Positions 1 through 64,000 of a stretch of DNA of 64,000 nucleotides are shown here, one piece after another. This DNA is from Oscillospiraceae bacterium. GTDB lineage: Bacteria > Bacillota > Clostridia > UMGS1883. The stretch is from contig SVJW01000006.1 of the NCBI GenBank assembly GCA_015068735.1, forward strand, positions 519 to 64,518, given 5' to 3'. Both the position numbers and the translations under genes were made by a program. The notes below the pieces were generated by a model. It did no database searches. It had not been told where the DNA came from and was given only the letters and a program-made list of their open reading frames with translations. The number at the start of each line of letters is the position of its first letter. Within the stretch, counting starts at the first letter, position 1.

Positions 1-218
1 GTCGTGACAGTGAGTCTAAGCGTCTTGGTGCAAAGCGTGCTGACGGTCAGGCTGTACTTGCCGGTAACATCCTCGTTCGTCAGAGAGGAACTAAAATTCA
101 TCCCGGTATCAATGTAGGTATTGGTAGCGATGATACCTTGTATGCTCTTGTTGACGGAAAAGTTAAGTTCGAGCGTAAGGGCAAGGATAAGAAGCAGGTT
201 AGCGTATATCCTGCGTAA
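1..218 (+). CDS. rpmA: 50S ribosomal protein L27 (5'-truncated by window edge)
   Basis: Frame from position 3 reads [35 protein letters not shown]...[29 protein letters not shown]; canonical position upstream of obgE. Confidence 0.97.
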
Positions 219-228
219 ATCAAAAGAT

Positions 229-259
229 AAAAGCTCGGAATTTATTTCCGGGCTTTTTT
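229..259 (+). terminator. Intrinsic terminator after rpmA
   Basis: aaaagctcggaa-tttat-ttccgggctttttt hairpin plus T-run. Confidence 0.75.
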
Positions 260-292
260 GTTTATTGTTAGAACTCATAAGGAGGTAAAGGT

Positions 293-1558
293 ATGTTTGC
301 AGATACCGCAACTATAACTGTTAAGGCAGGCAATGGTGGAAACGGTCTCGTTTCTTTTCATAGAGAAAAATATGTTCCCGATGGAGGCCCAGACGGCGGC
401 GACGGTGGAAAAGGCGGTAACATCATATTTAAAGCGGACAAGACTCTTACCACTCTTGTGGATTTTGCGCATAGAAAGACATTCACCGCAAAAAACGGTG
501 AAGATGGTAAGGCACGTCGTAGCTCCGGCAGAAAAGGGGAAGACCTTTACATCCTTGTTCCTGTAGGAACGGTTATTAAGGATGCAAAAAGCGGTAGGGT
601 AATGAAAGATATGTCTGAAAACGAGGAAGAATTCATTGCGGCATACGGTGGAAATGGCGGCTGGGGCAATGTCCATTTTGCTTCTGCAACACGTCAGACA
701 CCCAAATTTGCCAAAGACGGTCTCAAAGGACAGGAGAGGGAACTTCTCCTTGAACTGAAGCTTATTGCCGATGTGGGTCTTGCTGGGTTCCCGAATGTGG
801 GCAAATCTACACTTCTTTCGGCTGTAAGTGCCGCGCGTCCCAAAATTGCAAACTATCACTTTACAACACTTGAACCAAATCTCGGTGTTATAAAAATGGG
901 TGAGGGAAAGAGCTTTGTAATGGCTGATATTCCCGGACTTATAGAGGGTGCACACGAGGGAATAGGTCTCGGCCACGAATTTTTAAGACATATCGAAAGA
1001 ACACGACTTATAGTTCATATAGTTGATATTTCGGGCATAGAGGGACGAAACCCCATTGAAGATTTTGAAAAAATAAACAATGAGCTGGCTCTTTACAGCA
1101 AATCCCTTGCAGAGCGTCCCCAGATTGTTGTGGCAAACAAGACGGACGTTATTACAGACCCCACACTTTTAGAAGATTTCAGGAAATATATTGAAGAAAA
1201 GGGTCTTAAACTTTTTGAAATAAGTGCGGCAGCGCATAAGGGTACAAGAGAGCTTATAAACTATGTTTCGGACATACTTGATACACTTGAACCCGTAGAA
1301 ATTTACGAGGCAGACTTTGTAGAGGAAGATTTCTCAGAAGAACCATTTGAAGTTCGTAAAGAGGGCGAAACATACGTTGTGGAAGGTCCCTATGTTGAAA
1401 AACTCCTCCGTCACTGCAATTTTGAAGATGCTGAAAGCATGCAGTACTTCCAGATTGCATTAAGACGAAAGGGCATTATAGATGCTTTGGAAAATGCCGG
1501 TTGTGGAGAGGGTGACCCCGTAAGAATGTACGAACTTGAATTTGATTATACGGAATAA
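293..1558 (+). CDS. obgE: GTPase ObgE/CgtA
   Basis: Gly-rich Obg fold (GGPDGGDGGKGG), G1 GFPNVGKST, YHFTTLEPNLG, DIPGLIEGA, NKTD; RBS aaggagg. Confidence 0.98.
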   Translation: MFADTATITVKAGNGGNGLVSFHREKYVPDGGPDGGDGGKGGNIIFKADKTLTTLVDFAHRKTFTAKNGEDGKARRSSGRKGEDLYILVPVGTVIKDAKSGRVMKDMSENEEEFIAAYGGNGGWGNVHFASATRQTPKFAKDGLKGQERELLLELKLIADVGLAGFPNVGKSTLLSAVSAARPKIANYHFTTLEPNLGVIKMGEGKSFVMADIPGLIEGAHEGIGLGHEFLRHIERTRLIVHIVDISGIEGRNPIEDFEKINNELALYSKSLAERPQIVVANKTDVITDPTLLEDFRKYIEEKGLKLFEISAAAHKGTRELINYVSDILDTLEPVEIYEADFVEEDFSEEPFEVRKEGETYVVEGPYVEKLLRHCNFEDAESMQYFQIALRRKGIIDALENAGCGEGDPVRMYELEFDYTE

Positions 1559-1567
1559 GGTGAACAT

Positions 1568-1867
1568 ATGATAACAACAAAACAGAGAGCATACTTAAGA
1601 GGACTTGCAAATAAGGAAAACGCCATTTTCCAGATTGGTAAAGGCGGTATAACAGACGAAATCTTAAAAGAAATTGATATTGTTCTGGAAAAGCGCGAGC
1701 TTATAAAGATAACAGTTCTTGAAACCGCTTTTATGACTGCACGCGGGGCTTGTGAAGCCGTTTGTGAAGAAGTAGGGGCAGAGCCTGTTCAGTGTATCGG
1801 AAGTAAGTTTGTAATATACCGTATGGCAAAAGCAAAAGATAACCGCAAAATAGAACTCCCCAAATAA
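1568..1867 (+). CDS. yhbY: CRM-domain RNA-binding protein YhbY
   Basis: KQRAYLRGLA...IGKGG...RELIKI; conserved synteny with obgE-nadD. Confidence 0.95.
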   Translation: MITTKQRAYLRGLANKENAIFQIGKGGITDEILKEIDIVLEKRELIKITVLETAFMTARGACEAVCEEVGAEPVQCIGSKFVIYRMAKAKDNRKIELPK

Positions 1868-1876
1868 GGTGAAGAT

Positions 1877-2446
1877 ATGAAAATCGGACTTTTCGGCGGT
1901 GCATTCAATCCTCCTCATAACGGACATATGTCGGTTGCAAGGTGCGCTATCAAAGAGGCAAATCTTGATAAACTGATTTTTATTCCCACGGGAAATGCGC
2001 CACATAAAAAGGAAACTGAGGTTTCCAGAGAAGACAGATATAATATGGTTTCCAAGGCAATTTCGGGCGAGGAAAAAATGTTTGTCAGCGACTATGAAAT
2101 AAAGCGTAATGAGGTTAATTACAGCGCAAACACGGTTGAATATTTTAAGTCGCTTTATCCCGATGACGAACTTTTTTTCATAATCGGTGATGACTCCTAT
2201 AACCAGCTTGACACGTGGTTTGAACCGCATCGTATTATGGCGACTTCCACGCTTCTGGTTTTCCCGAGAGAGGGTGCGGAGGTAAAAGAGCCTGCCGTTA
2301 TGCTTTCTATGGATGTTGTGGAAGTATCATCTTCCGAAATTCGTGAAAAAATAAAGATGGGAAAAGATTGCAGAAACTTATTGCCAAAAAAGGTTTTTGA
2401 TTATATAATAGATAGGAATATATACGGAGCGAGGGAACTTGATTGA
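1877..2446 (+). CDS. nadD: Nicotinate-nucleotide adenylyltransferase
   Basis: GLFGGAFNPPHNGH, FIIGDDS, VSSSEIR motifs. Confidence 0.96.
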   Translation: MKIGLFGGAFNPPHNGHMSVARCAIKEANLDKLIFIPTGNAPHKKETEVSREDRYNMVSKAISGEEKMFVSDYEIKRNEVNYSANTVEYFKSLYPDDELFFIIGDDSYNQLDTWFEPHRIMATSTLLVFPREGAEVKEPAVMLSMDVVEVSSSEIREKIKMGKDCRNLLPKKVFDYIIDRNIYGARELD

Positions 2447-3027
2447 CAGATCAGGAAATGTTGAAAAAATTAAAAGCTACACAGCATGAGCGCAGATTTA
2501 ACCACACCCTTGGTGTTGTGTCCGAAGCGGAGCGACTTGCACCCAAATTTGGCGTAGATACTAAAAAGGCGAGGATAACTGCACTACTGCACGACTGTGC
2601 AAAAAATCTTGACGAGGCAACAGGTGAAGATTTTTTTGTGCTGTGCCAAAAGTACGGCGTCAAGCTTGATGACTGTGCAAAAAATGAGAAAGCACTTGTA
2701 CATGCTTTCCTTGGGGCGGCAGTAGCTTATAAAGAATATGGAATAGAAGATCACGAAATTTTGGAGGCGATATATTATCATACAACGGCGAGAGCCAATA
2801 TGACGCCTCTGGAAAAACTTATATATATTGCGGATATGACCGAGCCGGGCAGAACTATTGAACAGGCGAAGGAAATCCGCCGTTTGGTAGAAGAGGATAT
2901 AGATGAAGCTCTTATTTATGCAATAGGCTGTTCTATTAAACATGTAATAAAAAAGGGGACTCTCATTCACCCCGATTCTATCCACGCACTAAATTATCTT
3001 ATAGAGCATAGGAGGGCGCAGAATTGA
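2443..3027 (+). CDS. yqeK: HD-domain Ap4A hydrolase YqeK
   Basis: RFNHTLGV, LLHDCAK, HAFLGA, YHTT, IYIADMTEPGR; follows nadD. Confidence 0.93.
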   Translation: MTDQEMLKKLKATQHERRFNHTLGVVSEAERLAPKFGVDTKKARITALLHDCAKNLDEATGEDFFVLCQKYGVKLDDCAKNEKALVHAFLGAAVAYKEYGIEDHEILEAIYYHTTARANMTPLEKLIYIADMTEPGRTIEQAKEIRRLVEEDIDEALIYAIGCSIKHVIKKGTLIHPDSIHALNYLIEHRRAQN

Positions 3028-3380
3028 CCGATATAGAAAAAGTACACAAGCTTGCCTCAATACTTGACAGTAAGAAAGGCAGAAATATAATTGCACTTGA
3101 TCTTAAAGGTGCTACAATAATTGCAGATTATTTTGTAATCTGCTCTGCAGGTTCTCCTGCACAAATGCACGCCCTATATGAGTATGCATGTGACGAAATG
3201 GCAAAGGCAGACTGTCCTCCAACCCGTACCGAGGGTATGAAAAACCCCGACTGGGCACTAATTGACTTCGACGGAGTTATGCTTCATATTTTCAGTACTC
3301 AGATGCGTGACTTTTATGGCCTTGACAACCTATGGGCAGAAGCTGAAAAAATTGAAATTGACACAACCGATGAAGTTTGA
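3024..3380 (+). CDS. rsfS: Ribosome silencing factor RsfS
   Basis: KKGRNIIALD, IADYFVICS, WALIDFDGVMLHIF, RDFYGLDNLW. Confidence 0.95.
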   Translation: MTDIEKVHKLASILDSKKGRNIIALDLKGATIIADYFVICSAGSPAQMHALYEYACDEMAKADCPPTRTEGMKNPDWALIDFDGVMLHIFSTQMRDFYGLDNLWAEAEKIEIDTTDEV

Positions 3381-3400
3381 ATGGAAAGGATTTGAAAACC

Positions 3401-5803
3401 ATGGAATATAATTTTAAACAAATCGAACAGAAATGGCAGAAATATTGGGATGATAATAAATCATTTGAAGCAAAAAATAATTCCGATAAGCCTAAGTTTT
3501 ACGCTCTTGTAGAATTTCCGTATCCCTCGGGAAGCGGTATGCATGTAGGTCATATTAAGGCGTACAGCGGACTCGAAGTAGTTTCCCGTAAGAGGAGACT
3601 TGAAGGTTACAATGTGCTTTTCCCCATAGGCTTTGACGCTTACGGTCTTCCCACAGAAAACACCGCTATCAAAACAGGCGTTCATCCCAGAACTGTTACA
3701 GATAATAACATCGTAAAATTCACAAACCAGCTTAAGAGAGTAGGTTTCTCTTTTGACTGGTCAAGAGTTGTTGATACAACTGATGAGGGCTACTATAAGT
3801 GGACACAGTGGATTTTCCTTAAAATGTTTGAAAACGGACTTGTTTTCCGTGATACAACACTTGTAAACTACTGCCCCAGCTGTAAGGTTGTCCTTTCTAA
3901 CGAGGATTCTCAGGGCGGTAAATGCGATATTTGTCACAGCGACATCGTGCAGAAAACTAAAGAGGTTTGGTACCTCAGAATTACAGAATATGCAGATAAG
4001 CTTCTTCAGGGTCTTGAGGAGGTTGATTATCTTCCCAACATCATTCTTCAGCAGAAAAACTGGATAGGTAAGAGTGAGGGTGCTTTTGTAAACTTCTCCA
4101 TCAAGGAAAATGACGAAAAACTCCGTGTTTACACCACACGTCCCGATACTCTTTACGGTGTAACCTTTATGGTTATTGCTCCCGAGCATCCTATTATTGA
4201 GAAGTATAAGGATTCTATCAAGAATTTTGACGAACTTGAAGCATACAAGAAAGAATGTGCAAAGAAGAGCGAGTTTGAACGTACTCAGCTTGTAAAGGAT
4301 AAGACAGGCGTAAGAATTGACGGACTTACTGCAATCAACCCCATTACGGAAAAAGAAATTCCCGTTTACATTTCCGACTATGTAATGATGGGTTACGGTA
4401 CAGGCGCAATTATGGCTGTACCTGCACATGATACCCGTGACTACGACTTTGCAAAGAAGTTCGGTATAGATATTATTGAGGTTATCAAGGGTGGAGACAT
4501 TTCCAAGGAAGCATATACAGGCGACGGTGAAATGGTTAACTCCGGTATTCTTGATGGTATTAAGACAAAGCAGGAAGCAATCGCAAAAATGCTTGAAATC
4601 TTAGCAGAAAAAGGTTGCGGTGAAAAGGGTATCCAGTACAAAATGAAAGACTGGGCATTCAACCGTCAGCGTTATTGGGGAGAGCCTATCCCGATTGTAC
4701 ACTGTCCTCAGTGCGGTATGGTTGCAGTACCCTATGAAGAACTTCCTTTAAGACTTCCCCCCGTGGACAATTTCGAGCCCGGTTCCGACGGTGAAAGCCC
4801 CCTTGCAAAGATTGAATCCTTTGTAAACTGCACTTGCCCCAAGTGTGGCGGAAAAGCGAGAAGAGAAACCGATACAATGCCTCAGTGGGCAGGTTCCTCA
4901 TGGTACTTCCTTCGTTACTGTGACCCCAAAAATGATAAAGAATTTGCTTCTCAGGAAGCACTCAAATATTGGATGAATGTTGACTGGTACAACGGTGGTA
5001 TGGAACACGTTACACGCCATATGATTTACTCCCGTTTCTGGCATAAATTCCTCTATGACCTTGGTCTTGTTCCCACAGCAGAGCCTTATGCAAAGAGAAC
5101 TGCACAGGGACTTATCTTAGGACCTGATGGTGACAAGATGAGTAAGAGTAAGGGTAATGTTGTAGACCCCAACGATGTTGTTGACGTTTACGGTGCAGAC
5201 GTTCTTCGTGCATATGTTCTCTTTATGGGTGACTACGAGCAGGCAGCTCCTTGGAACGAAAGCAGTATGAAAGGCTGTAAGAGATTCCTTGACCGTGTAT
5301 GGGAACTTCACAATATGCTTATTGACGGTGATAGTTACCGTGACGAGCTTGTAAGCGCTATGCACAAGACAATTAAAAAGGTTTCCAACGATATTGAAAG
5401 CATGAAGTTCAATACTGCTATTGCAGCACTTATGACTCTCGTAAACAAGATTTACGAAGTTGGCAGCATCAATAAGGCAGAATATAAAACACTTCTTACA
5501 CTTCTCAATCCCTTTGCTCCTCATATGACGGAAGAGCTTTACAGTGAACTTTTCGGTGAAATCCTTTCAAACGGAAGCTGGGTTTCCTACAACGAAGCTC
5601 TCTGTGTTGATTCTACCATTGAAATTGTTATTCAGATTAACGGTAGAGTAAAGGCAAAGATGATGGTTGATGCTAATATTAACCGTGAGGATATGGAAAA
5701 AGCAGCAATGGAAAATGACGAAGTAAAAGCACTTATCGGTGATATGAATGTTGTAAAGGTAATTGCAGTTCCCGGTAAGCTTGTAAATATCGTAGTAAAA
5801 TAA
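3401..5803 (+). CDS. leuS: Leucine--tRNA ligase
   Basis: FPYPSG, HVGH (HIGH) and KMSKS motifs, RQRYWGEPIP; ATG at 3401 after a gaaagga RBS. Confidence 0.98.
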   Translation: MEYNFKQIEQKWQKYWDDNKSFEAKNNSDKPKFYALVEFPYPSGSGMHVGHIKAYSGLEVVSRKRRLEGYNVLFPIGFDAYGLPTENTAIKTGVHPRTVTDNNIVKFTNQLKRVGFSFDWSRVVDTTDEGYYKWTQWIFLKMFENGLVFRDTTLVNYCPSCKVVLSNEDSQGGKCDICHSDIVQKTKEVWYLRITEYADKLLQGLEEVDYLPNIILQQKNWIGKSEGAFVNFSIKENDEKLRVYTTRPDTLYGVTFMVIAPEHPIIEKYKDSIKNFDELEAYKKECAKKSEFERTQLVKDKTGVRIDGLTAINPITEKEIPVYISDYVMMGYGTGAIMAVPAHDTRDYDFAKKFGIDIIEVIKGGDISKEAYTGDGEMVNSGILDGIKTKQEAIAKMLEILAEKGCGEKGIQYKMKDWAFNRQRYWGEPIPIVHCPQCGMVAVPYEELPLRLPPVDNFEPGSDGESPLAKIESFVNCTCPKCGGKARRETDTMPQWAGSSWYFLRYCDPKNDKEFASQEALKYWMNVDWYNGGMEHVTRHMIYSRFWHKFLYDLGLVPTAEPYAKRTAQGLILGPDGDKMSKSKGNVVDPNDVVDVYGADVLRAYVLFMGDYEQAAPWNESSMKGCKRFLDRVWELHNMLIDGDSYRDELVSAMHKTIKKVSNDIESMKFNTAIAALMTLVNKIYEVGSINKAEYKTLLTLLNPFAPHMTEELYSELFGEILSNGSWVSYNEALCVDSTIEIVIQINGRVKAKMMVDANINREDMEKAAMENDEVKALIGDMNVVKVIAVPGKLVNIVVK

Positions 5804-5813
5804 AGGTGATATT

Positions 5814-7313
5814 ATGAATTATAAAAGTACTCGTGATAATAATATAAGCGTAAAAAGTGCAGAAGCTATCGCAAAAGGACTTTCTCCGGAGGGTGGGCTT
5901 TTTGTTCCCGACAGTATTCCGGTTGTTTCACTCAGTCAGATTAAATATATGGCGGATATGTCATACACTCAGCGTGCGAACGAAATTTTGGGAAGATTTC
6001 TCACAGATTTTACTGAGGATGAACTTGATAAGTGCATAAATGCCGCGTATACAAAAGAGAAGTTTGAAACAAATAACATCGCTCCCGTTTATAAAATGAA
6101 CGATTCACAGTACGTTCTGGAGTTGTGGCACGGACCGACTTGTGCGTTTAAGGATATGGCACTTCAGATTCTTCCGCATCTTCTTACAACATCAGTTAAA
6201 AAGCTGGGAATTGACCGTGAAACCGTAATCCTTGTTGCAACAAGCGGTGACACAGGAAAAGCTGCTCTTGCAGGTTTTAAGGATGTTCCCGGCACAAAGA
6301 TTATAGTATTCTATCCTGATGAAGGCGTAAGCCAGATTCAGCGTCTTCAGATGTGTACGCAGGAAGGCGGAAACGTATTTGTAAGTGCAGTTAACGGTAA
6401 CTTTGATGATGCACAAAACGGAGTTAAGGCAATTTTCACCGATAAGGAATATGAGGGAGAACTTCTTGCAGGTAAAAAGGCTCTTTCTTCTGCAAATTCC
6501 ATTAACTGGGGCCGTCTCGTTCCTCAGATTGTGTATTATTTCTCAGCTTACTGTGATATGGTAAAGGCTGAAGAAATAGCCTGCGGTGATGAGGTTAATA
6601 TCTGCGTTCCCACGGGTAATTTCGGAAACATTCTTGCAGCATACTATGCAAAATGCATGGGTCTTCCAGTAAAGAAACTCATCTGTGCTTCAAATAAGAA
6701 TAATGTTCTTACTGACTTTATTGAAACAGGTGTATATGATCGTAACCGTGATTTCTTTGTTACTACATCGCCTTCTATGGATATTCTTATTTCTTCTAAC
6801 CTTGAAAGGCTTCTTTACATAGTTTCCGGTGAAAGAACCGACCTTGTAAACAGCTATATGACCCAGTTGAAGGAAAGCGGAAAGTATACCGTAACTGACG
6901 AAATCAAAAAAGAAATTGACGATAATTTCTACGGCGGTTTTGCTGACGAAGAAATGTGTGCTGATACAATCCGTAAAACTTACGAAAAGTTTAGCTATGT
7001 AATAGATCCTCATACTGCAGTTGCAGTAGCAGTTCATAACGCTTACCTTGAAAAAACAGGTGACGATACAAAGACAATCATTGCATCAACTGCAAGTCCC
7101 TTCAAGTTTAACGGTGCAGTTTTATCTGCTCTTCAGGGAGAAGAGGGAGTAGCAGACCTTGACGAATTCAGACTTTTGGAGAAGCTTGCAAGTGACTATG
7201 AACTTCGTGTTCCGTCATCACTGGCAGCTCTTGAAGAGAAAGAAGTACGCTTTGAGGTTGTATGCGACAAAAACCAGATGAAAGCCGTTGTAAACGAATT
7301 TCTTAAAAACTAA
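5814..7313 (+). CDS. thrC: Threonine synthase
   Basis: YKSTR, GLSPEGGLFVP, ELWHGPTCAFKD (PLP Lys), ATSGDTG, NSINWGRL, VPTGNFGN. Confidence 0.97.
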   Translation: MNYKSTRDNNISVKSAEAIAKGLSPEGGLFVPDSIPVVSLSQIKYMADMSYTQRANEILGRFLTDFTEDELDKCINAAYTKEKFETNNIAPVYKMNDSQYVLELWHGPTCAFKDMALQILPHLLTTSVKKLGIDRETVILVATSGDTGKAALAGFKDVPGTKIIVFYPDEGVSQIQRLQMCTQEGGNVFVSAVNGNFDDAQNGVKAIFTDKEYEGELLAGKKALSSANSINWGRLVPQIVYYFSAYCDMVKAEEIACGDEVNICVPTGNFGNILAAYYAKCMGLPVKKLICASNKNNVLTDFIETGVYDRNRDFFVTTSPSMDILISSNLERLLYIVSGERTDLVNSYMTQLKESGKYTVTDEIKKEIDDNFYGGFADEEMCADTIRKTYEKFSYVIDPHTAVAVAVHNAYLEKTGDDTKTIIASTASPFKFNGAVLSALQGEEGVADLDEFRLLEKLASDYELRVPSSLAALEEKEVRFEVVCDKNQMKAVVNEFLKN

Positions 7314-7357
7314 TAAAAAAAGGCTGATGCATTTATTAAACCATTAACTTAAAAATA

Positions 7358-7631
7358 GCCATTGAAAGATTGTCCAAAGCACGTTTTTTGCTTTCTCTTT
7401 TTTACCGCTACGTCGTTAAAAACCTTGCCAATACGACAGTATTGGCTTCGTTTTTTGCCTTGTATCAGTAGAAAAATAGTTTGCAAAAAATTCTCAAAAC
7501 CTGAAACGGACGAAATTTTGTGCAGATTTTGGTGCGGAGGACGCCGACAGACTATCGTCTTTCAAGGACGACCAGCCGAAAGATGCCCAAATTTCGCCGC
7601 TTCAGGCGGGTTCGGATAATCCTTCAATGGC
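7358..7631. repeat. Y-shaped palindromic intergenic element, copy 1 (inside the thrC terminator arms 7317-7333/7663-7679)
   Basis: Terminal IR gccattgaaagattgtccaaa / ttcggataatccttcaatggc; arm 1 apex gccaatac-gaca-gtattggc; arm 2 cctgaaacgg...ttcagg. Confidence 0.8.
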
Positions 7632-7735
7632 CGTACAGTGCGAGCTGTTCCCTTGTAATGGTAATGCATCAGCCTTTTTCGTTAAATATGCAAAATCATA
7701 CAGACCTTCGTTGTTATGATTTTGCAAAGGTGTTG

Positions 7736-7915
7736 TTAGTTACAACACTCTCTTTTGGAAAAGGTTTCACAACCTGTTTCCGATACGTTGTTTGCACTCT
7801 TACCGCAAACCATAATGTGTTCAGCCATACATTCGTTATGGGTGTTATGGTGTACGCAGTTTTCAACAACGCATTTTACACCGCTAATGGGTCTGTCTGA
7901 GTTTTTACAAGACAT
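7736..7915 (-). CDS. DUF1540-family small Cys-rich protein
   Basis: VKCVVENCVHH...CMAEHIMV...TGCETF pattern; RBS aggagtg before ATG at 7915. Confidence 0.85.
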   Translation of the reverse strand: MSCKNSDRPISGVKCVVENCVHHNTHNECMAEHIMVCGKSANNVSETGCETFSKRECCN

Positions 7916-7932
7916 CTCAATCACTCCTGACG

Positions 7933-8208
7933 TAGCAGAAAGCGAGTAATCCAAACCTCGATTTTAAAAGGCGGATTTTCGCTTTCGCTGTGTTAAAATA
8001 CTCGGAAATACACAAAGTATTTCCTGTGTTTTTGCCTTGCGCAACCAAAAATCTGCACTTTTAAAATTCTTCGACCTGAAACGGATGGAATTTCGTGTAG
8101 GTTTTGGTGCGGAAGATGAAGCAAGGCTGACGCCTTGCAAAGATGACAAGCCGAAATATACCGAAATAACGCTGTTTCAGGCGAGTTCGGATTACTCACT
8201 TTCGGCTA
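7933..8208. repeat. Y-shaped palindromic intergenic element, copy 2
   Basis: Terminal IR tagcagaaagcgagtaatccaaac / gttcggattactcactttcggcta; apex ggaaatac-acaaa-gtatttcc; arm 2 cctgaaacggatggaatttcgtgtaggttttggtgcgga closely matches copy 1. Confidence 0.8.
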
Positions 8209-8273
8209 GTTTGCAAGCTCAAAGCTTACGACATTATTTTGTGCGGCAATAAAATTTATATTCGGAGAAAATT

Positions 8274-8945
8274 ATGGCAATTTTTGCACTTAGCGATCTT
8301 CATCTTCCGCTGGGAATTGATAAGCCAATGGACATTTTTGGCGTGAGATGGGACAATTATGTTGAAAAAATTGAATACGAGTGGAAAAAGAATGTATCCG
8401 AGGAAGATTTTGTAATTATAAACGGAGATTTCAGCTGGGCAACGTATCTTTCGGAGGCACTTAAAGATTTTCAGTTTATAGAGGCGCTTCCCGGAAAAAA
8501 GCTTATTTCCAAGGGTAATCATGATTACTGGTGGGAAACCCTTACCAAAATGAACACCTTTTTAGAAGAAAATTCTATTAAAAGTGTAACATTTATGCAG
8601 AACAATGCAATTCTTTGTGACGGAGTGGCCGTTTGCGGAGCAAAGGGATGGATTTCACCCGGAGATAAAGCCTTCAAGAAAGAGGATGAAAAGTTTTACC
8701 GCAGAGAACTTATAAGATTGGAAGCATCACTTAAAGCGGCGGCAGAACTGTCTGATACAATAATTGCGGCACTTCATTATCCACCGGATCAGGTATATTC
8801 GGAAGTGATAGAAAAGTATAATGTTTATAAATGCGTATTCGGGCATTTGCACGGGAAAAGGGCGGAAGATTATCGGTGTAATAACCAAAATTATACACTT
8901 GTATCTGCCGATTTTCTCAAATTTTCACCAATTCGTATAATTTAA
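8274..8945 (+). CDS. Calcineurin-like metallophosphoesterase
   Basis: SDLH, GDFSWA, GNHDYWW, HYPP, GHLH motifs. Confidence 0.9.
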   Translation: MAIFALSDLHLPLGIDKPMDIFGVRWDNYVEKIEYEWKKNVSEEDFVIINGDFSWATYLSEALKDFQFIEALPGKKLISKGNHDYWWETLTKMNTFLEENSIKSVTFMQNNAILCDGVAVCGAKGWISPGDKAFKKEDEKFYRRELIRLEASLKAAAELSDTIIAALHYPPDQVYSEVIEKYNVYKCVFGHLHGKRAEDYRCNNQNYTLVSADFLKFSPIRII

Positions 8946-8966
8946 TGGGAAATATTGAAAAAACAC

Positions 8967-8995
8967 TTGCAAAATAAGGTAAAATATGATATAAA
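8967..8995 (+). promoter_or_regulatory. SigA-type promoter of tig-clpP-clpX
   Basis: TTGCAA-17 bp-TATAAA with TG extended -10. Confidence 0.6.
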
Positions 8996-9049
8996 TATGA
9001 TTTGATGTGGGTGTTATATTTATGCCCGTAACAATAGGAGGAAACAAGT

Positions 9050-10546
9050 ATGAAGGTATTGAAAGTTGAGCAGCGCGAAGATAAGAGAATGTATCTCGAA
9101 ATCGAAATCGACAGCGCACAGTTTGAAGAAGCTATGGAAAGAAGCTACAAGAAGAATGTTAAGCAGATTAACATCCCCGGCTTTAGAAAGGGTAAAGCAC
9201 CCAGAAGAATTATTGAAAAATACTACACTGAGGCAATTTTCTATGATGATGCAATTAACTTTGCAGTGCCCGGTGCATATGATAAAGCAGTAGAGGAAAG
9301 CGGTATTGAACCTGTTGAAATGCCTGAAATCGACATTGTTAAGCTTGAAAAGGGCGAAAACTTTGTATTTAGCGCACTTGTAACAGTTCGTCCCGAAGTT
9401 ACTCTTGGCGATTACAAGGGTATAACAGCAGAAAAGGATGTCAATACTGTAACAGATGAAGAAGTAGACGCTGAAATCAAGAGAATGCAGGAAAATGCTG
9501 CAAGCGTTTCTACTATTACAGAAGGCACTATCGAAATGGGCGACAAGGTTGACCTTAACTTTGAAGGTTTTGTTGACGAGGCCCCGTTTGAAGGCGGTAA
9601 GGGTGAGAACTACGCTCTTGTACTTGGTTCAAACAGCTTCATCCCCGGTTTCGAGGAGCAGATTGCGGGCAAGACAATCGGTGAAGATTTCGATGTTAAT
9701 GTAACATTCCCCGAAGATTACCATGCAGAAGAGCTTAAGGGCAAGGCTGCAATCTTCAAGTGTAAGGTTAATTCTGTTGAAAAGAAGAACCTTCCCGAAC
9801 TTGATGATGAATTTGCAAAAGATGTAAGCGAATTCGATACACTTGCTGAGCTTAAGGCTGATGCAAAGGCTAAGCTTCAGGAAAGAAAAGACAACGAAGC
9901 TCAGCGTAAGTTTGAAGATGCAGTTATCGACATTGCTGTTGACAATGCAACAGTTGATGTTCCTAAGTGCATGGTTGACCAGCAGATTGAAAACCAGATT
10001 CAGGATATTTCCTACAGACTTCAGAGCCAGGGTATGCCTCTTGAACAGTACCTTCAGTTCACAGGTATGACAATGGATACACTTCGTGACCAGCTTAAGG
10101 AAACTGCAGAAAAGGCAGTTAAGAGCCAGCTCGTTCTTGCTGAAATTGCAAAGGCAGAAAACATTGAAGTTTCTGATGAAGATGTAGATGCAGAATTCCA
10201 GAAGATGGCTGATATGTACGGTATGGAAGTAGAGAAGGTTAAGGAACTTATGGGTGCAAACATTGAAGCACTTAAGACTGACCTTAAGACACAGAAGACC
10301 GTTAAAGCTATTGTAGATACTGCAAAGGCAGGTAAGGCGAAGAAGGCGGCTGCTAAGAAGCCCGCTGCAAAGAAAACTGCTGAAGGTGAAGAAAAGAAGC
10401 CTGCTGCAAAGAAGACAACAACAGCTAAGAAGACAACAACAAAGAAAGCTGCTGACGGTGAAGCTAAGAAGCCTGCTACCAAGAAGGCAACAACAGCTAA
10501 GAAAACCACAACAGCTAAAAAGACAACTAAAAAAGACGCTGAATAA
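9050..10546 (+). CDS. tig: Trigger factor with Lys/Ala/Thr-rich C-terminal extension
   Basis: IPGFRKGKAP ribosome-binding loop, FKBP domain (FEGG...FIPGFEEQ...FPEDYHAEELKGK). Confidence 0.97.
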   Translation: MKVLKVEQREDKRMYLEIEIDSAQFEEAMERSYKKNVKQINIPGFRKGKAPRRIIEKYYTEAIFYDDAINFAVPGAYDKAVEESGIEPVEMPEIDIVKLEKGENFVFSALVTVRPEVTLGDYKGITAEKDVNTVTDEEVDAEIKRMQENAASVSTITEGTIEMGDKVDLNFEGFVDEAPFEGGKGENYALVLGSNSFIPGFEEQIAGKTIGEDFDVNVTFPEDYHAEELKGKAAIFKCKVNSVEKKNLPELDDEFAKDVSEFDTLAELKADAKAKLQERKDNEAQRKFEDAVIDIAVDNATVDVPKCMVDQQIENQIQDISYRLQSQGMPLEQYLQFTGMTMDTLRDQLKETAEKAVKSQLVLAEIAKAENIEVSDEDVDAEFQKMADMYGMEVEKVKELMGANIEALKTDLKTQKTVKAIVDTAKAGKAKKAAAKKPAAKKTAEGEEKKPAAKKTTTAKKTTTKKAADGEAKKPATKKATTAKKTTTAKKTTKKDAE

Positions 10547-10599
10547 TTTAGCGTTAAAGGTACAAAAGACGGCAAAAATTTAAAAGAGGAGGATGCAAG

Positions 10600-11181
10600 A
10601 TGAGTTTAGTTCCATACGTTATAGAACAGACAGGACAGGGTGAAAGATCCTACGACATTTTTTCAAGACTTTTAAAGGACAGAATTATTTTCTTCGGTGA
10701 CGAAGTAAACGACCAGACAGCAAGTATAATTGTTGCACAGATGCTTTTCCTTGAAAGCGAAGATCCTGACAAGGATATCATGCTTTACATCAATAGCCCC
10801 GGCGGAAGTATTACAGCCGGTATGGCAATATATGACACAATGAATTATATCAAGTGTGACGTTTCTACAATCTGTGTAGGTATGGCGGCAAGCATGGGTG
10901 CATTCCTTCTTTCTGCCGGTGCCAAAGGAAAGAGACTTGCACTTCCCAACAGTGAAATTATGATTCACCAGCCTTTGGGTGGTATGCAGGGTCAGGCAAC
11001 GGATATAAAAATTCATGCAGACAGAATTATTCGTATGAAGGATAAGCTGAATACTATCCTCAGCGAAAACACAGGCCGTCCTTTAGAGGAAATTGTGCGC
11101 GATACTGAGCGTGACAATTTCATGAGTGCACAGGAAGCACTTGATTACGGCTTGATCGATAAAATCATTACTGCAAGATAA
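10600..11181 (+). CDS. clpP: ATP-dependent Clp protease proteolytic subunit
   Basis: [41 protein letters not shown]. Confidence 0.98.
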
Positions 11182-11190
11182 ACAAAACAT

Positions 11191-11219
11191 AAAAAGGCTA
11201 CGCCTATGCGTAGCCTTTT
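11191..11219 (+). terminator. Hairpin between clpP and clpX
   Basis: aaaaaggctacgc-ctat-gcgtagcctttt. Confidence 0.7.
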
Positions 11220-11256
11220 CAAAGTTTATTATGTGAATTTGAGAGGAATGATGTAA

Positions 11257-12525
11257 ATGCCTAAGAATGAAGATAAACAGCTCAGATGTTCTTTCTGCGG
11301 TAAAACCCAGGATGAAGTAACAAGACTTATTTCTGGTCCCGGCGTATATATTTGTGATGAATGTATCGAGGTTTGTTATGAACTTTTAGATGCTGAGTTT
11401 GAAAACTATGATCCTCAGGGTGATATTCCTGATGTGCCTGAACTTGAAAAAGTGCCTGTGCCTCAGGAAATAAAAGCAGTTCTCGACGATTATGTAATCG
11501 GTCAGGAAAAAGCGAAGAGAAGCCTTGCAGTGGCAGTATATAACCATTACAAACGTATAAATTCCAAGATTGATACCGAGGGTGTAGACCTGCAGAAGAG
11601 TAATATCCTTATGATAGGACCTACAGGTAGCGGTAAAACACTTCTTGCACAGACTTTGGCAAAAGTGCTTCAGGTTCCTTTTGCAATTGCCGATGCAACC
11701 AGTCTTACGGAAGCCGGTTATGTAGGCGAAGATGTTGAAAATATTCTGCTTAAGCTTATTCAAGCGGCAGATTACGATATAAAGAAAGCAGAGAAAGGTA
11801 TTATCTATATTGACGAAATCGATAAGATTACCAAGAAGAGTGAAAATGTATCCATCACCCGTGATGTTAGTGGTGAAGGCGTACAGCAGGCACTTCTTAA
11901 AATTCTTGAAGGTACGGTTGCCTCTGTTCCTCCACAGGGTGGAAGAAAGCATCCCCATCAGGAACTTTTACAGATTGATACAACAAATATTCTCTTTATC
12001 TGCGGCGGTGCTTTCTCAGGACTTGATAAAATTATCGAGAAACGCGTAGGAAAGCAGGGGGTAGGCTTTGGCGCTGATGTTAAGAGTAAGCATAAAAGTA
12101 ATGTAGGCGAATCCTTTAAAAAGGTTGAGCCTCAGGATCTTTTGAAATTTGGTCTTATTCCCGAATTTGTTGGCCGTGTTCCCGTGGTAGTAACATTGGA
12201 GCAGCTTGATGAAGAAGCTCTTAAAATGATTTTGACAGAGCCTAAAAATGCTCTCGTAAAACAGTATAAGAAACTTTTCCAGATGGATGGGGTAGAGCTT
12301 GAAATAGAAGACGAGGCACTTTCTTTCATTGCTAAGAAAGCTATAGAACGAGATACAGGCGCAAGAGGACTTCGCGCAATTATTGAGGGAGCTCTTTCTG
12401 ATGCTATGTACGAAATCCCCTCCGATAAAGATATTAAGAAAGCTATCTTTACGAAGGATGTTTTTGAAGGAAATGCAGAACCTGAGCTTGTAAAAGCTAA
12501 AAAGAAATCAGAAGAAATAGCATAA
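11257..12525 (+). CDS. clpX: Clp protease ATP-binding subunit ClpX
   Basis: CSFCGK...ICDEC zinc finger, [28 protein letters not shown]. Confidence 0.98.
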
Positions 12526-12572
12526 AAAGTGGGTGCAAGGAAGCTTGCACCCCTTATAATAGGGTGATACAA

Positions 12573-13739
12573 ATGACTTACAGAACAACTCAGCGTTGCT
12601 GTTATATGGGATACGTTGTTCAGGCGGTAGCAATAAATTTTTTGCCGTTGCTTTTTGTAATATTTCAAAATGAATATAACCTCAGCTATGCTCTTATAGG
12701 AACGCTGATTGCAGTAAACTTTCTTACCCAGCTTTGTGTAGATATTGTATCGGTATTTTTACTGGATAAAATCGGATACAGAAAATCAGCGGTAGCATCG
12801 CAACTTAGCTGTACCATCGGTTTTATACTCCTTGCATTTTTACCGGATATAATGCCACCTTATATTGGATTATGTATAGGAGTAATTCTTTATTCTATCG
12901 GAGCAGGACTTATAGAGGTGGTTATAAATCCCATAATCGCAGGTATACCAAAAGAATACGGACAAAATTTTGTGTTTACCCATTCTTTTTACTCATGGGG
13001 ACAGCTATCTGTTGTTTTGGCAACTACAGTCGCGCTGAGGATTTTCGGCGAAACTTCGTGGCGATTGATTTCTGTTTTTTGGGGGATATTGCCCTTGATA
13101 AACGGATTAATACTTGCTAAAACACCAATTTCTCCGCCTATAGCGGAAGAAAAGAGGGAAAGGGTAACAGAACTCTTAAAAAACAAAACATTTATCGCTA
13201 TACTTCTTTTAATGATTTGTGCAGGAGGAAGCGAGCTTGCTATGGCACAATGGGCGTCAACTTTTGCACAGAATGCATTGGGAATTGATAAAATGACGGG
13301 TGACCTTTTAGGACCGTGTCTCTTCGCGTTTTTTATGGGAGTAGGCAGACTTATTTACGGCATTTATGAAAAGAGGATGAATTTCAAAATTTATTCAATA
13401 TCCTGTTGTGTTTTGTGCTTGGTGTGTTACCTTGCGGCGGCACTTTCAAAAAACCCGATTATATCTCTTGCAGGATGTTCTCTTTGCGGATTTGCAATCA
13501 GCACGCTCTGGCCGGGAACAGTTGAGCTTGCGGCAAAGAAATTCCCGGACGGAAGCGGTGCAATGTATAGTACAGTAGCAATTTTTGGCGATGTTGGTTG
13601 CTCGGTTGCACCTTTTATAACAGGACTTATAGCATCCATGACTGTATGGGGTGAGAATGCTCTTCGCGCAGGGCTTTTGGTAAATATAATATACCCGATT
13701 GTTTTTATAATGATTATCAGAAAACTTATAAAAAAATAG
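12573..13739 (+). CDS. MFS transporter (FucP-like sugar permease)
   Basis: About 12 hydrophobic segments, LLDKIGYR loop motif, HSFYSWG, ELAMAQWASTFA. Confidence 0.85.
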   Translation: MTYRTTQRCCYMGYVVQAVAINFLPLLFVIFQNEYNLSYALIGTLIAVNFLTQLCVDIVSVFLLDKIGYRKSAVASQLSCTIGFILLAFLPDIMPPYIGLCIGVILYSIGAGLIEVVINPIIAGIPKEYGQNFVFTHSFYSWGQLSVVLATTVALRIFGETSWRLISVFWGILPLINGLILAKTPISPPIAEEKRERVTELLKNKTFIAILLLMICAGGSELAMAQWASTFAQNALGIDKMTGDLLGPCLFAFFMGVGRLIYGIYEKRMNFKIYSISCCVLCLVCYLAAALSKNPIISLAGCSLCGFAISTLWPGTVELAAKKFPDGSGAMYSTVAIFGDVGCSVAPFITGLIASMTVWGENALRAGLLVNIIYPIVFIMIIRKLIKK

Positions 13740-14040
13740 TTATCACAACGCCACAGCCAGGTAAGGCAGTTTTGGTTTTGAAGCCATATTTTTAATTTAT
13801 ACTACATCAAAAAATCCCGTAATACGTCAGTATTACGGGATTTTTATTCTTTGTCTAAATATAAAAATCTGATATTCAAAACTGCTTTTGCATCCTGAAA
13901 TCAAAATTTTTGTACGAAGTTCAAGGCGAAAAATGGACATAATCCTGACGGATATGGGCATTTTTCAACGCTGAAATTCTGCAAAAAGGTGATTTTCAGG
14001 ACAATACTTCCTTATCTGGCTGTGGCGAATATGATAACTA
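13737..14040. repeat. Y-shaped palindromic intergenic element, copy 3 (between convergent genes)
   Basis: Terminal IR tagttatcacaacgccacagccaggtaagg / ccttatctggctgtggcgaatatgataacta; apex cccgtaatac-gtca-gtattacggg; arm 2 tcctgaaa...tttcagga. Confidence 0.78.
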
Positions 14041-15108
14041 TTTTTTTTCTATAAATTCAATATTTTCAATTCCTTCAAAATCTTTGGAACGCTCTATGAT
14101 TTTTTTCTTTACTCTTTTAAAATCATCTCCCAAAAGGGGGGTGGGCTGGTAGTTGTTTCTTGTCTTTTCAGAAGAAATAGAACAGGGGATAACAGATACC
14201 CTTTCTTTAGGACGAAGTTTTCCGTTTTCAAAAAGGAATGTTTGTTGGAAAATCATAGTGTCCTTATCGGTAGGATTTTTATTACCGCCAAAACAGAAAT
14301 TTCCGAGACTGTACAAAATATACTTGTTCTTGTATTTCTCAATTCCCTGTAAAACATGTGGATGATGCCCTATAACAAGGTCTGCACCATTGTCAATAGC
14401 AGTATGGGCAAGATTTTTTTGTGTTGCATTGGGTGAATGTGCGAGCTCTTCGCCCCAATGAAAATTTGCAATAATCAGGTCGGGGGACAGGGCTTTCAAT
14501 TTCTCGAGATTTTCGATAAATGCGGACACTTCATTGCTTCGTTGCGTGTTTGTGCCTATTAAACCAATTTTAATTCCGTTAACTTCCGTAACTGTGAAGT
14601 TATCTCCCTCAAACCATACTATATCGTTTTCTGACATAATGGCTTTTGTATCATCCTTGGAAATATCTCCATAGTCACGGGAATGGTTGTTGGATAGGTT
14701 TACCGCTTCAACAGACGAAGAAGTAAGTATGTTTACATATTCAGGATTTCCCCTGAAAGCAAATTCCTTATCGGCTCTTGTTCCTCTTTCGGATAGTGTG
14801 CCTTCAAAATTAACAATCGTGAGGTTGTCCTTATTAAAAATATCAGATACATTTTTTAAAAAGTGAGTATAATCGTAATTTACAGCTTTTACTTCGTTGA
14901 CAAAACTCCCGCTGCCAGTAGCGTTTATATCCGTTGCAAACGTACAATCACCTACGGCACTTACTGTAATTACGGTATAATTACTTTTTAAATCCTCTTC
15001 TTTGTATGCCGGCTTAATTTCTTTTTTGTATGTTATAAAGTCTGCCACCTGCCACCCTGCAATAATAAGCAGAAGTGAACTGCACAGGATAATTAAACTT
15101 TTTCTCAT
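14038..15108 (-). CDS. CapA-family (PGA_cap) metallophosphatase-fold protein with N-terminal anchor
   Basis: AVGD, VNFEG, LSNNHSRDYG, FHWGEE, GHHPHVLQ, YSLGNF. Confidence 0.92.
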   Translation of the reverse strand: MRKSLIILCSSLLLIIAGWQVADFITYKKEIKPAYKEEDLKSNYTVITVSAVGDCTFATDINATGSGSFVNEVKAVNYDYTHFLKNVSDIFNKDNLTIVNFEGTLSERGTRADKEFAFRGNPEYVNILTSSSVEAVNLSNNHSRDYGDISKDDTKAIMSENDIVWFEGDNFTVTEVNGIKIGLIGTNTQRSNEVSAFIENLEKLKALSPDLIIANFHWGEELAHSPNATQKNLAHTAIDNGADLVIGHHPHVLQGIEKYKNKYILYSLGNFCFGGNKNPTDKDTMIFQQTFLFENGKLRPKERVSVIPCSISSEKTRNNYQPTPLLGDDFKRVKKKIIERSKDFEGIENIEFIEKK

Positions 15109-15144
15109 AGCTTGTATCCTTTTAAATCAGTACTTTTATATTAT

Positions 15145-15172
15145 ATATATGAGTCATATTTGTATAATATGC
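15145..15172 (-). promoter_or_regulatory. Possible SigE-like sporulation promoter for the CapA gene
   Basis: Minus strand gcATAtt-14 bp-CATATAT resembles the SigE consensus; AT-rich context makes this weak. Confidence 0.3.
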
Positions 15173-15178
15173 AAAACA

Positions 15179-15961
15179 TCATATAAACGGAGCAATTCCG
15201 TGCTTCTTGCATAATTCGTTTGACAAATCAACAAAAATTTCAAGTTTAGCCTTAAGCTGCATCATTGCAATATGATATTCTGAATTTTCTTTGCCTTCTT
15301 CTGCTTCCTGCTCTGTCGGAGCATCTTCCGAAGGAGCTATTATATTCATATTTGACGAGGCATCATGAATGAGTCCGGATATTGTCAGCACATCGTCTGA
15401 AACTTCTTGTGACACATTTTTATCGGAAGAATATGCATACAACATAACAGACAAATCGAGCATATCCTCACATACATCTTTAAAACTGCTGTGAAGAATA
15501 GTTATATCCTTATCCTCAGAAGAATATGAGATGGAAACTTTCATTAAGTGTTTCGACTTTTCATAAATGTCGTTTTCTTGGCAATACCTCTGCGCTTCTT
15601 CAAAATTCATATCTTCCAACGCAACTGCATGATTAACCAATTCAGTGAACTCTTCAATATGTATGGAAACAAAATCTTTTATGTAATCTTTAAAATTGTC
15701 TTTAAAAGAATGCTGAGTGAAAAGGACAATAGCAGCACTTAAAATAGCGGATAAAAGACAGGTAAATATCTTTTTCAAAAAGAAATTTATTGCAGAATCT
15801 TTTCCGTTTTTCACAATCTTAGTCTTGGCATTCTTTACCATTGTCTTTATTTTCTTTTCTTCGACAGGAGCTTCGGGAATTGTATCATCTGCAGAAATTG
15901 TGTTATCGGGCGTAATATCTCCATCCTGCACCAATTTATTTTTCTTTTTAAAAATACTCAT
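15179..15961 (-). CDS. Hypothetical single-pass membrane protein
   Basis: 260 aa ORF with one hydrophobic segment (IFTCLLSAILSAAIVLF); no recognised family. Confidence 0.65.
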   Translation of the reverse strand: MSIFKKKNKLVQDGDITPDNTISADDTIPEAPVEEKKIKTMVKNAKTKIVKNGKDSAINFFLKKIFTCLLSAILSAAIVLFTQHSFKDNFKDYIKDFVSIHIEEFTELVNHAVALEDMNFEEAQRYCQENDIYEKSKHLMKVSISYSSEDKDITILHSSFKDVCEDMLDLSVMLYAYSSDKNVSQEVSDDVLTISGLIHDASSNMNIIAPSEDAPTEQEAEEGKENSEYHIAMMQLKAKLEIFVDLSNELCKKHGIAPFI

Positions 15962-16155
15962 TTCTTTTCGCCCTCATCTTCATCAGAATTATATGTCCAT
16001 TGCATTTGAACACTATCACTATGTTTCCTTGTGCAAATGCTTTCATAAACTGAGTATATCATAGAAAGTACTATTTTTCAATACAATTTTCAATGCCATA
16101 ATCAGACAGCAAAGGGGTGAAGCTTATGATGTGTTTTTGCTTATTGTTCTGATAT

Positions 16156-16195
16156 AAAAAATGCACTGTGAAACGAAAATCCACAGTGCATTTTT
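16156..16195 (-). terminator. Intrinsic terminator
   Basis: aaaaaatgcactgtg...cacagtgcattttt. Confidence 0.7.
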
Positions 16196-16199
16196 GTTT

Positions 16200-16616
16200 T
16201 TAAAATTCCAAAGCATTAAATGCGTCTATAATCTCAGCATTTTCCGGTTCTCCGAGAGGGAATATAAGTACAATACCTTCTTTATGTGTAGCCGCCTTTA
16301 AATATCCGGTTCCGTTTATAATATCTTTATAAGCTTCACTGCCTTTTTCAAACTGATACAGTTCAACAGTTCCGTTATTGTATTCCTTTCCATCGATAGC
16401 ACCTATCATAGAATAGAAGGTTTCTGTTCCGCCTGTAAAACCAAGCTTTTCTGCTACTTCATCAATAGTGATTTCTGCTGTGTTTCCTGTTTCAGAACCT
16501 TGCTGGGTCTGATTGCTTTCTGTGCTTGTGTCACCTTTGGAATCTGTATTTCCTCCGTAAGCAACCAACGAAAAACACATTATCATTGCAACAAATAAAT
16601 GAAAGATTCTTTTCAT
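16200..16616 (-). CDS. Lipoprotein-like secreted protein (lipobox Cys replaced by Tyr)
   Basis: Signal peptide ending SLVAYGG, low-complexity S/T/Q linker; RBS aggagg. Confidence 0.75.
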   Translation of the reverse strand: MKRIFHLFVAMIMCFSLVAYGGNTDSKGDTSTESNQTQQGSETGNTAEITIDEVAEKLGFTGGTETFYSMIGAIDGKEYNNGTVELYQFEKGSEAYKDIINGTGYLKAATHKEGIVLIFPLGEPENAEIIDAFNALEF

Positions 16617-16683
16617 AATATATTCCTCCTACTTATGCTTTTATATAAAGAAATTATAAATGAAATTTTATATAATGTCAACA

Positions 16684-16719
16684 AAAACACACCGCAAGCT
16701 AAAAATTGCGGTGTGTTTT
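16684..16719 (-). terminator. Terminator of the NifU-like/GGGtGRT operon
   Basis: aaaacacaccgcaa...ttgcggtgtgtttt. Confidence 0.75.
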
Positions 16720-16734
16720 GATTTTAAAACAAAA

Positions 16735-17733
16735 TTACTTGCTTGCTTCTTCGATAGCAACTGCACAAGCAACGCTCATACCAACCATGGGGTTGTTACC
16801 TGCACCGATAAGTCCCATCATTTCAACATGAGCGGGAACGGAGGAGGAACCTGCAAACTGAGCATCAGAATGCATTCTACCCATTGTATCTGTCATACCG
16901 TAGGAAGCAGGACCTGCTGCCATATTATCGGGATGAAGAGTTCTACCTGTACCACCACCGGAAGCAACTGAGAAGTACTTCTTACCGATTTCGATACATT
17001 CTTTCTTATATGTACCTGCAACGGGATGCTGGAAACGTGTGGGGTTAGTTGAGTTACCTGTGATGGAAACGTCAACCTTTTCCTGATGCATGATAGCAAC
17101 ACCTTCACGAACGTCATCTGCACCGTAGCAACGAACCTTAGCTCTGGGGCCATTTGAATAAGCCTTTTCGCTAACGATTTCTAATTTACCTGTCATATAA
17201 TCAAACTTTGTTTCAACAAATGTGAAACCGTTGATTCTGGAGATAATCTGAGCTGCGTCCTTTCCAAGACCGTTAAGGATAACCTGGAGGGGTTCTTTTC
17301 TTACCTTGTTAGCGCTGTTTGCGATACCGATAGCACCTTCAGCAGCTGCAAAGGATTCGTGACCTGCAAGGAATGCAAAGCACTTTGTTTCTTCGCGAAG
17401 AAGCATTGCAGCAAGGTTACCGTGACCGAGACCAACCTTACGGTCGTCTGCAACAGAACCGGGAATACAGAAAGCCTGGAGACCTTCACCGATAGCTTCA
17501 GCAGCGTCTGCAGCCTTTGTGCAACCCTTCTTTATAGCAATAGCTGTACCTGTGATATATGCCCAGCAAGCGTTTTCAAAGCAGATGGGCTGAATACCCT
17601 TAATAAGGTTGTATACATCGATACCCTTGTCATCGCAAATCTTCTTTGCTTCTTCGAGGGATGCAATGCCGTACTTGTTAAGAGCTGCGTTTACCTGATT
17701 TATTCTTCTTTCGTAGCTTTCAAATAATGCCAT
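16735..17733 (-). CDS. GGGtGRT family protein
   Basis: Signature SVASGGGTGRTLHPDNM; N-terminus MALFESYERR. Confidence 0.95.
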   Translation of the reverse strand: MALFESYERRINQVNAALNKYGIASLEEAKKICDDKGIDVYNLIKGIQPICFENACWAYITGTAIAIKKGCTKAADAAEAIGEGLQAFCIPGSVADDRKVGLGHGNLAAMLLREETKCFAFLAGHESFAAAEGAIGIANSANKVRKEPLQVILNGLGKDAAQIISRINGFTFVETKFDYMTGKLEIVSEKAYSNGPRAKVRCYGADDVREGVAIMHQEKVDVSITGNSTNPTRFQHPVAGTYKKECIEIGKKYFSVASGGGTGRTLHPDNMAAGPASYGMTDTMGRMHSDAQFAGSSSVPAHVEMMGLIGAGNNPMVGMSVACAVAIEEASK

Positions 17734-17750
17734 TTTAATTTCCCCCTTTC

Positions 17751-18443
17751 TTATTCTTCACGCGGATCGATAACTTTAACCGCGTCGTCAAATCTGCCGT
17801 ACTGACCTGTTGCCTTCTCAAGAGCTTCGTTAGCATCCATACCCTTACGGATAGATTCCATCATCTTTCCGAGGTGTACGAACTTGTAACCGATAACCTG
17901 ATTGTCAGCATCGAGAGCCATCTTTGTGATGTAACCTTCAGCAAGCTCAAGGTATCTGGGCCCCTTAGCCTTTGTGCTGAAGAGAGTACCAACCTGGCTT
18001 CTAAGTCCCTTACCAAGGTCTTCAAGACCTGCACCAACGGGGAGACCGCCTTCGGAGAAAGCTGTCTGTGTTCTGCCGTAAACAATCTGGAGGAAAAGTT
18101 CTCTCATAGCTGTGTTGATAGCGTCACAAACAAGGTCTGTGTTAAGTGCTTCAAGAAGAGTCTTACCGGGAAGAATTTCAGATGCCATAGCAGCTGAATG
18201 TGTCATACCGGAGCAACCGAGAGTCTCTACAAGAGCTTCCTCGATAATACCGTTCTTTACATTAAGAGTAAGCTTGCAGGCACCCTGCTGGGGAGCACAC
18301 CAGCCTACACCGTGTGTAAGACCGTTAATGTCTGTAATCTGAGTGGAATGTGTCCATGTGCCTTCCTGAGGGATAGGTGCACACTTGTGACCAACGCCCT
18401 TAGCAACAACGCACATGTTTTCAACTTCATGTGAATAGTTCAT
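17751..18443 (-). CDS. NifU/IscU N-terminal-like Fe-S scaffold protein (GGGtGRT partner)
   Basis: HGVGWCAPQQGACKLTLNVK, ETLGCSGMTHS, LNTDLVCDAIN. Confidence 0.88.
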   Translation of the reverse strand: MNYSHEVENMCVVAKGVGHKCAPIPQEGTWTHSTQITDINGLTHGVGWCAPQQGACKLTLNVKNGIIEEALVETLGCSGMTHSAAMASEILPGKTLLEALNTDLVCDAINTAMRELFLQIVYGRTQTAFSEGGLPVGAGLEDLGKGLRSQVGTLFSTKAKGPRYLELAEGYITKMALDADNQVIGYKFVHLGKMMESIRKGMDANEALEKATGQYGRFDDAVKVIDPREE

Positions 18444-18539
18444 ATTCTAATCTCCTTTCAAAATCTCGCTTCTACTATTCTATCATTATTTTAATATCGA
18501 ATCAAGAGAAAAATTACTTTTTTCGCCATTTTTATGCAA

Positions 18540-18572
18540 AAAAACCGCCGTTTCACAAGAAATGGCGGTTTT
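18540..18572 (-). terminator. Intrinsic terminator
   Basis: aaaaaccgccgtttc-acaa-gaaatggcggttttt. Confidence 0.75.
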
Positions 18573-18577
18573 TGTGT

Positions 18578-19168
18578 TTATCTCATTTCGATAGCCTTTG
18601 CAATAAGCTCAACTGTTCCGTCTATACCAAGGATACTGCTGTCAATACACAGGTTATATGTAGAAGCTTTACCCCAAGTGCGGTCTGTATAATATGTATA
18701 GTACTTTGCACGCTTTTTATCAATTTTTGCAATATGATTTTCAATTTCACTATCTTTTTTGCCTTCAAGAATATGGCGCTTTCTCTCAACTTTATCTTTC
18801 ATAGGTGCTGTGATGAACACTTTAAAAACATCAGGGTTTTCATCAAGTATAAAATCTGCACATCTGCCAACAATAATACAGCTCTCTTTTGCTGCTATGT
18901 CACGAATAACATCTGCTTGTGCGATGTATATTCTGTCAGACATAGGCATCTGATAAATATCAAAAATATTGGAAGAAGAAAAAGCGGGGAAGGAGTGCTG
19001 TTCATCGTATTTTTCGATGATGCTTTCTTCAAGATTTGTCTTTTCTGCAGTATGAAGGATAAGTTCCTTATCATAAAAAGGAATCCCTAATTTCTCGGAA
19101 AGTTTAAGTCCGATTTCACGTCCGCCGCTACCGAATTCTCTACCGATTGTTACAATAACTTTTTTCAT
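18578..19168 (-). CDS. Cytidylate kinase-like family protein
   Basis: TIGREFGSGGREIG, IIVGRCAD, DKKRAKYY, YNLCIDSS. Confidence 0.92.
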   Translation of the reverse strand: MKKVIVTIGREFGSGGREIGLKLSEKLGIPFYDKELILHTAEKTNLEESIIEKYDEQHSFPAFSSSNIFDIYQMPMSDRIYIAQADVIRDIAAKESCIIVGRCADFILDENPDVFKVFITAPMKDKVERKRHILEGKKDSEIENHIAKIDKKRAKYYTYYTDRTWGKASTYNLCIDSSILGIDGTVELIAKAIEMR

Positions 19169-19284
19169 AATCTGACCTCCCTATGGATAAAACAAACTTA
19201 TATTTGTTCTTCGTCAATTTGATTATAGCATAAAACACGGAAAAAAACAAGTTTTAATTTTCTATATATTTTCAAAATTTTTTG

Positions 19285-19313
19285 TTGAAATGGGACTGAA
19301 TTTATGGTATTAT
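19285..19313 (+). promoter_or_regulatory. SigA-type promoter of the CofE-like gene
   Basis: TTGAAA-17 bp-TATTAT with TG extended -10. Confidence 0.6.
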
Positions 19314-19425
19314 ATTAGACGGTAATTAGAAATATTCACTTTTGTGAGTGTTGAAATGTGCACTATCGGCCCGCGATAGAGAAGGCACATATATATTTTG
19401 TGGGCAGAAAGGCTATGACCGTAGT

Positions 19426-20625
19426 ATGGCAAACACAGAAAGAAAAGTAGGCACAGTATCAAGAGGTATCCGTTGTCCCATCATCCGTGAGGGAGATGAC
19501 CTTGCCGCAATCGTAACTGAGAGCGTTCTCGACGCAGCAAAGAGCGAAGGATTCGAACTTCGCGACCGTGATGTTATTTCTATTACAGAATCCATCGTAG
19601 CGCGTGCACAGGGTAACTATTGTTCTGTTAACGATATTGCAGCGGACGTAAAGAACAAGCTTGGCGGAGAAACCGTTGGTGTTATTTTCCCCATCCTTTC
19701 CAGAAATCGTTTTGCAATCTGCCTTAAGGGTATTGCAATGGGTGCAAAGAAAATTGTTCTTATGCTCAGTTATCCTTCTGATGAAGTTGGTAACGAACTT
19801 GTAAGTCTTGATAAAATTGATGCTGCAGGCATTAATCCTTATTCCGACGTATTAAGCCTTGAAATGTATAGAGAGTATTTTGGTGAAAACAAGCACGAAT
19901 TTACAGGCGTTGACTATGTTGAATACTACGGCAATCTTATAAAGGAATGCGGTGCAGACGTTGAAATCGTTTTCGCAAATCAGGCGAAGACAATTCTTAA
20001 TTATACAGACTGTGTAATTAACTGTGATATCCACACTCGCGCAAGAACCAAGAGAATTCTTAAAGATTTAGGTGCAAAGGTTGTTTGCGGTCTTGACGAA
20101 ATTATGAATGCTCCCGTAAATGGTAGCGGATGTAACGAAAAATATGGCCTTTTAGGTTCAAACAAATCTACAGAAGACAAAATCAAACTTTTCCCAAGAG
20201 AGTGTAAAGATCTTGTTCTTGATATTCAGGCACGAATTCTCAAGGAAACAGGAAAGTACGTTGAAGTTATGGTTTACGGTGACGGTGCATTTAAGGATCC
20301 TCAGGGTAAAATATGGGAGCTTGCAGACCCGGTTGTTTCTCCTGCATTTACAGACGGTCTTGTAGGTACACCCAATGAGCTTAAGCTTAAGTATCTTGCA
20401 GATAATGACTTTGCAAATCTTTCCGGTGAAGAGCTTAAGAAAGCAATTTCCGAAAGCATCAAAAACAAAGGGGACAACCTGGTAGGTAATATGGCTTCCC
20501 AGGGAACAACTCCCAGACAGCTTACAGACCTCATCGGTTCGCTTTGTGACCTTACAAGCGGTAGCGGTGATAAGGGTACACCCGTGGTACTTGTTCAGGG
20601 TTACTTCGACAACTACACAAACTAA
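19426..20625 (+). CDS. CofE-like (F420-0:gamma-glutamyl ligase family) protein
   Basis: RGIRCPIIREGDDL, ITESIVARAQG, C-terminal DLTSGSGDKGTPVVLVQG typical of clostridial CofE-family proteins. Confidence 0.85.
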   Translation: MANTERKVGTVSRGIRCPIIREGDDLAAIVTESVLDAAKSEGFELRDRDVISITESIVARAQGNYCSVNDIAADVKNKLGGETVGVIFPILSRNRFAICLKGIAMGAKKIVLMLSYPSDEVGNELVSLDKIDAAGINPYSDVLSLEMYREYFGENKHEFTGVDYVEYYGNLIKECGADVEIVFANQAKTILNYTDCVINCDIHTRARTKRILKDLGAKVVCGLDEIMNAPVNGSGCNEKYGLLGSNKSTEDKIKLFPRECKDLVLDIQARILKETGKYVEVMVYGDGAFKDPQGKIWELADPVVSPAFTDGLVGTPNELKLKYLADNDFANLSGEELKKAISESIKNKGDNLVGNMASQGTTPRQLTDLIGSLCDLTSGSGDKGTPVVLVQGYFDNYTN

Positions 20626-20635
20626 ATAATTGTAC

Positions 20636-20672
20636 AACAAAAGGAGTCGCAAATGCGACTCCTTATTTGTTT
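20636..20672. repeat. 37-bp direct repeat, copy A (palindromic terminator)
   Basis: aacaaaaggagtcgcaaatgcgactccttatttgttt, identical to 21055-21091. Confidence 0.95.
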
Positions 20673-20729
20673 GTTATGAAATGATTAAACTGTTTAGTGC
20701 CAAAAAATGTACGTCCCCAAAGAGGCGCA

Positions 20730-20805
20730 AATAAAAAGAGGACCAACGACTGGTTGGCGAGTACTGGGCTTAAGATGCCGTTCCATCCAACTACATATGG
20801 TCCTA
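20730..20805 (-). ncRNA. Candidate small RNA 2 (~75 nt)
   Basis: TTGACA(20839-34)-17-TATCTT(20816-11) promoter, closing stem AGGACCA/TGGTCCT, inner GTTGG/CCAAC, then TTTTTATTT. Confidence 0.6.
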
Positions 20806-20869
20806 TTAACAAGATAACATATAGCGATGAATATGTCAAGACTCGTTTCGGGACATACATCTCTATATC

Positions 20870-20963
20870 AAAAAAATAGAAGGAAACATTGGTAGTCCGT
20901 GGAACCTTGAAAAAGGCTCGAACCCGTCTACGACGGCGCGGCACACCGCTGATGTTCCTTCAA
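20870..20963 (-). ncRNA. Candidate small RNA 1 (~90 nt, multibranched)
   Basis: TTGATT(20997-92)-17-TAAACT(20974-69) promoter, closing stem GAAGGAACAT/ATGTTTCCTTC, internal hairpins CCGTC-GTA-GACGG and CCTT-TTTC-AAGG, then T7. Confidence 0.6.
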
Positions 20964-21054
20964 CTAAAAGTTTACCACAGTCAATAGAAAAAATCAATAG
21001 AAAATCCGTAACTGAAACAACATTTCAGGACGTGTTTCTTTGGCTCGCTTTCAG

Positions 21055-21091
21055 AACAAAAGGAGTCGCAAATGCGACTCCTTATTTGTTT
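21055..21091. repeat. 37-bp direct repeat, copy B (overlaps the araC stop codon)
   Basis: Identical to 20636-20672. Confidence 0.95.
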
Positions 21092-21873
21092 ACCAAAGAA
21101 TACTTTTTCGGTGTTATTCCTTTTATTTTCTTAAAGACAGCGGCAAAGTAATTACTGTCATTAAAACCGCAGAGGAAAGCAATTTCCGTTATCGAAAGAT
21201 TTGTTGTCACAAGAAGCTTTTCTGCAGCAGCCACACGGGTGATATTTATATAGTCGCTTAGCCCGACGGAAGTGAGCTTTTTAAACTGCTTTGAAAGGTA
21301 GTTGGGAGTTATGGCAAAATGCTCTGAAAGCACTTTAAGAGACAAATCTTCTGCGTAGTTTGATGAAATATATTTTGCCACGTCCTGAATAAGTTGGTGA
21401 GAGGGAGTTTCTTTTTCTGATGATTCTTCTGCTCTGTGGCGCGAAATAAGTATAAGAAGTTCTCGCGTATACAGATTTTGCATATCACGATAACCGATTT
21501 TTTTGTCGTTTTCTTCTTTTTCAATTTTATACAACAATTCCGTTACCTTGTTGTGGTATTTACCTTTTATTATTATATGCTTATTTTCAAAAAGTTCATC
21601 GATATACTTCAGGAGATTTTCGCCTACGTCATTTTCATCAAAAAACAGTAGCACTCTTTCCGCATCACTTGTTGTTTTGTGGTAGACATTTTTGGGAATA
21701 AAAATCATTTCCCCGGGTTTGATGGTAAAAAGCTCATCCTCGATAAAATATTTTGTACTGCCCTCTACAAGGTAATAAAGCTCGTGTTTATCGTGATAGT
21801 GCATATAGGGCATATCTACCATAAAAGGATGTTTAACTTTTTCGTAAATCATAGGATTTTTGCTTGCAGGCAT
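21082..21873 (-). CDS. AraC-family transcriptional regulator
   Basis: Cupin MHYHDKHELYY, C-terminal HTH ITEIAFLCGFNDSNYFAAVFKKIKGITP; divergent from GH4. Confidence 0.95.
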   Translation of the reverse strand: MPASKNPMIYEKVKHPFMVDMPYMHYHDKHELYYLVEGSTKYFIEDELFTIKPGEMIFIPKNVYHKTTSDAERVLLFFDENDVGENLLKYIDELFENKHIIIKGKYHNKVTELLYKIEKEENDKKIGYRDMQNLYTRELLILISRHRAEESSEKETPSHQLIQDVAKYISSNYAEDLSLKVLSEHFAITPNYLSKQFKKLTSVGLSDYINITRVAAAEKLLVTTNLSITEIAFLCGFNDSNYFAAVFKKIKGITPKKYSLVNK

Positions 21874-22013
21874 ACAATCACCTCTGATTAGATTATACAC
21901 AAAAATCGGCAAATGTAAATAATATTTTCTTGTTTTTTCTTAAAATATGCAACTTATTTATAGAAAACAATATAAAAATACAGTATGATAAAATCATAGA
22001 AGGAGGAGGTTAT

Positions 22014-23414
22014 ATGAATTACAACGGTAATAAAGCAGAAAATGTGAAAATTGCATATATAGGCGGTGGTTCACGCGGTTGGGCGTGGGGACTTATGAGT
22101 GACCTTGTAAATTGCGATGATATGTCGGGTAGCGTATATCTGTACGACATTGATATGGAAGCTGCAAAAAGCAATGAAATTATAGGTAACAAATTCAATG
22201 ATGCAGAGGGTGCAAAATCACATTGGGATTATTTGGCTGTGGAAACTATTGAGGAAGCTCTTAACGGTGCGAATTTTGTAGTTATATCCATTCAACCGGG
22301 AACATTTGATGAAATGGAGTCAGATGTTCACGCACCTGAAAAATACGGCATTTATCAGTCTGTCGGAGATACATCCGGTCCCGGTGGTATCATCCGCGCA
22401 ATGCGTACGGTTCCTATGTATGAATTCTTTGCGGAAAAAATCAAGGAATGTTGTCCCAAAGCGTGGGTAATCAATTACACAAACCCTATGACGCTTTGTA
22501 CGAAAACACTCTACCGTGTATTTCCTGAAATAAAAGCATTCGGATGTTGCCACGAAGTATTCGGTACACAGAAACTTTTAGCATCTGCTCTTGAAGATTA
22601 TTGTGGTATAAAAGATATAAAAAGAGAAGAAATAAAGGTTAATCCTGTAAGTGTAAATCACTTTACATGGCTCACTTCTGCAAAATACAGGGATATTGAT
22701 GTATTCCCAATATATAAGAAAATGGCAGAGGAGTACGCTGAGGCGGGTTACCTCAAAGGCAAGGACGATAACTGGATGAACAGCGTTTTTGCCTGCAGTC
22801 AGAAAGTGAAATTTGACCTTTTTAACCGTTACGGTTACATAGCGGCGGCAGGTGACCGTCACCTTGCCGAATTTTGTGAAGGAAAATGGTATCTTGAATC
22901 ACCGGAAAAAGTAAGAGAGTGGGGATTTAATCTTACGCCGGTGAGCTACAGGAAAGAAAACCTTGTAGAAAGAATGGAAAGAAGTGTACGCCTCAAAAAT
23001 GGTGAGGAAAAGCCTGAAATCAAGCTTACAGGGGAAGAGGGCGTGCGTCAGATGAGAGCGCTTCTCGGACTTTGCGAATTTGTTACAAATGTAAATATTC
23101 CAAACTATGGGCAAATTCCCAATCTTCCCATTGGTGCAGTAGTTGAAACAAATGCCGTATTTACATCGGATAGCGTGACCCCTGTATTTGCTGGTGAAAT
23201 ACCATCTTCAATTTATCCTCTTGTTTCAAGAATTTGCGGAGAGCAGGAGGAAGTGAGCGAGGGGATTGCACAGCGTGATTTGGGAAGAATTTTCAATGCA
23301 TTTGCAAATGATCCTCTCGTAACTTGCAGTTATGCTGACGCAAAGAAACTGTTTAAAGAAATGATTGAAAATACAAAAGAATATCTTACAATGTATGATT
23401 TAAATACGATATAA
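22014..23414 (+). CDS. GH4 NAD+-dependent glycosidase, probable alpha-galacturonidase (LplD-like)
   Basis: IGGGSRGW, QSVGDTSGPGG, NYTNP, GCCHEV; the CHEV motif marks GH4 alpha-galacturonidases; RBS aggaggaggt. Confidence 0.88.
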   Translation: MNYNGNKAENVKIAYIGGGSRGWAWGLMSDLVNCDDMSGSVYLYDIDMEAAKSNEIIGNKFNDAEGAKSHWDYLAVETIEEALNGANFVVISIQPGTFDEMESDVHAPEKYGIYQSVGDTSGPGGIIRAMRTVPMYEFFAEKIKECCPKAWVINYTNPMTLCTKTLYRVFPEIKAFGCCHEVFGTQKLLASALEDYCGIKDIKREEIKVNPVSVNHFTWLTSAKYRDIDVFPIYKKMAEEYAEAGYLKGKDDNWMNSVFACSQKVKFDLFNRYGYIAAAGDRHLAEFCEGKWYLESPEKVREWGFNLTPVSYRKENLVERMERSVRLKNGEEKPEIKLTGEEGVRQMRALLGLCEFVTNVNIPNYGQIPNLPIGAVVETNAVFTSDSVTPVFAGEIPSSIYPLVSRICGEQEEVSEGIAQRDLGRIFNAFANDPLVTCSYADAKKLFKEMIENTKEYLTMYDLNTI

Positions 23415-23417
23415 TTG

Positions 23418-23457
23418 AAACTGTCTGCGGGAATATACATTCGCAGACAGTTTTTTT
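23418..23457 (+). terminator. Intrinsic terminator
   Basis: aaactgtctgcgg...tcgcagacagttttttt. Confidence 0.75.
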
Positions 23458-23459
23458 GT

Positions 23460-23488
23460 TTGACAAACAAGGAATAATATATTAAAAT
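23460..23488 (+). promoter_or_regulatory. SigA promoter of the ccdA operon
   Basis: TTGACA-17 bp-TAAAAT. Confidence 0.7.
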
Positions 23489-23504
23489 ATAAAGTAGACA
23501 GGAA

Positions 23505-24194
23505 GTGATTATTTTGCAGTATCTGGCTACCTTTTTAGAAGGAATAATTTCATTTATTTCCCCTTGTATGTTGCCAATGTTACCAATTTATATTTCATAT
23601 TTTGCAGGTTCTGCTGAAGAAAAACGGCATCCTCTCCCGAGAGCTATCAGCTTTGTTCTTGGATTTACGCTCGTTTTTTCGATGATGGGGCTTTTTGCAG
23701 GAACGATAGGGTCTTTTCTTACTCATTACAGGTCCTGGGTTAATATTGTTTGCGGCATTATTATAATTTTATTCGGTTTTAATTTCCTTGGAATTATAAA
23801 ATTACCCGTAATTCACTCCGCTCATAAAAGTGTGAAAATAAAAGGACTTTTTTCAGCATTTTTATTTGGAATTGTTTTTTCAATAAGCCACACTCCTTGT
23901 ATCGGCGTGTTTTTAGGAAGTGCATTGACAACTGCGGCAGCTTCAGGAATGGTAATGAGTGGGTTTTTGCTTCTGCTTGTCTATTCTCTTGGTATGGGAA
24001 TTCCTTTTTTGCTTGCAGCGGTACTGGTTGATAAATTGACAGGACTTTTCAATTCTATCAAAAAGAACTACAATGTGATAAACATAGTATGTGGATTCTT
24101 TCTCGTTTTAATGGGAATATTTATGATGCTGGGTTGGATGAACGGCTTTGTTGAAATGCTTGATACAGCAGCGCATTCATCTCATAATCATTGA
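23505..24194 (+). CDS. ccdA: CcdA/DsbD-beta transmembrane electron transporter
   Basis: SFISPCMLPMLPIY and TPCIG motifs, about 6 TM segments, YSLGMGIPF. Confidence 0.92.
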   Translation: MIILQYLATFLEGIISFISPCMLPMLPIYISYFAGSAEEKRHPLPRAISFVLGFTLVFSMMGLFAGTIGSFLTHYRSWVNIVCGIIIILFGFNFLGIIKLPVIHSAHKSVKIKGLFSAFLFGIVFSISHTPCIGVFLGSALTTAAASGMVMSGFLLLLVYSLGMGIPFLLAAVLVDKLTGLFNSIKKNYNVINIVCGFFLVLMGIFMMLGWMNGFVEMLDTAAHSSHNH

Positions 24195-24202
24195 AGGAGT
24201 AA

Positions 24203-24763
24203 TTGATGAGTAATAAAAACTTAAAATTAGTGATATACTGTTCGATATTAGCTTTAGTTTTGGTTTTGGCGGGTGTTGCATATAAGCATGTTTCCGATAA
24301 TTATACACCGGAAGTTCAGAATATTGATTCCGACAAGAATACAAATCCTGCTCCTGATTTTTTTGTTTTCACGCAGGATGGGGAGAGAGTTTCTTTTACT
24401 TCTTTCAAAGGAAAACCGGTTGTAATCAATTTTTGGGCTACATGGTGTGGATATTGTGTGGATGAACTTCCGTACTTTCAAAATGCTTATGAAAAATACG
24501 GTGATAAAGTGCAGTTTATGATGGTTAATCTAACTGATAACAGTACCGAAACGGTGGAAAAGGCATCTGCTTTTATTTCTGATAAAAAATACGAATTTCC
24601 CGTCTATTATGACGTAGCGTACAGAGCTGCATTTGCATATGATGTTTCCGCTGTTCCCGTAACGGCGTTTGTAGATGCAGACGGAAATCTTGTATATCAC
24701 AGGATAGGTGGTATGACAGAGAAAATGTTGTTTGAATATATCGAAAGTCTGATTGGAGAATAA
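24203..24763 (+). CDS. Membrane-anchored TlpA/ResA-like thiol-disulfide oxidoreductase
   Basis: N-terminal TM segment, APDF, NFWATWCGYC. Confidence 0.92.
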   Translation: MMSNKNLKLVIYCSILALVLVLAGVAYKHVSDNYTPEVQNIDSDKNTNPAPDFFVFTQDGERVSFTSFKGKPVVINFWATWCGYCVDELPYFQNAYEKYGDKVQFMMVNLTDNSTETVEKASAFISDKKYEFPVYYDVAYRAAFAYDVSAVPVTAFVDADGNLVYHRIGGMTEKMLFEYIESLIGE

Positions 24764-24765
24764 TT

Positions 24766-24975
24766 ATGGCAATTAAGCTTAACCCCGACAAAGAAATAGT
24801 AAAATCTGTAAAGGAAGGTCTGAAAAGAACCGGCGGGTATTGTCCTTGCAGAATTCAGAGAACGGAAGAAAATAAATGTATGTGCGAAGAATTTAAGAAA
24901 CAGATTGCAGACCCGGATTTTGAGGGGTACTGCCATTGTATGTTGTACTATAAGGAAAAGGAGAAAAGAGCATGA
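24766..24975 (+). CDS. Ferredoxin-thioredoxin reductase catalytic-subunit-like protein
   Basis: GYCPCR, KCMCE and YCHCML Cys motifs. Confidence 0.85.
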
Positions 24976-25280
24976 GTGAAATTGTAATTACCAAAGAAAA
25001 TTTTGAAAAAGAAGTTTTACAAAGCGATGTTCCGGTGTTGGTGGACTTCTGGGCGACATGGTGCGGACCTTGCAGGATGCTTGCTCCCGTGATTGAAGAA
25101 ATTGCAAAAGAGGGAAAAGTTAAGGTAGGCAAGATTGATGTAGATAAAGAGGGAGAACTGGCTATTAAGTTTGGTGTAATGAGTATTCCTACAGTTGTAC
25201 TTTTTGAAAATGGTAAGTCTGTAAAAACAACAGTAGGTTATATGTCCAAAGAACAGCTTGAATCCGAATTAGGTATATAA
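24972..25280 (+). CDS. trxA: Thioredoxin
   Basis: [17 protein letters not shown]. Confidence 0.96.
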
Positions 25281-25367
25281 AAATGGGGTGAAAACACCGC
25301 TTATTGTTACATAGTAGGTGGTGTTTTCAAATTTTTAATAAAAAATGAAAAATTTGAAAAAATAATA

Positions 25368-25396
25368 TTGACAAACTGCAATATATTTGGTATACT
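25368..25396 (+). promoter_or_regulatory. Strong SigA promoter of the tRNA operon
   Basis: TTGACA-17 bp-TATACT with TG extension and AT-rich upstream tract. Confidence 0.85.
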
Positions 25397-25411
25397 CTTA
25401 AAGTCGCAAGT

Positions 25412-25485
25412 GCGGGTGTAGTTCATTGGTAGAACACCAGCCTTCCAAGCTGGATAGGTGGGTTCGATTCCCATCACCCGCTCCA
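25412..25485 (+). tRNA. tRNA-Gly(TCC)
   Basis: gcgggtg acceptor stem, anticodon loop cttccaa, GGTTCGA, encoded CCA. Confidence 0.96.
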
Positions 25486-25506
25486 CTTTTTTGCCACAAA
25501 TTACAC

Positions 25507-25583
<77 letters not shown>

Positions 25584-25589
25584 CATTAT

Positions 25590-25667
25590 GGTGGGTATAG
25601 CTCAGTTGGTTAGAGCGCTAGATTGTGGCTCTAGAGGCCGAGGGTTCGAGTCCCTCTATCCACCCCA
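25590..25667 (+). tRNA. tRNA-His(GTG)
   Basis: G-1 plus gtgggta, loop ttgtggc, T-loop, CCA. Confidence 0.95.
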
Positions 25668-25703
25668 CTTTTCCACCTGAGTTGCAATCCAGCATATAGA
25701 TGT

Positions 25704-25780
25704 TGGGCTGTAGCCAAGTCGGTTAAGGCACCAGACTTTGACTCTGGCATCCGCAGGTTCAAGTCCTGCCAGCCCAGCCA
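25704..25780 (+). tRNA. tRNA-Gln(TTG)
   Basis: tgggctg acceptor stem, loop ctttgac, CCA. Confidence 0.95.
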
Positions 25781-25785
25781 TATAC

Positions 25786-25861
25786 GGGCCATTAGCTCAG
25801 TCGGCAGAGCACTTGACTTTTAATCAAGTTGTCCGGGGTTCGAATCTCCGATGGCTCACCA
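25786..25861 (+). tRNA. tRNA-Lys(TTT)
   Basis: gggccat acceptor stem, loop cttttaa, CCA. Confidence 0.95.
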
Positions 25862-26152
25862 AAACAAAAAAGACATCCGTAAGGGTGTCTTTTTTGCTTT
25901 GGTGAGTCATATCAGTAGCTTGACTGTTGTTAAGTTCATATGCTTTGTCGACTGAGCGTGCGAAGTCGGTAGTCTGCAATACTTTCGCTGCCTGTGGCAG
26001 ATGAAGAAAGTATTGCAGAAACGCAGTAGCCGAAGGTTGGAGTGGGTATTTATGCCCACGAAAAAGCTTCGTAGCTACAAGGTGTCGATTCCACTATAGC
26101 GACCTATTAGGCTGAGGGAGTAGAGTTTAATCTGTTCTCCGATGGCTCACCA
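25845..26152 (+). mobile_element. Small structured element bounded by a 17-bp duplication of the tRNA-Lys 3' end
   Basis: tctccgatggctcacca at 25845-25861 and 26136-26152; several internal hairpins; no ORF. Confidence 0.6.
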
Positions 26153-26155
26153 GTT

Positions 26156-26190
26156 AAAAACCGCTTAACCAATAAGGTTAAGCGGTTTTT
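26156..26190 (+). terminator. Intrinsic terminator after the duplicated tRNA end
   Basis: aaaaaccgcttaacc-aataa-ggttaagcggttttt. Confidence 0.8.
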
Positions 26191-26470
26191 ACGTTTTCTT
26201 TATTTTTTTGAAAAATGCCGTTTTGACATCTATTTGACATCTGCTGAGAAAAATCCGCTGTTTTCTGCTTTATTAAATAGAAGCCTTTTTCATAAGGAAA
26301 ATTAGATTTCAAAATATCGCAAAATAGTTTAACAAATTCCAAATAGAAATATTTATCGTAAAAATGACCAAAAAAAGTTTTAAGACAAAATCGTTTGAAA
26401 CAATACCATATTATACATGTTTCAAAACAAGGTTTTTATTAATTTTAATAAACAAATATGAAGAGAAATG

Positions 26471-26542
26471 CAAGAATTGTATAAAATGTAAAAAGGAAAA
26501 TGCAAGTATTGTAATGAAAAAAAATAATTTGTTGTGTAAAAT
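26471..26542 (+). promoter_or_regulatory. Putative AraC-activated promoter (direct-repeat operator)
   Basis: CAAGAATTGTA and CAAGTATTGTA 32 bp apart, then ATGAAA-17-TAAAAT; same layout at 30217-30288. Confidence 0.65.
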
Positions 26543-26596
26543 AAAATTATAGTATACTAGTCCTGTGGAATATTAAAAATACACGGAGGCGTTAGC

Positions 26597-27454
26597 ATGA
26601 AAAAATTTGATTATGATTTATTACTTTCAAAAAGCAGATTTTACACTCACTATATTGCAGAACAGAATTCTCAAAACCTCACTATGAAAAGTATACACAA
26701 CCATTCTCATTACGAAATTTTGTATATACCGGAGGGTGAAAGAATTCTTGTTGCGGAAAAGAATAAGTATAGACTTAACAAAAACTGTATTGCTTTGGTG
26801 CCACCATACACATTACACAGAACTTTAAAGAGCAGTGAATATACCCGTGAATATTATAAAAAATACCTTATAAATTTCACTAAAGATTTTGTTGCAAAAA
26901 TCTCAATGGCAATGGATATTGATGTTTTAGCGGCGTTTCAGCAAAACATTATTTTGATTCAGTTTGATAACGAGGAAGAAACAGATTTTGTAAAAAGTAC
27001 AATGTTGCAGATGCTTAAATATAACAATACCGGTAACTTATACGACGAGCAAATGTTCAGAGTTTTGCTATGCGGAATTTTGACATTTCTTGCAAAAAAG
27101 ACTTCAAAAGAAACGATTTATAACGAGTCTGTTGTAACGGACAAGATTGTTGAGTATATGGAAAACAATTTTGAAGAAGATATTACACTCGAAACATTGG
27201 CAAAACAATTTTTTATAAGTAAGTATGAAATCTCGCGTATGTTTACAAAAAATGTAGGAATATCATTTGTAGAATATCTTACTCGTATAAGAATTGAAAA
27301 TTCAAAAAAGTTGTTACAGGAAACCACTCTTTCCATAACACGTATATCAGAACTTACAGGTTTTCATAGCTCATCAAATTTTGCAAGAGTTTTTAAAAAG
27401 CTGACAGGAACATCTCCGAAGGAATACAGAAAAGGAGAAAATGACATCGAATGA
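26597..27454 (+). CDS. AraC-family transcriptional regulator of the PUL
   Basis: HNHSHYEILY cupin; ISELTGFHSSSNFARVFKKLTGTSP HTH. Confidence 0.95.
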   Translation: MKKFDYDLLLSKSRFYTHYIAEQNSQNLTMKSIHNHSHYEILYIPEGERILVAEKNKYRLNKNCIALVPPYTLHRTLKSSEYTREYYKKYLINFTKDFVAKISMAMDIDVLAAFQQNIILIQFDNEEETDFVKSTMLQMLKYNNTGNLYDEQMFRVLLCGILTFLAKKTSKETIYNESVVTDKIVEYMENNFEEDITLETLAKQFFISKYEISRMFTKNVGISFVEYLTRIRIENSKKLLQETTLSITRISELTGFHSSSNFARVFKKLTGTSPKEYRKGENDIE

Positions 27455-27534
27455 TAAGAACAATTAACGAGCTTATTTCTAAAATTTAAAAAAGTAAAAA
27501 ATTAATGAAATAAGAATTTCAAATGGGTGGTAGT

Positions 27535-30114
27535 ATGATAAAGCGTCTCAAGGAATGCATTGATAACAACTATGATAACAGAATAGCACCGTTCTTATGG
27601 CTTCATGGGGAAGATGACTCGCTGATTCTTGATGAAATTGACAAAATATATGACTCATCAATCAGAGGAATATGTGTTGAATCCCGCACTCATGAAGACT
27701 TTGGCAATAAGGAATGGTGGGATGATTTAAAACTCATTCTTAATCATTGCAAAGAGAAGGATATGAAAGTGTGGATATTGGACGACAAACACTTTCCCAG
27801 TGGATACGCAAACGGATCTTTTCGTGAAAAGTATGCACATCTTCAACGCAGAGATATTACGACCAGGCATATTGATGTAGTAGGTCCAATGTCGGAAGCG
27901 AGCTTTTTGGCTGACGCGTGGAAAGAATCCGAGGATGAGGAAATTATCGCAGCGATTCTGTGCAAAAGAACCCCTGAAAGTGGTTATTATACTGCAGAAG
28001 ATACCATAGACGTTACAAATATGCTGAAAGACGGTATTCTGTATACAGACATTCCTGAAGGATATTGGCGAGTTGTATTTGTTATAAGTGCATTTGACAA
28101 AGAACCGTATTTCAGATACTATTCCGATAAATTAAATCCGACGGCAACGGACGTAATTATCGATGAAATTTATGAACCACACTATCGTGAATTAGGCAAA
28201 TATTTCGGTAACACCCTTGTTGGCTTTTTTAGTGATGAACCCGGATTCCATAACAATATGGGCAAAAAGTTAGTTACAGAATTGGGAGAACCAAAGGATT
28301 TTTATCCGTGGGGAAACTCTTTAAAGGAGGCTTTTGTACAAAAATTCGGGGAACATTTCAGGGAAAGAATTGTCGATTTGTTTTTTGATGTCGGACATCG
28401 CTCAAGAGAAACAAGAGAGTTCTATATGGACTCAATCAGTATGATATACAGCCGAAATTATACCGAAAAGTTGGCAGAATGGTGTAATAATCACAATGTC
28501 CAATTTATTGGGCACATTATAGAAGACAATAACGCAGCCTTCAGGACGGGAGCTACCGGAGGCAATTATTTCAGGGCACTGGAAGGGCAGGACATGAGCG
28601 GAATTGACGTAGTTTCCGGTCAGCTTGTTCCGGGGATGGACGATATAGACTATATATACGACTCTGAATTTTTTTCTTACGGTGACCATCGATTCTTCCG
28701 CTATACTCTTGCAAAACTGGCATCATCTATGGCACATACCAATAAAAAAATGAATGGAAATGCTATGTGTGAAATGTTTGGAAATTACGGGTGGTCAGAA
28801 GGAACAAAAACTATGAAATGGCTTACCGATTTTATGCTGGTTCGTGGAATAAACTACTTTGTTCCTCATGCATTTTCTCCAAAAGAGAATGACACGGATT
28901 GTCCGCCAAACTTCTATGCGAGAGGACAAAATCCTCAGTTTAAATATTTCAAAAATGTAATGTCTCATATGAATCGTGGGGCACATTTGCTTACGTATGG
29001 GATGCCGGTAATAAGCTGCGGAGTTCTGTACGACACCGAAGTCAGGTGGAACGGAGGCAAATTCCTTTCGTGTGACAAAATTGCCGAAAAGCTTTTGAAC
29101 AGTCAGATTGATTTTGATTATATCTGCCACGATTATCTCATAAATGCAGAAATATCGGACGGAATTGTAAAGATAGGACCTGCCTGCTACAAAACAATTA
29201 TAGTTCCATACGCAGAATATATGCCCGAAAAAATTTTAGAACGTCTTACCGATGTTGAAAGGGCAGGCGTTGAAATAATCTGGGTGGATGGTACTTCGGA
29301 ATATACAACAAGCGGAGAAAAAGCAAAAAAATATTTCACAAAAGCAAATCCTGTCTTTCTTTCCGATTTAACGGACTTACTTTATGAAAAAGATATTTTT
29401 GATGTGAAACTTGACTCACCTGAATCAAAGATAAAATTCTGTCACAGAAGAAATGCAGATGAAAATACATACTTTTTTGTAAATGAGAATATTCACGAAA
29501 ACACAGACATAAGAGTTATGGCAAAAGGGTTTTCGGGTGGAAATTATATCGTGTACGATTCGTTTACAAACGAAGTTTACAAAAAGTATTCTGAGGATGG
29601 AACAATTGAATTGAGCTTTTCACCTTATCAATCTCTTTTTGTCATTACGGGAACTGATTGTAACGGATTTACTGCTTGGAAAGAACACAGAAAGGTTGTA
29701 GAAAAGGAGTTTTTTGACTATAACCTCAGTCTGGCAAGTCCGGGAGAACCCTTTATCCCATACAAACACCTTTCAAAGCCCGTAAATGTTACCGGTGCAA
29801 ATGAGGTGAAAGATTTTAGCGGGCATATGCGCTATGAGGGAAGCTTTTTCCTGGAGACAGAAGGGGATTATGAAATTGATCTGGGCAGAGTAGGTGAAGC
29901 TGTTGAGCTTTGGGTTAACGGCAAAAAAATTGGCGAGAGAATTTGTCCGCCATATAGTTTTGATATAAGCAAAGCTGTGAAAAAAGGTGAAAACCATATT
30001 GTAATTACTGTATCTAATACTTTGGTTTTTAAACAAAAAAATGGATGTTCGCGCTTCTTTGCTGTGGAACCATCCGGTCTTTTGGATTACAGTCGTATAT
30101 ATAGACTTATATAA
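27535..30114 (+). CDS. GH106-like (alpha-L-rhamnosidase-like) glycoside hydrolase
   Basis: APFLWLHGE, WILDDKHFPSG, GFFSDEP, CEMFGNYGW, RGINYFVPHAF, C-terminal GH2-type beta-sandwich (ELWVNG...PPY...GEN...VSNTL...PSGLL). Confidence 0.78.
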   Translation: MIKRLKECIDNNYDNRIAPFLWLHGEDDSLILDEIDKIYDSSIRGICVESRTHEDFGNKEWWDDLKLILNHCKEKDMKVWILDDKHFPSGYANGSFREKYAHLQRRDITTRHIDVVGPMSEASFLADAWKESEDEEIIAAILCKRTPESGYYTAEDTIDVTNMLKDGILYTDIPEGYWRVVFVISAFDKEPYFRYYSDKLNPTATDVIIDEIYEPHYRELGKYFGNTLVGFFSDEPGFHNNMGKKLVTELGEPKDFYPWGNSLKEAFVQKFGEHFRERIVDLFFDVGHRSRETREFYMDSISMIYSRNYTEKLAEWCNNHNVQFIGHIIEDNNAAFRTGATGGNYFRALEGQDMSGIDVVSGQLVPGMDDIDYIYDSEFFSYGDHRFFRYTLAKLASSMAHTNKKMNGNAMCEMFGNYGWSEGTKTMKWLTDFMLVRGINYFVPHAFSPKENDTDCPPNFYARGQNPQFKYFKNVMSHMNRGAHLLTYGMPVISCGVLYDTEVRWNGGKFLSCDKIAEKLLNSQIDFDYICHDYLINAEISDGIVKIGPACYKTIIVPYAEYMPEKILERLTDVERAGVEIIWVDGTSEYTTSGEKAKKYFTKANPVFLSDLTDLLYEKDIFDVKLDSPESKIKFCHRRNADENTYFFVNENIHENTDIRVMAKGFSGGNYIVYDSFTNEVYKKYSEDGTIELSFSPYQSLFVITGTDCNGFTAWKEHRKVVEKEFFDYNLSLASPGEPFIPYKHLSKPVNVTGANEVKDFSGHMRYEGSFFLETEGDYEIDLGRVGEAVELWVNGKKIGERICPPYSFDISKAVKKGENHIVITVSNTLVFKQKNGCSRFFAVEPSGLLDYSRIYRLI

Positions 30115-30150
30115 ATCAATAAGACTTACGTAAAAATAATAGACAATTAC

Positions 30151-30187
30151 GCACGGATGAGAGGTATTCATCCGTGCAATTTTTTTG
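30151..30187 (+). terminator. Intrinsic terminator
   Basis: gcacggatga-gaggtat-tcatccgtgc followed by a T-run. Confidence 0.7.
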
Positions 30188-30216
30188 CGCATATAAATAG
30201 GAAATAATTAAAAAAA

Positions 30217-30288
30217 CAAGAATTGTATAGGTTGCCCCCTTAACTTTGCAAATATTGTAATGAAAAGAAAAGAAGAAGTTTGTATAAT
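30217..30288 (+). promoter_or_regulatory. Putative AraC-activated promoter (direct-repeat operator)
   Basis: CAAGAATTGTA and CAAATATTGTA 32 bp apart, then ATGAAA-17-TATAAT. Confidence 0.65.
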
Positions 30289-30331
30289 TAATTTATACGA
30301 TAGGGCTTTTGTCAGAAAAAGGAGTGGTACT

Positions 30332-33013
30332 ATGAAGAAAAAAACAAGAAAAATTTCAAGTAAAGTCATTGCTTTGGTTGTGATGATGATAATTTCTATT
30401 GCTCTTATTCCAGGGGGAAGTACTGCATATGCCAAAACAGAAAGTGTATCAGGCTATGAGTTATTACTTAACCGTATAGGAATTTCTGCGGAATATGATG
30501 AAAACGCATATATCACAAGAGGAGATTTTGCTGTTTTGGCAGTTCAGGCGTTTAAGGCCGAGCCATATTACGGTGAAGCTTGCTTTACTGATATAAGCGG
30601 AGAACAGGGTGCATACATAAATACCGCGGTTCAGCTTGGATTTGTTTCCAAGAATGATAGCGGATTGTTCTATCCCGATCGTATCATTACATTGAATGAA
30701 GCAACAGCAATGTGCATACGCCTTTTAGGTTATGGAGATGTTATCAGTGGTGCTGATGCATATCCCACAAAGTATGTTGCACAGGCAAACAAGTTGAAGC
30801 TGTACGAGGGATTGTCCTCAGGTGAACAGTTGACCGGGGCAGATGCAGCAAAGCTTATATTCAATACGCTTGACAGTAACTATATAGAGCAGGTCATTCA
30901 TAAGGCAAATACTGAAAATGAATATAGACTTAGTAACAGCACATACCTTATCGACAAATTTAACGTAAAGAAAAGAACAGGAATTATTACTGCTATTAAC
31001 GAAACGGCACTGAACGGACATTCAAGTGTTGAAGCAGAGTATTTGACAATTGACTCCCGCAAGTATCTTAATCCTTATTATTCCGGATTTGCTTATTACA
31101 CTTATCTTGGAAGACGTGTAGATTACTATACGATGGAAAAAGACGGTGAAACTGAGGTTATCTACATCAAGGATAGAAGCAATCCTGAAGTGGTAAACTT
31201 TACGGATGTGGAAAAAGTAAGTGGTTTTAATCCTGAAGATTCAGCTACAGACAGAAATATGCCTAAGCTGACTTACAAAAATGAAAACGGAAAAAATGAA
31301 ATCGCAAATATAAAAGCTGATGCTACAATCCTTGTTAACGGAGAAAAGAAACTTGTAATCACTAACGAAGATTTTAATCTTCCATCAGGACAGATTACGC
31401 TTATTGACCGTGACGGCGATAAAAAGTATGACGTTGTTGCTATTGAACAGCACACTTACTGCCGTGTAGATTATTTTGATCCTACGACAGGTAAACTTGA
31501 AATTGAAGAAGGAGAAGTATTCCTCGATGTTGATGACTTTGACGAAGGTGATATTGTTCTTTTGGCAGGTGGCAGAGAAGTCGGAACTGAAATTCTGGTA
31601 GAGGATGTAGTACTCCAGATAATGTGCACGTATAAAGAAAATGGAGAGGTTGACACAGATAAAGCAGTTGTTATGTCTCTGAAAAATCAGACGGTGGAGG
31701 GAGCTATAGAATCCATCGACGATGAGGGTAGATTTGAAATTAACGGTGTGATCTACAAGCTGATGCCGAATCTTGTTGATGAACTGTCAATCCGTATGGG
31801 GCAGAAAACCATATTTTACCTTGGTAACGATAATCTGATTGTTTACTACAAGGACTTTTATGATAAAGTTGCTCTTACTTACAGCTATCTGGTAGATGTA
31901 GAAAGAGATGTTACCGGCTCCCGTGGAAAAGTGTATTTTCTCATCTATACAGAGGATGAAGAGATGGAGTATTTCTCTGTAGCAGATAAGATTAAGTTCA
32001 CAGGAATGTATGAAGGCAACTATGTGGTAGGAAAAAATGTTAAAAGAGAAAAGGTTCAGCAATTGATTCAACCCAGACAGCTTATAAGATATAATCTCAA
32101 CGAAAAAGAAGAAGTAGAATATGTTGAGCTTGCTTACGACCACAGTGTCGAAACAGATTATAAGGGATTTGATGAAAACCGATTCTCTCTTGACTACGCA
32201 TCAAGAAGTGCATTCCTTTATCAGCGCTATGTAGGTCCCAACTACAAATCTAACTCTCATACGGTTTACTTTTATGTGGACAGCACCAGCACAAATGAAG
32301 AAGACTTCAGTTGTTACCATTACATTGACCTGGGTCATCAGGTAGATGGTGCGAAGGTAAAAGTTTACGATTCGGATACACTCCTTCAACCTACGATTGT
32401 TGTTATTGAAGATTATCCGCAGAGCAGTATGAGAGAACAAGATAACTGCGGAAGCTTTACTATAGTAACAAATAAGCGATATAGTGAAAACAAAGACGGC
32501 GACTGGGTAACCACATTTGATACTTATCAGGGAAATACATATGTGGTAGAGAGTGACGATATAACGCCTTTAAACCGAGCACATTACAATACCCCTACTA
32601 CAATAACAAACATTTCACAGATTCAAAACGGTGATATTATCAAATTCGGCAGACGTAAAAATGGTGAAGTTGACAGGTTTATCATGGTCAGCGAATATGA
32701 TGAAACACACACAGAGTCTTCATGGAGTGCGAATGCAAACGATTTTGAATCTCAGCCTCATATGGCAGAAATCCAGTATGTTAAAGGTAAAATCACTTCA
32801 TTTGTTCCCAACAGTCACCTTATGGTAGAGTGTGAAGACAATCAGAAATTCACATTCTCCAGACGTTCTCTTACTTATATTGAGTATGATGTAATGACAG
32901 ACACAGTAACTTATTCCTCATCATTGCCCAGACTTACAGTCGGAGACTATGTATGGTTCCAGGCGTCAGAAGGATGTGAAATCAATACAATAGTTCGTTA
33001 TATTAACGAGTAA
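30332..33013 (+). CDS. Secreted S-layer-homology (SLH) protein, S-layer-like
   Basis: Signal peptide; SLH-like ITRGDFA, FTDI...AVQLGFV...FYPDRIITLNEA; acidic beta-rich body. Confidence 0.8.
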   Translation: MKKKTRKISSKVIALVVMMIISIALIPGGSTAYAKTESVSGYELLLNRIGISAEYDENAYITRGDFAVLAVQAFKAEPYYGEACFTDISGEQGAYINTAVQLGFVSKNDSGLFYPDRIITLNEATAMCIRLLGYGDVISGADAYPTKYVAQANKLKLYEGLSSGEQLTGADAAKLIFNTLDSNYIEQVIHKANTENEYRLSNSTYLIDKFNVKKRTGIITAINETALNGHSSVEAEYLTIDSRKYLNPYYSGFAYYTYLGRRVDYYTMEKDGETEVIYIKDRSNPEVVNFTDVEKVSGFNPEDSATDRNMPKLTYKNENGKNEIANIKADATILVNGEKKLVITNEDFNLPSGQITLIDRDGDKKYDVVAIEQHTYCRVDYFDPTTGKLEIEEGEVFLDVDDFDEGDIVLLAGGREVGTEILVEDVVLQIMCTYKENGEVDTDKAVVMSLKNQTVEGAIESIDDEGRFEINGVIYKLMPNLVDELSIRMGQKTIFYLGNDNLIVYYKDFYDKVALTYSYLVDVERDVTGSRGKVYFLIYTEDEEMEYFSVADKIKFTGMYEGNYVVGKNVKREKVQQLIQPRQLIRYNLNEKEEVEYVELAYDHSVETDYKGFDENRFSLDYASRSAFLYQRYVGPNYKSNSHTVYFYVDSTSTNEEDFSCYHYIDLGHQVDGAKVKVYDSDTLLQPTIVVIEDYPQSSMREQDNCGSFTIVTNKRYSENKDGDWVTTFDTYQGNTYVVESDDITPLNRAHYNTPTTITNISQIQNGDIIKFGRRKNGEVDRFIMVSEYDETHTESSWSANANDFESQPHMAEIQYVKGKITSFVPNSHLMVECEDNQKFTFSRRSLTYIEYDVMTDTVTYSSSLPRLTVGDYVWFQASEGCEINTIVRYINE

Positions 33014-33044
33014 GTTACAGCTTAGATGTATAGGAGGAAAAAAT

Positions 33045-36000
33045 ATGAAAAGCATATTAAAATATAAAATTCTTTCTTTCATCCTGGCCATAAGCATTGT
33101 TTTTTCGTGCGTTCCTGCATTTGCAAGAATAGCAGAAGACTACATTATGGATGAGGATTTTGAGAGATTTTCGACATCATCATATTTGAAAAATGAAGGA
33201 TTTATTGTATGGCATGGTGCATCGATAGGGACAGATGGGGATAATAATTATCTTGTTCTGAACCGTACAGATTCGGGTACAGATTCGCAAATTGCAGTAG
33301 AATTGTCTGCAGAACCTTCTGCTGATAAGGTCATCGTAAGTCTTGACTTTATGATGCCGGAAGATCCTGCAAGTTATGATGCATGGCTGTTTGGTGTTCT
33401 CAATGACTCAGACCGTGCAAAAGCAGTATCAAACACCTTGCTTAATGGTGGAAAGCTTTATGACGGAGCAAGCGCTGACAGTTCTCAGGTTGTGAATTCA
33501 AGATTTGCAGAAGATAAATGGTACAAGGCATTTATGGTTGTAGATCTTGAAAATGATACTTACACCGTTTACAGCGGAGGTTCCAAGAGTGAGATAAAGG
33601 ATTTCCAGTCAACGAAGTCCTATACAAAAACAAATATCTTCTTCAATGTAAGAGTAAAGTCTATGGAAACACCTCTTTACATCGATAATGTTGAAGTATT
33701 CCCTGTAACAAATGAGAGTTTTGAAGTTGCATATCTTCAGGCAACAAGCGTTCTTATGGAAAGCGAAGTTGGTTATGAAGACGGACAATATCCGGAAACT
33801 GCGTATAATATCTTCAAATCCTGCTATGACGAGGTCGATGCAGTTGTGGAGAATGGATCCGTTTCTTCCTCACAGGCGACAGAATTGGCAGAAAAGCTTA
33901 ATAGTGCAACAGAGAAATTTATTGCTTCCCGAATTGATGAATCAGCAGTAGACGGCGCAGCAAGATATATCCTTTTTGAGACTCCCGACGAAATTGCGGT
34001 AGGTGACGAAGAATTTTCCCGTCAGCTTGTTGCAAAGACATACGATAGCGCAAATCAGCTTGTTAATAGTGAGATTGCCTGGGAAATTGAAGAAGCTCCT
34101 GTAGGAGTTTCACTTTCAGGAAATACTCTTACCATTGCCGGCGGTGTCAGAGGTGATATAGTTCTTAAGGCAACAGCAGGCGATATTTATGACTACTGCA
34201 CAATAAGTCTTACTGAGGGTAGAAAAATAAGAACTATGGATGTTGAAAGTTCAAACGGAACTATTACAGTAAAAGGTTCTTTTGAAAGCAAACCTCTTGA
34301 AAATGTAACTATATCGGTTACAGGTGATGATATATCTGAAGAAGGTAACCTTACCGTAAATTCCGATGCAAGTTTCACATGGAATGTAAATGTTGGTGCT
34401 GATAAGGCATATCAGTTTATAACAGTTCGTGTTATGGGAAATGATACAGCTCCTTATAGCTTAACGGTTCCCTTCTACGGAGTTGGCTGGGAAGAAGCGG
34501 TTCTCGAAGCTTTCAACGGTGCAGCATCACAAGATGATATTGAAGAACTTGTTAAAACTTATAGCGTAGGAATAGGGATAGACCTTGCAAATTATACAGC
34601 AAATCAGTCTGAATATGACAGTGTTATATACGGTGGAATTCCCTATGCTGACCTTCCTGAAATGACAGAGCGTATTAAAGCTTTTGAATGTGTTCTTGCA
34701 TTCAGGCAGGCAACAAGTGACAACATAAAGTCTGTCATAGAGCAAAATGCTGATTTCTTGGCAGAGATTGGATTTGACGTTGAGGCATTTGAAAGCTTAA
34801 GCGACGACCAGGAAGTTATATTCTACGCAACAGTAATGGATATTACTATAGATGCCGACACTACAGTAGAGGATATTGTAGCATCGCTTAACGAAATTCT
34901 TGATAATATGAACACTCCATCAGGAGCCCTTGGTACATCAAAAGTTGTCGAGACGATTTTAAGTGATAACTTTGAAGTCTATGATATAGGTACTTCCATC
35001 GGTGGCGGCGGTTATATCAGATGGGGCGGTGACAGCGTTCAGGGAGATAGTAATAACCAATATCTTCAGATGCTTCGTGAAGCTGATTCCAGAGCCAGAG
35101 TGGCAATGGAATTTGAAGAAGAGCCCGATGCTGACGAATTGATCCTCAGTTGGGACTTTATGATGCCTTATGCTCCTGACCGATATAATGCAGACTTAAT
35201 GGGTGTTTTATCAGATGACGGTAACAGACCCTCTGTATGCATCTATTTGGAAGATGGCGTTATATACGACGGAAAGAATACAAGCACAAACCCCGTTAAG
35301 ACAGGACTTAAGCAAGGCAAATGGTATAACGCATTTTTGCATGTAGATCTTGTAAATGATACATATACTCTCTATATTGACGAATTTAACAGCGAAGTAT
35401 GCAACTTCCAGACAGCGGTACAGGTGAAGACAGATATATTTTTCAATCTGGAAAACTATGAGTATAATGTTCCTCTTTACTATGATAACTTTGAATTATC
35501 TGCAATAAAGCATAGTAATCTTGCCGTAGCATTATACAGAGCAAAAAGCATAATGAATAACAGTGAAGTAGGCTATTCAAACGGGCAGTATCCACAGACA
35601 GCCTATAATATGTTGGAGAATACATACAACACTATGCTGAAGGCATCTTGCGATGAAAATATGACAGCAGAGCAGGCGGATGTTTATGCAAATGCTGTAA
35701 ACGACGCTATTGAAAAGTTTAAAAGTAATAAGATAGGCTCCGGTTCAAGTAGTAATGCCAGCTACATACTTTTTGATATTCCCGGTGCAATAGGTGTCGA
35801 TAATACATTGGGTTATACCCGCGAACTTAATGCCCAGGTATATAATTCCTCCAACAGCTCCATTAATACTCCTATTACATGGTCTCTTGCAGAGAACTAT
35901 CAGGGCGTATCAATAACAGGAAACAGACTTAATGTAAATGCAGGTGTACGCGGAGATATAGTTGTCCGTGCAACGGCAGGCAGTATATATGATCAACATA

Positions 36001-37463
36001 CAATAAAACTTGTAGACTGCAAGGAATTTAAAACATTGGATATTGACAGCAGAAACGGAAAAGTAAGTGTTACAGGAAAACTCAGTGCGCAGCCTCTTGA
36101 AGATATCAATGTTTCTGTTGAAGGAAACGGTGTTGATTTAGATGGCGTTCTTACGGTAGCGGAAGATAATACCTTCTCATGGTCACAGAATGTAGATGCA
36201 TCCCTTCCTTACGGAACTATTACGGTTACATTGGAAGGCTTTGATACACCGCAGGTTCAGAAGGTAGTTCCTTTCTACGGTGTAGATTGGGAAGATGCAG
36301 TACTCGCTGAATTTAATTCAGCAACATCTACTGTAGACGTAGCTCAAAAAATTAGCATCTTCTATGTTGGTACGGAAATAGAACTTACTGAGTACAACAA
36401 ATATGCTGAAGATTACAAGAATCGCATTTATAACAGCGGTACAGATTATGCTACTTTTACTGACCTTAAGAATACCGTTGAAGATTTGCAATGTATCATT
36501 GCATTCTATGAAGCAACAAGAACGGATATTGAGTCTGTTTTCAGCGAACATATGGATTCATTGGAAAGAAACGGATTTGACAAGGCAGACTTTGAAAGCT
36601 TGACACCGGATCAAAAAACAGGACTTTACGCTTCTTCACTGGCTGTTCCCGTTGATACATCAAGCAGCAAGGTAACGGAGCTGGCAGCAGCGCTTAATAA
36701 GATTTTGGAAGATGTATCCTCTTCCGACATAATCGAGGACCCTGACGAGGACGACGACTCATCATCCAACGGTAGCTCTTCTCTCGGAGGCGGTGGTTCT
36801 TCCGGCGGTGGCGGAGGTGGTAGTTCTTCCAAAGATGATGACCTGTATGATATTGAGCTTGTTCCCGGAGAAGGTGGCGAAAATACGGAAAACACAGGAA
36901 CAGAACAAACACCTTCACAAACAGCGCAGTTTGCAGATGCGTACCTGACTCCTTGGGCAAATAATGCACTTCTCTTTGTAAGAGAAAAAGGTATTATGAT
37001 TGGAGACGGTACCAATGTTCGTCCCACAGATGTAGTTACCCGTGGTGAATTTGCAAAGATTATATCTGTTGCTTTTGAACTTGCGGAGAAAGAATCAGGA
37101 AAATCTTTTGGTGACAGCGGTAATAAATGGTGGAAAGAGTACGCAACCATCGTAAGTGCATATGGTATCATGAACGGTATCGGAGAATCCACTTTCGGCG
37201 GCGAAGAGCACATCACCCGACAGATGATGGCTGTATCTATTTATCGTGTGCTTACCGTTAAGGAAAAAGAACTTTACGACCAGAATACAGGTGTTGAGTT
37301 CAGTGACAGTGATACAATTGCAGATTACGCTAAAGAAGCAGTTGACTTTTTGGCAAGAAAAGGTGTTGTATCGGGTGTAGGTAACGGATTATTTGCACCG
37401 GAACTTCCCGTAAAAAGAGCAGAGGTTGCTCAGATTATTTACAATATACTGACATTGGAGTAA
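33045..37463 (+). CDS. Large secreted protein with two ~600-aa tandem modules and C-terminal SLH domains
   Basis: Signal peptide; internal duplication; G/S linker; three SLH repeats (VTRGEFAKI, ITRQMMA, VKRAEVAQI). Confidence 0.85.
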   Translation: MKSILKYKILSFILAISIVFSCVPAFARIAEDYIMDEDFERFSTSSYLKNEGFIVWHGASIGTDGDNNYLVLNRTDSGTDSQIAVELSAEPSADKVIVSLDFMMPEDPASYDAWLFGVLNDSDRAKAVSNTLLNGGKLYDGASADSSQVVNSRFAEDKWYKAFMVVDLENDTYTVYSGGSKSEIKDFQSTKSYTKTNIFFNVRVKSMETPLYIDNVEVFPVTNESFEVAYLQATSVLMESEVGYEDGQYPETAYNIFKSCYDEVDAVVENGSVSSSQATELAEKLNSATEKFIASRIDESAVDGAARYILFETPDEIAVGDEEFSRQLVAKTYDSANQLVNSEIAWEIEEAPVGVSLSGNTLTIAGGVRGDIVLKATAGDIYDYCTISLTEGRKIRTMDVESSNGTITVKGSFESKPLENVTISVTGDDISEEGNLTVNSDASFTWNVNVGADKAYQFITVRVMGNDTAPYSLTVPFYGVGWEEAVLEAFNGAASQDDIEELVKTYSVGIGIDLANYTANQSEYDSVIYGGIPYADLPEMTERIKAFECVLAFRQATSDNIKSVIEQNADFLAEIGFDVEAFESLSDDQEVIFYATVMDITIDADTTVEDIVASLNEILDNMNTPSGALGTSKVVETILSDNFEVYDIGTSIGGGGYIRWGGDSVQGDSNNQYLQMLREADSRARVAMEFEEEPDADELILSWDFMMPYAPDRYNADLMGVLSDDGNRPSVCIYLEDGVIYDGKNTSTNPVKTGLKQGKWYNAFLHVDLVNDTYTLYIDEFNSEVCNFQTAVQVKTDIFFNLENYEYNVPLYYDNFELSAIKHSNLAVALYRAKSIMNNSEVGYSNGQYPQTAYNMLENTYNTMLKASCDENMTAEQADVYANAVNDAIEKFKSNKIGSGSSSNASYILFDIPGAIGVDNTLGYTRELNAQVYNSSNSSINTPITWSLAENYQGVSITGNRLNVNAGVRGDIVVRATAGSIYDQHTIKLVDCKEFKTLDIDSRNGKVSVTGKLSAQPLEDINVSVEGNGVDLDGVLTVAEDNTFSWSQNVDASLPYGTITVTLEGFDTPQVQKVVPFYGVDWEDAVLAEFNSATSTVDVAQKISIFYVGTEIELTEYNKYAEDYKNRIYNSGTDYATFTDLKNTVEDLQCIIAFYEATRTDIESVFSEHMDSLERNGFDKADFESLTPDQKTGLYASSLAVPVDTSSSKVTELAAALNKILEDVSSSDIIEDPDEDDDSSSNGSSSLGGGGSSGGGGGGSSSKDDDLYDIELVPGEGGENTENTGTEQTPSQTAQFADAYLTPWANNALLFVREKGIMIGDGTNVRPTDVVTRGEFAKIISVAFELAEKESGKSFGDSGNKWWKEYATIVSAYGIMNGIGESTFGGEEHITRQMMAVSIYRVLTVKEKELYDQNTGVEFSDSDTIADYAKEAVDFLARKGVVSGVGNGLFAPELPVKRAEVAQIIYNILTLE

Positions 37464-37481
37464 AAAGAAAGGAGAATAAAT

Positions 37482-40400
37482 ATGGATAAGTTTTTAAAGA
37501 AGCTGACAGCTCTTATTATCTGCTTTTCTATTGTTCTTTCTGTTTCTTCAGTTATAGGTGCAAACGCCGAAACAACCTCTTCAACGGCAAATAAACCGCT
37601 TGAAATAGCAATAGCTGTTCAGGAAAGAAACGGAGTTAAAGTTGAAGATTACTTTTTCAGGCGCGGTATCGCGCTTGAAAAAGGTCAGCTTTATTCTGTC
37701 GATGATGTATGTCTTAAGGAAAACGGCAAGGTAATACCTTCATTTGCTGAAGCTCTTCAGACCTACGATGACGGAAGTATTTGCTGGCTTCTCATTTCGG
37801 GCATAGTTGACCTAAAGCCCAATGAATGCAAGAACCTTACTGTTAGCTATGGTGAAGTCCCCTCAGGAAAGACAACCTACACGCAGAATACAACTCATAT
37901 GACGGTTAAAACTCCTGCAATTGATATGGTTTTCGGACCTCAGGGCATAGAAAGCCTTAAGCATAACGGTGAAGAAAAGCTTAACGGAACTCCCATTAAT
38001 CTTTATGTAACTGTAGGCGGAAAAACTGATTACCTTAAGGTTACGGAAATGTCGGTTTTGAAAAATACCAAAACATACAGTAAATTCAAGATTAAGGGAA
38101 GACTTAATGATAAAATTTGCGGTGAAATGTATATTACCGTAGCGGAAGGAACATCAAGAGTTCAGATCGACCACAGAATTACTGTTGAAGATAATTTTAT
38201 GGTTGAATCTACAGGTTTGACGATAGGAGCAACCTACCGAGGGGCAGAGGAGGGAACTGTAATTGACAGCGATTATCTCGATCTTGGGTATATGCAACTT
38301 TCAACCTATGACAATACACGTTTTAACGGTGCGACGACTATGCCTGAAGCAACAGGCTATGTAATAGGTAAGAACACAGTCACATTTGCACCTATTGTAA
38401 ATGGAAAAGCATATCAGTATTACGATGGATTTTCCAGAACTGCACACCTTTACATATCATTTTACAAGGATGCGGAAACCTACGCAAAAACTCTCGCACT
38501 TCCTCCAAGTATAAGGATAGATAATGAGCAGTATGTAAGGGCAGGTCAGATTTTAACCACTGATATGAGCGCTCTTAACAAAAAGGGTATAGACAGCTAT
38601 AAATTCGCATATTCAAAGAGCATCGGAATTTTCAGTGCCGGCTCAGTTCCGTGGGAACTTAACGCAGACTTGGGTCTGGTAGGTAAATTCGGTAATACCC
38701 CCGGTGAGCTTGAATACAATTTCGCTATGTGCTGGATGCAGTCCGGCGACGAAGAGATTTTCCGTTATATGACAGATATTGCAGAGCTTCGTGCAGACCT
38801 TCTGATGTATCGTGGTGGAAGACCCGATATTTACGGATGCCTTCGTGGCTCATCAATGACTGATACATACCGATTCAATATGGCACACTCCTATTACGGA
38901 GATCAGGGCGGACTTATTATGGCATATCTTCTTACCGGTGATGAGTGGGTATATGATACATTAACTCTTTCCTTGGAAAAGACAATACAGGATATGTACC
39001 TCAGGCAATCCCTTGACGGCAGCCGCTCATACTACTACCGTTCCTGGCCTATTGATACATCATCTCCCTCAGGGCTTTTCCCTGAATATCATGAGAGCCG
39101 AGGAATGATAAGAGTTCGTACCTGGTATATGGCATATCAGTTGTTCAAGGACGAAAGATACTTAACTGCAATGAATGACCTTCTCCATTGGTGTGAGGCG
39201 GCTCAGAAAGAAAATGGCTCATATCCTCACTTTATATACCACGATGGAAGTAAACTTTTTGACAGTATCAGTCACGAAGAAGTTGTAAAGGACTACATTA
39301 TGCTATATGGCTTCCGAGGTGTAAGTCAGCTTCTTGACTTTACCGACAATGAGACGGCTTTGGAGCTTACAATCAACGTTGCAGATTATTTATGTTCCCT
39401 TCACGACAGATTTGGCGACTTTCTTTGGATGGCAACCTCTGACCTTGAAGTGTACAGCTGGGGTGCCGAGGAAAGTGTAACGGGTGCTTCGCCATTTACC
39501 ACGCTTCTGTCGCTGGATGTTCTTTGTACAGCCTATGAACAGACGGGAGACGAAAAATATCTTATAGTGCTTGCGGACTTTCTGGAAGCATACTTAGGTT
39601 CGGAATTGGGTGGAATCGGTGCTGAAAAATATACTGCCGAAATATGTGCTCCAAAAGGCAGCAATCCTATGTCGGCAGAAGGACTCCGTTCAACAACACT
39701 TTTCCGCTTTTCCGATAACCTGAGCAAAATTTTCAGCGAAAATAAGGAAAGACTTTTAGAACTCGGTTATGAAAACGTTTTACTCATCTTTGAAGAAGAT
39801 GCAGAGGGTATCAAGGACGGAACACTTCTTAAATATGAAGCCCCTGATGTTTTGTATAACGTTTATCAGAGCGGTGATACAAAAGCCGTTTTCCTAAGGA
39901 ATATGGGCGTTAAAGATAGTAAACCCGAAGGTGATTGGGATAAGACAGTACAGCTTGTCTTCAATGAAAATAAACTGTGGCAGGGAGCTACAAATATTGT
40001 AGAGAATAACAGCTCCGTTATGCTTGAAGAATATCTTGAGCAGTATGCAGGTTACTCTGCTAAACAGCGTCCCGTATTCCTTGAACAGATTTCAGGCAAA
40101 GCTACCATAGACATTATTGAATACAACAAAGACCGTATCGAGATTGATTTCTCCGGAAATTACGATATAGGACTCAGTATAAAGGACGGAGACTTCAAAA
40201 TTGATAACACTCAGGGTTATAACGTTTCACTTTCATATTACGCAGGTGTAACAAAGCTTGTCGTAACAAATGGCGGAAGCGTAAAACCCATAAACGGTGC
40301 AATATCAATTCAGTTCAACAATAAAGGGCAGGAGATTTCTGTCGTAGGTGCATCGGTGCTTACAGAAGCAGGTCTTGGCGGAATCGATGTAAATACCTCT

Positions 40401-41651
40401 CTTTCTGCTGAGCAACTGAAAGCTTTTATGAAGAATAACTTTAATCAGAATGTAAACTTTAAATCGACTCAGCCTACCTGGGCAGAGTTTAGTCAGGTGC
40501 TTATCCCTGCTGTTGGGGCACACAATAAAGAAGTCCTTGAAAATGCAGGACTTGATATTGCTTTTGATGCGCAGGCAGACGCAAATATTTCTGATTCAGC
40601 GGCAGTTTTATACGGTGCAGAGGCGCTGGAAGTAGTCTATAACGGTGACAAATTAAGCTCCGACGTTTATCTGGCAAAAGAATCCTTGTACGGAACAAAA
40701 GTAAGCTGGAAATGCAGCAGGGAAGACATTATTTCTCCCGATGGTATATTGACTCGCGCCAATGCGGATTGTGACAGCGTAACACTTACGGCAACAGTTA
40801 CTAAGAACTCTGCCACAGCTACAAGAGAGTTTGTGATTCCTCTTGCAAAGATGTCTGTTCCCACAGCTGACCAGGGACCGGGATTTACTGAAGAAACGGC
40901 ATTTCCGCTTATTCCGCAGACATCGGAATTTGAGATTACCTATACGGCAATTCCCTATAAGCCAAATATTGACTCTACAATGTGCTTTACATCATCTGAT
41001 ATATCTACAAGAACCAATGCAGATATTCCCTACATTGTGCGATTCAATCCCAACGGTGTTATAGATATGTATAATACCAATACATATACACAGCCGGCAA
41101 CTGCATACGAAGTGAATAAGAGATATTACTTCAGAATAGTTATACGTCCGGATAAAATGACTTACGACGCGTATGTAACCCCAGAGGGCGGAGAAGAAAT
41201 TGTAATTGGTGAAAATTGCGGTGCCAGACAGTCTGCTCCCGTAGTCAGCAAGGTTGACAAGATGTGGACTTGGGCAGGGGAAGATAACTGCTATAAAGTT
41301 ATGGATGTTTCAATCATTCAGAAGGATGATCAAAAGACTCAGCCTGTAGGAAACGGATATTACGATGAAAACGGACTTGTATTCGGAAAATACAGATTCA
41401 GTAAAACCAGCGTATTTCCCACTGTTTCTGCTAACGGTCTTATTATGAATTGGACAAATGCTGGGTCTTACAGACCTGACCTTGGCGGACAGATGAATAT
41501 GTATCTGGGTAAAGGCGATACTCGCAGTTCTAAATTAACAATTACACAGTTGTTGCAGTCTGTAGGGCTTCTGGATAATACGATAACGGAAAACAGCCCG
41601 GTTACACCCGCATCTTTAAGCAGAATTCTGGTTGCAATGAAGAACAAATAA
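37482..41651 (+). CDS. Secreted PcRGLX/YetA-like (PL26-like) lyase with Ig-like and beta-sandwich domains
   Basis: Signal peptide; RGIALEKG...YDDGSICWLLI N-terminal barrel; alpha/alpha toroid repeats (AYLLTGDE, AYQLFKDERY, AYEQTGDEKY); Ig-like TKVSWK...VTLTATV. Confidence 0.65.
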   Translation: MDKFLKKLTALIICFSIVLSVSSVIGANAETTSSTANKPLEIAIAVQERNGVKVEDYFFRRGIALEKGQLYSVDDVCLKENGKVIPSFAEALQTYDDGSICWLLISGIVDLKPNECKNLTVSYGEVPSGKTTYTQNTTHMTVKTPAIDMVFGPQGIESLKHNGEEKLNGTPINLYVTVGGKTDYLKVTEMSVLKNTKTYSKFKIKGRLNDKICGEMYITVAEGTSRVQIDHRITVEDNFMVESTGLTIGATYRGAEEGTVIDSDYLDLGYMQLSTYDNTRFNGATTMPEATGYVIGKNTVTFAPIVNGKAYQYYDGFSRTAHLYISFYKDAETYAKTLALPPSIRIDNEQYVRAGQILTTDMSALNKKGIDSYKFAYSKSIGIFSAGSVPWELNADLGLVGKFGNTPGELEYNFAMCWMQSGDEEIFRYMTDIAELRADLLMYRGGRPDIYGCLRGSSMTDTYRFNMAHSYYGDQGGLIMAYLLTGDEWVYDTLTLSLEKTIQDMYLRQSLDGSRSYYYRSWPIDTSSPSGLFPEYHESRGMIRVRTWYMAYQLFKDERYLTAMNDLLHWCEAAQKENGSYPHFIYHDGSKLFDSISHEEVVKDYIMLYGFRGVSQLLDFTDNETALELTINVADYLCSLHDRFGDFLWMATSDLEVYSWGAEESVTGASPFTTLLSLDVLCTAYEQTGDEKYLIVLADFLEAYLGSELGGIGAEKYTAEICAPKGSNPMSAEGLRSTTLFRFSDNLSKIFSENKERLLELGYENVLLIFEEDAEGIKDGTLLKYEAPDVLYNVYQSGDTKAVFLRNMGVKDSKPEGDWDKTVQLVFNENKLWQGATNIVENNSSVMLEEYLEQYAGYSAKQRPVFLEQISGKATIDIIEYNKDRIEIDFSGNYDIGLSIKDGDFKIDNTQGYNVSLSYYAGVTKLVVTNGGSVKPINGAISIQFNNKGQEISVVGASVLTEAGLGGIDVNTSLSAEQLKAFMKNNFNQNVNFKSTQPTWAEFSQVLIPAVGAHNKEVLENAGLDIAFDAQADANISDSAAVLYGAEALEVVYNGDKLSSDVYLAKESLYGTKVSWKCSREDIISPDGILTRANADCDSVTLTATVTKNSATATREFVIPLAKMSVPTADQGPGFTEETAFPLIPQTSEFEITYTAIPYKPNIDSTMCFTSSDISTRTNADIPYIVRFNPNGVIDMYNTNTYTQPATAYEVNKRYYFRIVIRPDKMTYDAYVTPEGGEEIVIGENCGARQSAPVVSKVDKMWTWAGEDNCYKVMDVSIIQKDDQKTQPVGNGYYDENGLVFGKYRFSKTSVFPTVSANGLIMNWTNAGSYRPDLGGQMNMYLGKGDTRSSKLTITQLLQSVGLLDNTITENSPVTPASLSRILVAMKNK

Positions 41652-41678
41652 TACGAACTGAAATGAAAGGTAGATAAC

Positions 41679-42764
41679 ATGAGAAACAAGGCAATTGATA
41701 CAGCAAAAATGCTGTGTGACACCATGATAAGAAAGTTTCCCGAAGCTAAAGATTTGCCGCCTGAACGAAGGTTTTTCTATCATCAGGGTGTGTTTTTATC
41801 AGGAATGATGAACACATATGAATTGTGTGAAGAAGAAAAATATTATGACTATGTAAAGGTATGGATTGATTCTCTGGTTGATGAAGACGGAAAAATCAAC
41901 AGCTGTGAACCTCATAACTGGCTCGATGACATACAGCCCGGAATTCTTCTTTATCCTTTGTATAAAAAAACAGGAGATGAAAGGTATAAAAAAGCGCTTG
42001 ATTTTCTTGTCGGTATTCTGAAAAACTGGAAGAAGAATAAAGCAGGAGGATTTTGGCACTCAAATATTCATCCTGACCAGATGTGGTTAGATTCCCTATA
42101 TATGGGATCGCCAATATTAGCGCAGTATGCAAAGGAATTTAGCTGTCCGGAGTTTTGGGATGAAACTGCTAAGCAGGCAATCATAATGTATGAAAATATG
42201 ACAAATCCACAAACCGGACTTATGCTTCATGCATGGGATGAGTCAAAGCTCGAAAGCTGGGCAGATAAAGAAACCGGACTTTCAGATGAAACATGGGGAA
42301 GAGCACAAGGATGGTATGTTGTGGCAATAATGGATATACTTTCCTTTATGCCCTCTGACCACCCTTACAGACAGAAGCTTATTGATATCGAACGTGAAAT
42401 TCTCGGAAATATTATGAAATATCGTGATGAGAAAAGTAAGCTTTGGTATCAGGTTGTACCCAAAGGAAATGAAAAAGGAAACTGGATAGAAAATTCCTGC
42501 AGTTTCTTGTTTATAACTGCAATTGCCAAAGCTGTACGATTGGGCGTTCTTGATGAAAAATATAAGATTTATGCAAATGAATGTTTTGAAGGTGCACTGA
42601 GAAATATTGATAGTGATGGAGAGGATCTTCTGATAAATCATGTATGCATAGGAACATGTATATTTGATTATCAGGGATACATAGATCGTCCAACATCGGT
42701 AAATGACCTACATGGTACAGGAGCATTCCTGTTGATGTGCTCCGAAATTGCGAGAATTAATTAA
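41679..42764 (+). CDS. GH105 unsaturated rhamnogalacturonyl hydrolase (YteR/YesR-like)
   Basis: LDDIQPG, GGFWH, QMWLDSLYM, HAWDE, WGRAQGW, WYQV, HGTGAFL. Confidence 0.92.
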   Translation: MRNKAIDTAKMLCDTMIRKFPEAKDLPPERRFFYHQGVFLSGMMNTYELCEEEKYYDYVKVWIDSLVDEDGKINSCEPHNWLDDIQPGILLYPLYKKTGDERYKKALDFLVGILKNWKKNKAGGFWHSNIHPDQMWLDSLYMGSPILAQYAKEFSCPEFWDETAKQAIIMYENMTNPQTGLMLHAWDESKLESWADKETGLSDETWGRAQGWYVVAIMDILSFMPSDHPYRQKLIDIEREILGNIMKYRDEKSKLWYQVVPKGNEKGNWIENSCSFLFITAIAKAVRLGVLDEKYKIYANECFEGALRNIDSDGEDLLINHVCIGTCIFDYQGYIDRPTSVNDLHGTGAFLLMCSEIARIN

Positions 42765-42794
42765 ATAATATATATATTATAAGGAGGAAAAAAC

Positions 42795-44333
42795 ATGAAA
42801 CACATTATTAAACGAGGAATTGTTCTTGTATGCATAATAGCTCTTATATTAACAACAGCTGCATGCTCAGGAACAAGCACAAGCAAAGGGGATGGAGACT
42901 TAACTTATTGGGTTCCGTTGAATCCTAATGCAGCAATGACAGTAAGTAACTATGGCGACACTCCATTTGCGAAGGAATTACAGGAAAGAACAGGAATCAA
43001 AATTGATTATCAGCACCCGCCGCAGGGTAGCGAAGATGAGAAGTTCAATCTTATGGTTATGGGTGAGCTTCCCGACATTATTGAATACAACTGGGGCGAT
43101 GCATATCCCGGTGGACCTGCAAAAGCTATAGAGGATAATGTTATCATCGAATTGGATATAGAAAATAAGGCTCCCAATCTGTATGCATATCTTCAGGAGC
43201 ATCCCGAAGTTGATAAGATGATAAAGACAGATGACGGTAAGTATTACGCATTCCCCTTCATTCGTGGTGAAAGAAGCCTTCAGACAAGCGCAGGTATAAT
43301 CATTCGTAAAGACTGGCTTGACGACCTTGGCTTAGAAGTTCCCGAAACAATTGAAGAATGGGAAGTTGTTCTTAAAGCATTTAAGGAAGAAAAGGGTGCA
43401 AAATATCCCCTTTGCTACAGAACTTATGTTGAGGGCTGGGGTGCTTTCTCCGGTGCTTACGGTGTTGTAGATACCCTTTATGTTGATAACGGTGAAGTTA
43501 AATACGGCGCACTTGAAGACGGATACAAGGATTTCCTTACAACTATGAATTCCTGGTATAAGAAGGGATATATGCCTTCCGACTTTGCAACAATGGATTC
43601 AAGCTTAATTGATTCTTATATGATAAACGGTCAGTCCGGTGTGTTTATCGGAAGCGTTGGCAGTGGACTTGGAAGAATTATGGCAGCAGCAGAGGAAGAG
43701 GGATATGAACTTGTAGCAGCTCCGTACCCCACACTTGTAAAAGGTCAGAAGCCTGAGTTTGGACAGATGGATCATCTTGTTCCCGGAACAGTTGTTGCTA
43801 TCTCCCGTGACTGTAAGGATGTAGACCTTGCAATGAAACTTCTCGACTACGGCTACAGCGAAGAAGGAAGAATGTTCTTTAACTTCGGTATCGAGGGTGA
43901 ATCTTACAATATGATTGACGGATATCCCACATATACAGAAGAGATCACAGCTAACGCTGAAGGACTTTCCATGAGTGCAGCTATGGCTCGTTATATTCAG
44001 GCATATAGTGCAGGTCCCTTCGTTCAGGATGCAAGATATATGGAACAGTATGCATCACTTCCTCAGCAGAAGGATGCAGTTCAGATCTGGAGTAATACAA
44101 ACATGGAAGAACATCTTCTTCCTAAGATATTCCTTCGTCCCGAAGAATCAGACAAGATGGCAAAGAAAATCAGCTCTGTAAACTCTTACAAAGATGAAAT
44201 GCTTATTAAGTTTATAACAGGTGCAGAATCCATCGGCAAATATGATGCTTTTGTTAAAGGTTTGAAGGAACGTGGTATTGACGAATATCTTAAACTTATG
44301 AACGAAGCATACGACAGATACAGCGCAAGATAA
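42795..44333 (+). CDS. ABC transporter oligosaccharide-binding lipoprotein (LplA-like)
   Basis: Lipobox TAAC, DGKYYAFP, IRKDWLDDLGLEVPETIEEW...LKAFK. Confidence 0.93.
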   Translation: MKHIIKRGIVLVCIIALILTTAACSGTSTSKGDGDLTYWVPLNPNAAMTVSNYGDTPFAKELQERTGIKIDYQHPPQGSEDEKFNLMVMGELPDIIEYNWGDAYPGGPAKAIEDNVIIELDIENKAPNLYAYLQEHPEVDKMIKTDDGKYYAFPFIRGERSLQTSAGIIIRKDWLDDLGLEVPETIEEWEVVLKAFKEEKGAKYPLCYRTYVEGWGAFSGAYGVVDTLYVDNGEVKYGALEDGYKDFLTTMNSWYKKGYMPSDFATMDSSLIDSYMINGQSGVFIGSVGSGLGRIMAAAEEEGYELVAAPYPTLVKGQKPEFGQMDHLVPGTVVAISRDCKDVDLAMKLLDYGYSEEGRMFFNFGIEGESYNMIDGYPTYTEEITANAEGLSMSAAMARYIQAYSAGPFVQDARYMEQYASLPQQKDAVQIWSNTNMEEHLLPKIFLRPEESDKMAKKISSVNSYKDEMLIKFITGAESIGKYDAFVKGLKERGIDEYLKLMNEAYDRYSAR

Positions 44334-44370
44334 GCTTTCTGCTTATCTTCGGAGGGAGACATTATAAAAA

Positions 44371-45324
44371 ATGAGCAAAGCAATAGTAAAGGGAGAAAAG
44401 CCTTCCTATAATCCAAATAAATTGAAAAGATTAGGAAAAGACGTATGGCGAAATAAATCGCTGTACCTGATGATTCTTCCGGTGTTGCTGTTTTATATAG
44501 TTTTTATGTATAAACCCATGTATGGAGCAATAATAGCTTTCAAACGGTTTTCCCCCGGTCTTGGGATCGAGGGAAGCCCGTGGGTTGGATTGGAAAACTT
44601 TGAATATTTCTTCAGCAACCCTGATTTTGCAAGAATCTTAAAGAACACATTAAAAATAAGTCTTTCGTTGATAGTGTTTGGGTTCCCGGCCCCTATTATT
44701 CTTACAATTATGTTCAACGAAATAAGAAATGCACGATTTAAAAGAGTAGCACAGAGTGTTTCATATATGCCGCATTTCATTTCTTTGGTTGTTATATGCG
44801 GACTTATCAGAACTTTTGTTGCAGACGGAAGTATTATTCAGCAGTTGGTACATTTCTTTGATGGAAAAGAAGGAAGCCTGCTTAATCGTGCAGATGCTTT
44901 CCTGCCGATATATGTTGTTTCAGATATCTGGCAGAATATCGGATGGGACTGTATCATTTATCTTGCGGCAATTGCAGGCATTGATCAACAGCTGTATGAA
45001 GCGGCACAGGTTGATGGCGCAGGCAAGTGGAAGCAGATGATTCATGTTACACTTCCGGGACTGAGACCTACAATTATCATAATGCTTATTCTCAGAGTAG
45101 GTAATGTGTTAAGCGTAGGCTATGAGAAAATTATTTTGCTTTACAACCCGTTGATTTATGAGACAAGCGACGTTATTTCTTCATATGTTTACCGTATGGG
45201 ATTTGAATCCCGTGACTGGAGTTATTCTACAGCAGTAGGTCTCTTTAACTCTTTGGTTAACTTTATCGTAATTATTGCGGCAAATACCGTATGTAAGAAA
45301 ATCGGCGACACATCACTTTGGTAA
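44371..45324 (+). CDS. Carbohydrate ABC transporter permease (LplB/YteP-like)
   Basis: SPWVGLENF, YMPHFIS, EAA motif YEAAQVDGA. Confidence 0.95.
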   Translation: MSKAIVKGEKPSYNPNKLKRLGKDVWRNKSLYLMILPVLLFYIVFMYKPMYGAIIAFKRFSPGLGIEGSPWVGLENFEYFFSNPDFARILKNTLKISLSLIVFGFPAPIILTIMFNEIRNARFKRVAQSVSYMPHFISLVVICGLIRTFVADGSIIQQLVHFFDGKEGSLLNRADAFLPIYVVSDIWQNIGWDCIIYLAAIAGIDQQLYEAAQVDGAGKWKQMIHVTLPGLRPTIIIMLILRVGNVLSVGYEKIILLYNPLIYETSDVISSYVYRMGFESRDWSYSTAVGLFNSLVNFIVIIAANTVCKKIGDTSLW

Positions 45325-45344
45325 GCGGAAAGGAGAGAGCAGAT

Positions 45345-46244
45345 ATGAAAGTAAATAAGAACAATCTTATAAAAAGAAGTACAGGCGAAAAAATCTTTTC
45401 CGTTTTTAACTATATCTTTATGGTTGGGATAATGTTTATTATGCTTTATCCTCTCTGGTATGTGTTGGTTGCATCATTCAGTGATCCTGTCGCTCTCAGC
45501 GGACACAGCGGTTTTTTGTTTAAACCATTGGGATTTTCTACGGATGCTTATCGCCTTATGACTAAAAATCCCATGATTTTCAAAGGCTACGGCAACACTT
45601 TGTTTTTAGTGATTGTAGGTCTCGCTGTCAATATGACACTTACTTGCCTGGGTGCATATTTCATGTCACGAAAGAATGTGCCTTTCCAGAAGCCTATTAC
45701 TCTCATGATAATATTCACTATGTACTTTTCAGGCGGTATGATTCCTTTTTATATGACTGTAATGGACCTTGGTCTTAAGAACAGCTTGATGTCTTTGATT
45801 CTTCCCGGTGCGGTAAGCACCTTCAACCTTATTATTCTGAGAACTGCATTTGCATCAGTTCCGGAAGCGTTGGAGGAATCTGCGCGTCTTGACGGTGCAA
45901 GCCATTGGAGAATAATGCTTCAAATTGTGCTACCTCTCAGCAAGGCATCACTCTCGGTTATTGCACTTTATTATGCAGTAGGTCATTGGAATGCATGGTT
46001 TAACGCGATGTTGTTCCTTGATGACAGAGAATTATTCCCGCTTCAGCTTGTCCTTCGTGAAATCCTGATTCAGAACGATACCAGTTCGATGACTCAGATG
46101 GTGAATGTAGGAGATTCAAGCTTTATCGGTGAAACAATTAAATATGCGGTAATTATCGTATCGGTAGTTCCCATACTTTGTATTTATCCCTTTATACAGA
46201 AATACTTTGAAAAAGGCGTTATGATAGGCGCAGTCAAAGGTTGA
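45345..46244 (+). CDS. Carbohydrate ABC transporter permease (LplC/YtcP-like)
   Basis: FSGGMIP, EESARLDGA, YPFIQKYFEKGVMIGAVKG. Confidence 0.95.
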   Translation: MKVNKNNLIKRSTGEKIFSVFNYIFMVGIMFIMLYPLWYVLVASFSDPVALSGHSGFLFKPLGFSTDAYRLMTKNPMIFKGYGNTLFLVIVGLAVNMTLTCLGAYFMSRKNVPFQKPITLMIIFTMYFSGGMIPFYMTVMDLGLKNSLMSLILPGAVSTFNLIILRTAFASVPEALEESARLDGASHWRIMLQIVLPLSKASLSVIALYYAVGHWNAWFNAMLFLDDRELFPLQLVLREILIQNDTSSMTQMVNVGDSSFIGETIKYAVIIVSVVPILCIYPFIQKYFEKGVMIGAVKG

Positions 46245-46288
46245 TCTGTATTTGCGACTATGGGATAATGCTATAAGGAGAAAAGAAA

Positions 46289-49200
46289 ATGAAACAAAAC
46301 TTATTAAGAAAATCATTAAGCCTTTTACTCGGCTTGTGTATTATCTTAAGTTCAGTAGGTTTAACAGCATTTGCACAGCCTGACCACAATCTTCAGTCAG
46401 GCGGTGCAGGTCTTGTTCCTACGACTGAGATTATTTTCAGTGAAGATTTCAGCTCTTCGCCAAGCCTTTCGGCAGGAAGCAGTTGGGGAACAGCACCAAA
46501 CACCTTGAGTGTATTTAAAAACGAAACCACGGCAACTATAGAAAATGGATCATTAAAGGTCGTTGGTGCTACAAACACTGAAAAATCACTTAATCTTAAG
46601 AGTGATACAACAATCAAGGGTAAATTTGCTGTAGAGTTCAACTTCAAAGTAGTTGATAATGCAGCTACTCCTCTTCTTTTCGGTTTTGGCTATACAGATG
46701 GTACAACTGAAAAGAAAGCTATTGAAATAGGTCTTGAAGAATGGGTTGCTTCAGACAGATTCTATAGAAATTTACTGTACAAAGATACAGATGGTACACA
46801 AAAACAGTTGGTAGATCAAACAAGTAGTTGGAGAACAAATGTTGATTTCCATAAGTGGTATCTTCTTCACGGAGACGGAAACAGTTGGTCGACTTATTCC
46901 CGTGACTTTTACACATTAAAAGTTGTGGCAGATACCAATACATCAAAGTATAGTGTATATCTTAACGGATCACTTTGTCTCAAGGATCAATCTTTTGCGG
47001 ATTCTTCCATAAACTGGGCAACAACAGGTGTTAACCTGCCCTTTATGATGACTACAAGTGATTCTGACCCGTTAAAGTATGACAATATCAAGATTTATAG
47101 TGAGCCTCAGGGAAGAACAACGCTCTATGCAAATGACTTTAACGGCTATACAGAAGAGGTTTCATGGAAAGGTGCTACCTCTTATGCAACGCAGAGATTA
47201 TCTCTTTTTACAGGTATTGCAGGACTTGGTCTTGCGAATATGCAGAGCAAGGGCGGATACATCTATGCAAGAAATAATGCTCTCGTAACAGAATACAGAA
47301 ACGGTGCCGGCGGTGCGTTTACCAGTATTATCCGTATGGACGATGATATGACAATCGATATGGATTTCACCGTAGACAGCTTTGTAAACGATAGTTATCT
47401 TGATAACTATGCAACGGTACTTGTTCTTACTACGGCAGGAGCTGACGGTATACGTTTCTCAGTCAGCAAAGACGGTAAGTTTATCTATTATTACTACAAC
47501 CGTACAATTCCCTATGAACCCACAATTCTTACCAATATAACAATGGATAAGCCGCATCACCTTACAGTACATATGAACTATTCTACTTATACTTGTGAAG
47601 TTTATGTAGACGGTGTACTGATTGCTGACGATATGTCATTGTTGTATAACACAGGTAAGAAAGGTGTTACAGGTTACTTTAAGAACGGAGAAGACCTTAC
47701 AATCGGCCTGGGCTATCATAAGGAATCTCCCACCACAGATGTTACTTATGACAACATAAGAGTATACCGTGATACTCGTGAAAATGTTTTGTCAGATGTT
47801 GAGGATTCTCTTGCAGGTATCTTCTCAGGCACATATGTAGTTAAAGGTAATGTAGATCTTCCGTCTTCTGCTGTTGGCTATGACGGCTATAATGTAAAAT
47901 GGACTTCAAACAGTTCAATTATCAAAGTAGGAAGCAATGGATATAGTGCAACAGTAACTCCCACAGAGGAGGAACAGGTTGTAAAACTTACCGCATCAGT
48001 ATCTGATACGGCAGGGGAGTATACACTTACACGTTCCTTTAACGTTGTTGTTCCTGCAGACGAAACTATCACAGATATATCCTCTCTTACAAATTGGGAC
48101 GTTGTATCAGGAACTCCTCTTCTTGCCGCTAACCCCACTAATGAAGCGGATAAGGCTGTAAATGTAGTTTCTTCCTCCGAGGCATATATAACCCCAGGAA
48201 CATATAGTGGAATTGTTGAAGCTACCGCACAGCTCTATATGAGCAAGCAGACAGCAGGAAGTATTTACCTTGCAGACGATAACGGAAAAGCATTTGCAAA
48301 GGTTAACCTCAATAGGTCAGTCATTTCAGCAGGGGAAGAGGGCGTTATAAAGTCACATTCCTATCCTTCCAAAAAGTGGTTCGACCTTACGGTTAAGGCT
48401 GATATGTTAAAGCGAACCTACGATGTATTCATTGACGGTACGAAGGTGAATAATGCATCAATTCCCTTTGATGAAGTAAGCGATAACGGACATCTCGCAA
48501 GAGTAGGCTTTACCTGTAGCGAAGGAAGTGTTTTTGTAAACGATGTTACGGCAAAATCACTTTCAGCAAATAGCGGTCTTGAAGTTAAGAAGATTTCCTA
48601 CAAAAATTCTTCTGCCAAGGTTGTTAATGCCCCTCAGCAGGCGGAAAGGTAACTTCTGTTGAAGTAAGCAATACTCTTACAAATCAGCCTGCAGTAGTGT
48701 TTGTTGCAGTTTACGGTGCAGATGGCAGTATGGTTGACTTCGGAAAGGCAACTTATGACAGCCTTCCTACAGGAAAAACTACCGTTACATTTACTGATGT
48801 GGATATTCCATCAACATGGAACAGTAATTGCAAGGTAAAGGCATTTGTCTGGAACAGCACTTCAAAAATCGTTCCCCTGACTGATACTCACGGTGAAAAA
48901 CTTCTTCCCACAATTTATATTGCCGGTGACTCTACAGCGGCAGATTATGGTACGGAGTCATATCCTTATACAGGATGGGGAACTGAGTTCAAGTCACTCA
49001 TCAATGAAAATATTGATGTAGTAAATATGGCACAGGCAGATGCTTCTACAAGCGACATAATTTCAGGCGGACAGCTTAATGAAATTGCAAAGCGTATACT
49101 TCCCGGAGATTACCTTTTCATAGCATCATCTTATGATGATGCGGCAGAGGGTATTTCCGAATCCGCATATAAAGCGAATCTTAAAACAATCGCAGCTACA

Positions 49201-51018
49201 GCAACTGAAAATGGTGCAAATGTAGTATTCGTTACATCTCCTGCAGCAAACAGTAAAGATATTTCATCTTATGTTACGTATATGAAATCTGTAGCAGCGG
49301 AACTTGATGCTCCCGTTCTTGATCTTAATAATGCGTGGGCAGACTTCTTAGCAGGTACAGATGATGATGTAACCTATTACAGCAAGACAATTGATACTGC
49401 CATGAAGAGTGATTCTCGTTGGGAACTTTCTGCACAGAATCCTGAAAGCGGAAACTACACAGCTTCACTTGCAGGAAAAGATGGTAGACTTTCTCCTGCA
49501 GGTGCACAGAAAGCGGCAGCACTTCTTGCTTCCAATCTCAAGAGTGCAAATCTTCCGATTTCTTCCTATGTGGAAACTGCTTCAGCCTTTACTTATAGCG
49601 TATCAGGAGGCGTACTTACCATAAATGGTAGTGGCGATATGCCCGTATACGCATCCTTCGGTGAAACTCCGTGGGCGAGTGTAACAGGTGTAACAACAGT
49701 TAAGGTAAGTGACGGAATAACTTCCGTAAGCACAGATGCATTCTCAGGCTTTACAGGTCTTACAGAAGTTTATCTGCCCGACAGTGTGGTATCTATTGGC
49801 AAGGGTGCTTTCCCTGCAAGCGGATTTACGATTTACGGTTCAAACAATACTGTAGGTCAGCGCTATGCAGAGAATGACTCAAGCGTTGACTTTGCATTCA
49901 AGACATTCAGAATTCTTGCAATCGGAAACAGCCATACGCATGACTATATGAATTGGCGTGACCTTGTTTTTGCGGATTTGAAGAATGCAGGACTTAAAAC
50001 TGAAATTGAGTTTGATTACGCACTTGTAGGCGGAGCACAGCTTATGTATAAGGATATTGGTTATGTAGGCGTTGAGGGCGAGTACAGAAGTCATTATGTG
50101 CAAGGCTCAAACCCCAACCGTCCGTACTACAATACCTATTCAAAACTTCGTGATAATACTTACGACTTAGTGCTTGTTCAGGACTATCGCGAATCTGTTA
50201 TGGATTCTTACAGATATTCCTTTGCTTCTGACCTTACAAAGGTAATTCGTTGGATAAGAAACGAACAGCCAAACGCTGATATAGCTTGGGTAGCAGACTG
50301 GACAGATTTGAACAGTACCGGCTCAAGGGGAAGACTCTATAATCAATGGAGTACAAACTCCGTAACAGTCATGAATAATGTTTTGGCATTGGAAGATGAT
50401 GCTCCTGACTTCATTGTTCCCATGAATACAGCTATTCAGAATGCAAGAACATCATATCTTGGCGGTGTATATAACGCGGCTGATTGCTACGGTGACAATT
50501 CCAATACAGACTGGAACGGTACAAACGGAATTACAAATTTCACCATTCTTGAACGTGACGGAACACATTGTAGTTATGAATTAGGTCGTTATCTTGTAAG
50601 TGCGGCTGTATTCGGTAAGGTATTCAGTGTATATAAAGACAGCATGGAAGGATTTGATTTCGATTTCTTCAATGCTCTCAGCACCACACCCGAATATGTA
50701 ACAAACAGCATTTATCCGTGGAACGGCTCAATTACAGACAATCATATGGCAATTATCCGCGAAAGTGCAAAGAATGCTATTTTGTATCCCACAGAAGTGA
50801 AGCAGTCTGCATACACAGTTGACCCGGCAGACGGTATTGCAACGAGTGTTGCAGGGCTTAATTATCCCACATTTACAGCATCAGGTATTGCATCTACTGT
50901 AAATAATGCAAACCTCGGTATTACAATTACATCTTCCGATGTTGCCGTAAGCGGTGACAGTGCGACTGTTACATTCCTTCACGGTTATACGAAGAAAACT
51001 GTAACAATTTCCAAATAA
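46289..51018 (+). pseudogene. Large secreted multidomain esterase split by a 1-nt frameshift (ORFs 46289-48652 and 48697-51018)
   Basis: Adding one C at the C4 run 48630-48633 gives ...VVNAPSAGGKVTSVEVSNTLTNQPAVVFVAVY...; the second ORF lacks an RBS and signal peptide; it contains CE12-like GDST, BspA-type LRR and DUF4886-like GNSH...DGTH domains. Confidence 0.75.
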
Positions 51019-51027
51019 TTCAATATA

Positions 51028-51060
51028 GTGGCAGCGGTCGGCTAAGCCGACTTCTGCTAC
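51028..51060 (+). terminator. Hairpin after the esterase gene
   Basis: gtggcag..gtcggc-taa-gccgac..ctgctac. Confidence 0.5.
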
Positions 51061-51123
51061 AAAATCCTAATTTACATAAATTAATTAAATTAAATTACAT
51101 TACACAAATCCAAAAAAGAAAGG

Positions 51124-53190
51124 ATGAAAACAATGCGCAAAAACCTTAAAAAATTGACAGCTTTTGTAATGAGTGTTATCGTACTCGCTACAATGAGCTT
51201 GTCAGCAATGGCAATGCCGAATTATACATTTGACACTGCCAAAACAGACGGACTTATGCCCGTTAAGGAAGTTCTTTTTGCAGAAGACTTCAACGGTTCT
51301 GCCGACTTAGGTGTGGCAAATGCAGTATGGGGTGCTTCCTCAGGCGGAAGTAATACTTTGTCTGTAATCAGCAGAACAAGTAACTCAGACAGCTTAAAAA
51401 ATTTCCTGTGGGTTCAGAACGTTGAAAATGAGCAGTATTATAAGGCAAAGAGCGATACTGCTTTTAAGGGAGATTACACAATCGAATTCAAATTCAACAA
51501 GACAGTAAACCATAGTAACGGTGATACATGTGACAATATGTTCTTCGGTGCAGGTTACACAGATGGCACAAACGAGAGCCTCGCTATAAATCTTGGTATC
51601 GGTGCTGACGATAAGCCTTACTATGTAAATGCCGAGGGTACAAAAGTTCCCTTTATTACTAATACCAAGGCATGGACTGCAGGCTTTGATATTTATAGCA
51701 ACTGGACATGGGATGAGGGCGACTGGACAAACCAGAAATCTAACACTGTTACTGCAGAATTCGGTAGAAACACAGCTTCCTGGTACACCGTAAAAGTAGA
51801 TGTGAATACTCAGGCAGGCACATACGATGTTTACCTTAACGGTGCGCTCTGCGTTGAGGATGCAGCATTCATCCCTGCAGCAGGCATTGATTGGGCAGAT
51901 ACAGGTATCAACCTTCCCTATGTAATGGAAGCAGACTACAACGTAGGAGTACGTTATGTTTACGATGACCTTTACATTTACAGAGATTATGAAGGCATAA
52001 CAAATATCTACGCAGAAGATTTCAATGAATATGCAGAAGCAAAATCCTGGTCAAGCGGAAGCCTTAATAAGACAGGTATAGCAGGTCTCGGTATTGCTAA
52101 TATCGTTGATAAGAGCGGTACTATTACTGCAACAGGAAATCAGCTCGTAGCAACATATAACGGTGGTGCTTCCGGTGCAATAGCAAACGGTCTCATTGCT
52201 GATGATTATGTTACAATCGACCTTGACTTCACTGTGTCAGGCGTTCCGGAAGGTGCAACAGACAATTGGGTACCGATTGTTGGTATCACAGGTGCTCCCA
52301 ACGGCGGCGGTATTGTGTTTAAGGTAAACGAAAACGGTAACATAGGTTTCCATTGGTATAACCAGACAGGTGCAGCAGTAAAGAATATCGGAACAGTTAC
52401 ACTTGGCGAGAAGCATGACCTTACTCTCCATATCGATTTCACAACAGGAAGATATACTATCTATGTTGACGGAAACCTTCTTCTCTATAAAGAAGCTATG
52501 TCAAACGGAAGCCAGGCAGCAAATATCGTTAATGGTGAAGGTTATGCAATTGTTCTCGGCCACAAAGATGCTGCAACAGCAACTGTAGCATATGACAACA
52601 TCCGTGTATACAAGGATGTTCGTGAGGAAGTTCTTGAAGAACTTTCTGCAGAGCTTTCTAAGATATTCGTTAACGATAACTTTGTTATGAAACAGGTTGT
52701 TCTTCCCGATACTATTACCGGATTTGACGGATACAAGGTTAGCTGGAGCACAGAAGCTGATTCTAATGTTCAGGTTGGAGCAGATGGAAAGACTGCAACT
52801 GTAAAGCAGACTACAAACAATCAGAACATCAAGCTTACTGCAACCGTAACTGATGTAAACGGAGAATACACTGTATCTCGTAACTTTACAGTAAGAGTAG
52901 TAGCAGGTGCTAACAATATCATCAGTGATAACGGTGCAGGTACAATTACCGCTACCGGCAGACAGACTCCTCAGGGCAGCATTCTTTACCTTGCTATTTA
53001 TGATAACAGTACAGATACTCTTGTTGGATTAGTACCGGCAGAAACAATCTCCAACAATACAATCACAGCTACATATGATTATTCTAAACTTGCGGCAGGA
53101 ACATATTATGCAAAGGCAATGCTTTTCGACAAAGCAACCATTGCTCCTCACTGCGTAACTTCAAGAGTTATCACTGTAGTTGTTGAGTAA
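51124..53190 (+). CDS. Secreted, probably non-catalytic beta-sandwich protein, paralogue of the N-terminal part of 46289
   Basis: Signal peptide; collinear similarity to 46289 (GYTDGT, TGIAGLG, YDNIRVY.D.RE). Confidence 0.8.
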   Translation: MKTMRKNLKKLTAFVMSVIVLATMSLSAMAMPNYTFDTAKTDGLMPVKEVLFAEDFNGSADLGVANAVWGASSGGSNTLSVISRTSNSDSLKNFLWVQNVENEQYYKAKSDTAFKGDYTIEFKFNKTVNHSNGDTCDNMFFGAGYTDGTNESLAINLGIGADDKPYYVNAEGTKVPFITNTKAWTAGFDIYSNWTWDEGDWTNQKSNTVTAEFGRNTASWYTVKVDVNTQAGTYDVYLNGALCVEDAAFIPAAGIDWADTGINLPYVMEADYNVGVRYVYDDLYIYRDYEGITNIYAEDFNEYAEAKSWSSGSLNKTGIAGLGIANIVDKSGTITATGNQLVATYNGGASGAIANGLIADDYVTIDLDFTVSGVPEGATDNWVPIVGITGAPNGGGIVFKVNENGNIGFHWYNQTGAAVKNIGTVTLGEKHDLTLHIDFTTGRYTIYVDGNLLLYKEAMSNGSQAANIVNGEGYAIVLGHKDAATATVAYDNIRVYKDVREEVLEELSAELSKIFVNDNFVMKQVVLPDTITGFDGYKVSWSTEADSNVQVGADGKTATVKQTTNNQNIKLTATVTDVNGEYTVSRNFTVRVVAGANNIISDNGAGTITATGRQTPQGSILYLAIYDNSTDTLVGLVPAETISNNTITATYDYSKLAAGTYYAKAMLFDKATIAPHCVTSRVITVVVE

Positions 53191-53208
53191 AAATCAATCT
53201 TAATTTCC

Positions 53209-53239
53209 AAAGGCTGCAGCAAAATCTGCTGCAGCCTTT
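53209..53239 (+). terminator. Intrinsic terminator / hairpin
   Basis: aaaggctgcagca-aaatc-tgctgcagccttt. Confidence 0.7.
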
Positions 53240-53262
53240 AGAAAATCATAAGGAGCATTATA

Positions 53263-53826
53263 ATGAAAAAACTTACTCTTTTGGGTGATTCTATAAGACT
53301 TTTGGGTTACGGTACTAAGGTACCTGAACTCCTGAAAGATGAATTTGAAGTTTTCCAACCCGAAGATAATTGCCGTTTTGCAAAATATACTCTCCGCGGT
53401 GTTTTGATAGAGTGGACAAAGGATATTGAAAACAGCGACATTATCCATTGGAATAACGGCTTGTGGGACATATGCGACCTTGGTGACGGAGTATTTACTT
53501 CCAAGGAAGAATATATAGAAAATATGGTTCGTATTGCAAAGCTTTTAAAAGAAAAAGCAAAAACAGTAATTTTCGCAACCACAACTCCTGTAACAAACGA
53601 CCATCCCCACAATGATAACAGCGTAATTATTGAATATAATAACGCTATTGTACCGATTCTTCGCGATATGGGCATTATCATAAACGATCTGCACTCATTT
53701 GTTTATCCCCATATTGAGGAGTATATCCGCAAGGATGACAAAATCCACCTGACAGGTGTGGGTATCGATGCCTGTGCAAAAAAGGTTGCTGAGGTAATAC
53801 GAGAAGCGGCAAAATGTCTGGAATGA
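53263..53826 (+). CDS. SGNH/GDSL hydrolase
   Basis: LLGDSI, WNNGLWD, DKIH. Confidence 0.88.
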   Translation: MKKLTLLGDSIRLLGYGTKVPELLKDEFEVFQPEDNCRFAKYTLRGVLIEWTKDIENSDIIHWNNGLWDICDLGDGVFTSKEEYIENMVRIAKLLKEKAKTVIFATTTPVTNDHPHNDNSVIIEYNNAIVPILRDMGIIINDLHSFVYPHIEEYIRKDDKIHLTGVGIDACAKKVAEVIREAAKCLE

Positions 53827-53905
53827 TAATCTCTCATTCCGACATTTACACGAGCCCGATTTATTAAATCGAGTTGGTGTAAATGTTATTATAAGGAGTT
53901 TTAAA

Positions 53906-54682
53906 ATGTCTTTTAAAATTATTGATTTTCATTGTCACCCATTTTTGTGTGATGATGAACGCATAGGCGGATATGTTAATCTGGTAAACCTTAGTACAGA
54001 AGATTTTTTTGATCATATGTCATCCTGTGGGGTGTCTGTTTGCGCAGGAAGTGTAATCGGCAAGAAAACAAACCGTTTTGAAGATTTGCATAATTTTAAT
54101 CTTCACGCATTAAAGCTTCGGGAAAAATACCCGGGCAGATATATCCCGGGATTTCATATCCATCCTGATTTTGTGGAGGAATCAATAAAAGAAGTTGATT
54201 TTGCCATAGAAAACGGAGTTAAGCTTATAGGGGAGCTTGTTCCTTATCATCATGGATGGCAGGATTATTCTGCACCCGGCTTTATGGAGATTTTAGATTA
54301 CATAAACAGCAAAAAACTTATTGTAAGTACACATATAGGAGATGTAGCTGAAATAGAGCAACTTGAAAAAGCCATAGCTTTATATAAAGATATAACCTTT
54401 GTTCTGGCTCATCCGGGGTATGGAGAAAGAATTGAAAAACATATAGAAATTCTCCAAAAATATCCTAATGCCTATCTTGACCTTTCCGGTTCGGGGATAG
54501 ACCTCTTCGGTACGGTGAAAAAATTAACGGAAAGTACAGATTATAAAAAAATTCTGTTGGGTTCCGATTTTCCCGTAACGACACCCGGGGCGTGGATATC
54601 CGCAGTTATGAGCGAGAATATTACCGATGATGCCAAAAGGCATATATTAGGCATTAATGCTGAAAGAATTTTAGAATTGTAA
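53906..54682 (+). CDS. Amidohydrolase_2 family TIM-barrel metal hydrolase
   Basis: IIDFHCH, VLAHPG, AYLDLS, LLGSDFP, GINAERI. Confidence 0.88.
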   Translation: MSFKIIDFHCHPFLCDDERIGGYVNLVNLSTEDFFDHMSSCGVSVCAGSVIGKKTNRFEDLHNFNLHALKLREKYPGRYIPGFHIHPDFVEESIKEVDFAIENGVKLIGELVPYHHGWQDYSAPGFMEILDYINSKKLIVSTHIGDVAEIEQLEKAIALYKDITFVLAHPGYGERIEKHIEILQKYPNAYLDLSGSGIDLFGTVKKLTESTDYKKILLGSDFPVTTPGAWISAVMSENITDDAKRHILGINAERILEL

Positions 54683-54694
54683 GGGAGCATAACG

Positions 54695-55441
54695 ATGGAA
54701 ATATTTATTAAATCAACAAAAGACGGTACAATGCAGCCTTCCTTGTATTATGAGGCAACGGAGAAAAACAGACCTCTTTTGGTGGGGCTTCATACCTGGA
54801 GCTATGATAGATTCAATCAGGAAACGACTCTTTTGCCTATCGTAAAAAAGCACAATTTCAATCTGCTTCTTCCGGAGTTTCGCGGATGTAATAAAAGATA
54901 TAATCCAATAAGGTTTCAGGCTTGTGGTTCAGAACTTGCCAAGCAGGATATAAAGGACGCAATTGACTACATTGTTAAAGAATTTGATGTTGACGAGGAA
55001 AATATTTTCCTTTTTGGCGAAAGCGGCGGCGGACACATGGCTCTTTTGATGTCGGCATACTGCCCTGAATATTTTAAGGCTGTTGCGGCAACTGTTCCCA
55101 TAAGCAATATAAAAGAATGGGCAGAAGAAAACGAAGAGTACAGAGATGATGTTATTTCCTGCTGTGAGGGTGACGAGGAAGAAATGATGAAGCGTTCACC
55201 CATCAGTTATATTGATGACATTGCAAAAGCAAATCTGAAAATTTTCCACGGAAAATATGACCCGGTAGTACCGGTAAAGCAAAGCATTGGCCTATATAAT
55301 AAAATTGTGGAAAGACATCCTGATTGCAGGGTTTTTCTCGATATTTTTGACGGAAAGCATCAAACTGACAAAGTCACAGTATGGCATTGGTTACTCTCAC
55401 AATACAAAGACGAAAACAGTAAAACTCAGGTCACAGGGTAA
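54695..55441 (+). CDS. Alpha/beta hydrolase (S9-like esterase/peptidase)
   Basis: GLHTWS, GESGGG nucleophile elbow, HGKYDPVV, GKH. Confidence 0.85.
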   Translation: MEIFIKSTKDGTMQPSLYYEATEKNRPLLVGLHTWSYDRFNQETTLLPIVKKHNFNLLLPEFRGCNKRYNPIRFQACGSELAKQDIKDAIDYIVKEFDVDEENIFLFGESGGGHMALLMSAYCPEYFKAVAATVPISNIKEWAEENEEYRDDVISCCEGDEEEMMKRSPISYIDDIAKANLKIFHGKYDPVVPVKQSIGLYNKIVERHPDCRVFLDIFDGKHQTDKVTVWHWLLSQYKDENSKTQVTG

Positions 55442-55498
55442 ATAAGATCAAGTTGCTATGTATAGAGCGCTTTTTGAATATACAGAAAGGTGAGAGTT

Positions 55499-56251
55499 AT
55501 GATTTTGTTAAACGGAAAATGGGAAACAGGACTTAACAGAAATTATACAGATGAATCAAATGTTCCCGGGCTTATTTATTCTGCCTGTGAGCCTATAGAG
55601 GGAACTTTGTGGTATAAAAGGGAAATAACTCTTCCTGAAGGCAATTGGACAAAGGCAAGCCTTATTCTTTACGGTGCAAGGATTGAAGCGCCAACGCCAT
55701 ACAAACACAGTAAACCGATGCTTTTTTACGGTTCTTCAATTACCGAGGGTGCACACGCAACACGCCCGTCAAATGCCTATACAGCACTTGTATCAAGCCA
55801 CTTGGACATTGACTACTACAATTTCGGCTTTTCAGGAAGTGCAAAGGGACATTTGGATTTTGCCGAATACATCGTGAGGCAGGATATCAGTATTTTTGTA
55901 CTCGACTACGACCATAACGCGCCTGATACAGAATATCTGGAGAAAACTCACGAGCCGTTCTTTAAATATATTCGTGAGAGAAAACCCGATCTCCCAATAG
56001 TTATAACCACAAGTCCCGATTTTGATTATGCAGAGGATAAAGCCCTTCGCCGTGAAATCATAAGAAAGACATACAACAATGCGGTTAATTCAGGCGACAA
56101 AAACGTATATTTTGTTGACGGAGAGACATTTTTCGGAGATAAGGACAGACACTCTTGTACAAGCGACACCACTCATCCCAATGACTTGGGACACTACAGA
56201 ATGGCACAGATTTTGGAGCCACTGATTAAGGATATTCTGCAACATCAATAA
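55499..56251 (+). CDS. Chimeric ORF: GH2-like N-terminal fragment fused to the C-terminal half of an SGNH hydrolase
   Basis: LNGKW...VPG...LWYKREITLP...LILYGAR followed by FYGSSITEG, FGFSG, DYDHN, DTTHPND. Confidence 0.7.
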   Translation: MILLNGKWETGLNRNYTDESNVPGLIYSACEPIEGTLWYKREITLPEGNWTKASLILYGARIEAPTPYKHSKPMLFYGSSITEGAHATRPSNAYTALVSSHLDIDYYNFGFSGSAKGHLDFAEYIVRQDISIFVLDYDHNAPDTEYLEKTHEPFFKYIRERKPDLPIVITTSPDFDYAEDKALRREIIRKTYNNAVNSGDKNVYFVDGETFFGDKDRHSCTSDTTHPNDLGHYRMAQILEPLIKDILQHQ

Positions 56252-56279
56252 AATTTAAGTAAGCGAAAGGGATAAAGCG

Positions 56280-57008
56280 ATGCAAAAATTATCTTTATCA
56301 GAGAACGATATTAATTCATTTTTAATGCTTGGGCAGTCCAATATGGCTGGTAGGGGAAATATGGGTGATGTTGAACCCATAGAAAATGATTTGTGCTATA
56401 TGCTTAGAATGGGCTTGTGGCAAAAGATGAGCGAACCTGTCAATGTTGATGCACCGGTAACTGGTGAGGAATATTTTTCAGGCATAAGTCTTGCGGCAAG
56501 CTTTGCAGATGAACTGGCAAAAGCAACAGGTAAGAAAATAGGTTTAATTCCCTGTGCCGTAGGCGGCACAAAAATAAGTGAGTGGATGCCGGGAGAAATT
56601 CTTTATGACAACACACTTATGACTGCAAAAATAGCTATGCGCACATCGAAGATTAAAGGGATTCTTTGGCATCAGGGGGAAAGTGACTGCAACAAAGACG
56701 AAGATATTGCCTTGTATAAAGAAAAATTTTTAGAGATAATATCGTATCTTAAAAAAGAGCTTTCGTTAGAAAATGTGCCAATAATCATAGGAGAATTGAG
56801 TACTGATATAACTGAAGTATGGAACACAGGAACACGTCCTGCAAAGTTGAATGAAATATTAAGAGAAATATCGCAGGAGCTACCCTTGTGCCACATAGTA
56901 TCATCAAACGGACTTACCCTTAAAAACGACGGAATCCATTTTGATTCAATTTCCTGCAGAGAGTTTGGTAAACGATACTTTAAAGAATATATGAAATTAT
57001 TTGAATAG
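56280..57008 (+). CDS. SASA/CE6-like acetyl esterase
   Basis: GQSNMAGRG, IGLIPCAVGGT, LWHQGESD, DGIHF. Confidence 0.9.
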   Translation: MQKLSLSENDINSFLMLGQSNMAGRGNMGDVEPIENDLCYMLRMGLWQKMSEPVNVDAPVTGEEYFSGISLAASFADELAKATGKKIGLIPCAVGGTKISEWMPGEILYDNTLMTAKIAMRTSKIKGILWHQGESDCNKDEDIALYKEKFLEIISYLKKELSLENVPIIIGELSTDITEVWNTGTRPAKLNEILREISQELPLCHIVSSNGLTLKNDGIHFDSISCREFGKRYFKEYMKLFE

Positions 57009-57038
57009 TAACGTATAGAAAAATATGAGGAGGTAACT

Positions 57039-57545
57039 ATGGCAACACTTTCGTACATATCATCATTTATTGCAACTATATTAGGCTTAATAGAACCTTT
57101 CGGAAAGAAAATGAAAACGATTCTTACCCTGAACTTTCTCGGGAATTTACTGGTAGGAATCAGTTATCTTTTTGGCTCAGACTACAGCGGTGCAGCAATA
57201 TGCTTTACTGCTTGTGTGCAGGTACTTATCAATTATTCTTTCGATGTTAAGCAGAAGAAACTACCACTGTGGCTTATCATTATTCATGCTGTTATATTCC
57301 TTACAGTAAATATTATCACATTTGCGCATTGGTACGATATCATCGCATTGGCAGCGGCAATGTTGTTTGTTTTAAGCGTGGCACAGTCAAACGCAAAATA
57401 TTATCGTGTTCTATATGTGACAAATTCTTTCTTGTGGATTTTTTACGATTTCCTTGCCGGAGCATATGCTAATCTTGGAACCCACATTGTACTTTTTATT
57501 GCAACGTCGATTGCGATTTACATAAGAGATAAGAAAGCAAAATAA
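57039..57545 (+). CDS. YgjV-like inner membrane protein
   Basis: Highly hydrophobic 168 aa; LWIFYDFLAGAY C-terminal pattern. Confidence 0.7.
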   Translation: MATLSYISSFIATILGLIEPFGKKMKTILTLNFLGNLLVGISYLFGSDYSGAAICFTACVQVLINYSFDVKQKKLPLWLIIIHAVIFLTVNIITFAHWYDIIALAAAMLFVLSVAQSNAKYYRVLYVTNSFLWIFYDFLAGAYANLGTHIVLFIATSIAIYIRDKKAK

Positions 57546-57558
57546 CAGGAGGTATAAT

Positions 57559-60500
57559 ATGCTTTACAAAAAGAATCACACACCAAAGCTTGATATGGAG
57601 CTTTTTAAAAATCCTACATCAGAATACCGTGCCGCACCTTTCTGGGCGTGGAACTGCGAACTTGAATCCGAGGAGCTTCTTCGTCAGATAGAATGCCTTA
57701 AAGAAATGGGTATGGGCGGATTCCATATGCATACAAGAAGCGGTATGGCAACAAAGTATCTCAGTGACGAATTTATGCAGCTTGTAAAGGATTGCGTAGA
57801 AAAAGCTAAAAAGGAAGGTATGCTTGCATGGCTCTATGATGAGGATCGTTGGCCATCGGGTGCTGCAGGGGGCTATGTGACAAAAACACCTGAATTCAGA
57901 GAGAGAATGCTTCTTTTTACTGTGAATACTATTGAAAATATTGAGCCTAAAAACATTGCCATAAAAAACGCAACAAGTTACCTGCTCGGTGAATACGACG
58001 TTGTTTTAAATGAAAATGGAGAACTTGCCTCATATAAAAAACTTGAACCTGAAGAAGCTGCTAAAGGAACAAAATGGTATGCTTATATTGTTATAAATCC
58101 GCGTGAAGACCCAGGTTCCGGTTGGTTTAATGGTGGTACATACGTTGACACATTAAATCCAAAAGCAATGGAGCGGTTTATCGAAATTACTCACGAAGCT
58201 TACAAAAAAGCAGTAGGCGAGGAGTTCGGAAAAACTGTTCCTGCAATTTTCACGGATGAACCGCAGTTTTCTCACAAACAGACTCTTCCTTTTGCTGAAA
58301 GCAAAGTAGATGTTACGCTGCCCTGGACTCCGGATTTTGATGAGACCTATGAAAAGGCATATGGATTTGACATAAAGGATAAGCTTCCCGAACTTTTCTG
58401 GGAACTTCCTGACGGAGAAATTTCTATTGCAAGATATTACTACCACGACCATATATGTGAACGTTTTACAATTGCATTCAGCGACCTTTGCGGTAAGTGG
58501 TGCCGTGACAACGGAATTTATCTTACCGGCCATATGATGGAGGAAACCACACTTAAACGCCAGACAGCGGCAATAGGTGAAGCAATGCGTGCATACCGCT
58601 CATTTGAGCTTCCCGGGGTGGATATGCTTTGTAACCTTAAAGAGTTTGATACAGTAAAACAGGCGCAGTCTGCTTCCCGTCAGTACGGAAGAGAAGGTCT
58701 TATGAGCGAGCTTTACGGTGTTACAAACTGGGATTTTGACTTCCGCGGACATAAATATCAAGGCGATTGGCAGGCGGCTATGGGTGTAACGACCCGAGTC
58801 CATCACCTTTCCTGGGTTTCTATGAAAGGTTCTGCAAAACGTGACTATCCGGCGTCCATTAACTATCAGTCACCGTGGTATAAGGAGTATTCAAACATTG
58901 AAGACCATTTTGCAAGACTTAACACAGTTCTTACCCGTGGTAAGTCTGTAGTTAATGTTGGCGTAATTCATCCCATTGAAAGCTATTGGCTTCATTGGGG
59001 ACCTGCCGATAATACTTCTGAAATTCGTACACAGATGGATAAAAACTTTGAAAATATACTTAACTGGCTTCTTTTCGGCACAATTGATTTTGACTTTATC
59101 AGCGAATCCTGCCTGCCTTCTCTGTGTGGTAATATTGATGAGAAGCTTCAGGTAGGTGCGATGCAGTACAGCGCAATTGTTGTGCCTGCCTGCGAAACTT
59201 TGAGAAGCACAACCGTAGAAATTTTGAATAAATTTATTGACAATGGCGGAAAGGTTATATTTGCAGGTGATGCACCCAAGTATGTCGATGCAATTCCCAA
59301 CGAAGAAGCACATAAGCTTTTTGACCGTGCAATAGCCGTGCCTTTCGACAGACAAGCAATATTAAACGCGCTTTCTGATGAGCGCGATATTGAAATCAAG
59401 AATTCTCTTGGAAATACTCCCGAGCAGTTTATTTATCAGATGAAAAAAGATGGCGATATCCACCATCTCTTCATTGCAAATCCATATCCGGACCTTGATG
59501 AATATTGTAAGGGAACACAGCTCCCGACAAATGCAATAATAAAGATTAAGGGCGAATATACTCCTACCGTTATGAACACTTTGGACGGAGTATTGGAGGA
59601 TGTTGAATTTGAAGTAAGTGATGGTTACACAACTGTCTATTATGATTTCTATGAAAGTGACAGCTTACTTCTTAGCCTTGCGCCCTGCACATTGCGTTCA
59701 AGAAAAATCGATAAAAAAGAGCAGATAGTATTAGGCAAAGTTGATTTTAAAAACAAAGTATCCTACTCTCGTGAAGAAGATAACGTATGTATTCTTGACC
59801 TTGCAGAATATTCTATAGATGGCGGCCCCATGCAGGAAAAAGAGGAAATTCTCCGCATAGATAAATCTCTCAGACAGAATTTCTGCTGGCCTCTTGCAGA
59901 TGGCTCAGATGTACAGCCCTGGGTAATAGAAAAAGAAAAAATTTCCCATTTTGTTACATTAAAGTTTACTTTTGATAGTGAGAGTACACTAAGAGATGTT
60001 TGCTTCTGCTGTGAAGAATTGGAAGAACTCATCCTTAACGGAGAGAAAGTAACCTTAAAGGAATGCGGCTATTTTGTAGATAAATCTATCCGCAAATACA
60101 CATTACCCGAAATTATAAAAGGGGAAAATGTGATTCTTGCAAAGATGCCTTTCGGGAAAAGGACAAGTCTTGAAGCATGCTTCCTTACGGGTGATTTCAA
60201 TGTAAAGGTTGAAGGCTGTTGCATAACACTTCTGCCTCCTACAGAAACAATTGGTTTTGGTAATATTGTACCTCAGGGGCTTCCTTTCTACGGTGGTAAT
60301 ATTACATACTCTGCTGAAATAAATGTTCCCGAGGATTGCGACTTGATTGTCAATATAGGAAAATATGTTGGCGCACTTACTAAAATTTATATTGACGGCG
60401 AAGATAAAGGAGCACTTATCTATGCTCCATACGACAAGAAAATTGAAGGAGTAAAAGCAGGAAAGCATACAATAGAATTCAAGCTTTTCGGAAATCGCTA

Positions 60501-61527
60501 CAACACCTTCGGAGCTCTTCACGCCTGTGGTATAAATATGTGGTACGGTCCAAATAACTGGTACCAGTTCGATAATTCCTGGTGCTATGAGTACAACACC
60601 AAAGAAACAGGAATTTTGAAAAGTCCTGTTATTACAATGGTAAAAAAAAAGAGCCTGAGCAGAAAAGACGATAAAGCAGCAATAATATTCAAGGGTGATG
60701 ATAAGTTTGCCTACCGTGATCCTGCCTGCTATTATCACAACGGCACTTATTACTTATTCTTCACATTCTCAGAAAAGGATTCAGGATATATGTATATGCG
60801 TGTGGGAATGAGTGAGTCAAAGGATTTAAAAACATGGAGCGAACCTGTAATTCTTACTCCAAAGGATTTGAAACTTAATTATTGCAGCCCCGGTAACGTA
60901 ATTGAACATAACGGAGAATTTATTTTATGCTTTACGTCCTATCCGATGCCATTTACTTTTAAAGAATGTTGGTGGGCGGACGATACTGCGCGTGTGTTTA
61001 TTATGCGTACAAAGGATTTTAAAACCTTTACCGAGCCGGAGATTCTAATGCCGAAAGGGAACACTTCTGTAGAGGAATTAGGTAGAATGATAGATCCGTT
61101 TTTAATTAAGAAGGATGATTATTATTACTTGTTCTTTAAGCAGAATGGTGTCAGCTTTTCTCGTTCAAAGGATCTTAAAAATTGGGAATATCTCGGGAAT
61201 ACAAATGCCGGAGAGAATGTGTGCATTCTGAAGACTGATGAAGATTATCTGATGCTTCATTCTCCCGATACCGGTATCAGCTTCTCAAAATCAAAAGATT
61301 TAATAAATTGGGAAGAAATTAGTCATACCGTGCTTAAGCAAAGAGAGTGGGAATGGGCAGAGAGACGACTTACGGCAGGCTTTGCAATGGAAAGTGCTAA
61401 CGGCTTTAAATATAAGTACATTATCTTTTTCCATGGCTCAGTTGATGTATACCCCGAAACCCACGGAAATTCCACCCTTGCAATGGCATTTACAGATGAT
61501 TTCAAGAAATTTTACTACGAGATATAA
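57559..61527 (+). CDS. GH106-like glycoside hydrolase fused to a C-terminal five-bladed beta-propeller (GH43/GH32/GH130-like)
   Basis: APFWAWN, GGFHMH, YDEDRWPSG, IFTDEP, SELYGVT; C-terminal YRDP, SKDLKTWS, MIDP, GEN Asp-box repeats. Confidence 0.8.
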   Translation: MLYKKNHTPKLDMELFKNPTSEYRAAPFWAWNCELESEELLRQIECLKEMGMGGFHMHTRSGMATKYLSDEFMQLVKDCVEKAKKEGMLAWLYDEDRWPSGAAGGYVTKTPEFRERMLLFTVNTIENIEPKNIAIKNATSYLLGEYDVVLNENGELASYKKLEPEEAAKGTKWYAYIVINPREDPGSGWFNGGTYVDTLNPKAMERFIEITHEAYKKAVGEEFGKTVPAIFTDEPQFSHKQTLPFAESKVDVTLPWTPDFDETYEKAYGFDIKDKLPELFWELPDGEISIARYYYHDHICERFTIAFSDLCGKWCRDNGIYLTGHMMEETTLKRQTAAIGEAMRAYRSFELPGVDMLCNLKEFDTVKQAQSASRQYGREGLMSELYGVTNWDFDFRGHKYQGDWQAAMGVTTRVHHLSWVSMKGSAKRDYPASINYQSPWYKEYSNIEDHFARLNTVLTRGKSVVNVGVIHPIESYWLHWGPADNTSEIRTQMDKNFENILNWLLFGTIDFDFISESCLPSLCGNIDEKLQVGAMQYSAIVVPACETLRSTTVEILNKFIDNGGKVIFAGDAPKYVDAIPNEEAHKLFDRAIAVPFDRQAILNALSDERDIEIKNSLGNTPEQFIYQMKKDGDIHHLFIANPYPDLDEYCKGTQLPTNAIIKIKGEYTPTVMNTLDGVLEDVEFEVSDGYTTVYYDFYESDSLLLSLAPCTLRSRKIDKKEQIVLGKVDFKNKVSYSREEDNVCILDLAEYSIDGGPMQEKEEILRIDKSLRQNFCWPLADGSDVQPWVIEKEKISHFVTLKFTFDSESTLRDVCFCCEELEELILNGEKVTLKECGYFVDKSIRKYTLPEIIKGENVILAKMPFGKRTSLEACFLTGDFNVKVEGCCITLLPPTETIGFGNIVPQGLPFYGGNITYSAEINVPEDCDLIVNIGKYVGALTKIYIDGEDKGALIYAPYDKKIEGVKAGKHTIEFKLFGNRYNTFGALHACGINMWYGPNNWYQFDNSWCYEYNTKETGILKSPVITMVKKKSLSRKDDKAAIIFKGDDKFAYRDPACYYHNGTYYLFFTFSEKDSGYMYMRVGMSESKDLKTWSEPVILTPKDLKLNYCSPGNVIEHNGEFILCFTSYPMPFTFKECWWADDTARVFIMRTKDFKTFTEPEILMPKGNTSVEELGRMIDPFLIKKDDYYYLFFKQNGVSFSRSKDLKNWEYLGNTNAGENVCILKTDEDYLMLHSPDTGISFSKSKDLINWEEISHTVLKQREWEWAERRLTAGFAMESANGFKYKYIIFFHGSVDVYPETHGNSTLAMAFTDDFKKFYYEI

Positions 61528-63758
61528 TGACGGAGGAAAAAATGTACAAATTGAACTATAATAAAATCCCCACAGAATGGATTAACGGATTGCCGATAGG
61601 AAACGGCAGACTTGCCGCTATGTACTGGGGTAGTGATAAAAAAGATATCCTTTCTCTTAATCACGAGTATCTGTGGAGAGGCAAAAACAGACATAGAACT
61701 GCTGATTGTGTTGCAGATAAACTTCCTGTTCTGAGAGAGCTTCTTAAAAACCATGACTACTTTCGTGCATCTCTTTATGCAAATACTTTTTTTGCAGGCT
61801 ACGGCGGAGATACGGCATTAAAAGAAGGCAGAATTGATAAGTACCAGCCTGCAGGAGATATTATTCTTGAATTTTCCGATGCTTCAGAAAATAGCACAAG
61901 CTCGCTTGATCTTGAAAGAGGTTTTCTTACATCAAAAAGAAATGAGAAAATAACGGGAAATTTCTTCTGCGACAGTAATGACGGACTTGTTATGGCAAAG
62001 TGGCAAAGCGAAACGCCCTTCTCAGGAAAGCTTTCTTTCAGCCGTGTAGCAGATGCAGAAGCAGAAACCTGTGTGAAGTACAGCATAGATAATATCAGCT
62101 TTGATTGTTCTTTTGCCGGTGGAATTAGTTATAAGGTAGAAGTTAAAATCAAAGCAGACGGTACTTTGTCAATTTTAGAGGACGGAATTTTCATAAAAGA
62201 TGCCAAGGAAATTATTTTATCTGCAAATATAATTCTTTTTGAAAACGATAACAGAGAACATAACTTCGATTTTGATTCCTTGTTTGAAAAACACGCAAAA
62301 AAATTCAAGTCCTATATGAACAGAATGAGCTTTGAAGTAGAGGCAGAGGATATTGATCTTCCAATAGATGAAAGAATAAAAAAGATAAAACAGGGAGAAA
62401 GAGATGTAAAACTTCAGGAACTTTATTTCCATTATGGAAGATACCTTATGATTTCCTCCTGCGTTGCAGGAAAACTTCCTCCCAATCTTCAGGGTAAGTG
62501 GAACGGAGAAATTGATCCGCCTTGGAAATCCGACTATCATTTTGACATCAACTTGCAGATGAATGAATGGATGATAGAGGGTGCAAACCTTTCCGAATTT
62601 GCAGAAGGGCTTACGGATTTCTTGCTTTCTTTTGTTGAAAATGGTAAAGAATCTGCGCAAAAACTCTACGGTTGTCGTGGCATATGGCTTCCGCTGGCAT
62701 CAGATGTATGGGGCAGATGTACCCCTGAATCGTTTGGTTATGCCGTATGGGTTGGTGCCGCAGCATGGCTTGCTCAATCTATGTGGCAACACTATATTTA
62801 TACAGGAGATAAGAAATATCTTGAAGAAAAAGCATATAAGTTCTTTAAGGAAATTGCTATATTCTATGAAGATTTTCTCCAGGAAGATGAAAACGGCATT
62901 ATGCAGATTATGCCAAGTCAGTCTCCGGAAAACCGATTTGTGGGTGCCTGTGACATTATTACAGTAGGTATTTGCTCATCAAGTGCAATTGATGTTCAGC
63001 TTGCATATGATGCGTTGGGATATGCTATTAAAACAGCAGAAATTCTTGGTGTAGATGAGGATGAAAAGACGAGGTGGGAAACTCTCAGAAATAAGCTTCC
63101 TGAATTTAAAATAGGAAGTGACGGACGACTTATGGAATGGAATGAAGAATTTCAGGAAGAACAGCCCGGGCACAAACACCTTTCACACCTTTATGGCCTG
63201 TATCCGTCGGATATTTTCACTCCCGAAGGACGTAAAAAAGAATACGATGCTGCTATAAAATCCTTTGAATACAGAATGAGTCACGAAAGCGGATACACAG
63301 GCTGGAGCAGAGCATGGATTTCTTGCATCTGTGCAAGAATAGGAGATAGACAAGGCTTTTATAAGCAGATAGAAGGGCTTTTGAAAGATTTTGCAACAGA
63401 AAGCCTGCTTGATATCCATCCTGATCCTCTTAAGCCCGGTATTGATCCCGACATTTTCCAGATTGACGGAAACTTCGGTATGGTTTCAGCGGTAATGGAA
63501 GCATTGTGCGGATTTTTTGACGGAAAAGCTCATTTTCTACGCGGCTTGCCTGAAGAATGGAAAAACGGACATATTTCAGGAATGAAACTTCCCGGCGGAC
63601 ATACAGTTTCTTTTGAATGGAAAGATGGCAAGGTTACAAAACTTGAGGTTGTAATCGGATTCAGTGAGGGGTTAAAAGCTATAGTTAACGGAAAAGAAGT
63701 AACAATTGAGGGCAAAGAAGGAGAAACTAAATGCTTACAGAAAAAGGAACTATTTTAA
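61527..63758 (+). CDS. GH95 alpha-L-fucosidase/galactosidase
   Basis: LPIGNGRL, YGRYLMISS, PNLQGKW, DINLQMN, SPEN, HKHLSHLYGLYP, FQIDGNFG. Confidence 0.93.
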   Translation: MTEEKMYKLNYNKIPTEWINGLPIGNGRLAAMYWGSDKKDILSLNHEYLWRGKNRHRTADCVADKLPVLRELLKNHDYFRASLYANTFFAGYGGDTALKEGRIDKYQPAGDIILEFSDASENSTSSLDLERGFLTSKRNEKITGNFFCDSNDGLVMAKWQSETPFSGKLSFSRVADAEAETCVKYSIDNISFDCSFAGGISYKVEVKIKADGTLSILEDGIFIKDAKEIILSANIILFENDNREHNFDFDSLFEKHAKKFKSYMNRMSFEVEAEDIDLPIDERIKKIKQGERDVKLQELYFHYGRYLMISSCVAGKLPPNLQGKWNGEIDPPWKSDYHFDINLQMNEWMIEGANLSEFAEGLTDFLLSFVENGKESAQKLYGCRGIWLPLASDVWGRCTPESFGYAVWVGAAAWLAQSMWQHYIYTGDKKYLEEKAYKFFKEIAIFYEDFLQEDENGIMQIMPSQSPENRFVGACDIITVGICSSSAIDVQLAYDALGYAIKTAEILGVDEDEKTRWETLRNKLPEFKIGSDGRLMEWNEEFQEEQPGHKHLSHLYGLYPSDIFTPEGRKKEYDAAIKSFEYRMSHESGYTGWSRAWISCICARIGDRQGFYKQIEGLLKDFATESLLDIHPDPLKPGIDPDIFQIDGNFGMVSAVMEALCGFFDGKAHFLRGLPEEWKNGHISGMKLPGGHTVSFEWKDGKVTKLEVVIGFSEGLKAIVNGKEVTIEGKEGETKCLQKKELF

Positions 63759-64000
63759 AAATAACAGCAGGCAAAATATCGGATGGCTTTAAAGCCGAGA
63801 TTGTTGCAGATAACATAAAAAATATAAATTGGAATGTAAAAGATGCAAACGGCGAAACAAAAGCACAGGGAAGTGGTAACGATACAACCATTTCAGCTAT
63901 CTTTGATGCAGAAGCATGGTCAGTGGAAAAGCCTGTTCTTTACACCTTTACCGCCTGCATTACATATGACAACGGTGAAACAGAAGAGATTTCCGACCGT
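63731..64000 (+). CDS. GH2-like glycoside hydrolase (3'-truncated by window edge)
   Basis: ATG at 63731 after ggag; MLTEKG...AEAWSVEKPVLYTF (the WSxExPxLY motif of the GH2 Ig domain); open to the window end. Confidence 0.65.
   Translation, partial: MLTEKGTILKITAGKISDGFKAEIVADNIKNINWNVKDANGETKAQGSGNDTTISAIFDAEAWSVEKPVLYTFTACITYDNGETEEISDR

Follow-up and report, generated by a model that had tools for sequence, protein, structure and literature searches.

A 419-bp insertion/deletion polymorphism at the terminator of an araC gene in an Oscillospiraceae genome (G000) carries two units that each appear to constitute an autonomous small-RNA gene, with a sigma-70-type promoter and an intrinsic terminator of its own. 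As judged from sequence, each unit is an orphan copy of an RNA family that usually lies antisense within a giant gene for a polyvalent protein, where it occupies the linker that immediately follows a BECR-fold RNase module (PBECR3 for RNA1 and MuF_C for RNA2). We consider the chances about even that the two units are orphaned cognate antidote or regulator RNAs of these RNase domains. Positions (Table 1) refer to the window, which is the entire 64,000-nucleotide stretch of DNA that was analysed.

Table 1. Coordinates of the cassette, its parts and its neighbors within the window.
Feature	Position	Strand	Remarks
CofE-like gene (F420-0:gamma-glutamyl ligase-like)	19348..20625	+	Flanking gene; homology to relatives stops at ~20625-20634
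Left 37-bp direct repeat	20636..20672		Copy of araC tail plus palindromic terminator; 100% identity between copies; terminator-like on both strands
Insert	20673..21054	-	382 bp; 419-bp indel together with one repeat copy
REP-like repeat	20697..20727	-	gCCAnTTGGGGACGTACATTTTTTGGyA family; separate multi-copy element within the insert
Predicted RNA2	20729..20804	-	~76 nt; closing/terminator stem GGACCA/UGGUCC, U-run
Unit 2 promoter	20811..20839	-	TTGACA (20839-20834), 17-nt spacer, TATCTT (20816-20811); TG-extended; consensus scan 10/12
Predicted RNA1	20870..20963	-	~94 nt; closing stem also serves as terminator stem; U7 tail
Unit 1 promoter	20969..20997	-	TTGATT (20997-20992), 17-nt spacer, TAAACT (20974-20969); TGG ahead of -10; read directly
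Right 37-bp direct repeat	21055..21091		End of the AraC-family gene (last two codons and stop codon) with its terminator
AraC-family regulator gene	21082..21912	-	Flanking gene; sugar regulator

The original prediction, that two complete promoter-to-terminator units lie on the minus strand and that their RNAs are unrelated in sequence, is confirmed, with the qualification that the promoter of unit 1 is weak. This promoter matches the consensus at 8 of 12 positions and is missing from the list of our consensus scan, and homologues of unit 1 carry TTGACT-17-TATACT and TTGACT-17-TATATT. The closing stem of RNA1 (GAAGGAACAU/AUGUUUCCUUC) is followed by a run of seven T nucleotides (20876-20870), and the inner helix (GGUG/UACC plus CCG/CGG) carries the hairpins CCGUC-GUA-GACGG and GAGCCUU/AAGGUUC. 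RNA2 has a helix (GUUGG/CCAAC), an apical hairpin (GGC-AUCUUAA-GCC) and a T-run at 20737-20733. Folding energies are modest in both cases, as evident by MFE z-scores of -2.38 for RNA1 and -1.55 for RNA2. Each unit is present once in this genome, and both have counterparts in other genomes that retain the promoter, the stems and the T-run. The cassette is also protein-free in the window, as had been proposed: a 93-codon frame (20663-20944, minus strand) has no Pfam match, and the frames on the plus strand are broken.

Both RNAs were compared with families that we define here. RNA2 exhibits all features of the MuF_C-associated antisense RNA family (model R1), which are a closing/terminator stem, an inner helix, an apical hairpin with a 7-nt loop, a T-run and an upstream TTGACA-17-TAnnnT promoter. 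The model matches window positions 20727-20810 (minus strand) with 93.2 bits (E 1e-20), a score that is partly circular because the window sequence helped to build the model; independent support comes from sequence identities of 85% and 93% to the homologues in genomes G015 and G075, respectively. Within the order, 14 of 87 genomes contain matches to R1. RNA1 has the fold of the PBECR3-associated antisense RNA family (model R2), in which a closing/terminator stem surrounds two hairpins, the first with a 5-bp stem and a 3-nt loop. The definition of this family also includes a place just behind PBECR3, and the window copy, which has no such neighbor, is an orphan. The RNA1 model matches in 3 of the 87 genomes, and the close members of the family number no more than four, the fourth being found at locus L127 (87 bits), and show few compensatory changes.

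Homologues of the units reside antisense within open reading frames of 887 to more than 2,600 codons, which Pfam searches identify as polyvalent proteins with ART-PolyVal, LPD3, MuF_C and PBECR3 domains. The original prediction had treated protein-coding sequence at this region in relatives as evidence against small-RNA genes; the region is indeed coding in relatives, because the units are nested antisense within giant polyvalent genes. It had also named PBECR among the neighbors to seek, and in relatives RNA1 is found behind PBECR3 and RNA2 behind MuF_C. The 3′ end of the RNA2 unit overlaps the C-terminal edge of MuF_C in nine of nine distinct embedded copies checked. A MuF_C unit was defined as an antisense TTGAC[AT]-17-TAnnnT promoter plus a 63-73-nt stem-closed RNA and a T-run, and in a draw from across the Clostridia such a unit accompanies 22 of 24 MuF_C matches. 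The T-run ends between -22 and +14 nt from the domain end in 21 of these 22, and one open reading frame carries two antisense promoters that match the consensus at 12/12 positions, each just behind a MuF_C.

The association with PBECR3 is similar in kind. RNA1 lies directly behind this domain in all three relatives (G014, G036 and G387), and a unit of RNA1 design follows 10 of 11 PBECR3 domains embedded in open reading frames of at least 262 aa; the partner domains belong to open reading frames of 262 to more than 3,000 codons. When sequences are folded individually, 11 of 13 PBECR3-linked units adopt the shape [[][]], versus 8-19 of 100 shuffles. No structure emerges from a MAFFT/RNAalifold consensus of the same 13 units, whose divergence is too great for a sequence alignment. 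The RNase domain is not always paired with such an RNA, as evident by the fact that none of the stand-alone PBECR3 proteins (n = 19, 119-165 aa) has a convincing unit, and that the unit is also missing at two short MuF_C proteins. A conserved open reading frame that might encode an immunity partner was not found downstream of the stand-alone PBECR3 genes, and Pfam and PHROGs searches around the giant genes returned no neighbor that would identify the element as a phage or a conjugative element.

Iyer and colleagues (2017, PMC5512222) present MuF-C and PBECR as modules with a BECR fold that act as RNases or bind RNA in proteins from phages and conjugative elements, and such polyvalent proteins provide the protein context of the embedded units. 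The nested RNA units do not figure in their account of polyvalent proteins, and the terms antisense, noncoding, non-coding and small RNA occur 0 times in that paper. Searches of the literature on polyvalent proteins, PBECR and MuF, on polymorphic toxins, and on nested antisense or small RNAs yielded no description of such units; supplements may hold relevant tables.

Neither MuF_C nor PBECR3 was found in the genome of the window, and the two units are therefore classed as orphans; this assembly is 88% complete, and so a matching domain might have been left unassembled. The same domain search was positive in G014, G015 and G036, and negative in two genomes that hold other orphan units (G075 and G020). 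The original prediction of orphan RNAs of the ribonuclease-toxin kind thus stands with respect to the BECR-fold RNase neighbors seen in relatives, and the domains themselves were not found here. Seven orphan loci, including that of the window, are located between housekeeping genes. Searches for both units with BLASTN (distant mode) against phage and plasmid records gave no match, exact-pattern scans of viral contigs for both RNAs gave 0 matches, and the exact pattern of RNA1 had 0 matches among metagenome contigs.

It could be argued that the units are functionless relics that derive from a polyvalent gene, either directly or through a DNA copy, and that have intact promoters and terminators only through recency. 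We regard this as rather unlikely. The interior of polyvalent genes is the natural home of both families, and the insertion event appears to be young and the cassette dispensable, given that the two 37-bp repeats do not differ and that there is an empty allele with ~98% identity. Moreover, the unit 1 promoter is weak and the RNA2 loop departs from the family consensus; having lost the AAUUGNA loop, the window RNA2 may be drifting, or may be tuned to an unseen partner. However, no domain relics or other traces of domain-coding sequence are found beside the orphan units, whose homology ends exactly at the unit boundaries, namely the promoter and the T-run. The two units are separated by ~30 nt in the window, whereas the matching units of G014 lie ~1.2 kb apart with two domains between them. 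In addition, orphan units with intact stems recur in the six other genomes, and five of these six loci carry two or more different units in tandem (the remaining units of these arrays have no relatives among the loci examined). Finally, the closest relative of the window RNA2 is the orphan copy of G075, not the embedded copies, which are only 84-85% identical.

The insertion site itself is well defined. The ~380-bp insert between two identical 37-bp repeats that had been proposed was measured at 382 bp, and the repeats are exact. The left repeat starts 10 nt past the stop codon of the CofE-like gene, the right repeat includes the stop codon of the AraC-family gene (21082-21084), and each repeat contains an 11-bp palindromic stem. 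A relative with an empty site and a single 37-bp copy, which the original prediction had suggested should be sought, is present as a near-identical strain in another metagenome. In a contig of run X10, position 20638 is joined to position 21058, with 419 nucleotides skipped and 34 letters fitting both sides, and the read depth of this run is 0 across 20670-20857. The empty allele is ~98% identical to the window strain, and the cassette is dispensable since it is absent from this near-identical strain. A third allele seems to exist in run X7, in which 20673-20721 is kept, the RNAs are absent and a different sequence lies between.

The core of the repeat (31 nt, with up to 3 mismatches) was found only in the window genome, twice, among the 87 genomes of the order. 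The nearest relatives among the genomes compared have no araC gene at all at this site, and in the closest relative both this gene and the GH4 glycosidase gene (21930-23414) are missing at the site. Classification of the insert as a MITE, an IS or an integron cassette was rejected: it has no inverted repeats at its ends beyond the terminator palindromes, a 37-bp duplication, a single copy in the genome and CofE-like, AraC, GH4 and CcdA genes as neighbors. As for the mechanism of insertion, no feature was found that would support a transposon, an integron cassette or a REP/RAYT event. The REP-like family is represented by 40 distinct instances across the loci examined, and at locus L055 the repeat adjoins IS200/RAYT-like Y1 transposase genes.

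Discrete boundaries, a patchy distribution among genomes of the order, the occurrence of units both within open reading frames and between genes, and the duplication and empty site of the window copy are all features that might be expected of selfish modular elements. In such a scheme, the units would be small mobile DNA modules that enter intergenic terminators and, in frame, giant open reading frames, much like palindromic elements in coding genes. This explanation seems improbable because embedded copies always occupy the same position and strand relative to the domain, and the same reading phase (phase 0 in 8 of 8), across deep divergence. Such constancy points to descent together with the domain rather than to repeated insertion. 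The lack of terminal inverted repeats and the single copy of each unit also argue against mobile modules, as does the fact that no flanking duplications are seen at the other orphan loci.

Among 16 sequences of the RNA2 family, 94.4% of alignment cells are paired versus 79.3% in shuffles, and double changes are observed in 9 of 16 pairs, a result reached by 0 of 500 shuffles; slid controls yield 21-59%. The entropy of third codon positions is 0.84 within the unit compared to 1.30 in the adjacent domain, and the -35 element TTGACA is kept in all eight embedded homologues despite varying peptide sequence. Together, covariation, constrained third codon positions and the invariant -35 box show that the nucleotides of RNA2 are themselves under selection. 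Stem covariation in homologues, on which the original prediction had depended, is present for RNA2, and RNA1 displays few changes, with 3 of 31 pairs carrying a compensatory change among three sequences.

The strand was assigned solely from the orientation of promoter and T-run, and counts of G-U versus A-C combinations (11 versus 8) favor neither strand. This balance of wobble pairs, along with the fact that the units are translated within the giant open reading frames to give a moderately conserved peptide, is compatible with a feature of the sense strand. Conservation would then concern the peptide of the linker (KKRT..WL..LQLP; PSTTA.HTAD) or a structure in the mRNA, for example one that signals frameshifting or pausing, and the antisense gene would be illusory. 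We find this very hard to accept. Near-consensus -35 and -10 elements at fixed spacing and a T-run are kept in the 22 of 24 and 10 of 11 cases noted above and would be meaningless on the sense strand, and synonymous sites are constrained. The A-run of the sense strand reads AAAAAT, AAAAAC or AAAAAA, and thus there is no conserved slippery heptamer. Orphan copies also retain the fold in the absence of any open reading frame.

Comparison with known RNA classes, including the Rfam search suggested by the original prediction, assigns neither unit to an Rfam family. A search of positions 20400-21300 with Rfam 15 gave 13 matches, all under the gathering threshold and none to a tRNA at E values up to 10, and the best (22.2 bits versus a threshold of 50) is the terminator hairpin; at gathering thresholds, twelve loci with related units yield 0 matches. 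ARAGORN locates five tRNAs in the window, all at 25412-25861 and none in the cassette. The proposal that the RNAs are tRNA-like decoys that soak up anticodon nucleases, with RNA1 mimicking a T-arm and RNA2 the anticodon arm of tRNA-Lys(CUU), is barely credible in light of these searches: although the loops AUCUUAA of the window and AUGUUAA of G075 fit the pattern U33-NNN-A37-A38, and the BECR RNases colicins D and E5 cleave anticodon loops (Iyer et al. 2017, PMC5512222), most family members carry an AAUUGNA-like loop without U33, and the T-loop-like GGTTCGAG of RNA1 reads GGGCCGAG in G036, so that neither tRNA-like element is conserved.

Under the antidote or regulator reading, host RNA polymerase would transcribe each embedded unit into a short, structured RNA. 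This RNA would be the cognate partner of the RNase segment, most likely serving as its antidote or regulator. As its mode of action we would place first base pairing between the RNA and the complementary linker in the giant mRNA, in the style of lambda OOP or type I systems. Our second choice would be binding of the RNA to the RNase domain itself, in the style of type III systems. Chromosomal orphans would then act in trans, providing RNA immunity against incoming elements that carry a matching domain.

A broader proposal, which we consider doubtful, is that Clostridia of the gut keep chromosomal arrays of RNA cassettes as an immunity repertoire against injected polyvalent RNase modules, and that the phages or conjugative elements concerned encode the same RNAs backwards in their linkers to protect their own host. 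Every RNA would be the cognate antidote to a single module, such as MuF_C or PBECR3. If true, these arrays would constitute an RNA counterpart of toxin-immunity pairs and orphan immunity genes, and the arrangement would explain how each toxic module is given an antidote without breaking the reading frame. Hardly any of the polyvalent proteins, a large class of effectors injected by phages and plasmids, have been put to experimental test, and it is puzzling how producing cells tolerate their RNase modules. If almost all embedded MuF_C and PBECR3 modules of the sampled Clostridia are followed by a conserved small-RNA gene that is dual-coded, this would add a new layer to the biology of these proteins, and would bring to light a considerable number of RNA families that lack annotation in gut bacteria. 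As short, self-contained genes, the orphan copies should also be convenient for experiments, because they could be supplied in trans to cells that express a cloned domain. Their existence suggests that bacteria may accumulate RNA antidotes as they do orphan immunity proteins, and the occupied and empty alleles show that units travel between genomes as discrete modules.

Several known systems resemble parts of this arrangement. The OOP RNA of phage lambda is short, has a constitutive promoter and an intrinsic terminator of its own, is antisense to the end of a phage coding segment and is thought to act by pairing with mRNA. By sequence, the embedded homologues have the same countertranscript features, which are a predicted short RNA, its own promoter and intrinsic terminator, and an antisense position relative to a coding segment. 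Unlike OOP, the units lie inside a giant open reading frame, whose translation continues past them on the opposite strand. Each family of units is associated with a particular RNase domain, one gene may hold several units, and chromosomal orphan copies exist.

Type I toxin-antitoxin systems of Firmicute prophages, such as txpA/RatA and bsrG/SR4, employ antisense RNAs that overlap the 3′ end of the toxin gene. The embedded units likewise place an antisense RNA with a host-type promoter 3′ of a toxic coding segment on a mobile element. A type I antitoxin in the strict sense was rejected because the toxin should be a small hydrophobic peptide, whereas the putative toxin here is an RNase domain within a multi-domain protein that exceeds 1,000 aa. 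In addition, the window copies have no target in cis, and no target mRNA at all, given that MuF_C and PBECR3 were not found in this genome.

In type III systems such as ToxIN and AbiQ/antiQ, a structured RNA is partnered with an endoribonuclease, and in relatives a predicted structured RNA is likewise encoded next to an endoribonuclease domain. The arrangement had been likened to type III, AbiF and DUF3800 systems, but it differs from theirs: the units are nested antisense in giant polyvalent genes. A ToxI-like identity was rejected since the two units are unrelated and do not form a tandem array of identical repeats, and since in relatives the units follow the RNase segment on the opposite strand instead of preceding it on the same strand; the RNase moreover has a BECR fold, not that of ToxN.

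The closest analogy for the orphan tandem units is provided by the orphan immunity genes of polymorphic toxin systems, reportedly described by Zhang and colleagues in 2012, in which antidote genes are arrayed without a cognate toxin. Those are protein genes beside toxin cassettes, whereas the units described here are RNA genes, with a putative protective role, that are scattered between housekeeping genes.

The two tandem units that the original prediction had placed between 37-bp repeats could each be read in the sequence element by element, and the description proved accurate (see table). Each of the direct repeats contains an 11-bp palindrome that is terminator-like on both strands, and the right repeat takes in the end of the AraC-family gene (its final two codons and the stop). 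Both units lie on the minus strand of the intervening 382 bp, of which the genome carries one copy. Rfam yielded no match above threshold over the cassette region, the best being a terminator hairpin at 22 bits versus a cut-off of 50, and single-sequence folds are moderately better than those of shuffled sequences (z = -2.4 for RNA1 and -1.6 for RNA2). Any meaning of the cassette had to be sought in other genomes.

Features of the RNA cassette in the window, and antisense promoters at a related locus
Feature	Position	Strand	Details
37-nt direct repeat, left	20636-20672		exact; sequence comparison
37-nt direct repeat, right	21055-21091		exact; sequence comparison
AraC-family gene	21082-21912	-	
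Unit 1 promoter	20997-20969	-	TTGATT-17-TAAACT
RNA1 3′ end	20876-20870	-	U7; predicted RNA ~94 nt, stem-closed
Unit 2 promoter	20839-20811	-	TTGACA-17-TATCTT, 10/12 with TG
RNA2 3′ end	20737-20729	-	U-run; predicted RNA ~76 nt
31-nt repeat	20727-20697	-	after unit 2; unlike the 37-nt repeats
Perfect promoter, locus L030	4353-4381		TTGACA-17-TATAAT; antisense to 3,599-codon ORF
Perfect promoter, locus L030	5832-5860		TTGACA-17-TATAAT; antisense to 3,599-codon ORF

The 31-nt repeat is a member of a multi-copy REP-like repeat (gCCAnTTGGGGACGTACATTTTTTGGyA), with 40 distinct instances among the loci examined. It also occurs in contigs C33, C46 and C56 of the same genome (L034-L036) and in many relatives, often as inverted pairs ~45 nt apart or after short GCCATTTGGGGA iterations. 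A copy at L055 precedes two IS200/RAYT-like Y1 transposase genes (Pfam Y1_Tnp), and at L047 and L059 (G070) the repeat is joined by a second repeated motif, GAACCGTCCCCTGTG, ahead of a run of small ORFs that carry no annotation.

The cassette represents an insertion/deletion polymorphism. In G013, the closest relative, a CofE-like gene with its own terminator is followed directly by a CcdA/DsbD gene whose product shares 84% amino acid identity with that of window positions 23505-24194. Between these genes the window carries ~2.85 kb extra (20626-23500), comprising the RNA cassette, the AraC-family regulator gene and a family 4 glycoside hydrolase (GH4) gene, which by its gene content looks like a small sugar-use islet. 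No other genome of the order (86 compared) contains the 37-bp sequence. The occupied form is found in contigs from public metagenome runs X1 and X6, one X1 contig matching 20643-21084 with no differences. An empty site holding a single 37-bp copy, as had been predicted, is present in a 680-nt contig from run X10, which joins 20500-20638 to 21058-21597 with 13 differences in 679 letters; at the joint, 419 bases are skipped and 34 letters fit both sides, and read depth is zero across 20670-20857. The two alleles could reflect either entry of the cassette with duplication of the repeat or its loss by recombination between repeats. A third allele, with other sequence in place of both RNAs, seems to be present in run X7, where one contig fits the window to 20721 (keeping 20673-20721) and continues with 211 unlike letters, a second has 70 unlike letters before the fit resumes from 21049 (21049-21058), and depth is zero over both RNA units. 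The terminator site may hold different inserts in different strains.

BLAST searches of the genus and order recovered relatives of each unit separately, with homology extending from the -35 box to the T-run. RNA2 has relatives in G075 (93%), G015 (85%), G071 (84%), G020 (77%), G005 (70%) and G083 (69%), and RNA1 in G036 (82%) and G014 (80%). Most homologues reside inside opposite-strand ORFs of 887 to more than 2,600 codons that encode polyvalent proteins with ART-PolyVal, LPD3, MuF_C and PBECR3 domains (Pfam), and translation of the window's plus strand gives peptides matching those ORFs, split over two different broken frames. In all nine distinct embedded copies checked, the RNA2 unit's 3′ end overlaps the final MuF_C residues, and RNA1 follows PBECR3 after 14 residues in G014 and G036 alike. 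A fourth member of the RNA1 family (87 bits), which in the strict sense has only four, lies ~38 nt behind PBECR3 in G387, from another bacterial family. Iyer et al. 2017 (PMC5512222) describe MuF-C and PBECR as BECR-fold RNase or RNA-binding modules.

The association was also seen in a class-wide sample. A draw of ~400 Clostridia genomes gave 24 MuF_C matches, spread over 22 genomes, and 22 of these matches have an antisense TTGAC[AT]-17-TAnnnT promoter, a 63-73-nt RNA and a T-run. Each of these RNAs is closed by a long stem and bears a G+C-rich apical hairpin, whose 7-nt loop is mostly AAUUGGA. In 21 of the 22 units the T-run ends between -22 and +14 nt from the MuF_C domain end; at L141 the ORF stop falls inside the domain. 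The two matches without a unit are short proteins ending 6-14 residues past the domain. PBECR3 matches occurred in 37 of 399 genomes, with an RNA1-design unit at 10 of 11 domains embedded in ORFs of at least 262 aa and a convincing unit at none of 19 stand-alone proteins (119-165 aa). The shape [[][]] is shared by 11 of 13 PBECR3-linked units (fold z-scores of -0.8 to -6.3), against 8-19 of 100 shuffles. The stand-alone proteins (L098-L126) have Pfam scores far above those of embedded domains and no conserved downstream ORF was found after their genes; they may constitute a separate, possibly host-owned branch.

We are highly confident that both window units are orphans belonging to antisense RNA families linked to BECR domains. 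The cassette itself is genuine and of greater interest than a commonplace intergenic curiosity. Sixteen RNA2-family matches (E <1e-5) comprise eight embedded copies, seven stand-alone copies and one unclear case. No domain relics were found beside the stand-alone copies, and those neighbours that could be named are commonplace genes (LexA-type peptidase and PGA_cap; PLP enzyme and EF-G/YacP; GltD-like oxidoreductase and Na+/H+ antiporter; PheT and TPR protein); most of those in G020 and L077 are not matched by Pfam. One search method found MuF_C and PBECR3 in G014, G015 and G036, and found neither in the window's own genome (88% complete) nor in G075 and G020, both with stand-alone RNA2 units, all six assemblies being incomplete. 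The main rival, in which the copies in the window are recent remnants with no function, seems unlikely but deserves to be weighed. Of the other six orphan loci, five have at least two different units arrayed in tandem along a single strand, every unit having a TTGACA-17 promoter and a terminator of its own, and thus the window's pair exemplifies an arrangement seen repeatedly. The nearest relative of the window's RNA2 is the orphan in G075 (93%) rather than any embedded copy. That the units are selfish mobile modules appears improbable.

Four lines of evidence (covariation, codon positions, promoters and generality) point to selection acting on the nucleotides of the RNA units. When 16 RNA2-family sequences were aligned to R1, a model of the family, 94.4% of cells pair versus 79.3% in shuffles, although fitting to the model favours structure somewhat. 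Double changes affect 9 of 16 pairs (41 cells), which none of 500 shuffles equals, and slid controls are 21-59% paired. Compensatory changes also appear in 5 of 16 pairs when 10 sequences are aligned independently with MAFFT. The count of G-U versus A-C pairs (11 versus 8) does not tell the folding strand apart. In eight embedded copies, entropy at codon positions 1/2/3 is 0.86/0.48/1.30 for the MuF_C domain, 0.49/0.58/0.84 for the RNA unit and 0.89/0.82/1.02 for the promoter stretch. The apical-loop codons CAA-TTG-CCG are identical in seven of these copies, and the -35 TTGACA is kept in all eight despite varying encoded residues; that a sense-strand or peptide feature explains the conservation is very improbable. 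Antisense to the 3,599-codon ORF of G014 (L030, G014:C5) are two perfect 12/12 promoters and one 10/12 promoter with TG, each preceding a stem-closed, T-run-ended RNA just behind a BECR module (first MuF_C, second MuF_C and PBECR3). Mimicry of tRNA is scarcely credible: ARAGORN found no tRNA within the cassette, and the window's five tRNA genes, an ordinary cluster (Gly-TCC, Arg-TCT, His-GTG, Gln-TTG, Lys-TTT), all lie at 25412-25861.

The apical hairpin of most RNA2-family copies is GGC-AAUUGNA-GCC, with the palindrome CAAUUG spanning the stem edge and loop; the window RNA2 carries CUUAAG instead. Such palindromic loops, which code for LQLP on the opposite strand, could permit loop-loop dimers.

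Rfam has no family matching these units, and literature searches, supplements excluded, found no description of them. The terms antisense, noncoding and small RNA do not occur in the available portion of Iyer et al. 2017 (PMC5512222), nor do antisense, RNA antitoxin or type III in that of a 2026 BECR preprint (10.64898/2026.08.28.747851). What is new here is the family linked to MuF_C, together with the counts across the class, the tandem arrays of orphans and the two alleles, occupied and empty.

The RNA looks like an antidote or regulator of the adjoining RNase module, as suggested by a host-type promoter within a phage or plasmid effector gene and a predicted short structured RNA exactly behind each such module. 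Most simply, the RNA would pair with the linker in the giant mRNA to which it is complementary, much as lambda OOP and type I antitoxins with 3′ overlap pair with complementary mRNA. Alternatively, it might bind the RNase domain directly, as in type III systems. This alternative is supported by a conserved apical hairpin proper to each domain family across deep divergence, but is weakened because the same bases also encode the conserved LQLP peptide. On this reading the orphan RNAs would work in trans, in a parallel to orphan immunity genes.
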